DNA from: a virus
Direction: 5' to 3' (one strand)
DNA length: 39,847 nucleotides
IMG/VR virus record: IMGVR_UViG_3300025876_000005
Span: 136,643 to 176,489 of that record
Part shown: in pieces, positions 1-39,847 of the stretch
Position numbering within the stretch: the first letter of the stretch is position 1
Layout of the letters: every line of letters begins with the position of its first letter
Notes under the pieces: generated by a model
What the model was told of the DNA's origin: nothing
What the model saw: only the letters and a program-made list of their open reading frames with translations
Databases searched by the model: none
Position numbers and translations under genes: made by a program

Positions 1-25
1 GAGGGTTCGAGTCCCTCCTTGAGTA
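1..25 (+). tRNA. 3' fragment of a tRNA (T arm and acceptor 3' strand); identity outside window
   Basis: GAGGG-TTCGAGT-CCCTC T arm followed by CTTGAGT-A. Confidence 0.8.
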
Positions 26-43
26 CTAATTTTCAAAAAGGTT

Positions 44-72
44 GAAACTTTTAGCAAGTGAGCTGATATATA
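44..72 (+). promoter_or_regulatory. Putative phage promoter GAAAC-N17-ATATAT (also matches late-type GATATATA) upstream of leader ORF and tRNA array
   Basis: Same GAAAC-N16/17-ATAWAW spacing recurs at 2375, 3545, 3849, 9096, 11768, 14499, 19013. Confidence 0.6.
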
Positions 73-102
73 CCTAACAAATAACAAGAAAAACTAAGTT
101 CA

Positions 103-189
103 ATGAAACGCAGTCATACATATATGGTCGATTTTGGATGGTCACAGGCGATTAAGCCATGTGAGCTCAGAGGCCCGAATATTGTATGA
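103..189 (+). CDS. Leader peptide MKRSHTYMVDFGWSQAIKPCELRGPNIV (28 aa, all 20 amino acids); putative attenuator peptide
   Basis: ATG103-TGA189 after A-rich leader; 26 distinct codons in 28; overlaps antiterminator GAGGCCC 170-176. Confidence 0.75.
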   Translation: MKRSHTYMVDFGWSQAIKPCELRGPNIV

Positions 190-226
190 ACTTAAGTAGA
201 TAGAACATATAATATAACTTAGAAAT

Positions 227-258
227 AAGGGCCTCATCGCAAGATTGAGGCCCTTTTT
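227..258 (+). terminator. Intrinsic terminator of putative attenuator, directly upstream of tRNA-Ser
   Basis: AAGGGCCTCA(227-236)/TGAGGCCCTT(246-255), GCAA tetraloop, T-run; 5' arm can alternatively pair with 170-176. Confidence 0.8.
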
Positions 259-264
259 CATTTT

Positions 265-351
265 GGAAGATTGACAGAGTGGTCGATTGTGGCTCCCTGC
301 TAAGGAGTTGGTCCCGAAAGGGGCTCGGAGGTTCGAATCCTCCATCTTCCG
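265..351 (+). tRNA. tRNA-Ser(GCT)
   Basis: GGAAGAT/ATCTTCC acceptor, loop CT-GCT-AA, long variable arm, G discriminator. Confidence 0.95.
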
Positions 352-355
352 CAGA

Positions 356-367
356 GTTCTTTAACAT
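356..367 (+). promoter_or_regulatory. boxA-like antitermination site
   Basis: GTTCTTTAACAT resembles rrn boxA TGCTCTTTAACA. Confidence 0.55.
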
Positions 368-438
368 ACGTCTGACAGGCAAGGTGCCGCACAGGTCTCC
401 AAAACCTCGTGGGTAGGGTTCGATTCCTTACAGGCGTG
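368..438 (+). tRNA. tRNA-Trp(CCA)
   Basis: ACGTCTG/CAGGCGT acceptor, loop CT-CCA-AA, short D arm. Confidence 0.85.
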
Positions 439-458
439 CAAAAAACTTTGAAAAAAGT

Positions 459-510
459 TGCAAGAAAGTTTTTCAGTGTCAAATATTCTTATTATATTTG
501 CACTGCAATA
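459..510 (+). promoter_or_regulatory. Early (host Bacteroidota sigma) promoter
   Basis: TATATTTG at 493-500 matches TAnnTTTG -7 element; one of 7 near-identical copies. Confidence 0.7.
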
Positions 511-519
511 AACAAAATG

Positions 520-536
520 GTTCTTTGACATATTGG
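520..536 (+). promoter_or_regulatory. boxA-like antitermination site
   Basis: GTTCTTTGACATATTGG just downstream of a promoter; repeated at 2423. Confidence 0.65.
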
Positions 537-552
537 TAAAATTAAGAAAATG

Positions 553-679
553 CAGATATTACTTCTGATTTGAAAGCTGGTCTAACGGCCCAGCCGATAT
601 GCTTAAGTAAGTCTTAAAGAGACCGGCTCTTTTAATATTTGGAGGGATATAGATGCTCCCGAGTAGGTGCAAGGCCTAC
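553..679 (+). ncRNA. Structured RNA candidate
   Basis: CAGATATTA/TAATATTTG enclosing GCTGG/CCAGC, TTAAG/CTTAA, AGAG/CTCT hairpins; then GGAG/CTCC and T-arm-like GTAGG-TGCAAGG-CCTAC. Confidence 0.4.
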
Positions 680-684
680 AAAAT

Positions 685-755
685 TGTCCTGTGGTGTAAA
701 GGCAGCACATCTGGTTTTGGTCCAGAGAATCGAGGTTCGAATCCTTGCGGGACAA
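685..755 (+). tRNA. tRNA-Gln(TTG)
   Basis: TGTCCTG/CGGGACA acceptor, loop TT-TTG-GT. Confidence 0.93.
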
Positions 756-760
756 CTATA

Positions 761-838
761 TTGCGATGGTGGTACAGAGACAGTCTCATGAGCTGTATTG
801 GGTAGCTCCCCTCCGAGGTTCGATTCCTCAATCGCAAC
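761..838 (+). tRNA. Atypical tRNA with CAT anticodon (reduced D arm, variable hairpin)
   Basis: TTGCGAT/ATCGCAA, ACAGT-CTCATGA-GCTGT, GAGG-TTCGATT-CCTC; no normal D arm. Confidence 0.6.
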
Positions 839-843
839 TATTT

Positions 844-918
844 GACCTCGTAGCTCAGTTGGTTTAGAGCTTCCGACTTTTAATCGGAAGGCCGTGGGTT
901 CGAGTCCCACCGGGGTCA
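844..918 (+). tRNA. tRNA-Lys(TTT)
   Basis: GACCTCG/CGGGGTC, loop CT-TTT-AA. Confidence 0.95.
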
Positions 919-920
919 CA

Positions 921-1040
921 AGCTGTTCTGCATCAGAAGTGCTGGTTAGTGAAACACCTAATCGATGAGCCCATCAAAATGTGAGGTTAGAGCTGAAATA
1001 ACCTACCGCGTTATCTATAACGTAGCTATCGGATATAGTT
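921..1040 (+). ncRNA. Structured RNA candidate (string of hairpins)
   Basis: TTCTG/CAGAA, GGTTAG/CTAATC, GATG/CATC, AGGTTA/TAACCT, CGTTAT/ATAACG; two TGAAA loops. Confidence 0.4.
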
Positions 1041-1061
1041 TTAAAGAAAAAGCTCTCTTAT

Positions 1062-1144
1062 GCCCGAGTGGTGGAATTGGTAGACACACTAGATTTAGGA
1101 TCTAGCGCCATTATGGTTTGAGAGTTCGAGTCTCTCCTTGGGTA
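1062..1144 (+). tRNA. tRNA-Leu(TAG)
   Basis: GCCCGAG/CTTGGGT, loop TT-TAG-GA, variable arm. Confidence 0.95.
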
Positions 1145-1147
1145 CAA

Positions 1148-1242
1148 TGGGAATATACCGATACTGGTTAAATGGCAGTTCAATTCTGTCCGATAGTAGG
1201 TCTCCACCTTGAGACGGGTGCTACTATCGTAGGTAATTCCCA
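1148..1242 (+). ncRNA. Unrecognised T-loop ncRNA, copy A (permuted tRNA-like)
   Basis: TGGGAAT.TACC/GGTAATTCCCA closing stem; GGCAG-TTCAATT-CTGTC; CGATAGTAG/CTACTATCG; CACC/GGTG. Confidence 0.65.
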
Positions 1243-1246
1243 AATT

Positions 1247-1321
1247 GCTCTCTTAGCTCAGTTGGTTCAGAGCGCTAGTTTTACACACTAGATGTCGCAA
1301 GTTCGAATCTTGCAGAGAGCA
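1247..1321 (+). tRNA. tRNA-Val(TAC)
   Basis: GCTCTCT/AGAGAGC, CTAGT-TTTACAC-ACTAG. Confidence 0.93.
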
Positions 1322-1347
1322 CAAACAACCAGAGTCGACGCTGGTTG

Positions 1348-1440
1348 GATCGGGTGGTGAAATTGGTAAACACGGGGACATCCCTGCTCTATTTATGACG
1401 TCTGATATAGAGCTTGCAGGTTCGAGTCCTGCCCTGATCA
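1348..1440 (+). tRNA. Leu-type tRNA body with truncated anticodon arm and enlarged variable arm
   Basis: GATCGGG/CCTGATC-A, class II D arm GTG-AAATTGGTAAA-CAC, GGGG-ACAT-CCCT mini arm, GCTCTAT/ATAGAGC arm, GCAGG-TTCGAGT-CCTGC. Confidence 0.7.
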
Positions 1441-1446
1441 CAATAT

Positions 1447-1529
1447 GGGGACTGAAAGTCGTTTGGATACGGCAGCGAGACTGTAAATCTCGTCTTTAAT
1501 TAGGAGTGGTTCGAGTCCACCAGGCCCCA
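1447..1529 (+). tRNA. tRNA-Tyr(GTA), possibly 8/4 acceptor/T-stem fold
   Basis: GCGAGA-CTGTAAA-TCTCGT; GGGGACTG/CAGGCCCC; GTGG/CCAC. Confidence 0.85.
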
Positions 1530-1534
1530 CAAAT

Positions 1535-1607
1535 GCACTTATAGTTCAACTGGATAGAACACTCGGCTACGGACCGAGAGATAAGGGTTCGAATCCTTTT
1601 AAGTGTA
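1535..1607 (+). tRNA. tRNA-Arg(ACG)
   Basis: GCACTTA/TAAGTGT, loop CT-ACG-GA. Confidence 0.95.
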
Positions 1608-1613
1608 CAATTT

Positions 1614-1686
1614 GGTACCTTAGCTCAGATGGTAGAGCACAGGACTGAAAATCCTGGTGTCCCCAGTTCGATCCTGGGAGGTACCA
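1614..1686 (+). tRNA. tRNA-Phe(GAA)
   Basis: GGTACCT/AGGTACC, loop CT-GAA-AA. Confidence 0.95.
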
Positions 1687-1690
1687 CAAA

Positions 1691-1840
1691 TACCTTAGTA
1701 GTGAACCCGAGTCCCAACGCCTGATCAGTTAGTAGGAGGAGGTAGTAATAAAAGTGGTATCAGTAGGTAGCCCAATAGGGTGCAGATAAACTAATGCATG
1801 ATGCGAGTACAGGGAACCAGCCCGATGACTCTACCTACGC
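1691..1840 (+). ncRNA. Structured RNA candidate(s)
   Basis: GTAGGTAG(1763-1770)/CTACCTAC(1831-1838) enclosing CCC/GGG, TGCA/TGCA, GAGT/ACTC, GGG/CCC. Confidence 0.45.
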
Positions 1841-1845
1841 ATTTT

Positions 1846-1918
1846 CGGGATGTGGCGCAGTTGGTAGCGCACCGCGTTTGGGACGCGGGGGTCACAGGTT
1901 CGAGCCCTGTTATCCCGA
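1846..1918 (+). tRNA. tRNA-Pro(TGG)
   Basis: CGGGATG/TATCCCG, loop TT-TGG-GA. Confidence 0.95.
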
Positions 1919-1924
1919 CTAAAT

Positions 1925-2001
1925 TGGAATGTAGCTCAGTTGGTTAGAGCACTTGCCTGATACGCATGTGGTCGGCGGTTCGAGTCCGCCCATTCCAACC
2001 A
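1925..2001 (+). tRNA. tRNA-Ile(GAT), CCA encoded
   Basis: TGGAATG/CATTCCA-A-CCA, loop CT-GAT-AC. Confidence 0.9.
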
Positions 2002-2005
2002 ATAT

Positions 2006-2083
2006 TGCGGGATGTGTAGAAATTGGTTATCTCGTCGGTCTCATAAGCCGAAGTTCCGGGTTCAAGTCCCGGTCCCGCAACCA
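2006..2083 (+). tRNA. tRNA-Met(CAT), initiator-like acceptor, CCA encoded
   Basis: TGCGGGA/TCCCGCA-ACCA, TCGGT-CTCATAA-GCCGA. Confidence 0.88.
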
Positions 2084-2087
2084 ATAT

Positions 2088-2161
2088 GGTGATTGTAGCT
2101 CATTTGGTAGAGCGCCTGATTGTGGTTCAGGAGGTAGCGGGATCGTAACCCGTCTTTCACC
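2088..2161 (+). tRNA. tRNA-His(GTG)
   Basis: G-1/C73, loop TT-GTG-GT; variant T loop, two acceptor mismatches. Confidence 0.88.
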
Positions 2162-2163
2162 CA

Positions 2164-2291
2164 AAGGAGAGGCAGTTCAAGCTGTAGTTAGCACACCACT
2201 GATAAGGGTGACTATACTGAAAAAGGGTTAAGATTAAGTATAGGTAAAATCAGGCTGACCAGTAACCCTGTAAGACCCAGAGCCTCTTCTT
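2164..2291 (+). ncRNA. Unrecognised T-loop ncRNA, copy B
   Basis: AAGGAGAGGC/GCCTCTTCTT closing stem; GGCAGTTCAAGCTGT; GTAGT-[5 nt]-CACC...GGTG-ACTAT; GGGTTA/TAACCC. Confidence 0.6.
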
Positions 2292-2295
2292 TTTT

Positions 2296-2369
2296 GGCGA
2301 AGTACCCAAGTGGTCTAAGGGAGCGGATTGCAACCCCGTTATTCGTTGGTTCGAATCCAACCTTCGCCT
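2296..2369 (+). tRNA. tRNA-Cys(GCA)
   Basis: GGCGAAG/CTTCGCC-T, loop TT-GCA-AC, U discriminator. Confidence 0.93.
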
Positions 2370-2374
2370 CAAAT

Positions 2375-2439
2375 GAAACAAAGAATTAAGAATGTTATAT
2401 AATCAACGTTATTAAAACAATAGCTCTTTGACATATTGG
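2375..2439 (+). promoter_or_regulatory. GAAAC-type promoter followed by boxA-like site (2423-2439)
   Basis: GAAAC-N17-ATATAA then GCTCTTTGACATATTGG. Confidence 0.65.
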
Positions 2440-2456
2440 TATATTAAGAAACAGTA

Positions 2457-2517
2457 AGAGTGCTTACAGCAAATTTACAAACATTTGACTTTTATTCAAA
2501 CACGTTTACGCACTCTG
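2457..2517 (+). ncRNA. Armless tRNA-like mini-RNA 1 (Lys TTT anticodon loop)
   Basis: AGAGTGC/GCACTCT-G 7-bp stem, TTACAGCAAATTT, TTTGA-CTTTTAT-TCAAA. Confidence 0.65.
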
Positions 2518-2526
2518 GTCTTTTTA

Positions 2527-2583
2527 AGGATGCTTCCAGCAAATTTAACTTATACAATTAGGAAGTAAACAAGCAGCATCCTG
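2527..2583 (+). ncRNA. Armless tRNA-like mini-RNA 2 (possible TAG loop)
   Basis: AGGATGC/GCATCCT-G 7-bp stem, TTCCAGCAAATTT, TAC-AATTAGGAA-GTA. Confidence 0.55.
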
Positions 2584-2591
2584 TTATATTT

Positions 2592-2665
2592 GGGGGTATA
2601 GCTCAGTTGGCTAGAGCACTTGCCTTGCACGCAAGGGGTCGTGGGTTCGAATCCCTCTACCTCCA
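2592..2665 (+). tRNA. tRNA-Ala(TGC)
   Basis: GGGGGTA/TACCTCC with G3:U70, loop CT-TGC-AC. Confidence 0.95.
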
Positions 2666-2700
2666 CTAACTACCGTTTCCATAAACAAAACGATAAAATT

Positions 2701-3087
2701 ATGGAACAATTAATTACATTTGTTCTAGGTGTTCTTTCAGTGGTTGCAGTCGCAGCTGTTGTGAGAGTGTTTGGGATGAAGAAGACAGTTGCCTTGATGA
2801 TCGATGATCGGATAGACGACGTAACACAAGAACTACATGGTCGAATAGACATGGTAGAACGAGAACTAGAAGAGGTTGATAATAGGCTATATGAATATAT
2901 AGATCAGCTACACAGTAAACACGATGAAGATGTGGATAAGATTTATTCTTACATTGATTCAAGAACGGACAAAATGGCAGACGGCACTGCTAAACATATT
3001 GCCGATATAAACGCTAGATTTAATGACAATACAGCGTTTGTAGATCTACTTTCGCATAGAATAGAAGATCTAGAAAGTAAGTCATAA
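2701..3087 (+). CDS. Membrane-anchored coiled-coil protein embedded in tRNA array
   Basis: Start at ATG2701 (listed 2620 start overlaps tRNA-Ala); N-terminal hydrophobic helix then acidic heptads. Confidence 0.75.
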   Translation: MEQLITFVLGVLSVVAVAAVVRVFGMKKTVALMIDDRIDDVTQELHGRIDMVERELEEVDNRLYEYIDQLHSKHDEDVDKIYSYIDSRTDKMADGTAKHIADINARFNDNTAFVDLLSHRIEDLESKS

Positions 3088-3179
3088 ACAAACCCGGAAA
3101 CGGTAGTTAAAAAAATAGGGACTATAATCGAGCAGCTGGAATACTAGTTAGCATAAGACTAGGATTTAAGTCCCCATTT

Positions 3180-3253
3180 GCCTCAATAGCTCAGTTGGCC
3201 AGAGCAGCTGATTTGTAATCAGCAGGTCGTGGGTTCGAATCCCTCTTGAGGCT
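3180..3253 (+). tRNA. tRNA-Thr(TGT)
   Basis: GCCTCAA/TTGAGGC, loop TT-TGT-AA. Confidence 0.95.
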
Positions 3254-3260
3254 CACATAT

Positions 3261-3337
3261 AGCGGGGTGGTAGCAGTTGGTAGCTCGCGAGCCTCATAAG
3301 CTCGAGGTCGGCGGTTCGAGTCCGTCTCCCGCAACCA
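3261..3337 (+). tRNA. tRNA-Met(CAT), initiator-like (A1:A72 mismatch), CCA encoded
   Basis: AGCGGGG/TCCCGCA-ACCA, CGAGC-CTCATAA-GCTCG. Confidence 0.9.
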
Positions 3338-3358
3338 ATGAGATATAAGTCTCAACAC

Positions 3359-3443
3359 AGAGGAGTGCCAGAGCGGTCGAATGGATCGGTCTTGAAAACC
3401 GACGTACGGCAACGTACCGGGGGTTCGAATCCCTCCTCCTCTG
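3359..3443 (+). tRNA. tRNA-Ser(TGA)
   Basis: AGAGGAG/CTCCTCT-G, loop CT-TGA-AA, variable arm. Confidence 0.95.
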
Positions 3444-3449
3444 CTAAAC

Positions 3450-3523
3450 AGTCCAGTAGCTCAGCTGGTTAGAGTGCCGCCCTGTCACGGCGGAGGTCGC
3501 GGGTTCGAGTCCCGTCTGGACTG
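3450..3523 (+). tRNA. tRNA-Asp(GTC)
   Basis: AGTCCAG/CTGGACT-G, loop CT-GTC-AC. Confidence 0.95.
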
Positions 3524-3574
3524 CAATTTATACCAATATGTCTTGAAACATAACCTTAATTGGTTATATAAAGA

Positions 3575-3804
3575 ACGGTTCTTGAAACAGTAATACACAA
3601 AAGCTGTGAATAGAATTTTACCGAGGGTTTAGGAATGGCTCCAGAGCAGAGCGTCACAATTGTCCCTATAAACAAAAGACGTAGATGCTTGGTTAGTAGG
3701 CAGAGTGAGCAATGACTGCCGATTTACCCTAAAAATGTTCTAGTGGGAAACCGGTTCCCTGTGAAAATCAAACTAAATTCAGGGCCTCACGACGGCGAGG
3801 CGGC
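3575..3804 (+). ncRNA. About 230-nt structured RNA candidate with own promoter (3545-3571) and terminator
   Basis: No ORF of 60 aa or more; hairpins CGTC/GACG, GGCAG/CTGCC, CCCTG/CAGGG, GCCTC/GAGGC. Confidence 0.5.
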
Positions 3805-3842
3805 AAGGAGAGTTCGGTTCGGTAAACTGGCTCTCCTTTTTT
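3805..3842 (+). terminator. Intrinsic terminator ending RNA array
   Basis: AAGGAGAG/CTCTCCTT plus T-run. Confidence 0.8.
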
Positions 3843-3894
3843 ATGTTTGAAACTTTGTCTAAATTTAGCATAAAACAGTTAAACAACTTTAAAG

Positions 3895-4785
3895 ATGAAT
3901 ATACTTGCAAATGATGGTTTACATGAACTGGCAATTAATAAATTAGAAGAGCTAGGACATAAGGTCTTCACAGAACATGTTGAGCAGAAAGACTTGGCAG
4001 TCTGGATTAATGAGAATGAGATTGAAGCACTCTTTGTACGCTCAGCGACTAAAGTTAGAGAAGATCTAATCAAGAACTGTCCTAATTTAAAGTATATTGG
4101 CCGTGCTGGTGTGGGCCTAGATAATATCGACGTCGACCATGCTCAAGAGCAGGGTCGACATGTCTTTAACACACCAAAAGCAAGTTCAAGATCAGTGGCT
4201 GAACTGGTGATGACTTACATCTATGACTGGAGTCGTAGAGTAGGGCCGGCAAACTACATGATGAGCAACGCTGCGTTCAATGATGTTAAAAAAGGCATCT
4301 CAAGAATCTCGTATGAAGTCCAAGGTAAAACTCTAGGTGTTATTGGCTTTGGCAATATAGGTCAAACGGTGGCCAAGCTAGCTGAAGCAAACGGTATGGA
4401 TATTTTAGTATATGATCCGAATGTAGACTGTAAATGGTCAACTTCAATGGAGACACTCTTGATCGAGTCTGACTTTATTACAGTACATATTGGTGGCAAA
4501 GCTGAAGTGCTTAAGGCTGCTGATTTTGAGATGACAAAACCAAGTGCTGTTGTGATTAACACTTCTCGTGGTGGCTGTGTCAACGAAGAAGATCTACTTA
4601 ATGCTATCAAAGAAAAGCAACTTGCCGGAGCATGTCTGGATGTTTTCACGAATGAACCTGAGCCAGATCGTAGACTCTTAAACAATTCAAGAGTGATTGC
4701 AACACCACATATCGGTGGCTCAACCAACGAGGCTCAGGTTAAAATTGGACTTGAACTAGTAAGTCAGCTTGAGGAATTAGCATAA
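3895..4785 (+). CDS. serA: D-3-phosphoglycerate dehydrogenase / D-2-hydroxyacid dehydrogenase (no ACT domain)
   Basis: ILANDG start, VRSATKV, RAGVGLDNID, GVIGFGNIG Rossmann, INTSRG, DVF.NEP, TPHIGGST.EAQ. Confidence 0.88.
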   Translation: MNILANDGLHELAINKLEELGHKVFTEHVEQKDLAVWINENEIEALFVRSATKVREDLIKNCPNLKYIGRAGVGLDNIDVDHAQEQGRHVFNTPKASSRSVAELVMTYIYDWSRRVGPANYMMSNAAFNDVKKGISRISYEVQGKTLGVIGFGNIGQTVAKLAEANGMDILVYDPNVDCKWSTSMETLLIESDFITVHIGGKAEVLKAADFEMTKPSAVVINTSRGGCVNEEDLLNAIKEKQLAGACLDVFTNEPEPDRRLLNNSRVIATPHIGGSTNEAQVKIGLELVSQLEELA

Positions 4786-4832
4786 AGAAGGGCTCAGCTA
4801 GGATATATAGTAGAAATAGACGATCTACTTAT

Positions 4833-5141
4833 ATGAAATCAAAATGGTTTTTTGGCTGGGAGAACATTAAATGGTTCATCCGTGAAATTAGAAGCTTATA
4901 TAGCGGTGAAGATTCTTTCTTCTCAAAGAAAAGAATTGAGTCTGGGATAGCATTTATTGTTGGCCAATGGGGTATGATCTATTTCTTAACTAAGAACATC
5001 AACTCTTTGACAGCTTCAGATATTGTACTATGGGCTGGTGTAGAGTTTGCAATCGCGGGCTATATGGTTAATGCGATCCAGAAGGAGAAGAAAGAGAATG
5101 CTAAGACTCCAAAAGAGTTCTTAGAGGAGAACGAAGACTAA
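4833..5141 (+). CDS. Small two-TM membrane protein
   Basis: Two hydrophobic segments, charged tail; GATATATA motif upstream. Confidence 0.65.
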   Translation: MKSKWFFGWENIKWFIREIRSLYSGEDSFFSKKRIESGIAFIVGQWGMIYFLTKNINSLTASDIVLWAGVEFAIAGYMVNAIQKEKKENAKTPKEFLEENED

Positions 5142-5157
5142 GATTGTTAATAACTTT

Positions 5158-5225
5158 TTGCAAAATAATTGGCCTGACATTTTTTTATGTCAGGCTTTTT
5201 TATTATATTTACACTGTACTTAAAA
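5158..5225 (+). promoter_or_regulatory. Early promoter with palindrome CCTGACA..TGTCAGG
   Basis: TTATATTTACACTGTA core; near-identical to 9716-9780. Confidence 0.75.
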
Positions 5226-5233
5226 ACAAAGAC

Positions 5234-5626
5234 ATGACAAAAATACCAAAGATCTACAAGCACGGCATTGAAATTACAAAACCTTGGTCACAAGAGATGT
5301 ATGACTATAATGACAATATCAGAGCTCATATGATTAAAGAGACTAAGTCTGCAATCAACACACTTCAAGATGAAGCCACTGCTAATAAGCTAGCAAAGAT
5401 TATTAATCCTTATGGTTATGGTGAAGGTTATAACTTAGCCAGTATGAAGGCTGATATGTTAAAGAACGCTGATAACTTTGAAAACTACTGGTTAGCAGAG
5501 ATCTGGGACGAACTAATCGACGCTGAGTTTGTAATGCCAAACTTTGGCGAGGGCAACGAGGTCTTTCACATCATTGGCTTTGAATCTCGTGAAGAAATCT
5601 TAGAACTACGTAAAAAATTCGCATAA
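5234..5626 (+). CDS. Hypothetical early protein
   Basis: ATG5234 downstream of early promoter (listed 5144 start runs through promoter). Confidence 0.7.
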   Translation: MTKIPKIYKHGIEITKPWSQEMYDYNDNIRAHMIKETKSAINTLQDEATANKLAKIINPYGYGEGYNLASMKADMLKNADNFENYWLAEIWDELIDAEFVMPNFGEGNEVFHIIGFESREEILELRKKFA

Positions 5627-5841
5627 TGATAAGAGAAAAACAACCACAATCAGAGATTGTAATTGACCTAACAGGTCCAGATGGAAATGCATTCGCACTT
5701 TTAGGAATGGCTAGAAAATTTGCTAAGCAATTAGGAATACCACACCAACCAATTGAAGATGATATGATGTCCGGTGATTATGAACACTTAATCCAAGTCT
5801 TTGATCGTGAATTCGGTAACTTTGTAATCTTAGAGCGATGA
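5626..5841 (+). CDS. Conserved phage hypothetical protein
   Basis: GPDGNAF..G and MSGDYEHL motifs familiar from phage early proteins; TAATG coupling. Confidence 0.75.
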   Translation: MIREKQPQSEIVIDLTGPDGNAFALLGMARKFAKQLGIPHQPIEDDMMSGDYEHLIQVFDREFGNFVILER

Positions 5842-5972
5842 TAATATTTATGGAACAAACTTTGGCAATTATTGCCAACCAGAACAAGGCTTTCTTTCAA
5901 GGCCTGGTAAAACAAGGCGAGGTTAGAGAGACTGAAGCCGGCCAAAAATATTTAAGGATTAAAGACAAATAA
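5838..5972 (+). CDS. Small hypothetical protein (start 5838 or 5850)
   Basis: ATGA overlap; MEQTLAIIANQNKAFFQGLVKQGEVRETEAGQKYLRIKDK fills gap before ligase. Confidence 0.55.
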   Translation: MIIFMEQTLAIIANQNKAFFQGLVKQGEVRETEAGQKYLRIKDK

Positions 5973-5974
5973 AG

Positions 5975-7270
5975 ATGACAGTATTAGACAAGGTACAAGA
6001 GTTTGTAGATGCTTCTAATCTAACCAACTCAAACTCAGACAAGCTTAACGTAATCAAGCACTTTAGCACCGACGTAGAAGTGATGAAGATGTTGAGATAT
6101 GTCTATCACCCAACTAAACAGTTCTATGTAACCTCAGACAACTGTAAGAAGCGTTCTGAGCTCATCAGCTATGGTTACAAAGATATATTTACACTCTTAG
6201 ATGACCTTGCAACCAGGTTCATCACAGGCCACACAGCAATTGCAGCCGTGAATGGCTTCGTGAGTGCTAATCCGCGCCATGCAGATCTAATCTGGAACAT
6301 TCTAGACCGTAATCTAAAGACGCGTTCGACAACCTCAATGATTAACAAGATTGTACCAGGCTTAATCCCAACCTTTGATGTGGCCTTGGCTAAGGCTTAT
6401 GATGAGAAGACTCAGAAGAAAGTAAACTGGAACGATGGTTGGTATATGAGCCGTAAATTGGATGGAGTACGTTGTGTCTGTGTAATCGACGAGACTGGTG
6501 CCATCAATTTCTACAGCCGCCAAGGTAAAGAGTTTGAAACCCTAGACAACGTGCGTAAAGCACTTGAGCCATATGGTCTACGTAAGATTGTACTAGACGG
6601 TGAGATCTGTATGGTAGACGCAGAGGGCAACGAGAACTTTCAAGGCATTATGAAGGAGATCAAGCGTAAGGACCACACAATTCAGAATCCAAAGTTCTTG
6701 GCCTTTGATATTTTACACCAAGATGAATTCGAGAGCTGTACCTCAGAGCGTACCTTTTCAGAGCGCCAAGAAGAGCTCGAGCTCTTTGTTGATACTTATG
6801 ACACTGCTGGTATTATCGAACATGTGGCGCAGATCAGAGTTGAATCTGACCAAGATCTACAAGACTACGTGGATCTCGCTAGCAAATCTGGCTGGGAAGG
6901 CCTAATGCTACGTAAAGATGTGGTCTACCAAGGCAAACGCAGCACGGATGTCTTAAAGGTTAAGAAATTCCATGATGCTGAATATACCGTAGTTGCAGTT
7001 GAGAGTGATCTACACCGAGTTGTAGTCGACGGTCAAGAGGTAGAAGAAGAGATGCTCAGTCACGTGATTGTGGAACACCGTGGCAACCAGGTTCGAGTAG
7101 GCAGTGGTTTCAACCACGAACAGCGTAGAATGTATCACAGCAACCCTGAGCGTATTCTGAACAAGACGATCACGGTACAATACTTTGAAGAGAGTCAGAA
7201 CAAGAACGGCGAGTACTCGTTAAGGTTTCCTGTGGTTAAGGCAATCTATGAAAATGGCCGAGATTTTTAA
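5975..7270 (+). CDS. lig: ATP-dependent DNA ligase
   Basis: KLDGVR motif I, LDGEI, FDIL, EGLMLR, KVK, VGSGF, LRFP. Confidence 0.95.
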   Translation: MTVLDKVQEFVDASNLTNSNSDKLNVIKHFSTDVEVMKMLRYVYHPTKQFYVTSDNCKKRSELISYGYKDIFTLLDDLATRFITGHTAIAAVNGFVSANPRHADLIWNILDRNLKTRSTTSMINKIVPGLIPTFDVALAKAYDEKTQKKVNWNDGWYMSRKLDGVRCVCVIDETGAINFYSRQGKEFETLDNVRKALEPYGLRKIVLDGEICMVDAEGNENFQGIMKEIKRKDHTIQNPKFLAFDILHQDEFESCTSERTFSERQEELELFVDTYDTAGIIEHVAQIRVESDQDLQDYVDLASKSGWEGLMLRKDVVYQGKRSTDVLKVKKFHDAEYTVVAVESDLHRVVVDGQEVEEEMLSHVIVEHRGNQVRVGSGFNHEQRRMYHSNPERILNKTITVQYFEESQNKNGEYSLRFPVVKAIYENGRDF

Positions 7271-7278
7271 CAAAATAA

Positions 7279-7335
7279 TTGCAAAAAAGTTTTCTAGTGT
7301 CAATCTTTTTGTTTATATTTACACTGTAATTAAAA
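7279..7335 (+). promoter_or_regulatory. Early promoter
   Basis: TTGCAAAAAAG..GTGTC..TTATATTTACACTGTAAT. Confidence 0.75.
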
Positions 7336-7344
7336 ACAAACAAT

Positions 7345-7647
7345 ATGAAAACATTTAAAGATTTAGTATTCAGTAAAAAGAGAATCCATACTGGTGGTAT
7401 TAACAGCCGAACAGACTTTGACAATGGATTTTCAATTAGTGTAATCGCAGGTGGGTTGGCTTACAGTACACCACGTGAAGATAAGGATAGTCCTGATGAC
7501 TTTGCTTCATTTGAGGTAGCAGTATTTGCTCCTGATGGTGAGTTTACACGTGAATTCTTCCCTGAAGATCATAATGATGATGTTTTGGGATGGCAAGATC
7601 GAGGTCAAATCAACGCTATAATGTTATTAATCCAATCTAAAGGCTAA
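7345..7647 (+). CDS. Hypothetical early protein
   Basis: ORF after promoter; FDNGFSISV, FEVAV, DVLGW. Confidence 0.75.
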   Translation: MKTFKDLVFSKKRIHTGGINSRTDFDNGFSISVIAGGLAYSTPREDKDSPDDFASFEVAVFAPDGEFTREFFPEDHNDDVLGWQDRGQINAIMLLIQSKG

Positions 7648-7674
7648 TTAAATTTTAAAAATAATTAACGCGAG

Positions 7675-7722
7675 ATTTTTTAGTCTCGGGTTTTTTGCTT
7701 ATATTAGTACTATAATTAAAAA
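7675..7722 (+). promoter_or_regulatory. Early promoter
   Basis: CGAGA..TCTCG palindrome, TTATATTAGTACTATAAT. Confidence 0.7.
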
Positions 7723-7731
7723 ACAAGCACA

Positions 7732-8109
7732 ATGGCAACACGTAGCAGAATCGGAATCGTAAAAGAAAATGGCACAGTGGAATCAATCTACTGTCACTGG
7801 GATGGCTACCCAGAAAACAACGGCCAACTCCTATTAGACAACTATGACTATGAGATGGCACAAGGGCTAATTGAACTTGGTGATATTTCATCTTTAGGTA
7901 AATCACCAGATCACACTGAAGCATACTGCCGAGATCGCGGTGAAGAGTACAGAGACCCTAGATTTGATGAGTCGATGGATGCTTTCTTTGAGAGCGACAT
8001 TGAAGAGTATGGCTACTTAATCACACCAGATGGTGAATGGTATATGAAGTCAGCAAACAGCTACAATAATGATTATATGCCATTAGGATATTATTTTGCA
8101 GAAGCTTAA
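7732..8109 (+). CDS. Conserved phage protein (MATRSRIG..YCHWDGYP family)
   Basis: YCHWDGYP, GDISSL, EEYGY motifs. Confidence 0.8.
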   Translation: MATRSRIGIVKENGTVESIYCHWDGYPENNGQLLLDNYDYEMAQGLIELGDISSLGKSPDHTEAYCRDRGEEYRDPRFDESMDAFFESDIEEYGYLITPDGEWYMKSANSYNNDYMPLGYYFAEA

Positions 8110-8127
8110 ACGTTAAAATAAATCAAC

Positions 8128-8457
8128 ATGAACAAAGGAATTATTGGCCTAGTGGCCATCGTAGCAATCGCAATTATTGGCTTTGAGATAGCCAGTTTTA
8201 CCAACAAAGAAACTGTTAAGACCGCTGTAACCGACAAGGAACGCATTGTCAAAAAGAGTGGTGAGAGCATCGAATCTTACTACCTCATTTATACGGAGGC
8301 TGGCACTTTTAAACTAGAAGACGAACTATTGTATGGTAACTTTAACTCAAGTGACTGGTATGGTAAGATCAAACCTGACAGCACATATGAATTTACCACA
8401 ATCGGTTTTCGTATTGGTTTTTTAAGTGAGTACCCTAACATTGTAGAATTCAAATAA
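8128..8457 (+). CDS. Membrane-anchored/secreted protein (possibly DUF1523-like)
   Basis: N-terminal TM; TDKER, YLIYT, NSSD.Y, GFRI.FLS.YPNI. Confidence 0.7.
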   Translation: MNKGIIGLVAIVAIAIIGFEIASFTNKETVKTAVTDKERIVKKSGESIESYYLIYTEAGTFKLEDELLYGNFNSSDWYGKIKPDSTYEFTTIGFRIGFLSEYPNIVEFK

Positions 8458-8458
8458 G

Positions 8459-8680
8459 ATGAAAACAAATACAACACAAGAATTTAGGTTAAATCCCAAT
8501 GAAGTCAAGGACATTTTAGTAAGACATCTAATGAAGTCGGGTCATATTAAGGGTGATGTCGATATGGATAAGGTCGCAATGTCGGATCTTACAAAGACTA
8601 GAACTGAACCCGGGGGAGATCCTCACGACGCATATTACATAGAATATTTTGATGGACTTAAAATTACAATCTATGAGTAA
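8459..8680 (+). CDS. Hypothetical protein
   Basis: Tightly packed ORF. Confidence 0.65.
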   Translation: MKTNTTQEFRLNPNEVKDILVRHLMKSGHIKGDVDMDKVAMSDLTKTRTEPGGDPHDAYYIEYFDGLKITIYE

Positions 8681-9122
8681 AAAGAAACACAACCCAGTAG
8701 AGGCTTTAAAGAAGGCCTTTGAAGAAGTGGTAAACGATCCTGAGTTACAAGGAAACTATGATCGATTCAAGAGTGCGTTAAAAAGGGCCAAGAATGAACA
8801 TAATGAGCTTGTACCGGTGGTTAATAGAAACCTTGACGAGATTCTTACCTTGAAGGAATCCATCCTAAACTTGGCAATGCTTGGTATTATCTCAACAGAG
8901 GCCAGAGACAGGGTCCTTCAGCTAGAGGCTGACAATGAAGACATGATTCACATGATTGAGCGCTATAAATCTGAGATCGATGAAAACCAGGCCTTAATCG
9001 AAAAGTATGACAGCTTGAATGACCATAAACTTTTTGTCTGGTGGCAGGCCCTGGTTGCCGTAGATCCAGAAACCCAGCCTTGGTTTAAGTGGAAAGAAAC
9101 TTTTAAAGATAAAATTATATAA
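8673..9122 (+). CDS. Hypothetical coiled-coil protein
   Basis: ATG8673 overlapping upstream ORF end. Confidence 0.65.
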   Translation: MSKKKHNPVEALKKAFEEVVNDPELQGNYDRFKSALKRAKNEHNELVPVVNRNLDEILTLKESILNLAMLGIISTEARDRVLQLEADNEDMIHMIERYKSEIDENQALIEKYDSLNDHKLFVWWQALVAVDPETQPWFKWKETFKDKII

Positions 9123-9127
9123 AAGAT

Positions 9128-9700
9128 ATGGGAGCAGATATACACATGTTTGTTGAGTACCGAAACAAGAAGCGGGCTCAAGAAGACAAGACAGGAGGTC
9201 GTAAACCCTATTGGTACTCTTATGGAAACCATACAAATCCGGGTAGAAACTACACTCTATTTGGAATATTAGCGGGAGTTAGAGGTAAATATGGAGACTC
9301 ATTTGAGCCTAAAGGTAAATTAGATCGTGAAGAGATGGGCTGGTCGAGCCGAGATGCTAATTGGTGCTATATTAGCAAAGATTGTGTTGAAACTGACTTT
9401 GAGAACGGCTGTACAAATCTAGAGACTGCAAAGAAATGGGAGGGTTATGGCTGTAAGATCGAGAACGACCAGAATGGTGTGCCATCATGGGTCGAACACC
9501 CAGAATGGCACTCACACTCTTGGATGAGCATTGAAGAACTGGAAGAGGCTTTCAAACGTTATAAAGTACATGCAACTTTAGATTGGGGAGAAGACGTCAC
9601 TAAACCTCCAGTAGAGTATCAGGCACTCCTAGCCTCGATGAAGGCCCTCGAAGATGATGGTGAAAATGAGGTTAGAGTAGTATTTTGGTTTGATAACTAA
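9128..9700 (+). CDS. Conserved phage protein (MG.DIH..RNY..F..HS.SW..WFDN family)
   Basis: Motif pattern; GAAAC promoter at 9096. Confidence 0.8.
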   Translation: MGADIHMFVEYRNKKRAQEDKTGGRKPYWYSYGNHTNPGRNYTLFGILAGVRGKYGDSFEPKGKLDREEMGWSSRDANWCYISKDCVETDFENGCTNLETAKKWEGYGCKIENDQNGVPSWVEHPEWHSHSWMSIEELEEAFKRYKVHATLDWGEDVTKPPVEYQALLASMKALEDDGENEVRVVFWFDN

Positions 9701-9715
9701 AAAAGTTGCAAAAAA

Positions 9716-9780
9716 TTGCAAAAAAGTTGGCCTGACATTTTTTTATGTCAGGCTTTTTTATTATATTTACACTGTAAATC
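9716..9780 (+). promoter_or_regulatory. Early promoter
   Basis: TTGGCCTGACATTTTTTTATGTCAGGC..TTATATTTACACTGTA. Confidence 0.75.
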
Positions 9781-9793
9781 AATAATAAGAACA

Positions 9794-9979
9794 ATGAACT
9801 TAGACAGACTTAAACAGATGACGGTGCAGTTGATGGCTAACCATCCAGAGCACAAAGAAGAACTAATGGAACTCTATCAACTTGCAGTTGACGAGATCGA
9901 AGATGGTGGTAGTGAAGCTCATGAATGTGAGTTGGCTATCTCAGACATGGAGTATTTGGTCGAGAATGGAGAGCTATGA
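9794..9979 (+). CDS. Small acidic early protein
   Basis: ATG9794 after promoter. Confidence 0.7.
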   Translation: MNLDRLKQMTVQLMANHPEHKEELMELYQLAVDEIEDGGSEAHECELAISDMEYLVENGEL

Positions 9980-10323
9980 GTAAGATAGTCTTGCCAGCTG
10001 ATCCATTCTATGGAGCTGTTTTTGCAATTGTAAAGACACTTAGTGGTACTTACGTCTGTCCAGGATGGCATCCAGTGCCATCAGGTACAACCAGAGATCA
10101 GATTGAGTTTGATATGACGTCTATACCATCTGTAGAAAAGGTCGTCACAGAAGAGCCTAAAATGGCTAAGAAAGAATGGCAAGTTGAGTCCTCGAAGAAG
10201 AGCAAATTTTATACAGTTTCGCTTAACAGCTCAACTTGGGATTGTACTTGCCCGGCTAAGAATTTCCACAGAGGCGACTGTAAACACATAAAAGCTCAAA
10301 AAAGTTTGCAAAAAGTTTTTTAG
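9976..10323 (+). CDS. SWIM zinc-finger protein
   Basis: WDCTCP..F...CKHI. Confidence 0.8.
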   Translation: MSKIVLPADPFYGAVFAIVKTLSGTYVCPGWHPVPSGTTRDQIEFDMTSIPSVEKVVTEEPKMAKKEWQVESSKKSKFYTVSLNSSTWDCTCPAKNFHRGDCKHIKAQKSLQKVF

Positions 10324-10362
10324 TGTCAATCTTTTTTATTATATTAGTACTGTAATTAAAAC
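10306..10362 (+). promoter_or_regulatory. Early promoter
   Basis: TTGCAAAAAG..GTGTC..TTATATTAGTACTGTAAT. Confidence 0.75.
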
Positions 10363-10377
10363 TAAAACATAAATCAT

Positions 10378-10812
10378 ATGCCTTACATCACAAAAGAACA
10401 AGTTAAAGCTAAAAGAGAAGCACTTAAGAAAGCGCTTCCAGAATTTAAACTATCAATCACTACTGAACATTATAGTGGGATTAAAGTTGCAATCATGAGA
10501 GGTCCTTCGGACTTTGGAACTGAATATTCACAACTTAACCCATATCATGACTATAGAGCAGAAACATGGAATAGAGATACTGAAGAGTATGAAAGTAATC
10601 CAGCAATCGCAGATATTATGGATATTATTATGCCTATTTTAAACGAGGGTAAAGGAGCTTCTACTGAAGACGGCGATTATGGAATGATTCCAGATTATTA
10701 TACTTGGGTACATATTGGTAAATGGGACAAGCCTTATGTTTGTACTAAGATTGCTGGTGTGGATTTTTCGGAATCTCTTAATCAATTAGATAACTTATCA
10801 ATACTTTCATAA
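10378..10812 (+). CDS. Hypothetical early protein
   Basis: ORF after promoter; IGKWDKPY. Confidence 0.75.
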   Translation: MPYITKEQVKAKREALKKALPEFKLSITTEHYSGIKVAIMRGPSDFGTEYSQLNPYHDYRAETWNRDTEEYESNPAIADIMDIIMPILNEGKGASTEDGDYGMIPDYYTWVHIGKWDKPYVCTKIAGVDFSESLNQLDNLSILS

Positions 10813-10839
10813 TACGACACAATTAACTATAAAAAAACA

Positions 10840-11382
10840 ATGGATAAGAATAATTTCACCGAATTTGAAAAGACTCTGTTAGAAGACATGAATCGCAGAG
10901 CAATGCTAATCGTAAAGACCGAAGAGTTCTTACGAGAGAATAAGATCTCTTTTAACAAAGATTTGCTCTATGAATTACCAGACGATACTTTAAGAGACCT
11001 GTGTGAGAACTGGAATCCAGAGAATCAAAAAAATCGCAGAAAAACTGCTATGTCTGAAACACTCAGGCCAGGTAACCATACAATTAACGGCAGTTTAGCA
11101 AAAGACAAGGTTAGTCAGCTGACCTTTAAGGATCAGAGCGATATAATGCGCCGAATCTTGAACGATGTAGCTGCCGATTATCAGTTCGATAAAAACAGCC
11201 CAGATTATTTAGGCTTCTTAAACTGCTCACCGATCGACGACGGTTGGCCCGAGATTGAGCGCTACGTGTTGGCAGTCTTCTTGACTAGAGAACGTAGCAT
11301 ATTAGACTCAATGCTTAAAGAAAGAGGCCTAGACATTGAAGCCGGAGCTGACCTAGAAGAGATCATCTTTATTGAGCGCTAG
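10840..11382 (+). CDS. Hypothetical protein
   Basis: 180-aa ORF. Confidence 0.7.
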   Translation: MDKNNFTEFEKTLLEDMNRRAMLIVKTEEFLRENKISFNKDLLYELPDDTLRDLCENWNPENQKNRRKTAMSETLRPGNHTINGSLAKDKVSQLTFKDQSDIMRRILNDVAADYQFDKNSPDYLGFLNCSPIDDGWPEIERYVLAVFLTRERSILDSMLKERGLDIEAGADLEEIIFIER

Positions 11383-11787
11383 ATGGAGATTAGAGTACCA
11401 AGACATAGGCACGACGTGCCAGAGAATAAAGTTCTGGTTCTAGGCATCTCACCAGGCTTTGCTGGTTCTCGAGCTAACTCAAAGTCAGTGCAGAGAGTAA
11501 ACCGATGGCTGGCTGAATGTGGCGTTGTTGAGACCGAATATGACTGGCAAAACTGCTCAGATCAGCCTGGAGCTCGACCTAAACAGAGCGATATTGTAAA
11601 GAACAGATATGAAGTAGCACTCTACGACAAAGTAATCTGTCTGGGCAATTTTCCAGCGAGATGGTGTCGTTTACTTAGTATTGATCACATTAAGGTGCCA
11701 CATCCAAGCGGTGTTAACCGAAAATGGAATGACCCGACAACTGAACCTGAGACTGTAGAACAGATAAGAAACTATTTAAACCGATAA
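11383..11787 (+). CDS. Uracil-DNA glycosylase-like superfamily protein (minimal)
   Basis: VLGISPG, VICLG, PHPSGVNR motifs. Confidence 0.7.
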   Translation: MEIRVPRHRHDVPENKVLVLGISPGFAGSRANSKSVQRVNRWLAECGVVETEYDWQNCSDQPGARPKQSDIVKNRYEVALYDKVICLGNFPARWCRLLSIDHIKVPHPSGVNRKWNDPTTEPETVEQIRNYLNR

Positions 11788-11799
11788 GATATAACCAAT

Positions 11800-12300
11800 A
11801 TGGGTACAAATTACACAAGAGTTCCGAAGAGCGACGAGATAAATGCTCGCAAACAAAAGTTAAATATGAGGCTGCAAGAGGTCGACATGTGGAACCCGGC
11901 CATGATCGAAAGAGGCTATCGCTACATTGACTGCCCAAAAGATGAATGGGAACAACTTTCACCATGGGATGAATTCTTAGATGGCACTGCGGTGCACTTG
12001 GGTAAGCGAAGCATGGGCTGGAAATTCTGCTGGAACTTTCACAACAACAAATGGTACTCTAATCGGGAAGAGTTAATTAAATTTGTTTTGAGTGGACGAG
12101 TAGTTGATGAGTATGGTGAAGAAATAGACTCACAAGAATTCTTAGATATGGCATTTAATTGGGGCGAACCTGATGGTTTAGTCGCAGATAAAGAATATTT
12201 TGATACGACCAATCACCACCATTGGATGAGTAACCCGGAAGATTATTATGACATTGTGGTTGATGGTCTTAGAGTAAGTAGTTCAACTGAATTTAGTTAA
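11800..12300 (+). CDS. Conserved phage protein (MGTNY..HLGKRS.GWKF)
   Basis: Motif pattern; GAAAC promoter at 11768. Confidence 0.75.
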   Translation: MGTNYTRVPKSDEINARKQKLNMRLQEVDMWNPAMIERGYRYIDCPKDEWEQLSPWDEFLDGTAVHLGKRSMGWKFCWNFHNNKWYSNREELIKFVLSGRVVDEYGEEIDSQEFLDMAFNWGEPDGLVADKEYFDTTNHHHWMSNPEDYYDIVVDGLRVSSSTEFS

Positions 12301-12302
12301 AG

Positions 12303-12692
12303 ATGAAAAATTACTACATGACAGACGAAGACTTCACTAGTTTCTTAGATGAGATTGGTGGTCTCGAGAACGGCTACTTCACAGATCGACCTAGGATCAA
12401 AGAGGCTGGCTTTTTTGCAATTGGCCCAGGCTGGTATGGTATAGTCAAAGACTTAATTGAGAAGTCAATTGCTGCCGGCTGGGACCGTCAGATATGTCAG
12501 GTCAAAGAGAAGTTTGGTGGCCTGCGTTTCTATATCAACGGAGCTTCAGAAGAAGTTTGGGCTCTAATTAGAGAGGCTGAAGAGAAGAGCTACGAGGTTT
12601 GTGAGGAATGTGGCGAACCGGGCGAGATGCGACATGGTGGCTGGATAGTTACACTCTGTGATAAACATAACGAAGAAAGGAGTAAGAAATGA
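12303..12692 (+). CDS. Conserved phage protein with C-terminal Zn ribbon
   Basis: GW, QVKEKFGGLRFY, CEECG..W..TLC..H. Confidence 0.8.
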   Translation: MKNYYMTDEDFTSFLDEIGGLENGYFTDRPRIKEAGFFAIGPGWYGIVKDLIEKSIAAGWDRQICQVKEKFGGLRFYINGASEEVWALIREAEEKSYEVCEECGEPGEMRHGGWIVTLCDKHNEERSKK

Positions 12693-13303
12693 AAGTAATA
12701 TTTTTAGATAACGATGGCGTAATCTGCCTCTCAAATAATTGGGGCTCTCGCCACAAAAAACAAAAAGAATGGGGAGGTCTCAAGCTTTCAATGAGCATGC
12801 GAGAAATCCCACTGGAGTATCGATTCGATAACTTCGATGCAAAGGCAGTCAAGGTACTTAACTCAATACTAGAGGAAACTGGAGCAGAGATTGTAGTCTC
12901 TTCGGACTGGAGACTCTATGCAAGCATTGAAGAATTGGGTGATTACTACGAGGCTCAGGGTATTATTAAGAGACCAATTGACGGCACTGAGATATTCCAC
13001 TACACTAATTGGCTCGAAGATGGACTTATTAAAGATCATGGAGAGTTTCCATGGAGTCGCAACGAAAGTCGAGAGCAAGAGAGACACTTTGAGATTAAGC
13101 GCTGGTTAAGAGACCACCCAGAAGTTACTCATTGGGCTGCTATTGATGACCTACATATGGGCGTTCATGTTGAAAATAGTAGTTATGGTCCATTTGACCG
13201 AGAGGATTGGGGTCTTGAAAACTTTGTTTGGACGCCAAGAGACTTTGAGGGAATTAAACAATCCGGTATTAAAGATAAAGTACTTAAATTTCTAAATGAT
13301 TAG
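12689..13303 (+). CDS. HAD-family phosphatase (HAD_SAK_2, RNA-repair-associated type)
   Basis: IFLDNDGV, IVVSSDWR, R..EI..WL, AIDD. Confidence 0.8.
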   Translation: MKVIFLDNDGVICLSNNWGSRHKKQKEWGGLKLSMSMREIPLEYRFDNFDAKAVKVLNSILEETGAEIVVSSDWRLYASIEELGDYYEAQGIIKRPIDGTEIFHYTNWLEDGLIKDHGEFPWSRNESREQERHFEIKRWLRDHPEVTHWAAIDDLHMGVHVENSSYGPFDREDWGLENFVWTPRDFEGIKQSGIKDKVLKFLND

Positions 13304-13307
13304 TGAT

Positions 13308-13637
13308 ATGCAGTTTAAAATGAAAGGTAAAAAGAGAAGCTACAGCTTCTGGAGTTGGGTCTTAAAAAAGGCTCAAGGAAAAGTTAAAGAGACAGAAGCG
13401 AAGACAGTTAACTTAATCTCAGTTACGTTTCCAAGCGCGTTCTGTATGCTGATTCGGTACGAGATCATCAACACCGGTCAAAAGTACGAGATTGTGATAC
13501 AAGGCGACTATCAAGATCAATATAGAGCCTGGAAGGAATCAGAGGAGCAGGAGATCCCGGAAGCAGTTATAGTGGAGTTGCTTATCACAGAGAATCATGC
13601 TAATGCCAAACAAGTTGCAGCTAAATCAATGGCGTGA
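13308..13637 (+). CDS. Hypothetical protein (start uncertain)
   Basis: ORF with in-frame ATGs at 13296, 13308, 13320. Confidence 0.6.
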   Translation: MQFKMKGKKRSYSFWSWVLKKAQGKVKETEAKTVNLISVTFPSAFCMLIRYEIINTGQKYEIVIQGDYQDQYRAWKESEEQEIPEAVIVELLITENHANAKQVAAKSMA

Positions 13638-13706
13638 TGGGAGAAGATATGATTTTTTGGGATGACCAGTGGAATGGTGAATCTGAAGAGGACTGTTAAT
13701 AACTTT

Positions 13707-13772
13707 TTGTAAAATAATTGGCCAAACATTTTTTTGTTTGGCCTTTTTTGTTTATATTTACACTATAATTAA
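13707..13772 (+). promoter_or_regulatory. Early promoter with palindrome GGCCAAACA..TGTTTGGCC
   Basis: TTATATTTACACTATAAT core. Confidence 0.75.
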
Positions 13773-13777
13773 AAAAA

Positions 13778-13984
13778 ATGCTAAAACAAAATATTCCACT
13801 TATCATTGCAGAAGGGATGATAGTAAAAGAAGAATTAGAACGACAAGGAGCAAAAGAATTAACAGCTCACAGCGATTTAGGAGTAGCTTTAACGGCTAAA
13901 CAAATGGATTTGGTATGTGAGTATAAAGAAGTAATTAAAACGCTTAAACAATTAAAAAAGAGATATGGAAATAAAGAAAAGTAA
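13778..13984 (+). CDS. Hypothetical protein
   Basis: ORF after promoter. Confidence 0.6.
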   Translation: MLKQNIPLIIAEGMIVKEELERQGAKELTAHSDLGVALTAKQMDLVCEYKEVIKTLKQLKKRYGNKEK

Positions 13985-14168
13985 TATTATCCCAACACTT
14001 ATAGTAATGGGTTGGTTTGGCATCTTATTGATTGTAGCTACTATTATGACTAGCTGTGAGAAACATGATGATTGCAAATTATACCGATGCGGAAGCAAAG
14101 AAGTTAATGTTATCAATCATGCAGCATATTACCAATCAGATAACTGCGAATGTATTGAAAAATTTTAA
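13965..14168 (+). CDS. Small Cys-rich putative lipoprotein
   Basis: Hydrophobic helix ending MTSC; four further Cys. Confidence 0.55.
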   Translation: MEIKKSNIIPTLIVMGWFGILLIVATIMTSCEKHDDCKLYRCGSKEVNVINHAAYYQSDNCECIEKF

Positions 14169-14172
14169 TTGT

Positions 14173-14414
14173 TGCTAACGTATTGTATAAAATGCGTTGA
14201 GGAACGAAATGAATTTTATATGGTGTTATGCACCGTTTAATACTTAAAATAATGAATGAAGAAATTAAAAAACTTAGTTGCACCACAAGACAAAAACAAA
14301 TTCTACAAATAATCTACGAATACAATGAAGGTTGGAGGGATGCACAAAGCATTGAAAAGGATTTAGGTAAATTGTTTTTGGATAAAAGACATAAGCCTAA
14401 AAATGGTGCATAAC
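14173..14414 (+). mobile_element. attC-like hairpin plus integron-like gene cassette remnant
   Basis: TGCTAAC..TATAAAAT/ATTTTATA..GTTATGC; cassette ends GTTATGCACCGTTT / AAATGGTGCATAAC. Confidence 0.6.
14252..14413 (+). CDS. Small cassette-borne hypothetical protein
   Basis: Stop TAA lies inside the GCATAAC box. Confidence 0.55.
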   Translation: MNEEIKKLSCTTRQKQILQIIYEYNEGWRDAQSIEKDLGKLFLDKRHKPKNGA

Positions 14415-14533
14415 GGACGAGTGTATGACAAGTGCCAACACAGAACTTAATTAAAAAAAGAACCCAACGATTCTCTACATACCAGATAGTTTAATGTAGA
14501 AACAAAACCTAAGATCAGCATAAAAAGACTAAG

Positions 14534-15220
14534 ATGAGAATAACATTTATTTCCGACACGCACACCAAACACCGACAGCTAGATCTGCCGGGTGGAGACC
14601 TCCTAATTCATGCTGGAGACATTATGAATAGCGGTTATAGCGCGTATGAAGTCACAGACTTCTGTAAGTGGTTTGAGGGTCAAGACTATGATGTCTCCGC
14701 TTTTATTGCCGGAAACCACGACCGTCTGTTTGAGGATGAACCTGAAAAAGTGGCTGAGATCGTCAATTCATATGGAGTTGACTATATGCAGGACAATGTT
14801 TTTGAGTATGGTCTTTTTCCGGATGAAATGGTTAAGATCTATGGCAGTCCTTGGCAGCCTGAATTTTATCATTGGGCTTTTAATCTACCCAGATGTGGTG
14901 AAGAGTTGGCCAAAGTTTGGAATGATATACCAGAAGATGTTGACATCTTAGTAACTCACGGGCCTCCACAAGGACATTTAGACATAAGTGGACCTCCATA
15001 TAATGAAGGTGATCTAGGCTGTGAGATCCTAAGGGTTCGAGTAGATAAGATTAAGCCAAAGATCCACGTGTTTGGTCACATTCACGGCGGCTATGGCTAT
15101 AAGTTTCATGAAGGTACGCATTTTATCAACGCAGCTGTACTAAATGAAAGGTACGTACAAGTAAATGAACCAATCACAGTAGACTGGGACCCAGTAACAA
15201 ACGAAATAGAATTTTTATGA
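14534..15220 (+). CDS. Calcineurin-like metallophosphoesterase (MPPED/239FB-like)
   Basis: SDTH, HAGD, AGNHD, THGPP, HVFGHIH. Confidence 0.92.
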   Translation: MRITFISDTHTKHRQLDLPGGDLLIHAGDIMNSGYSAYEVTDFCKWFEGQDYDVSAFIAGNHDRLFEDEPEKVAEIVNSYGVDYMQDNVFEYGLFPDEMVKIYGSPWQPEFYHWAFNLPRCGEELAKVWNDIPEDVDILVTHGPPQGHLDISGPPYNEGDLGCEILRVRVDKIKPKIHVFGHIHGGYGYKFHEGTHFINAAVLNERYVQVNEPITVDWDPVTNEIEFL

Positions 15221-15903
15221 AGTACATAAGCATAGACATAGAGACAACTGGATTAGACCCAGAGAAATGTCAAGTCTTAAGTATCGGTGCAGTTATTGAA
15301 GACACCAACGATATTAAACCACTAGCAGATCTGCCAACATTCCACGGCGTAGTTTTGCCAAACAGAATTGAAGGCGATCCTTATGCTATCAATCTGAACA
15401 GAGACCTGCTTCAGACGATCGTGCAGTATCAAACAGCACAGGATCAAGATGAGAAGAATGACATCGTGCAGATGACTGGCATGAAGTTCTATAAGAAAGA
15501 AGAGATCGTTGAAGCCTTTTATTACTGGTTAGCTGAAAATGGTTTTGTAGAGTTTAACGATATAAATTCTGGTGGTTATGCTAAGATGGAGAACGGTAAA
15601 ATGTTGCCTATGATTACTAACAAGACTAAGCCGATCCATATCACAGCGGCTGGTAAAAACTTCGGCACGTTTGACCTTAAGTTCTTAGAGAAGATGCCTC
15701 GCTGGAAACAGCTAATCAAAGTACGTCAGCGTATTTTAGACCCAAGCATAATCTATACTGAATGGAAAGAGGACGAGAGCTTGCCGGGATTAGGACTTTG
15801 TAAGAAGAGAGCTGGTTTACCAGAAGAGGTTGCGCACGACGCAGTGAAAGATGCACAAGATGTAATCTTACTCTTAAGAAAGGAATATAATCCAGGTTAC
15901 TAA
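15217..15903 (+). CDS. DEDDh 3'-5' exonuclease
   Basis: IDIETTG, GKN..FD..FL, HDA..DA. Confidence 0.88.
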   Translation: MKYISIDIETTGLDPEKCQVLSIGAVIEDTNDIKPLADLPTFHGVVLPNRIEGDPYAINLNRDLLQTIVQYQTAQDQDEKNDIVQMTGMKFYKKEEIVEAFYYWLAENGFVEFNDINSGGYAKMENGKMLPMITNKTKPIHITAAGKNFGTFDLKFLEKMPRWKQLIKVRQRILDPSIIYTEWKEDESLPGLGLCKKRAGLPEEVAHDAVKDAQDVILLLRKEYNPGY

Positions 15904-16127
15904 TGGCAAACGAGGAGATCAAGAAGAATTTAGACGAGTTTCATTATCATGAGGCTCTAGATAGGTTACATGTGATCGCATGCAACTGTGAAGACCATTT
16001 GATGCAACATCCGGCAATTAAATTAGAGCCAGAAGTTAAACAAAACATAGATAAGGCTATACAACATCTATGGGAAGCTTACCAACAAATCGGTAATATC
16101 TCAGATAAAAGATTTAAAGATGAATAA
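15903..16127 (+). CDS. Hypothetical protein
   Basis: TAATG coupling; FHYHEALDR..HP..AYQ. Confidence 0.7.
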   Translation: MANEEIKKNLDEFHYHEALDRLHVIACNCEDHLMQHPAIKLEPEVKQNIDKAIQHLWEAYQQIGNISDKRFKDE

Positions 16128-16458
16128 AATACTAAGAAAACTAGAATGGAAGTTGCGCAAGGTTAATCTTAAGTTTAACCTATTAGATATTTTCTTACAT
16201 GATGGAGATGCATGTATCGGCTTCACGTTCTTTGAATTCACAAAGGACTTTCGACCATACGCCTTATTAGCATTTGAGTTTAGATTGCCGAATGGAGCAG
16301 ACCGCAAGATCTTAAGTGTAACTAACTGGGACTTCCTTTTCTTGAGTACACCACTCTGGAAATGGCTTGACAATACAAGCGAGAGAAAACAATGGAGCTC
16401 CAACCTAACTAAATGGGAAGAGTTCTGGTTAAAGACTCTAAGTAAGTTGTATAGATAA
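16120..16458 (+). CDS. Hypothetical protein
   Basis: Overlapping ORF, Trp-rich. Confidence 0.65.
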   Translation: MNKILRKLEWKLRKVNLKFNLLDIFLHDGDACIGFTFFEFTKDFRPYALLAFEFRLPNGADRKILSVTNWDFLFLSTPLWKWLDNTSERKQWSSNLTKWEEFWLKTLSKLYR

Positions 16459-16483
16459 AATAAGACGTGATTAACTTAACTTT

Positions 16484-16509
16484 AAGGAGGTCTCGCGACC
16501 TCCTTTTTT
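16484..16509 (+). terminator. Intrinsic terminator
   Basis: AAGGAGGTC-TCGC-GACCTCCTT-TTTT. Confidence 0.85.
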
Positions 16510-16520
16510 ATTTTAGAGAG

Positions 16521-16976
16521 ATGAAGTTTAAGAAATTAGCTAGCAATACAAATTTTGATCTAGCAGAATACACTAGAGAATACCTTGAAAAGAACAAGGA
16601 TTATGAAGTAAAAATGTACCTAGGCTGTGACAGCCAAACTAAAGGTATTACAACTACTTATGCGACAACGTTAGTATTTCACGTTGCCTCATCAGGCTGC
16701 CATGTAATCTATAAGAAAGAAGTGGTGCCTGTGGTTAGAGATATGTGGAACAGACTGTGGAAAGAAACTGAACTTTCGGTTCAGGCTGCACTCTATTTGC
16801 GTGATGCTGGAATCGAGATAGATACAATAGATTTAGACTATAACATCGACCCGGTCCATAAATCAAATAAACTGGTAAAAGCTGCGGTTGGATATGTAGA
16901 GTCACTTGGCTTTGAAGCGAGAGTTAAACCAGACTTATTGCCAGCTGTTTATGCTGCTGACGATATTGTAAACTAA
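16521..16976 (+). CDS. RNase H-fold YkuK (DUF458) family protein
   Basis: YLGCDSQ, RLWKE...S, DLDYN, KP...A..AAD. Confidence 0.8.
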   Translation: MKFKKLASNTNFDLAEYTREYLEKNKDYEVKMYLGCDSQTKGITTTYATTLVFHVASSGCHVIYKKEVVPVVRDMWNRLWKETELSVQAALYLRDAGIEIDTIDLDYNIDPVHKSNKLVKAAVGYVESLGFEARVKPDLLPAVYAADDIVN

Positions 16977-17021
16977 TTCCATTTAGAGTATATAAACAAC
17001 AGAAAACAATTAACTTAATAT

Positions 17022-19031
17022 ATGTCATTAGCAGACGGTTACGAAAGTGAAAAAGGTAGAAAGGGGTCGAAGAAGAAAGCGACTCCTTTTCTAGATGAGT
17101 TTGGTGAAGATCTAACACAACTTGCCGCTGAAGGTAAGCTAGATCCAATTATTGGTAGAGATAAAGAGATCTACCGCATTTGCCAGATCTTGTCCAGAAG
17201 AAAGAAGAACAACCCAATTATTCTTGGAGACCCAGGTGTGGGTAAAACTGCAATTGTAGAAGCGATTGCTCAACGTATTGTTGAGAAGAAAGTAGCGAGA
17301 GTGCTCTTAAACAAGAGAGTTATCTCAATCAACATGACAACGATCGTTGCAGGTACAAAATACCGTGGTGAATTTGAAGAGCGCATGAAGAATATTGTTG
17401 ACGAGCTAAAGATGGCCGACAACGTAATCGTCTTCATTGATGAGATTCATACTATTGTTGGTGCTGGAGGTGTTAGTGGAGCGCTAGATGCTTCAAACAT
17501 CCTAAAGCCAGCGTTGGCCAGAGGCCAAGTACAATGTATTGGTGCTACTACACTTGATGAATACCGCGAGAATATCGAGGATGATGGCGCATTAACACGT
17601 CGTTTTCAAGAGGTGTTTATTGACCCACCTTCAATTGAAGAGACTATTGAGATCTTACACAGAATCAAGTCTAATTATGAAGAGCACCATGCAGTTGAAT
17701 ATAATGATGAGTCAATCGAAGCCTGTGTGCGCATGAGTGAACGTTACATTAAGCAGCGTGAATTGCCGGATAAAGCAATTGACTTACTTGATGAATCTGG
17801 CGCTAGAACGCACTTAATGGAAGTTAAAGTACCGGCTAATATCAAAAAGCTTGAGAACAAATGCGAAACTATTAAACTCGATAAGAAACTTGCAGTTGAA
17901 AAACAAGACTATGAACTTGCAGCTCAGTTGAGAGATGCTCAGATGGAATGTGAGTCTGAAGTTTTAGAAGAGACTGAAAAGTGGGAAGCAAGCCTAAAAA
18001 CAACAAAACGTAAAGTTACAATCGACGATATTACAGAGACGATTGCAATCCAGACAGGTATTCCAGTGAATAAGCTTGGCGCTGACGACATGAAGATGAT
18101 TAAGAACATGGCTAATAAGCTTAAAGAGCATATCATCGGTCAGGATAAAGCAGTTGAGGCACTTGCACAAGTTATTAAAAGATCACGTACAGGCGTGGCA
18201 AGTCACAAGAAGCCTGTGGGTTCATTTATGTTCTTAGGTCCAACTGGAGTTGGTAAAACTGAGACTGTAAAAGCACTTGCAGAATACTTGTTTGGTGACA
18301 CCGATGCAATGATCCGTATCGACATGTCAGAATACCAAGAGAAGTTTAATGTCTCAAGATTGATTGGTTCACCTCCGGGATATATTGGCCATGAAGACGG
18401 TGGTCAGCTAACAGAAGCAGTACGCCGCAAGCCATATTCAGTAGTTCTCTTTGATGAGATTGAGAAGGCGCACCCAGATACATTTAATACGTTACTACAA
18501 GTGCTTGATGAGGGCCGTCTCACGGACTCTCTAGGCCGCGAGATTGACTTTACCAATACTATTATTGTCATGACTTCAAACGTCGGCGCGCGCAAGCTAG
18601 CGGACTTTGGAACTGGCGTTGGCTTCCAGAGCGCTTCTACAATTGCAACTGAGAATGCTAAGATGGATGCAATCATTAAGAAGGAACTCAAGAATAAGTT
18701 TAGCCCAGAATTCTTAAACAGACTAGACGATATTATTCTATTCGATCAGCTTTCAAGTGATGACATTATTAAAATCGTTGACATTGAGCTTGATCTATTC
18801 AACGAGCGTATGACAGAGTTAGACTATGTATTTAAGTTTACTAAGGCTGCAAAAGAGTTTTTAGCAGTTGAAGGTTATGACCCAGCATACGGTGCTAGAC
18901 CACTTAAGAGAGCAATTCAAAAATATGTAGAAGACTTAATTGCAGATGCGATAGTTGACGGTGATCTTAAACCAGGTAAGACTTACACTGTTAATAAGAT
19001 CAAGACAGACGAGAAACTAAAGCTTAAATAA
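17022..19031 (+). CDS. clpC: ClpC-like AAA+ ATPase lacking the Clp N-domain
   Basis: LDPIIGR, GDPGVGKT, KYRGEFEER, FIDEIH, UVR-like M domain, GPTGVGKT, GVGF ClpP-docking loop, GARPLKR. Confidence 0.93.
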   Translation: MSLADGYESEKGRKGSKKKATPFLDEFGEDLTQLAAEGKLDPIIGRDKEIYRICQILSRRKKNNPIILGDPGVGKTAIVEAIAQRIVEKKVARVLLNKRVISINMTTIVAGTKYRGEFEERMKNIVDELKMADNVIVFIDEIHTIVGAGGVSGALDASNILKPALARGQVQCIGATTLDEYRENIEDDGALTRRFQEVFIDPPSIEETIEILHRIKSNYEEHHAVEYNDESIEACVRMSERYIKQRELPDKAIDLLDESGARTHLMEVKVPANIKKLENKCETIKLDKKLAVEKQDYELAAQLRDAQMECESEVLEETEKWEASLKTTKRKVTIDDITETIAIQTGIPVNKLGADDMKMIKNMANKLKEHIIGQDKAVEALAQVIKRSRTGVASHKKPVGSFMFLGPTGVGKTETVKALAEYLFGDTDAMIRIDMSEYQEKFNVSRLIGSPPGYIGHEDGGQLTEAVRRKPYSVVLFDEIEKAHPDTFNTLLQVLDEGRLTDSLGREIDFTNTIIVMTSNVGARKLADFGTGVGFQSASTIATENAKMDAIIKKELKNKFSPEFLNRLDDIILFDQLSSDDIIKIVDIELDLFNERMTELDYVFKFTKAAKEFLAVEGYDPAYGARPLKRAIQKYVEDLIADAIVDGDLKPGKTYTVNKIKTDEKLKLK

Positions 19032-19065
19032 GCATATAATAACAAAGATAATAATTTAAAGATAG

Positions 19066-19902
19066 ATGAGTTTTTCAACTACATTCAAACAAATACTTTC
19101 ACATATTAAAGAGCAAGGCACAGAGTCTCAGCCTAGAGATATGAAAGTCAAAGAAGTCTTACTAGCAGACTTCGATATTGACCCAGCTAAGCCAATTGCT
19201 AATTTTGAGAGCAGACCTTTTAACTGGAAATATCTAGCTGGTGAACTAGCATGGTATTTACACAGAGATCGAGATATTGACTACATTAGTAACTTCTCTT
19301 CATTTTGGAAAGGCATTACTAATCCTAATTCAAACGAGATCAACTCTAACTACGGCAGTCTTGTTATCAATGATGAACAAATGTCTTGGGTGATTGAGTC
19401 TCTTAAGAAAGACCTTAACAGCCGCCAGGCTATTATGTTCTTTAACCGGCCAGACTTTCAGTTTGAAGGCAACAAAGACTTTGTCTGTACCATGTATGCA
19501 AACTTCTTTGTAAGAGACAACAAGCTTATGATGAAAGTACAAATGAGATCTAACGATGTATTCTACGGTCTTACGTTTGATGCACCTTTCTTCTCATTCT
19601 TACATCAATCAGTTTGGCATATCTTAAAGCAAACTTATCCAGATCTAGAGATTGGTTATTATTTCCACTTCGCAGACAACTTACATTTCTACGAAAGACA
19701 CTTTGAGTTAGCAGATAATATTCTAGCCGAAACAGAAGACAAGACTGATACATTCATGCTTAAAAAGCCTTTTATTGATTACAAAGACGGGCAAGTAAGC
19801 TTAAGCGACCATGGTCGTGAATTCTGCCAGCGCATTGACGCTTCAATTGGTAAAGAAGACGTTAACTACAAAAACATCCTTGCGGACTATTTTGAACTTT
19901 AA
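19066..19902 (+). CDS. Thymidylate-synthase-fold enzyme, T4 gp42-like dCMP hydroxymethylase
   Basis: EINSNYG, SRQA, DFVCT, MRSNDVFYGLTFD (Asp at the ThyA Asn position), LHFYERH. Confidence 0.78.
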   Translation: MSFSTTFKQILSHIKEQGTESQPRDMKVKEVLLADFDIDPAKPIANFESRPFNWKYLAGELAWYLHRDRDIDYISNFSSFWKGITNPNSNEINSNYGSLVINDEQMSWVIESLKKDLNSRQAIMFFNRPDFQFEGNKDFVCTMYANFFVRDNKLMMKVQMRSNDVFYGLTFDAPFFSFLHQSVWHILKQTYPDLEIGYYFHFADNLHFYERHFELADNILAETEDKTDTFMLKKPFIDYKDGQVSLSDHGREFCQRIDASIGKEDVNYKNILADYFEL

Positions 19903-19907
19903 GAAAG

Positions 19908-20219
19908 ATGGCAGAACCGTTAAGAATACACATTGACCCTAGAGCTTTAACAGTAACTGATTTCGATCAGCTGTTAATGAGCAAATACGATATGTTCTAC
20001 CGCAGAATAGTAGAATATGTACTTAAAGATATTGAGGAGGGTTCTAAGGATGAAATTATGGCCATCTTAGTAGATGAAGATGGCGTTGAGTATGATATGA
20101 GTCTACCAAGAGAAGGCTACCTAAAATCATTAAACAAAGCAACTGAATACTTTAGAATGATTGAAGAGTATGAAACATGTGGCCTAATCAAAGATATGAT
20201 AAAACAAATTGAGAAATGA
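19908..20219 (+). CDS. Hypothetical protein with UVR-like C-terminus
   Basis: YF..IEEYETC..IKD motif; coupled to clpP. Confidence 0.65.
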   Translation: MAEPLRIHIDPRALTVTDFDQLLMSKYDMFYRRIVEYVLKDIEEGSKDEIMAILVDEDGVEYDMSLPREGYLKSLNKATEYFRMIEEYETCGLIKDMIKQIEK

Positions 20220-20896
20220 ATTACTATAGTAAAGATAAAGAATTTGAGAGATTCGCAAAGAGCGAATTTAACATCGGCTCATCAAAGCTAGATGTATATA
20301 GCAAACACATCCAAGGCTCAATGACGCCATATATTCTAGAAGAACGAGAGTTGAGAGCAACTCAAATGGACATCTTCTCAAGATTGATGATGGACAGATT
20401 GCTATGGGTTGCAGGTCCTGTAAATGACCAAATGTCAACTGTTGTCCAAGCTCAATTAATGTTTTTAGACACTACATCAAACGAAGATATTACAATGCAT
20501 ATTGATTCTCCAGGTGGAAGTGTTAAATCAGGACTTTCAATGGTTGACGTGATGGAATACATTAAAGCTGACATCCGCACAATTAATACAGGTATGGCAG
20601 CTTCGATGGGTTCAGTACTTCTTGGCGCTGGTACAAAAGGTAAAAGAATGTCATTAAGACACTCAACGACAATGTTACACCAGTCATCAGGTGGATTCAG
20701 TGGAAACATTCAAGATGCTGAAATCGACTGGCAAGAATGGAAAAAAGTTAACAATGAGCTTTTTGTCCTACTTGGATCTTACTGTGGTAAAAGTGCAGAA
20801 CAAGTTAAAGAAGATGCTACGCGTGACTTCTGGTTAAATGCAGAAGAAGCTGTTAAATACGGTATCATCGACGAAGTAATTAAGCCGAATAAATAA
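20216..20896 (+). CDS. clpP: ATP-dependent Clp protease proteolytic subunit
   Basis: DIFSRLMMDR, IDSPGGSV, AASMGS (Ser), MLHQ (His), RDFW (Asp), YGIID. Confidence 0.95.
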   Translation: MNYYSKDKEFERFAKSEFNIGSSKLDVYSKHIQGSMTPYILEERELRATQMDIFSRLMMDRLLWVAGPVNDQMSTVVQAQLMFLDTTSNEDITMHIDSPGGSVKSGLSMVDVMEYIKADIRTINTGMAASMGSVLLGAGTKGKRMSLRHSTTMLHQSSGGFSGNIQDAEIDWQEWKKVNNELFVLLGSYCGKSAEQVKEDATRDFWLNAEEAVKYGIIDEVIKPNK

Positions 20897-20902
20897 AATA
20901 AG

Positions 20903-21232
20903 ATGGACAAGCGAGAAAAACAAAGAGAAGTCTTTATCGAACTAGTCAACAAACAACTAGAGCCCTTTGACGTTACTTATAAGGAAGTAAGTTCAGATCC
21001 AGACTGGTATATGCGCTATCGCGTAACAGCGGATCAAGAGCAAGCTTTTATTAAATGGGGCGTTGAACTGATCAGAAAGAAGCTTAGAATGACCAAGAAA
21101 ATGGCCGAGCAGGAAATGAGCTGGTTTATTTTACAGTGGGGTCTAACTACAAATCAAATTGATCGAGTTGAACAAATAAGCTCAAAAGAGGCGCTTAAAG
21201 TTGATTTGAAAAAGACAAAAGATAATTTATAA
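20903..21232 (+). CDS. Hypothetical protein
   Basis: 109-aa ORF. Confidence 0.7.
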   Translation: MDKREKQREVFIELVNKQLEPFDVTYKEVSSDPDWYMRYRVTADQEQAFIKWGVELIRKKLRMTKKMAEQEMSWFILQWGLTTNQIDRVEQISSKEALKVDLKKTKDNL

Positions 21233-21274
21233 CCATTTCAGGCTGGTAACGGGCTTTTCCGTGATAAATATCTC

Positions 21275-21976
21275 ATGGAGAAGACTTACATACCAGAATG
21301 GGCTACTAAAGGCCCGATAGACTTTGAATACAGACACTATAAACTTCTAGCCGAAGTTAAGAGTCTTAAAAAAGATCTAAAGAATGGTCTATTCTCTGAA
21401 ACTCTAAAAAAGGTAGACGACACGCTTGACTACCTTTACCGTTATGATGCAGAAAAGCTTCTTTCATCCGAGGACCTTTCTAACTATGAACTTACTGGCA
21501 TTAACTTCTTTAACTTTGATCTAGAATATACTCAAAAAGAATTAGATCAGGATGAAGTAATGGACATCCTCTGTGAGGAAGCAATAGATATTTTTGAAGA
21601 ATTGCACTCAAACATCAGAGACATTTGGCGTGAAATCGAGCTTGGCCTTAAGGTTGCTTATGTACCACACAAGAGATATTTCTTAAACGATGGCTTTGTC
21701 TTCATTATCACAGCAAACAACGAATTACATTCATATTATTTCAACAAGCCTTCTGGTTATATTAATGACTGGCGCTCTTTTAAGCTTGAATTCTTAAACA
21801 AGACCAAGTACACAAAAGAGGTTTATATGTCGCAGCTAGAAGACCTAAATGCTACAGAAACTGAAAAGATTATCTTTAAAGTAGAGTGTAATAACGCAAC
21901 GATTATTGAAGGTTTTGCAATTGAGGTTATAAAAAGCACTATTTATCATACTCTGCGTAAAGACTATTCATTTTAA
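21275..21976 (+). CDS. Hypothetical protein
   Basis: 233-aa ORF, IDFEY..Y.LLA; GATAAATA upstream. Confidence 0.75.
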   Translation: MEKTYIPEWATKGPIDFEYRHYKLLAEVKSLKKDLKNGLFSETLKKVDDTLDYLYRYDAEKLLSSEDLSNYELTGINFFNFDLEYTQKELDQDEVMDILCEEAIDIFEELHSNIRDIWREIELGLKVAYVPHKRYFLNDGFVFIITANNELHSYYFNKPSGYINDWRSFKLEFLNKTKYTKEVYMSQLEDLNATETEKIIFKVECNNATIIEGFAIEVIKSTIYHTLRKDYSF

Positions 21977-22014
21977 GCAGGATAAATAAATAGAGAAAAA
22001 TATAACAATTTCAA

Positions 22015-24834
22015 ATGCCAACAGTAAAAAGAGATAATCTTATCATAACACAGGCCAGCTTTACAGAAGTGTTAAGAGGCCAAGAAGCATTTTTTACTTT
22101 TAACTTGTACCAAGATATACAGGGTAAAGATGTTAATACTAGTCTATTAGATGACTATGTGTTTACGCTTAAAGATTTAGACAACCAAACAGTAAAGACT
22201 TTTTCCAAGTCATTAGGTAACGTAACGCTCGGTAATCCGATTACAAGTAGCTTTAGAATACACCTTTCTGGCGAAGAGACCCTAGAATTAAAATCAGGTA
22301 GCCTCTTCTTAACAGTGTATATTCGCATGGGCATAAAGCGTCTTACTTTTGCACCGTTTAAAACTGGTGTAATCTACGCTTATGGAGACCAGTTAAAGAG
22401 TGGTGAGATCTTAACTAGATTTACACACCCAACTACAATTTACAGAGTACATGGTTTTGACTACAGTGGTGCAAATCCAAAACTGGGTGAAGTTGTGTTA
22501 AACTCAGCACTTACACGCTCTACAACTAAAGCGCTTTTTAACAAGACCGATTCTTTAGGTAAGATTAACGCTTATCTTGAGACAATGTTGCTTAAGAGAT
22601 TCGATGAAGATGGGGCTAAACTTAATCTGATTTTAACTAACGCAAACGACACAACACAGTATGCAATCTATAAAGTTACAGGTTGGGCAAGAGTTGACCT
22701 TAATACAGACGGCTCAAGCTCAGGCTCTTTAGACGGCATTGAAGTAGATCTAGAATACGAAGGCGGCTCATCAATCGAAGGTGAGTCTTTCTCATTTATA
22801 GTTAACGATGAGATTGGTCTTTGGATTGAATCTTTTAGTGACAATGCAAACACAATTGAAGTTAACTACACAGGAACATCTTACGGTGACGTTGGCAGAA
22901 TTGTATTTAGAGGTGGTTTCGACGTAAGACCTAATGTTAACGGTGGAGTTGACGTTTGGGTACCGGACATTCCAGAACTAGATGAGATTAGAGTTATTCA
23001 CGGTGAAGACGGTACGGACGGTACGGACGGTACAAGTGGAACTTCAGGTACTTCTGGTACAAGTGGTACATCTGGTTCTTCAGGAACATCTGGAACCGAT
23101 GGAACTTCAGGCACTTCTGGTACAAGTGGCACTTCTGGTACAAGTGGCACATCTGGCACAAGCGGTGTAGATGGCACTTCAATTACTATTTTAGGAACAC
23201 TTGAATCTGAAGATCAATTACCAGTTGATGAAAACTCTAACGGTGACGGTTATATTATAGCAGGCGATCTATGGACATGGAATCGTCCTCAATGGAATAA
23301 TGTTGGTCAAATCCAAGGCCCTGCTGGTTCTTCAGGTTCATCAGGCACATCTGGTTCTTCAGGTACTTCTGGCACAAGCGGCACAGACGGAACTTCAGGC
23401 ACAGACGGAACTTCAGGCACAGACGGAACTTCAGGCACAGACGGAACTTCAGGCACCTCAGGCACTTCTGGTTCATCAGGCACATCTGGTTCATCAGGTA
23501 CAAGTGGTTCTTCAGGTGTAAACGGTGTAGACGGTACTTATTTAGGTACGGATGGAACAAGCGGTTCTTCAGGTATATCAGGTACATCAGGTACATCTGG
23601 CAGTAGCGGAATAGACGGTGCACAGGCTACGGCTATAACACCAACGATTAAAAACTTAGAATTCTTTTCATGGTCTTCCGGCTCAGCTTATGTTTCGGGA
23701 ACTCCAAGTCTCCCCGGTGAAAGTTTAACTATAGAAATCCATGTAAGTGTATCTGATTACAATATTATTAGATTAGTTGCAGACGTTGAAGGTGATCTAG
23801 CTTATGCAATACAAAGATCTATTAATTCAACAAATCCTACTATAATTTATGAAGGTCAAACATATACTAACGATGTAATTAATCTTGAGTTTGTTGACTC
23901 ACACGGTGCTATTGGGGGAGATATAGTTACTTATGAGATATTAGGCTATGGTATTGGTGCGTCCAACCCACGCCTCGGAAGACTTTCGGATCTACAGCTT
24001 GTTGCATATGAATTTATGCATGCGTTAGCGGCAGGTCATTCATCAGGAACTAGTGGTTCTTCAGGAACTAGTGGCTCTTCGGGAACTAGTGGCTCTTCGG
24101 GAACAAGTGGTTCAAGTGGTGTTAATGGAACTATCGGTCCTGTTGGCAAAGACGGAACATCCGGTTCTTCAGGTACTTCTGGAAGTTCAGGAGTAAACGG
24201 CCAGGGCGTACCGACAGGTGGTACAGCCGGTCAAGCACTTGTTAAAATTGACGGCACAAACTACAATACACAATGGTCTGATGTAGCTGCAAGCGGTGGT
24301 ACAACACAAAGATTAACAGACTACTCAGAAATACACTACAATGCAAAAATTCAGAGCGGACCAGCTAATGGTTATAACACACTGCAATCCGCGCCCGGAG
24401 GTACATTTATAGATTTAAAATCTAGTTTAATGCCAATAGATGCATCCTCGGTTAACCTGTTACAGCCTATAACTACAGGTGGGCTTTATTATGCACTTAA
24501 TAATATTAATGGGGAGAATATATCAAGCTGGCACAGAGTAGAATACAATATTAATTTGACAGGGTCTGAAAGTACTGAAGTTATTACAGTCTCTGTTTTT
24601 GACGCGGCGGTAAGTGGTAGCATCTATCAAGATGAATTTACTTTACCGGCTGCTAGAACCTATGTATTTAGTGCAGAGTTTGTTGCTCAATTAAATAATA
24701 CGAGCGCTCTAATACTCCAGCTATCATCTGCTACAACCAATTCATCTGTAATTATTAATCAATTTAATTTTAGAGCAGCACAGTACCAAGAAGGTACAGT
24801 ACATGGCAATGATAACTGGCAGGGCTACGTATAA
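22015..24834 (+). CDS. Virion fibre-like protein with Gly-X-Y (GTS/GSS/GTD) segments
   Basis: N-terminal about 320 aa paralogous to 24894 ORF; three GXY blocks; GVPTGGT.GQ.LVK....Y.T.W motif. Confidence 0.8.
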
Positions 24835-24893
24835 GACCTTAACCTAAGATACGTTTGATATATAGATAGAGACTAAAAAATAAACAATAAAAC

Positions 24894-27800
24894 ATGCCAT
24901 CAGTAAATAGTAATGATTTTATTCTACAGATACCTGAGTTAGTAAAGGTTAACCGCGGCGTACAAGCCCTGGTTACTACAACATTACACCAGAATTATCT
25001 AGGTAATCTAGTAGATATTGTCAACTTAAATGACGTTACGATAAAAGTAGTTAACCACGCAGGAACGACGGTTAAAATACTTAAAAAATCAGATTCAACT
25101 TTAACGTACGGAACCGGATCTACAAAAGGTAGATTTATTATCAATCTAAGCTCAACTGAGACTTTAGGCTTACCAGAAGGCGATGTCTATCTAGACGTTG
25201 TCATCAATTCAGGTGTTAAAGTAGTTACAATGCCAAGACTAAAAGTTGGTTTCACAATCGACGGTGGCCAGGCATTACCAGACGGATCAGTTGGAGGTAG
25301 ATTTACAATCCCAGCTCCGATCTATGAAGTTATATCTTTAAACTACGGTAACGATTTACCAGCAGCAGGACAAGTTGTCTTAAGCTCTTCTAATCCAAAT
25401 GGTTTAACGAAGATTGTCTTAAACAACACTGATGATCTAGGTAAGAGAAATGTATATGTAGAAACATTACTACAGAAAAGATTTACTGATGATGGCGCAG
25501 AGTTAAACCTCTTTGTTACTAATGTTAACAACACAAGTGAATATGCAATCTTTAAGGTTGTTTCATGGCAGAGAGTTGAAATTCTAGACTCAGGTGCTAG
25601 CAATAACTCTGAAATGGTGGATGGTATTGAGATTACCGTTTCACCAGAAGGTGCTTCTAGAACTGAGACTCAAGTTACTAAATTTGAAGTTGGTGATACT
25701 CTAGGTTTCTTCTTAGAGTCTTTTGCAAACAACAGCATTACAGTAGTAAATGGCTCAACAGACTACGAAGGTACAAAGAGTATTGAATTTGTTGGCGGCA
25801 TGACCGTTAGTGATAACGGCAACGGCAATATTGCAGTTAACATCCCTTATTTTGACAACGTAACCGGTACTATCAACGGTGTAGATGGTCAAGATGGAAC
25901 AAGTGGTTCTTCGGGTGTTAATGGTGCTGATGGAACTTCAGGAAGCAGCGGTGTTAGTGGTACAGACGGAACAAGTGGTTCTTCAGGAACAAGCGGTTCA
26001 TCTGGTGTTAATGGTGCTGATGGAACAGGTGGTTCATCTGGTGTTAACGGTGCTGACGGAGCAGATGGTCAAGACGGAACAAGCGGTTCATCTGGTGTTA
26101 ACGGAGCTGATGGCGCAGATGGTGCTGACGGCCAAGATGGAACATCAGGAAGCAGTGGTATAAACGGAGCCAATGGTGTTGATGGAACAAGCGGTTCATC
26201 AGGTGTTAACGGCGCAGACGGAAACGACGGTATTGATGGTACTTCAGGTTCTTCCGGTATAAACGGTGTAAATGGTATCGATGGAACAAGTGGTTCATCA
26301 GGTGTTAATGGTTTAGACGGAACAAGTGGTTCATCAGGTGTTAACGGAGTTAACGGAGTTAACGGTGTTGATGGAACTTCAGGAAGTAGTGGTGTTAATG
26401 GTGCTGACGGCCAAGATGGTGCTGACGGCCAAGATGGAACAAGCGGAAGTAGTGGTATTAATGGTGCTGACGGCCAAGATGGTGCTGACGGCCAAGATGG
26501 AACAAGCGGAAGTAGTGGTATAAACGGAGTTGCTGGTGCAACTGGACCTGCTGGAACTTCAGGAAGCAGTGGTGTTAATGGTGCTGACGGCCAAGATGGT
26601 GCTGCCGGCCAAGATGGAACAAGCGGAAGTAGTGGTATTAATGGTGCTGATGGTGTTAACGGTCAAGATGGGACAAGCGGCTCATCTGGTATAAACGGAG
26701 TTGCTGGTGCAACTGGACCTGCTGGAGCTGATGGAACTTCAGGAAGCAGTGGTGTTAATGGTGCTGACGGCCAAGATGGTGCTGCCGGCGAAGACGGAAC
26801 AAGCGGTTCATCTGGTATAAACGGAGCCAATGGTGTTGACGGAACATCTGGTTCATCAGGTATTAACGGAGTTGATGGCACAAGCGGTTCATCTGGTATC
26901 AGCGGAACTTCAGGTTCGAGTGGTGTTAGTGGCGCAGACGGAAATGACGGTACAGATGGTACTTCAGGTAGTAGCGGTGTTAACGGTCAAGATGGGACAA
27001 GCGGCTCATCCGGTATAAACGGAGTTGCTGGTGAAACTGGACCTGCGGGTGCGGATGGTACATCAGGAAGTAGCGGTGTTAATGGTGCTGACGGCCAAGA
27101 TGGTGCAGATGGCCAAGATGGAACAAGCGGTTCATCCGGTATTAACGGAGCTAATGGTGTTGACGGTCAAGACGGAACATCAGGTTCAAGTGGTATCAGT
27201 GGTGTTGATGGAAACGATGGTACGGACGGTACTTCAGGTTCAAGTGGTATCAGTGGTGTTGATGGAAACGATGGTACGGACGGTACTTCAGGTTCAAGTG
27301 GTGTTAATGGTGCAGACGGAAATGACGGTACGGACGGTACTTCAGGTTCTTCAGGTATCAATGGTGCTGACGGAAACGATGGTACGGACGGGACTTCAGG
27401 TTCTTCAGGTATCAATGGTGCTGATGGAAATAATGGTACTGATGGAACAAGCGGTTCATCTGGTGTTGATGGTGTATCAAATGTACCAGGTCCTGCAGGT
27501 ACTGATGGAACAAGTGGTTCTTCAGGTGTTAACGGAGCTGATGGAGCCGATGGTACAAGTGGTTCTTCAGGTGTTAACGGAGCTGATGGAGCCGATGGTA
27601 CAAGTGGTTCTTCAGGTGTTAACGGTGCTGATGGAAACGATGGTACAGACGGTACTTCAGGTTCAAGCGGTGTTAATGGTGCTGACGGAAACGACGGTAC
27701 AGACGGAACAAGTGGTTCTTCAGGTATTAATGGTGCTGACGGAAACGATGGTACAGACGGAACAAGTGGTTCTTCAGGTGTTAATGGTGCTGACGGAAAT

Positions 27801-28505
27801 AATGGTACAGACGGAACAAGTGGTTCTTCAGGTATTAATGGTGCAGATGGAAATGACGGTACGGATGGTACAAGTGGTTCAAGCGGTGTTAACGGTGCTG
27901 ACGGAAATGACGGTACGGATGGTACAAGTGGTTCTTCAGGTATCTCTGGTGAAGGCGTACCAACAGGTGGTACCGAAGGTCAAGCTCTTGTTAAAGCATC
28001 TGCTACAAACTACGATACAGAATGGGCTGATGCTGCAAGTGGAGTAACAAACTATCTACTAAGACTTGAATATGATACTTCAAATCACCTTGTAAATAGT
28101 ACAACAGATAATAGATTTATAGCAGCAACTGGATTTGAAACTTCAGGTGCAAGCGTGGACAGCGTAAGCGTAGATACTGGAAACACAATCTATACAATTA
28201 CAGTATCGTTCAGCAACGAATCTAATCCACCACAAAACATATTAGTTTATGCATGGGATCCTGTAAACTACGACTATCAAGTACATCCATATAGAGTTGA
28301 CTCTTCGGATCTAACAATTGATACAGACAACGGTGACTTTACATCATCTAACAACCAGTTCACACCAAATATTTTTGGTAGCTTTGGTTCAACAAGTTTG
28401 ACGATCGACGTAAGACAGGATTACATCAAGTACGTGAACGCAATTGGCTTAGGTGGTAATAGAAGATTCGCACACGCATATTTAATAATATCATTCAACG
28501 GATAA
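24894..28505 (+). CDS. Collagen-like fibre protein (about 700 aa [15 protein letters not shown] repeats)
   Basis: Almost uninterrupted Gly-X-Y about 25866-27955; same GVPTGGT motif. Confidence 0.85.
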   Translation: MPSVNSNDFILQIPELVKVNRGVQALVTTTLHQNYLGNLVDIVNLNDVTIKVVNHAGTTVKILKKSDSTLTYGTGSTKGRFIINLSSTETLGLPEGDVYLDVVINSGVKVVTMPRLKVGFTIDGGQALPDGSVGGRFTIPAPIYEVISLNYGNDLPAAGQVVLSSSNPNGLTKIVLNNTDDLGKRNVYVETLLQKRFTDDGAELNLFVTNVNNTSEYAIFKVVSWQRVEILDSGASNNSEMVDGIEITVSPEGASRTETQVTKFEVGDTLGFFLESFANNSITVVNGSTDYEGTKSIEFVGGMTVSDNGNGNIAVNIPYFDNVTGTINGVDGQDGTSGSSGVNGADGTSGSSGVSGTDGTSGSSGTSGSSGVNGADGTGGSSGVNGADGADGQDGTSGSSGVNGADGADGADGQDGTSGSSGINGANGVDGTSGSSGVNGADGNDGIDGTSGSSGINGVNGIDGTSGSSGVNGLDGTSGSSGVNGVNGVNGVDGTSGSSGVNGADGQDGADGQDGTSGSSGINGADGQDGADGQDGTSGSSGINGVAGATGPAGTSGSSGVNGADGQDGAAGQDGTSGSSGINGADGVNGQDGTSGSSGINGVAGATGPAGADGTSGSSGVNGADGQDGAAGEDGTSGSSGINGANGVDGTSGSSGINGVDGTSGSSGISGTSGSSGVSGADGNDGTDGTSGSSGVNGQDGTSGSSGINGVAGETGPAGADGTSGSSGVNGADGQDGADGQDGTSGSSGINGANGVDGQDGTSGSSGISGVDGNDGTDGTSGSSGISGVDGNDGTDGTSGSSGVNGADGNDGTDGTSGSSGINGADGNDGTDGTSGSSGINGADGNNGTDGTSGSSGVDGVSNVPGPAGTDGTSGSSGVNGADGADGTSGSSGVNGADGADGTSGSSGVNGADGNDGTDGTSGSSGVNGADGNDGTDGTSGSSGINGADGNDGTDGTSGSSGVNGADGNNGTDGTSGSSGINGADGNDGTDGTSGSSGVNGADGNDGTDGTSGSSGISGEGVPTGGTEGQALVKASATNYDTEWADAASGVTNYLLRLEYDTSNHLVNSTTDNRFIAATGFETSGASVDSVSVDTGNTIYTITVSFSNESNPPQNILVYAWDPVNYDYQVHPYRVDSSDLTIDTDNGDFTSSNNQFTPNIFGSFGSTSLTIDVRQDYIKYVNAIGLGGNRRFAHAYLIISFNG

Positions 28506-28525
28506 TAAATAAAAATAAATAGACA

Positions 28526-30448
28526 ATGTCAGTATACGATCCAACACATCCACCTCTGTTTTTAACAGGTACAATTAGCAGTATCAACTCTGGTCAAACA
28601 TATCCATACACGGATGAGACTGGACTTAATGCAGCGGGTGCAAAAATAGACTATACAATTACCGTAGGTAGTATTGACCCACAAAGTGTTGGTGACGCTA
28701 GTGTTAGAACAGGTGGTTCTAAACAATATACAGCACTTGACATTAAAACAGGCGACTGGATTGCTAATGCAAACGGTCAGATCTGTCTACAGATTGTAGG
28801 CGTTGATTCAAAAACAGACAGTGCAATCACTTTCACAGCGAAGGATATTGACATGATCTCTTATAAGACATACGCTAATAATGCAATGTCTAACGGTGAT
28901 ACAGTTGTCTTCTTTGAGGTTTCAGATAACGGTCAGCCACTAATTACAACAGCTGACATTACTGCATTCCAGAATCCAGGTTCAATTGATAAGATCCAGG
29001 GTCGTTTTGCAGCAACTGAAGAGACTGAAAGATACAGATTTGAATTTAGTGCAGCACAAACAGGTTACAACAAAGGTGATACAATTACAGTAGATACTAC
29101 TGATGGTTCTTTTGTTAAGTTTGGCGCAACTAATGCTTCAAATATTCCACTAGGTATTGTTTTAGAGAAAACAATGGGCGAGCGCGTAATTTACGTTAAG
29201 CCTTTCAATACAGTTATTGACAACTACTCTAATCCAGAACTTCTAACTGGAAGTGCAGGTGACGTTTACTATACAGATCCAGCCAATCCAGGTCAGATGA
29301 CAACTACACATGCTAGCGGTTCAAAAGCAATCTTACTACAGGTTAAAGATGCTATTCCAACTGTAATCACAACTACAGTTGCGGATTACCTACCGGACGC
29401 TAACGATTCATTAATCATCAATGGTGTTGAATCTTTTGAAGGTGGTGTTGATACAACGCCCGCTGCAGTTTCAGATCTTGTAAACTTAATTAACGCAGAT
29501 ACTACAACACACTTTGTAACAGCAAGTAAAAGTTCAATCTACGCTTCAACAGAAACAGGCGATGGTACAGGCCCAACTAACGGTGTAGTTATTGTGACAA
29601 TTACAGATGACGGTGGTTCAACTTACGACCCACTAGTAGTTACAATCGGCGACGGTACAACTTCATCTACAATTACATTTGATGAAAATACAGGCGAGAC
29701 TTTAGTAGAACTTACGGCTTTAGGCGCTCCAGGCTATTTCGCATTCACAGCAACTGAGATTGCAAATGTACTTAATGCTGACTTTACAGCCAATGGTATT
29801 AATCTAGAAGCTTCAACAGTTGATAGCGGTACAGCGGGTTTCCCGAACCTTAAAATCTCGGCAACTAGCGCAAGTGCTACAATTAATATCTCAGGTACAG
29901 ACACTGATAAACTAGCCGACACTTTCTTAACTGGAACTGGCGTGGCCGCAACAACTTCTGCTGCAAGCTCAGACTTCTTAGTCTTAACTAGAGCAGACGG
30001 TGGTGACATCTTGATTACAGCAAGCAAGGGTGACTACATTAACATAAATGGTTTAACTTCATCTTCAATGGGCTCTTCGGCAGTCCTACTAATGATCGAA
30101 GGTGCGGGTTCTACGATTTCAGAAACTGGCGTTGAAACATCAGATGATCTAGACTGGATCCCAAACAATACTTCAGCAGACGGCGACTATGCAGGTATCA
30201 CAATCACATATACGCCATATTCAGACAGTAACGTTCAAGTTACAGTAAACGGTGTTGGTGCTAATCTAGGTGATGGAGTAAAGACAAAAGACTGTTATTT
30301 CTCAGGCGATAATGGTACAACAGCCCGCGCAATTGCAGATATTACTGCAGGGGATAAACTTTACTGGAACGGCTCAATTGCAGGTTTTGAACTAGAAGAT
30401 ACAGATCTAGTTGACATTATTTATGATGCTTCAAGTAATGACGTTTAA
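28526..30448 (+). CDS. Putative virion structural protein (acidic, T/S/G-rich)
   Basis: 640-aa ORF, beta-rich composition, late cluster. Confidence 0.75.
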   Translation: MSVYDPTHPPLFLTGTISSINSGQTYPYTDETGLNAAGAKIDYTITVGSIDPQSVGDASVRTGGSKQYTALDIKTGDWIANANGQICLQIVGVDSKTDSAITFTAKDIDMISYKTYANNAMSNGDTVVFFEVSDNGQPLITTADITAFQNPGSIDKIQGRFAATEETERYRFEFSAAQTGYNKGDTITVDTTDGSFVKFGATNASNIPLGIVLEKTMGERVIYVKPFNTVIDNYSNPELLTGSAGDVYYTDPANPGQMTTTHASGSKAILLQVKDAIPTVITTTVADYLPDANDSLIINGVESFEGGVDTTPAAVSDLVNLINADTTTHFVTASKSSIYASTETGDGTGPTNGVVIVTITDDGGSTYDPLVVTIGDGTTSSTITFDENTGETLVELTALGAPGYFAFTATEIANVLNADFTANGINLEASTVDSGTAGFPNLKISATSASATINISGTDTDKLADTFLTGTGVAATTSAASSDFLVLTRADGGDILITASKGDYININGLTSSSMGSSAVLLMIEGAGSTISETGVETSDDLDWIPNNTSADGDYAGITITYTPYSDSNVQVTVNGVGANLGDGVKTKDCYFSGDNGTTARAIADITAGDKLYWNGSIAGFELEDTDLVDIIYDASSNDV

Positions 30449-30486
30449 CGTAGTTTAGGAACACTCTTATAATATTAGTATAATAC

Positions 30487-30519
30487 AGGCCCGTCTAGTA
30501 AAATTAGATGGGCCTTTTT
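30487..30519 (+). terminator. Intrinsic terminator
   Basis: AGGCCCGTCTAG/TTAGATGGGCCT plus T-run. Confidence 0.8.
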
Positions 30520-30583
30520 AATATATAAATATGAGGGGTCCAATAAAGTTCCCTTTAGGCCTAAAATAAACAAACATATACAC

Positions 30584-31291
30584 ATGGCATTAATTAAAAT
30601 TAAACAGGTTGAAAATTTATCTAGCGAATTATCTGGATTATCAACTGACATCCTTGCTGCTGAAAGCACTGCAATCGTTATTGCTGGTTCTCTAGACACA
30701 GTTCAGACAACTGCACTTGAGGCTTATGCTGACTCTGCTGAAAGCGATGCAATCGCTGTTGCTGGTTCTCTAGACACAGTTCAGACAACTGCACTTGAGG
30801 CTTATGCTGACTCTGCTGAAAGCGATGCAATCGCTGTTGCTGGTTCTCTAGACACAGTTCAGACAACTGCACTTGAGGCTTATGCTGACTCTGCTGAAAG
30901 CGATGCAATCGCTGTTGCTGGTTCTCTAGACACAGTTCAGACAACTGCACTTGAGGCTTATGCTGACTCTGCTGAAAGCGATGCAATCGTTGCTGCTAAC
31001 GCATACGCAGATAGCTTAGACGTATTAATGGACGGTAGAGTAGATACTCTTGAAGCTGCAATCATCGAAGATGATGAATTCTTCGTAGAGACGTTTACAG
31101 GCTCTCTAGTACTAGGACCTTACACTCTTGCAAATTCTGTTCAAGACAATGAGGAAGAACTAGTATGGGCTTATGTTAACGGCATATCAGTTGAAGTTGC
31201 ATCAGTTTCTGGTACTCAGGTAACTCTTACTACTCCAGGTTATGCAATCGATGCTAATGATACAGTTAAGTTCCACTATCAAAGTGCTTAA
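30584..31291 (+). CDS. Putative virion decoration/fibre protein with 26-aa helical repeats
   Basis: MALIKIKQV N-terminus; 4x AGSLDTVQTTALEAYADSAESDAI. Confidence 0.8.
   Translation: MALIKIKQVENLSSELSGLSTDILAAESTAIVIAGSLDTVQTTALEAYADSAESDAIAVAGSLDTVQTTALEAYADSAESDAIAVAGSLDTVQTTALEAYADSAESDAIAVAGSLDTVQTTALEAYADSAESDAIVAANAYADSLDVLMDGRVDTLEAAIIEDDEFFVETFTGSLVLGPYTLANSVQDNEEELVWAYVNGISVEVASVSGTQVTLTTPGYAIDANDTVKFHYQSA
30683..30989 (+). repeat. Four 78-bp identical tandem repeats (coding; last slightly truncated)
   Basis: Units start at 30683, 30761, 30839, 30917. Confidence 0.95.
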
Positions 31292-31326
31292 TTTATCCTA
31301 GCTAGATTTGTTAATCTAATCTAATT

Positions 31327-31357
31327 AGAAGGGCCCCATAAGGGCCCTTCTTTGTTT
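31327..31357 (+). terminator. Intrinsic terminator
   Basis: AGAAGGGCCC-CATAA-GGGCCCTTCT plus TTGTTT. Confidence 0.8.
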
Positions 31358-31394
31358 AATAAGACTGATAAATAAAATAAAACAAATCTTAAAC

Positions 31395-32597
31395 ATGAGA
31401 GTTGGTATTACTATAGGACTAACCAAAGGCCTTTCTATCTTTAGTAATGGTATAACACAGAATCTTTTAACCTTTTATGACGTCATGAATCAGCTAGAAG
31501 GAGTAGATAAAGTTTCACTTGTTGATCTTTACCAAAGAGACTTTGAAGAATATCAAGATTTTAAATATCTTGATGGATATGATATGGAACAATGGGACTC
31601 AGATATACAGAATAGATTTGATGTTTTAATATGTTTTGGTATTACACCGACCATTAAATATGTAGATCAGTTTAAATCTGTTAAAAATAATAAAGTTATA
31701 TCTTATAAATGCGGTAATACAGCTGCATTACAGATGGAAAACTTGATTTTTGATAGATCATATAAGGATAAGATCAATGAAAAAGAAAATAAGACACCAA
31801 TAGTAGAGCCGATTAAGTTTGATGAAATATGGTTTATACCACAACAAGAGTTTCATAACTTACAGATCTGGGAAGTTCAACATAATACTAAAGCTAGAGT
31901 AGTTCCTTTTCTCTGGTCCAGTAAATTTATTGAGCAGTCCATTGCTTTAAACAGAATAAAAGATCCAGAACTTAAAATATTTTTTGAAGAGAGAGGTGAC
32001 ATAGATATGTGGCGCGTAGCTACTATGGAACCTAATCAAAACGTTATAAAAAATATGTACCCATTAATCTGGTTATTTGAATATGCAAACAGACTTAATG
32101 TAGGTCTATTTGAGAAGTTTAAGATCACCAATGCCATGGAATTCTCAAAAAATAAATATTTAATCCAACTTGTTAAAAATTTATCATTTCACAAACAAAG
32201 AAAGCTTCTACTAGCTCCTAGGTGGAACGTTATTAATCTTATGGCTAGACATGCAGATGCTGTTATTTCACATCAGTGGGGAAACCCTTTAAATTATGCT
32301 TATTTTGATGTTGTTTACCTAGGTTATCCTCTAGTGCACAATGCACATCTATGTGCTGATCTAGGCTATTATTATGCAGATTGGAATATTAAAGATGGAG
32401 CTAGACTTTTAGTTGACGCGTGTAGCTCTAGAAAAGACGATAAAGAATATACTGATAGAAATCGATCTATTCTAAAAAGATATACTGTGGAAAATAAAGA
32501 GATGTTAAAACAATATGAACTTTTATTAAACAATCTATGGCAAAAGAACAAGATTGATAATAAAAAATATGATTGGAAAACAAATTTACTGAGATGA
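31395..32597 (+). CDS. DUF2827-family glycosyltransferase-like protein
   Basis: SIFSNGITQN, VPFLWS, EPN...K...P, VISHQWGNPLNY.Y.D, YPLVHN. Confidence 0.8.
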   Translation: MRVGITIGLTKGLSIFSNGITQNLLTFYDVMNQLEGVDKVSLVDLYQRDFEEYQDFKYLDGYDMEQWDSDIQNRFDVLICFGITPTIKYVDQFKSVKNNKVISYKCGNTAALQMENLIFDRSYKDKINEKENKTPIVEPIKFDEIWFIPQQEFHNLQIWEVQHNTKARVVPFLWSSKFIEQSIALNRIKDPELKIFFEERGDIDMWRVATMEPNQNVIKNMYPLIWLFEYANRLNVGLFEKFKITNAMEFSKNKYLIQLVKNLSFHKQRKLLLAPRWNVINLMARHADAVISHQWGNPLNYAYFDVVYLGYPLVHNAHLCADLGYYYADWNIKDGARLLVDACSSRKDDKEYTDRNRSILKRYTVENKEMLKQYELLLNNLWQKNKIDNKKYDWKTNLLR

Positions 32598-33337
32598 AAA
32601 CAGCCTTTATAATAACTTCTGCAATTAAATTTAAAGATAGTAGCTCAAGTGAACAGTTGGTTAGATTACAACAAACTATAAACACAATACATTCTATCAA
32701 GCTTAAAGTTAAAGATGCCCATATATTTTTAATAGAAGTTGGAAGTGATGAGCTGAATGAAGAATGGTTAAGGCTCTTTCCAAAGGATGTTAATGTTTTA
32801 TCCTTAGTGAACAACCAACGTATTAATTCGATACAAGAGGATGCTGTTGAATCTTCTGAAAGGATGTTTACAAAGTATACCAGTAAAGGTAAGACACCCG
32901 AAGAACTTAAAAAATTTATCAAAGTAGGCTATATAAAAAGCGTTACAGAGCACTTTGCTTTACAAATACTTTTTAAGGCATATGATTTTAGTTTATATGA
33001 CCTGGTTTTTAAAATTTCAGGAAGATACTTTTTAAATGAAGATTTTGTTTTAAGCAATTACAGTACTAATGGTATAACTGCAAAACAGATAGGCAAAGAC
33101 TCACAAGGTACTTCTTTGTGGGCATTTTCCGGCAATTATTTTAATCAATTAGAAAATCTTTGGCCTAATGTTTTAAAAAATATGCTTATAAGATTTAAGT
33201 CAGATAAAATAACAGACATTGAACAGTGTATGTACATAACTTATTCTAAATCTGAGATACCAAATAAATACATTAACACTTTAGGAGTTACTGGTGTAAT
33301 AAATAATCCATTCGGGCCATACTTATTGAGTTCATAA
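32594..33337 (+). CDS. Hypothetical, possible glycan-modifying enzyme
   Basis: FIITS, RLQQT..TI.SI, FKISGRY; ATGA coupling. Confidence 0.6.
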   Translation: MKTAFIITSAIKFKDSSSSEQLVRLQQTINTIHSIKLKVKDAHIFLIEVGSDELNEEWLRLFPKDVNVLSLVNNQRINSIQEDAVESSERMFTKYTSKGKTPEELKKFIKVGYIKSVTEHFALQILFKAYDFSLYDLVFKISGRYFLNEDFVLSNYSTNGITAKQIGKDSQGTSLWAFSGNYFNQLENLWPNVLKNMLIRFKSDKITDIEQCMYITYSKSEIPNKYINTLGVTGVINNPFGPYLLSS

Positions 33338-34123
33338 AATTAAATTAACTAAATTATGAAATTAAGTTATATAATGCAATCATATCTTGGAGAATATCCA
33401 GGATCTAGAGAAAAATCAGATATTAAATTCTTAAGAGCTGTTTATTCTTTTATAAACCAAGATAATAAAAATTCAGAGCTCGTTATTGTTAGTGATGGCT
33501 GTGAAATAACACACATGTTATACCTTAAATATTTTAAGAGTAATGCTAGAATTAAGTATGTATATGTTGATAAAGATACACTCAATATGTATGAAGGTAA
33601 ACAAAGGTTCTATAGGGGTTTCCCTAGACAAGTTGGTAGATCTTTAGTAACCGGTGAAGTTACTACATATATAGATAGTGATGATTTTTTAATACCAAAT
33701 GCAACCGATGTGTTATTAAAAACATGGGAAATTGCAACACGTCAAAAAGAATATGGATTATGTATTAATCTGGCGTGGTATGATAATGTATCTATTAATT
33801 TTCAAGATCCTGTGTTTAGTTCATTAGAATCAGATAAAAATCCTATTAAGATAGATGGATTAGATTCTAAGTGGATTTCAGTCAAATTAAAGAAAGGATT
33901 GGTTTCATATGGTACTGTTGCAATATCACATCTTAGTAATAGCCCAGTAAAATGGAAAGATGTTGTAGGTGAAAAAACCGAAGATTTCGTATTTGGAAAA
34001 GGAAATAAAGAATATTATAAAGATCTTGTATTTTACATTAGTGAACCAATTTATGTTAGATGTCATGCAACTAAATATTGGGACTATTAAATAATCCATT
34101 CGGGCCATACTTATTAAGTTCAT
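33300..34123 (+). repeat. 36-bp direct repeats (33300-33335, 34088-34123; 1 mismatch) flanking GT2 gene
   Basis: TAAATAATCCATTCGGGCCATACTTATT(G/A)AGTTCAT. Confidence 0.9.
33356..34090 (+). CDS. Glycosyltransferase family 2-like
   Basis: LSYIM, RAV.S..NQ...SELVIVSDG, R..G....GE...YIDSDD, EDF. Confidence 0.8.
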   Translation: MKLSYIMQSYLGEYPGSREKSDIKFLRAVYSFINQDNKNSELVIVSDGCEITHMLYLKYFKSNARIKYVYVDKDTLNMYEGKQRFYRGFPRQVGRSLVTGEVTTYIDSDDFLIPNATDVLLKTWEIATRQKEYGLCINLAWYDNVSINFQDPVFSSLESDKNPIKIDGLDSKWISVKLKKGLVSYGTVAISHLSNSPVKWKDVVGEKTEDFVFGKGNKEYYKDLVFYISEPIYVRCHATKYWDY

Positions 34124-34125
34124 GA

Positions 34126-35295
34126 TTATATCAAATCATACCCATACTTTCTACAGTACTGGTTAATCCTAATCTTGCTCTTGGCCGGTATCTCACCAAA
34201 CTCAGCTATCATCTCCTCCCAGCTCTTATGTGCCCTTGTATTTTGCTTCTGGCCCAAGACCTCATCACTCCACTCTACGCCAACACCCATTGACTTAAGG
34301 TGCTCAAAAAGCTCTTGGCCCTCATCTTCTATCCTGTAGATTATCTCGGGCTCTAGCAGGCTAATCAAGTGCTCCCATCGCGCGATAGAGTTGATTGCAG
34401 TTACGATCGGGTTTTCCTTAACAACTACACCATTCTCTTTACGAAAGTCAATAGAGTGGCTCTGAATATCCTCTGTGTAAACACTAGAAGGTATAGCCTT
34501 TTTCGGGTCTCTAACGCAGTAAACGATATGTTTCCAGTCAAAGTCCTTAATGTCTACATCCTGCCAGAGCGACTTGCCAGCTGCCAGACTCCAGTCTACA
34601 GTGCCATCTTTACCCATTTTTTCATGCTTAACATCAAGGCCCCAACTCTGCAATAACTTAGCAGTATAACCAGTACCAGTCCTTGGATGCCCTAAGCCCA
34701 AGATCAACTTCTTCTTAGCAGCCTTCTTAGCCCTTAGCTCTTTAATCATCGTGAGGTTCTTAATGTAAGTCTTAATAATTTCAGCCTTAGCATCTACATC
34801 CGCATGATAGAATTGCCATGCCGCAGAGCTGGTAGTATTCTTAATCTTCTCCTCAAGCGCTAGTGTTTCCTCTTCAATCTGTTCAACTTGATCTTCAGCC
34901 TCAGCTGGTAATTCCACACCTAACTTAATCGCGACAATAATCATCAAAGCCCAGTTCCTATCATCATGCGCCTCAATCGCCTGGTCATAGAGTTCAGCAA
35001 TCCTAATCCTCTCTACATCACTTACATCAGCACCTAATTTATCTGGATGGCATTTAACTACAACCTTACGAAACAGTTTTTTCAACTCAGCATCAGAAGC
35101 TGATTCTTCGTGCTGCTCTTCGTCTTCTTCAGCCTCTTCTGTAGTAAAATCGGACTCTAAAATATTATCAGGCTTATTAGCATGGATTTCCCTAGACATT
35201 TCTTGATTTGCAGACTGACTGATCTCTTTTACATCTTGCCAATCCTCAAGCAGGAATTCATATTTTCTAATAAGTCTTTGAAGTTGTATATTCAT
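34126..35295 (-). CDS. J-domain-like (HPD) plus sulfotransferase-like fusion protein
   Basis: LKKLFRKVVVKCHPDKL; GLGHPRTGTG, HE, VRDP..AI.S, YRIED, ..KYGY. Confidence 0.7.
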   Translation of the reverse strand: MNIQLQRLIRKYEFLLEDWQDVKEISQSANQEMSREIHANKPDNILESDFTTEEAEEDEEQHEESASDAELKKLFRKVVVKCHPDKLGADVSDVERIRIAELYDQAIEAHDDRNWALMIIVAIKLGVELPAEAEDQVEQIEEETLALEEKIKNTTSSAAWQFYHADVDAKAEIIKTYIKNLTMIKELRAKKAAKKKLILGLGHPRTGTGYTAKLLQSWGLDVKHEKMGKDGTVDWSLAAGKSLWQDVDIKDFDWKHIVYCVRDPKKAIPSSVYTEDIQSHSIDFRKENGVVVKENPIVTAINSIARWEHLISLLEPEIIYRIEDEGQELFEHLKSMGVGVEWSDEVLGQKQNTRAHKSWEEMIAEFGEIPAKSKIRINQYCRKYGYDLI

Positions 35296-35436
35296 ATATT
35301 AAGCGTACTGATTTGGATATATATTCCAAACCAAAAATCTGCCCTTTAAATATTGCACGCAACATGTCTACTGACTAGTTGTGCCCGTGATATATAAAAG
35401 GAGCAGAAAAGCATTAGAAAATAAAAATATCGTTAG

Positions 35437-38400
35437 ATGTCAAAGATTAGAATTAAACAGATTAGTGAATTCGGTGTCACATCACCAAACCAGGGTGATT
35501 ATTTAGCCTATAATTCAACATCAGGTCAATTTGAAAACCAACCAGCGCCATTAGATGGAACAAGTGGTTCCAGTGGTACAAGTGGTATCGGAGGTAACTC
35601 ATTCTTCTATAACTACACAACAACAAGTCCTGCCATACTAACACAAGGTGAAGCGACAACAAACAGTAACTCAAACTGGGCTTCGGCAACAGTAATTTAC
35701 TATCACAAGACAGACAATAACAGTACACAATTAGGCTCATTCTGGAGCGGTTTAGGAGCAGGCAGTGTACTTAAGATATATGCTAATGCGGCGACATACG
35801 TTTACGAAATAAATTCTACACCGACTCTAACTGCACCAACTAGCGATGTATATGCAGTTAGTGTTACGCATCAGACCGGTAGTAGTGTACCAACATTGCC
35901 AGATGAATTACTTACAGAGGTAACATCAATAGGACAAGCAGGTACGAGCGGTTCATCCGGAACTAGTGGTTCTTCAGGAACAGACGGTACTGATGGAACT
36001 TCAGGCTCAAGCGGAACAGACGGTACAGACGGAACTTCAGGCTCAAGCGGAACAGACGGTACAGACGGAACTTCAGGCTCAAGCGGAACAGACGGTACGG
36101 ATGGAACAAGTGGTTCTTCAGGAACAGATGGTACGGATGGAACAAGTGGTTCTTCAGGAACAGACGGTACAGACGGAACTTCAGGTTCTTCAGGAACAGA
36201 CGGTACAGACGGAACTTCAGGTTCTTCGGGAACAGATGGAACAGACGGAACTTCAGGTTCAAGTGGAACAGATGGTACAGACGGAACTTCAGGTTCTTCG
36301 GGAACAGATGGAACAGACGGAACTTCAGGTTCTTCGGGAACAGATGGAACAGACGGAACTTCAGGCTCAAGCGGAACAGACGGTACAGACGGAACTTCAG
36401 GTTCTTCAGGAACAGACGGTACAGACGGAACTTCAGGTTCTTCGGGAACAGACGGAACAGATGGAACAAGCGGTTCTTCAGGAACAGACGGTACGGATGG
36501 AACAAGTGGTTCTTCAGGAACAGACGGTACAGATGGAACAAGCGGTTCTTCAGGAACAGACGGTACAGACGGAACTTCAGGCTCAAGCGGAACGGACGGA
36601 ACAGACGGAACTTCAGGTTCTTCGGGAACAGATGGAACAGACGGAACAGACGGAACAAGCGGTTCTTCAGGAACAGACGGTACTGATGGAACTTCAGGTT
36701 CTTCAGGAACAGACGGTACTGATGGAACTTCAGGTTCTTCAGGAACAGACGGTACAGACGGAACTTCAGGTTCTTCAGGAACAGACGGAACAGACGGAAC
36801 TTCAGGCTCTTCAGGAACAGATGGAACAGACGGAACTTCAGGCTCTTCGGGAACAGATGGAACAGACGGAACAAGCGGTTCTTCAGGAACAGACGGTACT
36901 GATGGAACAAGTGGTTCTTCAGGAACAGACGGAACAGACGGAACTTCTGGCAGCTCAGGAACAGACGGAACAGACGGAACTTCTGGCAGCTCAGGAACAG
37001 ACGGTACAGATGGAACAAGCGGTTCTTCAGGAACAGACGGTACAGATGGAACAAGCGGTTCTTCAGGAACAGACGGTACAGATGGAACAAGCGGTTCTTC
37101 AGGAACAGACGGTACAGACGGAACTTCAGGCTCAAGCGGAACGGACGGAACAGACGGAACTTCAGGCTCAAGCGGAACGGATGGAACAGACGGAACTTCA
37201 GGTTCTTCGGGAACAGACGGAACAGATGGAACAAGCGGTTCTTCAGGAACAGACGGTACTGATGGAACTTCAGGTTCTTCAGGAACAGACGGTACAGACG
37301 GAACTTCAGGTTCTTCGGGAACAGACGGTACAGACGGAACTTCAGGCTCAAGCGGAACAGACGGTACAGACGGAACTTCTGGCAGCTCAGGAACAGACGG
37401 TACAGACGGAACAAGCGGTTCTTCAGGAACAGATGGTACAGACGGAACTTCTGGCAGCTCAGGAACAGACGGTACAGACGGAACTTCAGGCTCAAGCGGA
37501 ACGGACGGAACAGACGGAACTTCAGGCTCTTCAGGAACAGACGGTACAGACGGAACTTCAGGTTCTTCAGGAACAGATGGTACGGACGGTACAGATGGAA
37601 CAAGCGGTTCTTCAGGAACAGACGGTACAGATGGTACTTCAGGAAGCTCAGGTACTTCAGGAACTTCAGGTACTTCAGGCAGCTCAGGTACAAGCGGTTC
37701 ATCTGGTAATGATGGTAATACTGCTGTATGGGAGCTTTCATCTACACAAGGTGCAATTCCAGCTAGCGGGCTTTTCTCAGTTAATAATTTATCTGATTTG
37801 AGCTTAGTAACCAATATTAAAATAAATGAAACAGATAAAAATCCAGGAATTAATAGAGAAGGTTACTTTGAAAAACTAGGTAATGGATCTATAATTACTA
37901 TATCTTATAATACAAACTCATTCTTCTACGAAATAACAGGTTCGACTAATAACGCAGGTTATTTTGAGTTTACTGTAACCTTTTTAAGTGGAATTAGTAC
38001 TTCAGGTTCAACTGGATCTGATTACTATGTTAAGTTCGACAGTGTAGGCGTATCAGGAACAAGTGGTTCATCAGGAACTTCAGGCTCAAGCGGAACGGAC
38101 GGTACAGATGGAACAAGCGGTTCTTCAGGAACAGACGGTACAGACGGAACTTCTGGCAGCTCAGGAACAGACGGTACTGATGGAACTTCTGGCAGCTCAG
38201 GAACAGACGGTACAGATGGAACAAGCGGTTCTTCAGGAACAGACGGTACAGACGGAACTTCTGGCAGCTCAGGAACAGACGGTACAGACGGAACTTCTGG
38301 CAGCTCAGGAACAGACGGTACAGATGGAACAAGCGGTTCTTCAGGAACAGACGGTACGGATGGAACAAGCGGTTCTTCAGGAACAGACGGTACAGACGGA

Positions 38401-39847
38401 ACTTCTGGCAGCTCAGGAACAGACGGTACTGATGGAACTTCAGGCTCAAGCGGAACAGACGGTACTGATGGAACAAGCGGTTCTTCAGGAACAGACGGCA
38501 CAGACGGAACTTCAGGTTCTTCAGGAACAGACGGAACAGACGGAACTTCAGGCTCTTCAGGTACAGACGGAACTTCTGGCAGCTCAGGAACAGACGGTAC
38601 AGATGGAACAAGCGGTTCTTCAGGAACAGATGGAACAGACGGAACTTCAGGCTCTTCAGGAACAGACGGTACTGATGGAACAAGCGGTTCTTCAGGAACA
38701 GACGGTACAGACGGAACTTCTGGCAGCTCAGGAACAGATGGAACTTCTGGCAGCTCAGGAACAGACGGTACTGATGGAACTTCAGGCTCTTCAGGAACAG
38801 ACGGAACTTCAGGCTCAAGCGGAACAGACGGTACAGATGGAACAAGCGGTTCTTCAGGAACAGACGGTACTGATGGAACTTCAGGTTCAAGTGGTACAGA
38901 TGGTACAGATGGAACTTCAGGTTCAAGTGGAACAGACGGTACTGATGGAACTTCAGGTTCTTCAGGAACAGACGGTACAGACGGAACTTCAGGTTCTTCA
39001 GGAACAGACGGTACTGATGGAACAAGTGGTTCTTCAGGAACAGACGGTACAGATGGAACTTCTGGCTCAAGCGGAACAGACGGTACTGATGGAACTTCTG
39101 GCAGCTCAGGAACAGACGGTACAGATGGAACTTCTGGCTCAAGCGGAACAGATGGCACAGACGGAACAAGCGGTTCAAGTGGAACAGATGGAACAGACGG
39201 AACTTCAGGCTCAAGCGGAATAGACGGTACAGACGGAACTTCTGGCAGCTCAGGAACAGACGGTACTGATGGAACTTCTGGCAGCTCAGGAACAGACGGT
39301 ACAGATGGAACTTCAGGCTCAAGCGGAACGGACGGTACAGATGGAACAAGCGGTTCTTCAGGAACAGACGGTACTGATGGAACTTCTGGCAGCTCAGGAA
39401 CAGACGGTACTGATGGAACAAGCGGTTCTTCAGGAACAGACGGTACTGATGGAACTTCGGGAACAGACGGTACAGATGGAACAAGTGGTTCTTCAGGAAC
39501 AGACGGTACAGATGGAACAAGTGGTTCTTCGGGAACAGATGGAACAGACGGAACTTCTGGCAGCTCAGGAACAGACGGTACTGATGGAACTTCAGGCTCT
39601 TCAGGAACAGACGGTACAGACGGAACTTCAGGCTCAAGCGGAACAGATGGAACAGATGGAACTTCAGGTTCAAGTGGAACAGACGGTACAGACGGAACTT
39701 CAGGTTCTTCAGGAACAGACGGAACAGACGGAACTTCTGGCAGCTCAGGAACAGACGGTACTGATGGAACTTCAGGCTCTTCAGGAACAGACGGTACAGA
39801 CGGAACTTCAGGCTCAAGCGGAACAGATGGAACAGATGGAACTTCAG
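35437..39847 (+). CDS. Giant Gly-X-Y fibre protein (>1470 aa, 3'-truncated; absent from ORF track)
   Basis: ATG35437 MSKIRIKQISEFGV..; frame open to window end; ([12 protein letters not shown])n blocks separated by about 110-aa domains. Confidence 0.9.
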   Translation, partial: MSKIRIKQISEFGVTSPNQGDYLAYNSTSGQFENQPAPLDGTSGSSGTSGIGGNSFFYNYTTTSPAILTQGEATTNSNSNWASATVIYYHKTDNNSTQLGSFWSGLGAGSVLKIYANAATYVYEINSTPTLTAPTSDVYAVSVTHQTGSSVPTLPDELLTEVTSIGQAGTSGSSGTSGSSGTDGTDGTSGSSGTDGTDGTSGSSGTDGTDGTSGSSGTDGTDGTSGSSGTDGTDGTSGSSGTDGTDGTSGSSGTDGTDGTSGSSGTDGTDGTSGSSGTDGTDGTSGSSGTDGTDGTSGSSGTDGTDGTSGSSGTDGTDGTSGSSGTDGTDGTSGSSGTDGTDGTSGSSGTDGTDGTSGSSGTDGTDGTSGSSGTDGTDGTSGSSGTDGTDGTSGSSGTDGTDGTDGTSGSSGTDGTDGTSGSSGTDGTDGTSGSSGTDGTDGTSGSSGTDGTDGTSGSSGTDGTDGTSGSSGTDGTDGTSGSSGTDGTDGTSGSSGTDGTDGTSGSSGTDGTDGTSGSSGTDGTDGTSGSSGTDGTDGTSGSSGTDGTDGTSGSSGTDGTDGTSGSSGTDGTDGTSGSSGTDGTDGTSGSSGTDGTDGTSGSSGTDGTDGTSGSSGTDGTDGTSGSSGTDGTDGTSGSSGTDGTDGTSGSSGTDGTDGTSGSSGTDGTDGTSGSSGTDGTDGTSGSSGTDGTDGTSGSSGTDGTDGTSGSSGTDGTDGTDGTSGSSGTDGTDGTSGSSGTSGTSGTSGSSGTSGSSGNDGNTAVWELSSTQGAIPASGLFSVNNLSDLSLVTNIKINETDKNPGINREGYFEKLGNGSIITISYNTNSFFYEITGSTNNAGYFEFTVTFLSGISTSGSTGSDYYVKFDSVGVSGTSGSSGTSGSSGTDGTDGTSGSSGTDGTDGTSGSSGTDGTDGTSGSSGTDGTDGTSGSSGTDGTDGTSGSSGTDGTDGTSGSSGTDGTDGTSGSSGTDGTDGTSGSSGTDGTDGTSGSSGTDGTDGTSGSSGTDGTDGTSGSSGTDGTDGTSGSSGTDGTDGTSGSSGTDGTSGSSGTDGTDGTSGSSGTDGTDGTSGSSGTDGTDGTSGSSGTDGTDGTSGSSGTDGTSGSSGTDGTDGTSGSSGTDGTSGSSGTDGTDGTSGSSGTDGTDGTSGSSGTDGTDGTSGSSGTDGTDGTSGSSGTDGTDGTSGSSGTDGTDGTSGSSGTDGTDGTSGSSGTDGTDGTSGSSGTDGTDGTSGSSGTDGTDGTSGSSGTDGTDGTSGSSGIDGTDGTSGSSGTDGTDGTSGSSGTDGTDGTSGSSGTDGTDGTSGSSGTDGTDGTSGSSGTDGTDGTSGSSGTDGTDGTSGTDGTDGTSGSSGTDGTDGTSGSSGTDGTDGTSGSSGTDGTDGTSGSSGTDGTDGTSGSSGTDGTDGTSGSSGTDGTDGTSGSSGTDGTDGTSGSSGTDGTDGTSGSSGTDGTDGTSGSSGTDGTDGTS
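35941..37707 (+). repeat. 36-bp coding tandem repeat block 1 ([12 protein letters not shown])
   Basis: ggaacagacggtacagacggaacttcaggttcttca with synonymous variants. Confidence 0.95.
38047..39847 (+). repeat. 36-bp coding tandem repeat block 2
   Basis: Same unit with occasional 9-bp indels; runs off window. Confidence 0.95.

Follow-up and report, generated by a model that had tools for sequence, protein, structure and literature searches.

A codon-diverse leader ORF inside a phage tRNA array, probably part of a multivalent attenuator responsive to the supply of tRNA

Why phages carry tRNA genes and how these genes are controlled is an old open question, for which the current answers are compensation for codon usage and replacement of tRNAs destroyed by host defence. 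In the locus described here, within a tRNA array, a promoter motif is followed by a short ORF using all 20 amino acids and by a predicted terminator that ends directly before a tRNA gene. The window (the whole stretch of DNA that was analysed) is the last 39.8 kb of a 176,489-base IMG/VR record (G000:C1:136643-176489) estimated to be 59% complete. Judging from the sequence and its relatives, we consider it probable that positions 41-264 of the window are a multivalent leader-peptide transcription attenuator sensing tRNA supply, with which the phage would probably make more tRNA only when decoding is slow. The region starts with the following features.

1-26, plus strand: 3' end of tRNA-Leu(UAG), with which the upstream block closes (ARAGORN, spacer listing).
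41-73, plus strand: phage-type promoter motif, recognized by its recurrence, with TTGAAAC (42-48), a spacer of ~17 nt and GATATATAC (65-73).
103-189, plus strand: leader ORF read from the sequence, with an ATG start and 28 codons plus a TGA stop (187-189).
227-264, plus strand: predicted intrinsic terminator, with arms at 227-236/246-255, a 9-nt loop and a T tract to 264.
265-352, plus strand: tRNA-Ser(GCU), the first putatively gated gene, directly after the end of the T tract at 264.
368-439, plus strand: tRNA-Trp(CCA), the second putatively gated gene, low-scoring and called by ARAGORN at a relaxed threshold only.

The terminator and tRNA-Ser lie too close together for a promoter to fit in, and this gene would be made by read-through alone. 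The tRNA-Trp(CCA) at 368-439 was called neither by default ARAGORN nor by Rfam at E up to 1. In all, 19 tRNA species are found downstream of the leader, in a block that extends to about 3840. The initial annotation had described the leader as gating a tRNA array, but the ORF is not at the head of that array: ARAGORN run on the whole record gave an upstream block of six tRNA genes and a tmRNA-like gene, in the order Glu, Asn, tmRNA-like, Leu-UAA, Arg-UCU, Met-CAU, Leu-UAG. The unit is mid-array, after six tRNAs that have their own codon-matched leader (see below). A cmscan of window positions 1-4000 against Rfam at E up to 1 returned only tRNAs and weak chance matches, and none to the leader (Trp, His, Leu, Thr, Phe), T-box or sRNA families.

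Some spacers of the array have features of their own. The one between tRNA-Asn and tRNA-Leu(UAA), upstream of the window (L001:765-1013, i.e., G000:C1:135907-136155), contains a tRNA-like acceptor/T-arm piece and then a tmRNA-like 5' piece whose tag reading frame ends in ALAA-stop; it looks like a permuted two-piece tmRNA, and was called as such by ARAGORN at a relaxed threshold only. Two inter-tRNA spacers within the window (757-843 and 1146-1246) have a tRNA-like T-arm and acceptor, were uncalled by default ARAGORN and may be degenerate or unusual tRNAs. A non-tRNA spacer of ~125 nt is conserved between tRNAs in the window (2163-2295) and in two distant relatives (L045:12577-12701 and L020:12727-12833), with matching ends and a possible long closing helix.

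The composition of the leader ORF is its most visible property. All 20 amino acids occur in its 28 codons, 19 of them in the first 22, and 26 of the codons are distinct, ATG and ATT alone being used twice. The probability of finding all 20 in 28 codons is 4.3e-4 if frequencies are equal, and falls to between 2.5e-5 and 4e-5 when the codon usage of the phage is applied. In the window, 315 ORFs have 28 codons or more, and this is the only one with all 20 amino acids; it also holds the top rank for diversity among the 3379 short ORFs of ~1 Mb of DNA from related phages. Where the anticodon is GNN, the leader has the U-ending wobble codon in all nine cases (P 0.008, post hoc). Because chance meets such ORFs in a scan over tens of millions of short ORFs, the P value for all 20 amino acids is by itself indecisive, and the case is one of context and replication rather than of the all-20 property alone.

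For the RNA from 84 to 264, the predicted fold consists of the terminator and a long hairpin within which the ORF lies (-52.2 kcal/mol, z = -4.9 against shuffles; the z scores of the sister unit and of the relative L045, both described below, are -5.0 and -6.3). Its elements are as follows.

112-137, plus strand: segment 1, the 5' strand of the long hairpin, pairing with 166-192 in the minimum-energy fold.
142-164, plus strand: apical hairpin of the same fold, a putative RNA polymerase pause hairpin.
166-192, plus strand: segment 2, the 3' strand of hairpin 1:2 in the fold, with GAGGCCC (170-176), the last ORF codons and the stop.
170-235, plus strand: antiterminator, 170-176 with 229-235 around an inner hairpin at about 179-214, from folds of truncated transcripts.

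The hairpin at 142-164, first described from the sequence alone, is present in the predicted minimum-energy fold, and one of its pairs shows a compensatory change in the relative L144. The predicted terminator stem (227-255) is GC-rich and has 10 bp, and GAGGCCC (170-176) is the exact complement of GGGCCTC (229-235) in its 5' arm. Duplex energies are -19.1 kcal/mol for 3:4, -16.8 for 2:3 and -13.7 for 1:2. When the transcript is cut at 236, folding predicts the antiterminator both in the absence of a ribosome and with a ribosome at codons up to ~22, and a modelled ribosome at codon 23 to the stop frees the terminator 5' arm. In the full-length transcript at equilibrium, the terminator forms in every ribosome state. 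Only the truncated RNA shows a switch, at codon ~23, and since the complete RNA always prefers the terminator, the choice between the two structures must be kinetic, as it is in classical attenuators. According to these models, an untranslated RNA may terminate, if 1:2 forms first, or read through, as 2:3 is more stable. The start codon is partly paired in the full-length folds.

Upstream complements of this kind are uncommon at other terminators. Among 247 other terminator-like hairpins from related phages, nine have an upstream complement of at least 7 nt to the terminator 5' arm and only one has a complement of at least 8 nt, compared with all six unit lineages (7, 10, 8, 8, 9 and 9 nt, in differing registers). 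Terminators were found with a custom hairpin finder; a sigma-70 promoter/terminator scanner missed the one with the 9-nt loop.

The components of a leader-peptide attenuator are thus found together, i.e., a 5' short ORF, an intervening predicted terminator, a predicted exclusive antiterminator and matching putative regulatory codons (see below), and the unit is classed as a variant rather than as a member of a named leader family because the regulated genes are tRNAs and not proteins of biosynthesis or aminoacylation. In the mechanism that we propose, the phage-type promoter (42-73) would start the RNA, whose first feature is the 28-codon ORF, and while the polymerase makes 227-264, either the antiterminator (170-176/229-235) or the terminator (227-236/246-255) would form. 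Under smooth translation, a ribosome at codons 23-28 or the stop would cover 170-176, the terminator would form and transcription would end at 258-264; a ribosome stalled at codons 2 to ~22 would leave 170-176 free, and the polymerase would read through. The attenuator would set transcription into tRNA-Ser(GCU) and tRNA-Trp directly and, as the polymerase continues, into the remaining genes of the block up to about 3840. Shortage of any downstream tRNA, or slow decoding, would raise the whole set and enough tRNA would shut it off, with a negative feedback loop on tRNA supply as the net effect.

The sensing codons of each leader were defined from structure alone, as the positions of a stalled ribosome that leave the terminator 5' arm paired upstream in a transcript cut after the arm. 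The ribosome was modelled with a footprint of -15 to +14 nt around the A site and a threshold of 0.85, a rule of our own choice.

106-168, plus strand: predicted sensing codons 2-22 (ribosome-mask folding, coverage simulation).

Downstream tRNAs match 18 of the 21 sensing codons (P 0.01) and three of the six later ones. The sensing codons cover 17 of the 19 downstream species with strict wobble and 19 of 19 with relaxed wobble, a coverage reached in 0 of 200,000 simulations (P at most 5e-6). The Asn and AGA-Arg codons are in the tail that is covered for termination and the Glu codon (21) is at the edge of the sensing window, and the tRNAs for Glu, Asn and AGA-Arg are encoded in the upstream block. 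The 20 amino acids of the leader can therefore be accounted for by a near-complete downstream tRNA set plus three tail codons; in this sense "all 20" is partly incidental, and the leader samples the tRNAs that it precedes. For the initial annotation, which had proposed a pan-tRNA attenuator, this means that the trp-like attenuator reading is retained, with comparative evidence in its favor, but that the unit would sense its own downstream set. Sensing of all 20 amino acids was rejected on the position of the Asn, AGA-Arg and Glu codons and the upstream location of their tRNAs.

The upstream tRNA block has a unit of its own.

135501-135675 of the record (G000): sister (paralogous) unit, with the same promoter, a 24-codon ORF and a terminator, 1.2 kb upstream.

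The 3' part of the sister ORF contains a 10-nt perfect complement of its terminator 5' arm. Its sensing codons are 2-14, and 11 of these 13 are read by its six downstream tRNAs, whose share of codon usage is 0.24 (P 6.6e-6), while later codons were matched in 1 of 10 cases. All six downstream species are covered (P 5.6e-3), and the codon matching of this leader is the single best among 1417 ORFs in the record. Each of the two leaders is also depleted in the codons of the other block (anti-matched). The sister unit would exert the same control over its six tRNAs, with a leader restricted to their codons.

The promoters of the two units may be read by a phage sigma factor. This gene and further motifs of the array are the following.

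L007:888-1505 (G000:C1:134882-135499): phage ECF-type sigma gene (Pfam Sigma70_r2 and r4_2).
356-367, plus strand: boxA-like motif, GTTCTTTAACAT, after tRNA-Ser, repeated after promoters in the array and in relatives.
447-516, plus strand: host-type promoter-like repeat (Bacteroidota TAnnTTTG), repeated at no fewer than four other sites of the record.
2371-2410 of the window: leaderless phage-type promoter, by motif, TGAAAC ... TTATATAA (about 2375).

The end of the sigma gene adjoins the sister leader unit, 1.2 kb upstream of the promoter in the window. The exact 12-nt core of that promoter occurs at three sites in the record, each ahead of an ATG ORF, and the motif precedes most of the homologous leaders in relatives. 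As the promoters of the leader units (TGAAAC ... GATATATA) resemble ECF promoters, the sigma factor may drive them, and it probably reads the one at 41-73. The two internal promoters that had been put forward as a bypass of the attenuator are both present, a host-type one at 447-516 and a leaderless phage-type one at about 2375. The first, presumably a promoter by the published Bacteroidota consensus, can serve tRNA-Gln and the genes after it without passage through the attenuator; the second is followed by a boxA and then by tRNA-like units and tRNA-Ala. Given these two promoters, only tRNA-Ser and tRNA-Trp would depend wholly on read-through. The boxA-like motif, GTTCTTT(A/G)ACAT, was found at 356-367, 519-537 and about 2423 of the window as well as after promoters in many related loci, and we infer its function from that of the rrn boxA.

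To find relatives, the sigma protein was used as a query and retrieved 45 IMG/VR and 80 metagenome loci, all of marine type. BLAST searches of GenBank phages, near and distant, gave the tRNA-Ser as sole match and no relatives, and the sigma protein search gave only uncultured, Lak and crAss-like phages at 24-32% identity and no isolate relative in the phage collection. The exact terminator sequence is present in two IMG/VR contigs. The same leader was found in the close relatives L008, L009, L057 and L115. Compared with L008 and L115, only 2 of 154 nucleotides differ in the region 103-256, the sole change in the ORF being synonymous, whereas the promoter spacer and tRNA-Ser are 37-39% different and tRNA-Trp is replaced; the terminator is unchanged. 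As 103-256 is kept while its flanks diverge, the unit behaves as a conserved cassette in a mosaic. In the near-identical relative L009 (L009:11812-12452), tRNA-Leu(UAG) is separated from the leader unit by an additional promoter and an ORF with a P-loop motif (GxxGxGKS), and a tRNA-Ser allele that is 39% different stands beside an identical leader.

More distant relatives, with sigma proteins 55-66% identical, have homologous units. In five diverged relatives (L045, L067, L072, L020 and L144), a short ORF and a terminator precede tRNAs, mostly with a similar promoter. L144 is treated below; the other four are as follows.

L045: 25 codons, 18 different residues, antiterminator of 8 nt, tRNA-Cys 9 nt after the terminator.
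L067: 31 codons, 19 different residues, antiterminator of 8 nt, then tRNA-Cys.
L072: GTG start, 29 codons, 18 different residues, antiterminator of 9 nt, then tRNA-Trp.
L020: 45 codons, 19 different residues, antiterminator of 9 nt with one G-U, a host-type promoter and then the array.

The leader peptides are nearly unconserved across homologues, with only the start MxTLxxH in common, while their diversity is kept, as had been predicted: the combined probability for L045, L067, L072 and L020 is 1.2e-5 with the window leader left out, and leaders of these units rank 1st, 3rd and 6th in diversity among the 3379 short ORFs. Compared with the window, L045 has C to T changes in segments 2 and 4 and a G to A change in segment 3, i.e., paired changes. 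The antiterminator pairing is kept in four relatives, but in L144 it is weak (~5 nt). A tRNA abuts the terminator in four lineages. As for codon matching, the sensing codons cover 9 of 10 species in L045 (P 8.5e-4) and 11 of 13 in L067 (P 1.3e-4); in L072, 8 of 15 are matched (P 0.01). The L020 leader showed no significant matching, and its tRNA list may be cut by the contig end. In L020 and L072, segment 2 is so distant from the stop codon that a terminating ribosome would leave it uncovered. When five lineages were combined, P was 1.3e-7 for the matched fraction and 1.2e-11 for coverage, and the pooled early codons were matched in 67 of 96 cases versus 19 of 52 for the late ones (P 9e-5). 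The L045 phage has a second tRNA cluster 50 kb away (L055:1500-3470, i.e., G001:C1:69500-71470), in which phage-type promoters lie directly before tRNAs, without leader or terminator, indicating that attenuation is limited to some tRNA blocks.

These comparisons bear on a very unlikely alternative, namely, that the hairpin is an insulating terminator or a processing signal between tRNA blocks and that the ORF and its composition arose by chance. All 20 amino acids in 28 codons are indeed expected by chance among tens of millions of short ORFs, random sequence quite often stays open for 28 codons in a given frame, and the internal promoters would restart transcription anyway. However, chance does not explain why the features recur in the paralog as well as in five or more diverged homologues, the combined P values being 1e-5 for diversity and 1e-7 to 1e-11 for codon matching, independent of how the window leader was selected, and both the dedicated promoter before the ORF and the segment-2 pairing, which is rare at other terminators, argue against it.

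The conservation of the region could also reflect RNA constraints alone, as would be expected if 41-264 were a self-contained small RNA or micropeptide gene, the tRNAs being made by leaky read-through and from the next promoter. The layout of promoter, hairpin and terminator is typical of small RNAs (z = -4.9), the start codon is partly paired and the 1:2 helix is conserved in L144 with a compensatory change. We nonetheless regard this as quite unlikely, since it leaves unexplained why, in several lineages, the codons of the leader correspond to the tRNAs behind it, why the ORF persists despite turnover of its peptide, why the 3' part of the ORF pairs with the terminator arm in differing registers and why a tRNA abuts the terminator in four lineages; moreover, the peptide is neither hydrophobic nor conserved, and there was no Rfam match. 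A gene for a type I toxin or small membrane peptide was considered separately and rejected: the leader peptide is polar and mixed by inspection, without the hydrophobic character and conservation of such peptides, and its homologues share just MxTLxxH.

Further units before tRNA blocks, forming an independent set, were obtained by scanning IMG/VR with the promoter motif alone. One of them is L158, whose leader has 23 codons, 15 of them Leu or Ser, and precedes tRNA-Leu(GAG), tRNA-Ser(UGA) and five more Leu tRNAs (P 3.8e-5). This locus (L158:741-1190 and 2623-3601) contains six tRNA-Leu genes with four anticodons plus a tRNA-Ser, and a terminator with a 9-nt antiterminator pairing. The L189 leader has 19 different residues in 31 and covers 9 of 10 species, and the L188 leader covers 8 of 9. 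L144 is the closest diverged homologue, alignable to the window leader, and keeps the 1:2 helix with one compensatory change. No significant codon matching was found for the L144 and L170 leaders, whose tRNA lists may be cut by contig ends. For the independent set as a whole, the combined P values were 2e-3 and 1e-3, with several loci cut by contig ends and their tRNA lists therefore incomplete.

The leaders without significant matching (L144, L170 and L020) would fit a translation-coupled attenuator that reads overall translation capacity (ribosome availability, ribosome-polymerase coupling, general elongation speed) instead of particular tRNAs, its varied codons serving to avoid amino-acid bias. 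Along the same lines, the window leader, taken by itself, has a matched fraction of modest significance (P 0.01), read-through is the predicted outcome for untranslated RNA, and one codon per tRNA species makes a poor sensor of a single species; indeed, such a leader should be a weaker sensor than the his or leu leaders with their runs of codons. A capacity sensor has no need, however, of leaders like those of the sister unit and L158, which are low in diversity and use few codons other than those read by the tRNAs behind them, nor of matching that is confined to the codons ahead of segment 2 (67/96 versus 19/52), nor of two leaders in one record that divide the codons as the two tRNA blocks do. 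For these reasons we hold it to be unlikely and retain the sensing of tRNA supply as the probable function of the unit.

Several known systems resemble the unit in part. Enterobacterial multivalent leader attenuators include ilvGMEDA (Ile/Leu/Val) and thr (Thr/Ile), besides the classical trp, his and leu leaders. The unit shares with these a short leader ORF that would be translated, an antiterminator that competes with a terminator, and a ribosome whose position would decide between them. Its putative regulatory codons likewise correspond to the products of the genes behind them, and sensing need not be limited to a single amino acid. Unlike in these systems, tRNA genes and not biosynthetic enzymes would be regulated, the setting is a phage, and up to 17-19 tRNA species are sampled about once each and not in runs. 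In addition, the untranslated state is predicted here to read through, unlike in trp. The pheM leader of Escherichia coli pheST, which attenuates an aminoacyl-tRNA synthetase in response to the level of charged tRNA, is similar in applying leader-peptide attenuation to a component of the decoding machinery, but it is cellular, concerns one amino acid (Phe) and has a protein gene as its target. T-box riboswitches likewise sense tRNA status through a choice between terminator and antiterminator; however, they bind uncharged tRNA directly, by a specifier codon and the T-box motif, and free of translation, while the unit described here has an ORF in their place. A full-text literature search, with most subscription journals outside its coverage, gave no report of tRNA genes, whether of phages or of cells, being controlled by leader-peptide attenuation. 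What would be new here is that the logic of classical attenuation is put to use on tRNA genes, and with a leader that is multivalent to an extreme degree.

A leader with one codon per tRNA could, more tentatively, be seen as a phage alarm for the loss of any tRNA. Resupply might then be triggered by anticodon nucleases of host defence (of the PrrC, RloC or VapC kind), by host shut-off or by codon-usage mismatch, and a stall at any of ~18 codon types might switch on the whole phage tRNA set. It is conceivable, although doubtful at this point, that the leader, the sister unit, the tmRNA and the phage sigma factor together make up a self-regulating decoding module.

If leader codons spell the tRNAs that follow, the phage would measure decoding directly and make tRNA on demand, which would give either view of phage tRNAs, codon-usage compensation or replacement of destroyed tRNAs, a concrete and testable mechanism. 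The units are short and self-contained, with clear mutational predictions, and could serve as reporters of tRNA supply. They would extend leader-peptide attenuation from amino-acid and synthetase operons to tRNA genes, and would exceed any known case in the number of species sensed per leader.

What the first reader, a model, noticed from the sequence alone, without database searches (positions are those of the whole stretch)
2457..2583. Tandem armless tRNA-like mini-RNAs with a conserved CAGCAAA motif
Seen: two about 60-nt units, first in the transcript after promoter 2375 and boxA. Each has a 7-bp terminal stem with compensatory changes (AGAGTGC/GCACTCT versus AGGATGC/GCATCCT), an unpaired G, and TT(A/C)CAGCAAATTTA directly after the stem. 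Unit 1 has a 5-bp/7-nt anticodon arm TTTGA-CT TTT AT-TCAAA (Lys); unit 2 has a weaker arm with ATTAGGA, like the Leu loop TTTAGGA at about 1094. No D or T arms. Inference: decoys for anticodon nucleases (tRNA-Lys UUU is the PrrC target) or minimal tRNAs completed by a protein binding CAGCAAA. tRNA finders would likely miss them.
Basis: partly seen in the sequence, partly recalled or inferred. Interest (0 to 1): 0.78.

Follow-up and report, generated by a model that had tools for sequence, protein, structure and literature searches.

The report
Phage Ro60-like protein's partner RNAs
The two small folded RNA genes in this phage's tRNA cluster are not stripped-down tRNAs; they belong to a widespread, apparently unpublished RNA family that travels with a Ro60-shaped RNA-binding protein in hundreds of phages, and one of them displays a conserved copy of the tRNA-Lys anticodon hairpin.

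Summary
Window 2457-2517 and 2527-2583 are two tandem units. Each has a 7-bp closing stem, an unpaired 3' G, and a single-stranded UU(A/C)CAGCAAA directly after the 5' arm.

They are not chance. A covariance model built only from other phages' sequences finds exactly three short units in this 176-kb genome: these two, and one beside a DUF2828/DUF7788 gene 123 kb upstream. That protein is predicted to fold like Ro60.

In 80 related loci all 76 model hits lie on the gene's strand next to the gene, and the stems covary. I read the units as Y-RNA-like partners of this Ro60-like protein, placed in the tRNA operon.

Unit 1's Lys-like anticodon hairpin recurs in three lineages with compensatory stem changes. 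Unit 2's "Leu-like" loop is not conserved. A close relative carries an extra unit enclosing a circularly permuted tRNA body, the YrlA design.

The "armless tRNA" reading is rejected. The "protein-bound handle" reading is supported. The anticodon-nuclease decoy idea is plausible but untested.

Rfam's only match is sub-threshold, to Dictyostelium Class I RNA. I found no paper on the family. Earlier agents of this scan reported the same family on other DNA, in at least 183 genomes.

The parts
2457..2517 (+). Unit 1: a CAGCAA-handle RNA with a 7-bp closing stem (2457-2463 / 2510-2516) and an unpaired G at 2517
   Evidence: R1 scores 31.0 bits over the full model length. Rfam RF01414 scores 28.4 bits, below threshold. 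The ortholog in L268 differs by 1 nt.
2464..2473 (+). Unit 1 single-stranded handle motif UUACAGCAAA (CAGCAA at 2467-2472)
   Evidence: The U and CAGCAA are invariant across the 30 training units.
2484..2500 (+). Unit 1 internal hairpin: a 5-bp stem and the 7-nt loop CUUUUAU, which resembles the tRNA-Lys(UUU) anticodon arm
   Evidence: It is conserved in L268, L215/L225 and L071a, with 3 of 5 pairs changed on both sides. Shuffle test: 3 observed against 0.009 expected. The phage tRNA-Lys loops are CUUUUAA.
2527..2583 (+). Unit 2: a CAGCAA-handle RNA with a 7-bp closing stem (2527-2533 / 2576-2582) and an unpaired G at 2583. Its interior is variable.
   Evidence: R1 scores 42.6 bits, E 4e-8. 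In L268 the handle is identical while the interior has diverged.
2424..2441 (+). Repeated 18-mer upstream of the units, also present at 521-538. It may be a leader, antitermination or processing element.
   Evidence: Two copies against 0.06 expected by chance. It is identical in the relative L268. Its function was not tested.
2296..2370 (+). tRNA-Cys, the upstream neighbour in the tRNA array
   Evidence: ARAGORN and Rfam
2592..2666 (+). tRNA-Ala, which starts 8 nt after unit 2
   Evidence: ARAGORN and Rfam

Best explanation
Units 1 and 2 are two extra gene copies of a conserved small-RNA family. [quoted passage not shown] The interior is variable.

The family is the likely RNA partner of the phage's Ro60-like DUF2828/DUF7788 (helical-repeat plus vWA) protein, in the way Y RNAs partner Ro60. 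That protein is encoded at genome 14231-15676, beside a T4 Rnl1-type RNA ligase, and two further units follow it.

Inferred steps:
- The units in the tRNA operon are co-transcribed with the tRNAs and cut out by the tRNA-processing nucleases.
- The protein grips the handle.
- The variable interior is the working part.

In unit 1 the interior is a mimic of the tRNA-Lys anticodon stem-loop. It could tether or divert an enzyme that recognises that arm, such as an anticodon nuclease or a repair or modification enzyme. Unit 2's interior is a diverged A-rich module without a conserved hairpin.

Shown here: family membership, gene-RNA coupling, the protein's Ro60 fold (predicted), and conservation of the Lys-like hairpin. 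Inferred: physical binding, processing, and the biochemical role.
For: 1. Membership. R1 was built from 30 units of other contigs. It finds only three short units in the 176-kb genome: window 2527-2583 (42.6 bits), window 2457-2517 (31.0 bits) and C1:15723-15785 (40.7 bits). A regex scan adds a 243-nt unit with the same ends at C1:15790-16032.
2. Coupling to the gene. In 80 DUF2828 loci (686 kb, both strands) all 76 hits lie on the gene's strand next to the gene. Three contigs found through the motif alone, all with true hits, each carry a DUF2828 gene. About 800 kb of other loci gave no further hits.
3. RNA-level selection. 98-99% of stem cells are paired, and six of seven pairs show changes on both sides. 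This includes the outermost pair, which I did not select for.
4. Protein. Pfam assigns DUF2828 plus DUF7788. The AlphaFold2 model has pLDDT 77.7. Its 13 best PDB matches are all Ro60/TROVE over the full length: phage phiLo Ro60 at E 1.7e-8, Deinococcus Rsr, and Xenopus and human Ro60. The vWA metal-site motif D-x-S-x-S is invariant.
5. Position in tRNA arrays is general. Units sit 3-8 nt from tRNAs in L215, L216 and L071, and in a Felix O1-like phage.
6. tRNA mimicry, as in YrlA. The Lys-like hairpin is conserved. Units next to the gene in L012 and L071 carry the exact tRNA-Ser(UGA) loop. The relative L268 has a 144-nt unit whose interior ARAGORN reads as a full cloverleaf once its two halves are re-joined in tRNA order. 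10 of 44 long units carry a T-loop motif, against 2.9% of random 240-mers.
7. Conservation pattern. Between the window and L268 the handles are identical while unit 2's interior has diverged.
Against: - No binding, expression or RNA-end data exist.
- The coupling is genomic co-occurrence, not contact.
- The two window units lie 123 kb from the gene.
- The contigs of the closest relatives that carry the units (G008, G009) show no DUF2828 gene, but they are only 8-12% fragments.
- R1's training units were picked by a rule requiring CAGCAA and a perfect 6-bp stem, so pairing in those rows is partly by construction.
- Most short units (57 of 62) have no anticodon-like hairpin, so tRNA mimicry is a feature of subfamilies, not of the family.
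- In the close relative the unit 1 loop reads CUUUAAU, so the 'anticodon' UUU itself is not strictly kept.
Confidence: 0.7

Rival explanations
1. Free-standing decoys. The units act on their own as anticodon-arm decoys that soak up host anticodon nucleases (PrrC, RloC or PARIS-type, which attack tRNA-Lys). The handle serves only as a stabilising clamp, with no dedicated protein partner.
For: Unit 1 and its homologues keep a 5-bp/7-nt hairpin with U33, UUU in 3 of 4 variants, and A37. Relatives of unit 2 carry the tRNA-Ser(UGA) loop. The units sit among phage tRNAs. A T4 Rnl1-type ligase, which in T4 repairs PrrC-cut tRNA-Lys (established knowledge), lies in the same genome.
Against: The conserved part of the family is the handle, not the hairpin. 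57 of 62 distinct short units have no anticodon-like hairpin. Unit 2 itself has none that is conserved. A stabilising clamp would not need an invariant single-stranded CAGCAA, or strict linkage to one protein gene.
Confidence: 0.12
2. Armless or minimal tRNAs. The 7-bp stem is an acceptor stem, G is the discriminator, CCA is added, and the RNA is charged and decodes, or at least enters the translation machinery.
For: The 7-bp terminal stem plus one unpaired base resembles an acceptor end. Unit 1 has an anticodon-like arm.
Against: ARAGORN finds nothing, even in the mitochondrial mode that accepts tRNAs lacking arms. At an 80% threshold it gives only off-register, mostly opposite-strand calls. 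The Rfam tRNA model does not match. The same handle closes interiors from 21 to about 240 nt. Unit 2 lacks a conserved anticodon arm. The 20-nt 5' connector holding an invariant CAGCAA has no counterpart in any tRNA.
Confidence: 0.03
3. Cis-acting or DNA-level elements: processing or termination hairpins of the tRNA operon, or small mobile repeat cassettes without a trans-acting RNA product.
For: The units are packed tightly between tRNAs. The relative L268 has one extra unit inserted exactly between the repeated leader element and unit 1, so units are gained and lost like cassettes.
Against: No U tract follows the stems, and the terminator scan finds none here. The long-range stems enclose 45-nt A-rich loops. 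Strand specificity relative to the protein gene is strict, 76 of 76. Compensatory stem changes and conserved single-stranded motifs point to a folded RNA.
Confidence: 0.07

Closest known systems
Ro60 (Rsr/TROVE) with Y RNAs, especially bacterial and phage YrlA/YrlB (Chen et al. 2014, PMC4201824; Rfam RF02553) and Thermus phage phiLo Ro60 with Yrl1/Yrl2 (PMC12135203)
   Same: A ring-type helical-repeat plus vWA protein (predicted fold match) is encoded next to small RNAs. The RNAs' 5' and 3' ends pair into a stem and they carry a variable module. Some modules mimic tRNA: a relative's unit holds a tRNA body opened at the anticodon end, which is the YrlA design. RNA-repair enzymes are nearby (Rnl1-type ligase).
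   Different: The protein belongs to Pfam DUF2828/DUF7788, not TROVE, and its only sequence match to TROVE chains in the PDB is weak (E 0.04). The RNA handle is a plain 7-bp stem plus single-stranded CAGCAA, not the bulged helix or the GNCGAA motif of Y/YrlA RNAs. The Rfam YrlA model does not match the units. Modules that mimic only the anticodon arm were not mentioned in the Y RNA papers I read.
Class I RNAs of dictyostelid social amoebae (Rfam RF01414; Kjellin et al. 2021, PMC7919456)
   Same: Same build: about 60 nt, a 5' G, a 6-bp stem joining the ends, a conserved unpaired motif (C)CUUACAGCAA right after the 5' arm, a variable interior and a 3' CUG. RF01414 aligns full length (positions 1-56) to both window units and to the unit beside the DUF2828 gene, at 28.4, 21.8 and 28.8 bits.
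   Different: All scores are below Rfam's gathering score of 41.5. None of the units in 16 further loci reaches it. The paper reports Class I RNAs as unique to Dictyostelia, with an RRM protein partner and their own promoter element. Whether dictyostelids have a DUF2828 protein was not testable here. Homology versus convergence is open.
Phage T4 stable RNAs species 1 and 2 (rnaC, rnaD) in the tRNA cluster
   Same: They are non-tRNA small stable RNAs encoded inside a phage tRNA operon, directly abutting tRNA genes.
   Different: They have no CAGCAA handle, and R1 finds nothing in the T4 tRNA region (best 9.5 bits). They are an analogy of position only.
Armless mitochondrial tRNAs (nematode and mite type)
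   Same: A short RNA with a 7-bp terminal stem and, in unit 1, a 5-bp/7-nt anticodon-like arm, without D or T arms.
   Different: ARAGORN's mitochondrial mode does not accept them. The connectors are long and carry a conserved motif. The same ends enclose unrelated interiors elsewhere.

Membership tests
CAGCAA-handle RNAs associated with DUF2828 genes (not in Rfam; defined here by model R1) | A 7-bp closing stem with an invariant G:C second pair, plus one unpaired 3' G | tested here: met
   Both units have it. The G:C pair is present in 45 of 45 distinct family rows, and the stems covary.
CAGCAA-handle RNAs associated with DUF2828 genes (not in Rfam; defined here by model R1) | Single-stranded U-N-CAGCAA beginning right after the 5' arm | tested here: met
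   2464-2473 and 2534-2543. These columns are invariant in A2.
CAGCAA-handle RNAs associated with DUF2828 genes (not in Rfam; defined here by model R1) | A significant full-length score against a model built from other genomes | tested here: met
   42.6 and 31.0 bits, E 4e-8 and 5e-5 for the whole genome.
CAGCAA-handle RNAs associated with DUF2828 genes (not in Rfam; defined here by model R1) | A DUF2828/DUF7788 gene in the same genome | tested here: met
   L121:2231-3676, which is C1:14231-15676. It lies 123 kb upstream of the window units.
Ro60/Y RNA ribonucleoprotein | Protein with the Ro60 ring fold (helical repeats plus a vWA domain with its metal site) | tested here: met
   Predicted model only. 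The top 13 Foldseek PDB hits are all Ro60/TROVE over the full length. D-x-S-x-S is invariant.
Ro60/Y RNA ribonucleoprotein | Protein is a TROVE-domain (PF05731) family member by sequence | tested here: not met
   Pfam gives DUF2828 plus DUF7788 only. The profile search against the PDB reaches TROVE chains at E 0.04 only.
Ro60/Y RNA ribonucleoprotein | The RNA is physically bound by the protein through the terminal stem | not testable with these tools
   Only genomic coupling is shown.
YrlA (Rfam RF02553) | Match to the YrlA covariance model, including its GNCGAA motif | tested here: not met
   No YrlA hit lies on the units. The only weak YrlA hits lie on true tRNAs.
Dictyostelium Class I RNA (Rfam RF01414) | Score at or above the gathering threshold of 41.5 bits | tested here: not met
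   28.4 and 21.8 bits. No unit in 16 other loci passes.
Dictyostelium Class I RNA (Rfam RF01414) | 5' G, short end-joining stem, adjacent conserved motif containing ACAGCAA, length about 42-65 nt | tested here: met
   Full-length alignments. The features are as described in PMC7919456.
tRNA, including armless forms | Recognised by tRNA models (cloverleaf, or a reduced mitochondrial form) | tested here: not met
tRNA, including armless forms | Anticodon arm of 5 bp plus a 7-nt loop with U33 and purine 37 | tested here: inconclusive
   Met and conserved for unit 1. Not met for unit 2 or its closest ortholog.
tRNA, including armless forms | 3' CCA addition and aminoacylation | not testable with these tools
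   No CCA is encoded; the 3' side reads G then GTC or TTA.

The most novel reading that the evidence does not exclude
DUF2828 proteins and CAGCAA-handle RNAs form a second, unpublished branch of the Ro60/Y-RNA particle. Its RNAs are modular display platforms for parts of tRNAs: the anticodon arm alone (Lys, Ser) or the tRNA body alone. Phages use them to divert or sense host nucleases that cut tRNA anticodon loops, working with the neighbouring Rnl1-type ligase. The Class I RNAs of social amoebae, whose function is still unknown, would be the eukaryotic members of the same particle.
Probability: 0.2. Interest if true: 0.9.

Novelty: new variant of a known kind. Interest (0 to 1): 0.74.

Why it matters
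If the pairing is real, hundreds of phages carry an unannotated ribonucleoprotein related to Ro60/Y RNA. They include laboratory models such as Felix O1-like phages, KVP40, Listeria and Staphylococcus myophages and mycobacteriophages. Its RNA genes are currently invisible to annotation, and in places they are overwritten by spurious small ORFs.

The tRNA-part mimicry links it to the arms race over tRNA cleavage between phages and bacterial defence systems. It also offers a concrete, testable lead on what the amoebal Class I RNAs bind.

For this window it replaces an exotic reading (armless tRNAs) with a better supported one.

Tried and rejected
- An exact-motif scan of IMG/VR with a 15-base handle pattern returned mostly chance matches. 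Only three of the loci tested later held true units.
- Relatives sought through the neighbouring 2-hydroxyacid dehydrogenase and through the ORF at 2701-3087 gave no orthologous units.
- A second helix flanking unit 1's hairpin looked conserved in single folds, but its register differs between lineages in the alignment. I do not claim it.
- The long 243-nt unit beside the gene folds no better than shuffles (z -0.5), and I saw no T-loop motif in it.
- Searching the Rfam YrlA and tRNA models, and RF01414 at the gathering threshold, over units of 16 loci gave no qualifying hit.
- T4 rnaC and rnaD are not members of the family.
- The sigma-70 promoter scan around 2375 found nothing.
- The ESM Atlas look-up returned only DUF2828 clusters from viruses and bacteria, and says nothing about dictyostelids.
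- Paper searches for DUF2828, PF11443, and 'Class I RNA' together with Ro60 found nothing relevant.

Full report
**What is in the window**

The window starts inside a cluster of 25 phage tRNA genes, 19 of them in the window. It belongs to a 176-kb IMG/VR virus record estimated at 59% complete.

- Unit 1 is 2457-2517 and unit 2 is 2527-2583.
- Each has a perfect 7-bp stem joining its ends.
- Each stem is followed by one unpaired G.
- UUACAGCAAAUUUA or UUCCAGCAAAUUUA follows the 5' arm directly.

Unit 1 also contains UUUGA-CUUUUAU-UCAAA at 2484-2500. Folding energies alone are unremarkable (z -1.8 and -2.7), so the case rests on comparison with other genomes.

**A second locus in the same genome**

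The motif CAGCAAA recurs in the same tandem arrangement at genome 15733 and 15800. There a 63-nt unit and a 243-nt unit have the same ends: A-G-stem, UACAGCAAAC, then the complementary arm and G.

They follow directly a 481-aa gene carrying Pfam DUF2828 and DUF7788. Upstream of that gene lie a MarC-family protein and a T4 Rnl1-type RNA ligase.

**The units belong to a family tied to that gene**

The protein has 243 relatives in IMG/VR and matches in 706 GenBank phage records. Many of these are annotated 'RNA-binding protein' or 'Ro-like'.

A simple rule (G plus five bases, three bases, CAGCAA, then the complementary arm) found one or two units beside the gene in almost every one of 80 loci. 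The arms were many different, mutually complementary sequences.

I aligned 30 such units, none from this genome. The 7-bp stem is 99% paired, with changes on both sides in six of seven pairs. This includes the outermost pair, which my rule did not require. I built model R1 from this alignment.

R1 gave these results:
- In the whole 176-kb genome it finds exactly three hits: window 2527-2583 (42.6 bits), genome 15723-15785 (40.7 bits) and window 2457-2517 (31.0 bits).
- Nothing else in the window exceeds 10.7 bits.
- Across the 80 loci all 76 hits are on the gene's strand and adjacent to the gene.
- In about 800 kb of other fetched loci, hits occurred only in recognisable homologues and in three contigs that each turned out to carry a DUF2828 gene.

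**The protein looks like Ro60**

An AlphaFold2 model made from a 30-sequence alignment has mean pLDDT 77.7. Its 13 best PDB matches are all Ro60/TROVE structures aligned over the full length: Thermus phage phiLo Ro60, Deinococcus Rsr, and Xenopus and human Ro60. After them come isolated vWA domains.

By sequence the link is barely visible (E 0.04). So this is a Ro60-fold protein from a different Pfam family.

**Placement in tRNA arrays is general**

Other large contigs with the gene have extra units far from it. Several of these sit inside tRNA arrays at tRNA-like spacing:
- L215: between tRNA-Gln and tRNA-Tyr, with gaps of 3 and 5 nt.
- L216: next to tRNA-Met genes.
- L071: 5 nt after tRNA-Ser, in a 21-tRNA array.

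In the Felix O1-like phage UAB_Phi87 the gene heads the tRNA cluster. Units lie between the tRNAs there, partly under annotated small ORFs on the opposite strand. KVP40 and S13 also have units.

This supports co-transcription and processing with the tRNAs, but it does not prove it.

**Testing the tRNA-like claims**

A contig from a close relative (L268) has the same order: tRNA-Cys, unit 1, unit 2, tRNA-Ala.
- Unit 1 is identical except for one loop base (CUUUAAU).
- Unit 2 keeps its handle exactly, but its interior has diverged and the ATTAGGA stretch is gone.

So unit 2's 'Leu-like' loop is not supported.

Unit 1's hairpin recurs in two further lineages, both inside tRNA arrays:
- L215/L225: UCAAA-UUUUUAC-UUUGA
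- L071a: UUCAA-CUUUUAA-UUGAA

Three of the five pairs change on both sides, and U33 and A37 are always kept. Among 62 distinct short units, three have a 5-bp stem around a YUUUUAN loop. Shuffled interiors give 0.009 on average and never more than one in 2000 trials. These three units may share ancestry, so this is evidence of conservation rather than of independent origin.

The phages' own tRNA-Lys loops are all CUUUUAA on GC-richer stems.

Units with unit 2's handle type, lying just upstream of the DUF2828 gene in L012 and L071, carry CUUUA-CUUGAAA-UGAAG. Its loop equals the tRNA-Ser(UGA) anticodon loop.

Most units, however, have A-rich interiors without any such hairpin.

**A tRNA body in a handle**

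L268 has an extra 144-nt unit upstream of unit 1 (L268:332-475, minus strand). Its interior holds, in this order:
- a 3' anticodon-stem strand
- a variable arm
- a T arm
- a 3' acceptor strand
- an 18-nt loop
- a 5' acceptor strand
- a D arm
- a 5' anticodon-stem strand

When the halves are re-joined in tRNA order with a placeholder loop, ARAGORN draws a complete type II cloverleaf. This is the architecture described for YrlA in PMC4201824.

Ten of 44 distinct long units carry a T-loop motif, against 2.9% of random 240-mers.

**Comparison with known families**

Rfam has no family for the units. The only match is sub-threshold but full length, to Dictyostelium Class I RNA (RF01414): 28.4, 21.8 and 28.8 bits against a gathering score of 41.5. 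No unit in 16 other loci reaches the threshold.

The shared features are striking: a 5' G, a short stem, CUUACAGCAA and a 3' CUG. The paper on Class I RNAs states that they are unique to Dictyostelia. I cannot decide between homology and convergence.

Other comparisons:
- YrlA and tRNA models do not match the units.
- ARAGORN's armless-tRNA mode finds nothing.
- T4's rnaC and rnaD share only the position in a tRNA operon.
- I found no paper describing the family.

**Earlier notes of this scan**

I had reached the DUF2828 link before I looked up earlier notes. The look-up showed that other agents of this scan reported the same family on other DNA, in at least 183 genomes. Their reading agrees with mine, and I re-tested it here on this genome.

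**Verdict**

- About 0.7: they are Y-RNA-like partners of the Ro60-like DUF2828 protein, expressed from the tRNA operon.
- Well supported: unit 1 carries a conserved tRNA-Lys-type anticodon-arm mimic.
- Plausible but untested (about 0.3): the mimic serves as a decoy or tether for anticodon-directed enzymes.
- Rejected: the 'armless tRNA' reading.

Noticed in passing
L268:332-475 (minus strand), a contig of a close relative, between the repeated leader element and unit 1: An extra 144-nt CAGCAA-handle unit whose interior is a circularly permuted type II tRNA body, opened at the anticodon loop. It is absent from the window at the matching spot (about 2452).
   Followed up: yes
L279:4357-4599 (Cronobacter phage S13, NC_028773 132703-132945): Two features annotated as a 121-nt 'tRNA-Ser' and a 113-nt 'tRNA-OTHER' lie just after the DUF2828 gene. 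They look like tRNA bodies whose anticodon region is replaced by an insert. The insert is a small hairpin followed by UAUUCAGCA. A canonical handle unit starts at about 4615.
   Followed up: partly
window 495-545 and 2400-2455: A repeated element of about 45 nt (core CTCTTTGACATATTGGTA at 521 and 2424) stands before two sections of the tRNA cluster. It is identical in the relative L268. The sigma-70 scan finds no promoter beside it.
   Followed up: partly
L122:1912-2086 (genome 135912-136086, just upstream of the window): Rfam permuted tmRNA (RF04321) matches at 67.6 bits, above its gathering score of 47, inside the tRNA cluster. Earlier agents of the scan had already noted it.
   Followed up: no
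window 920-1060, 1146-1246, 1688-1845, 2163-2295, 3540-3850: Stretches of 100-300 nt inside and after the tRNA array have no tRNA, no Rfam match and no convincing ORF. The 2163-2295 stretch lies in a block that is 89% identical to L268. These may be further non-coding RNAs.
   Followed up: no
window 1348-1441 and 1447-1530: ARAGORN calls a 94-nt tRNA-Gly(tcc) and an 84-nt tRNA-Tyr here, but the Rfam tRNA model does not report them at its gathering score. The tRNA-Gly is unusually long and may hold an insert.
   Followed up: no
L121:3790-4032 (genome 15790-16032): The 243-nt unit beside the DUF2828 gene contains at least five AAGCA repeats. Many short units also carry a second AAGCAA in their interior. 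This may be a second binding motif.
   Followed up: no
L278:4285-4461 and 4852-5109 (Felix O1-like phage UAB_Phi87): Annotated hypothetical ORFs Phi87_09 and Phi87_08 lie on the strand opposite to CAGCAA-handle units in the tRNA cluster, and may be mis-annotations.
   Followed up: partly
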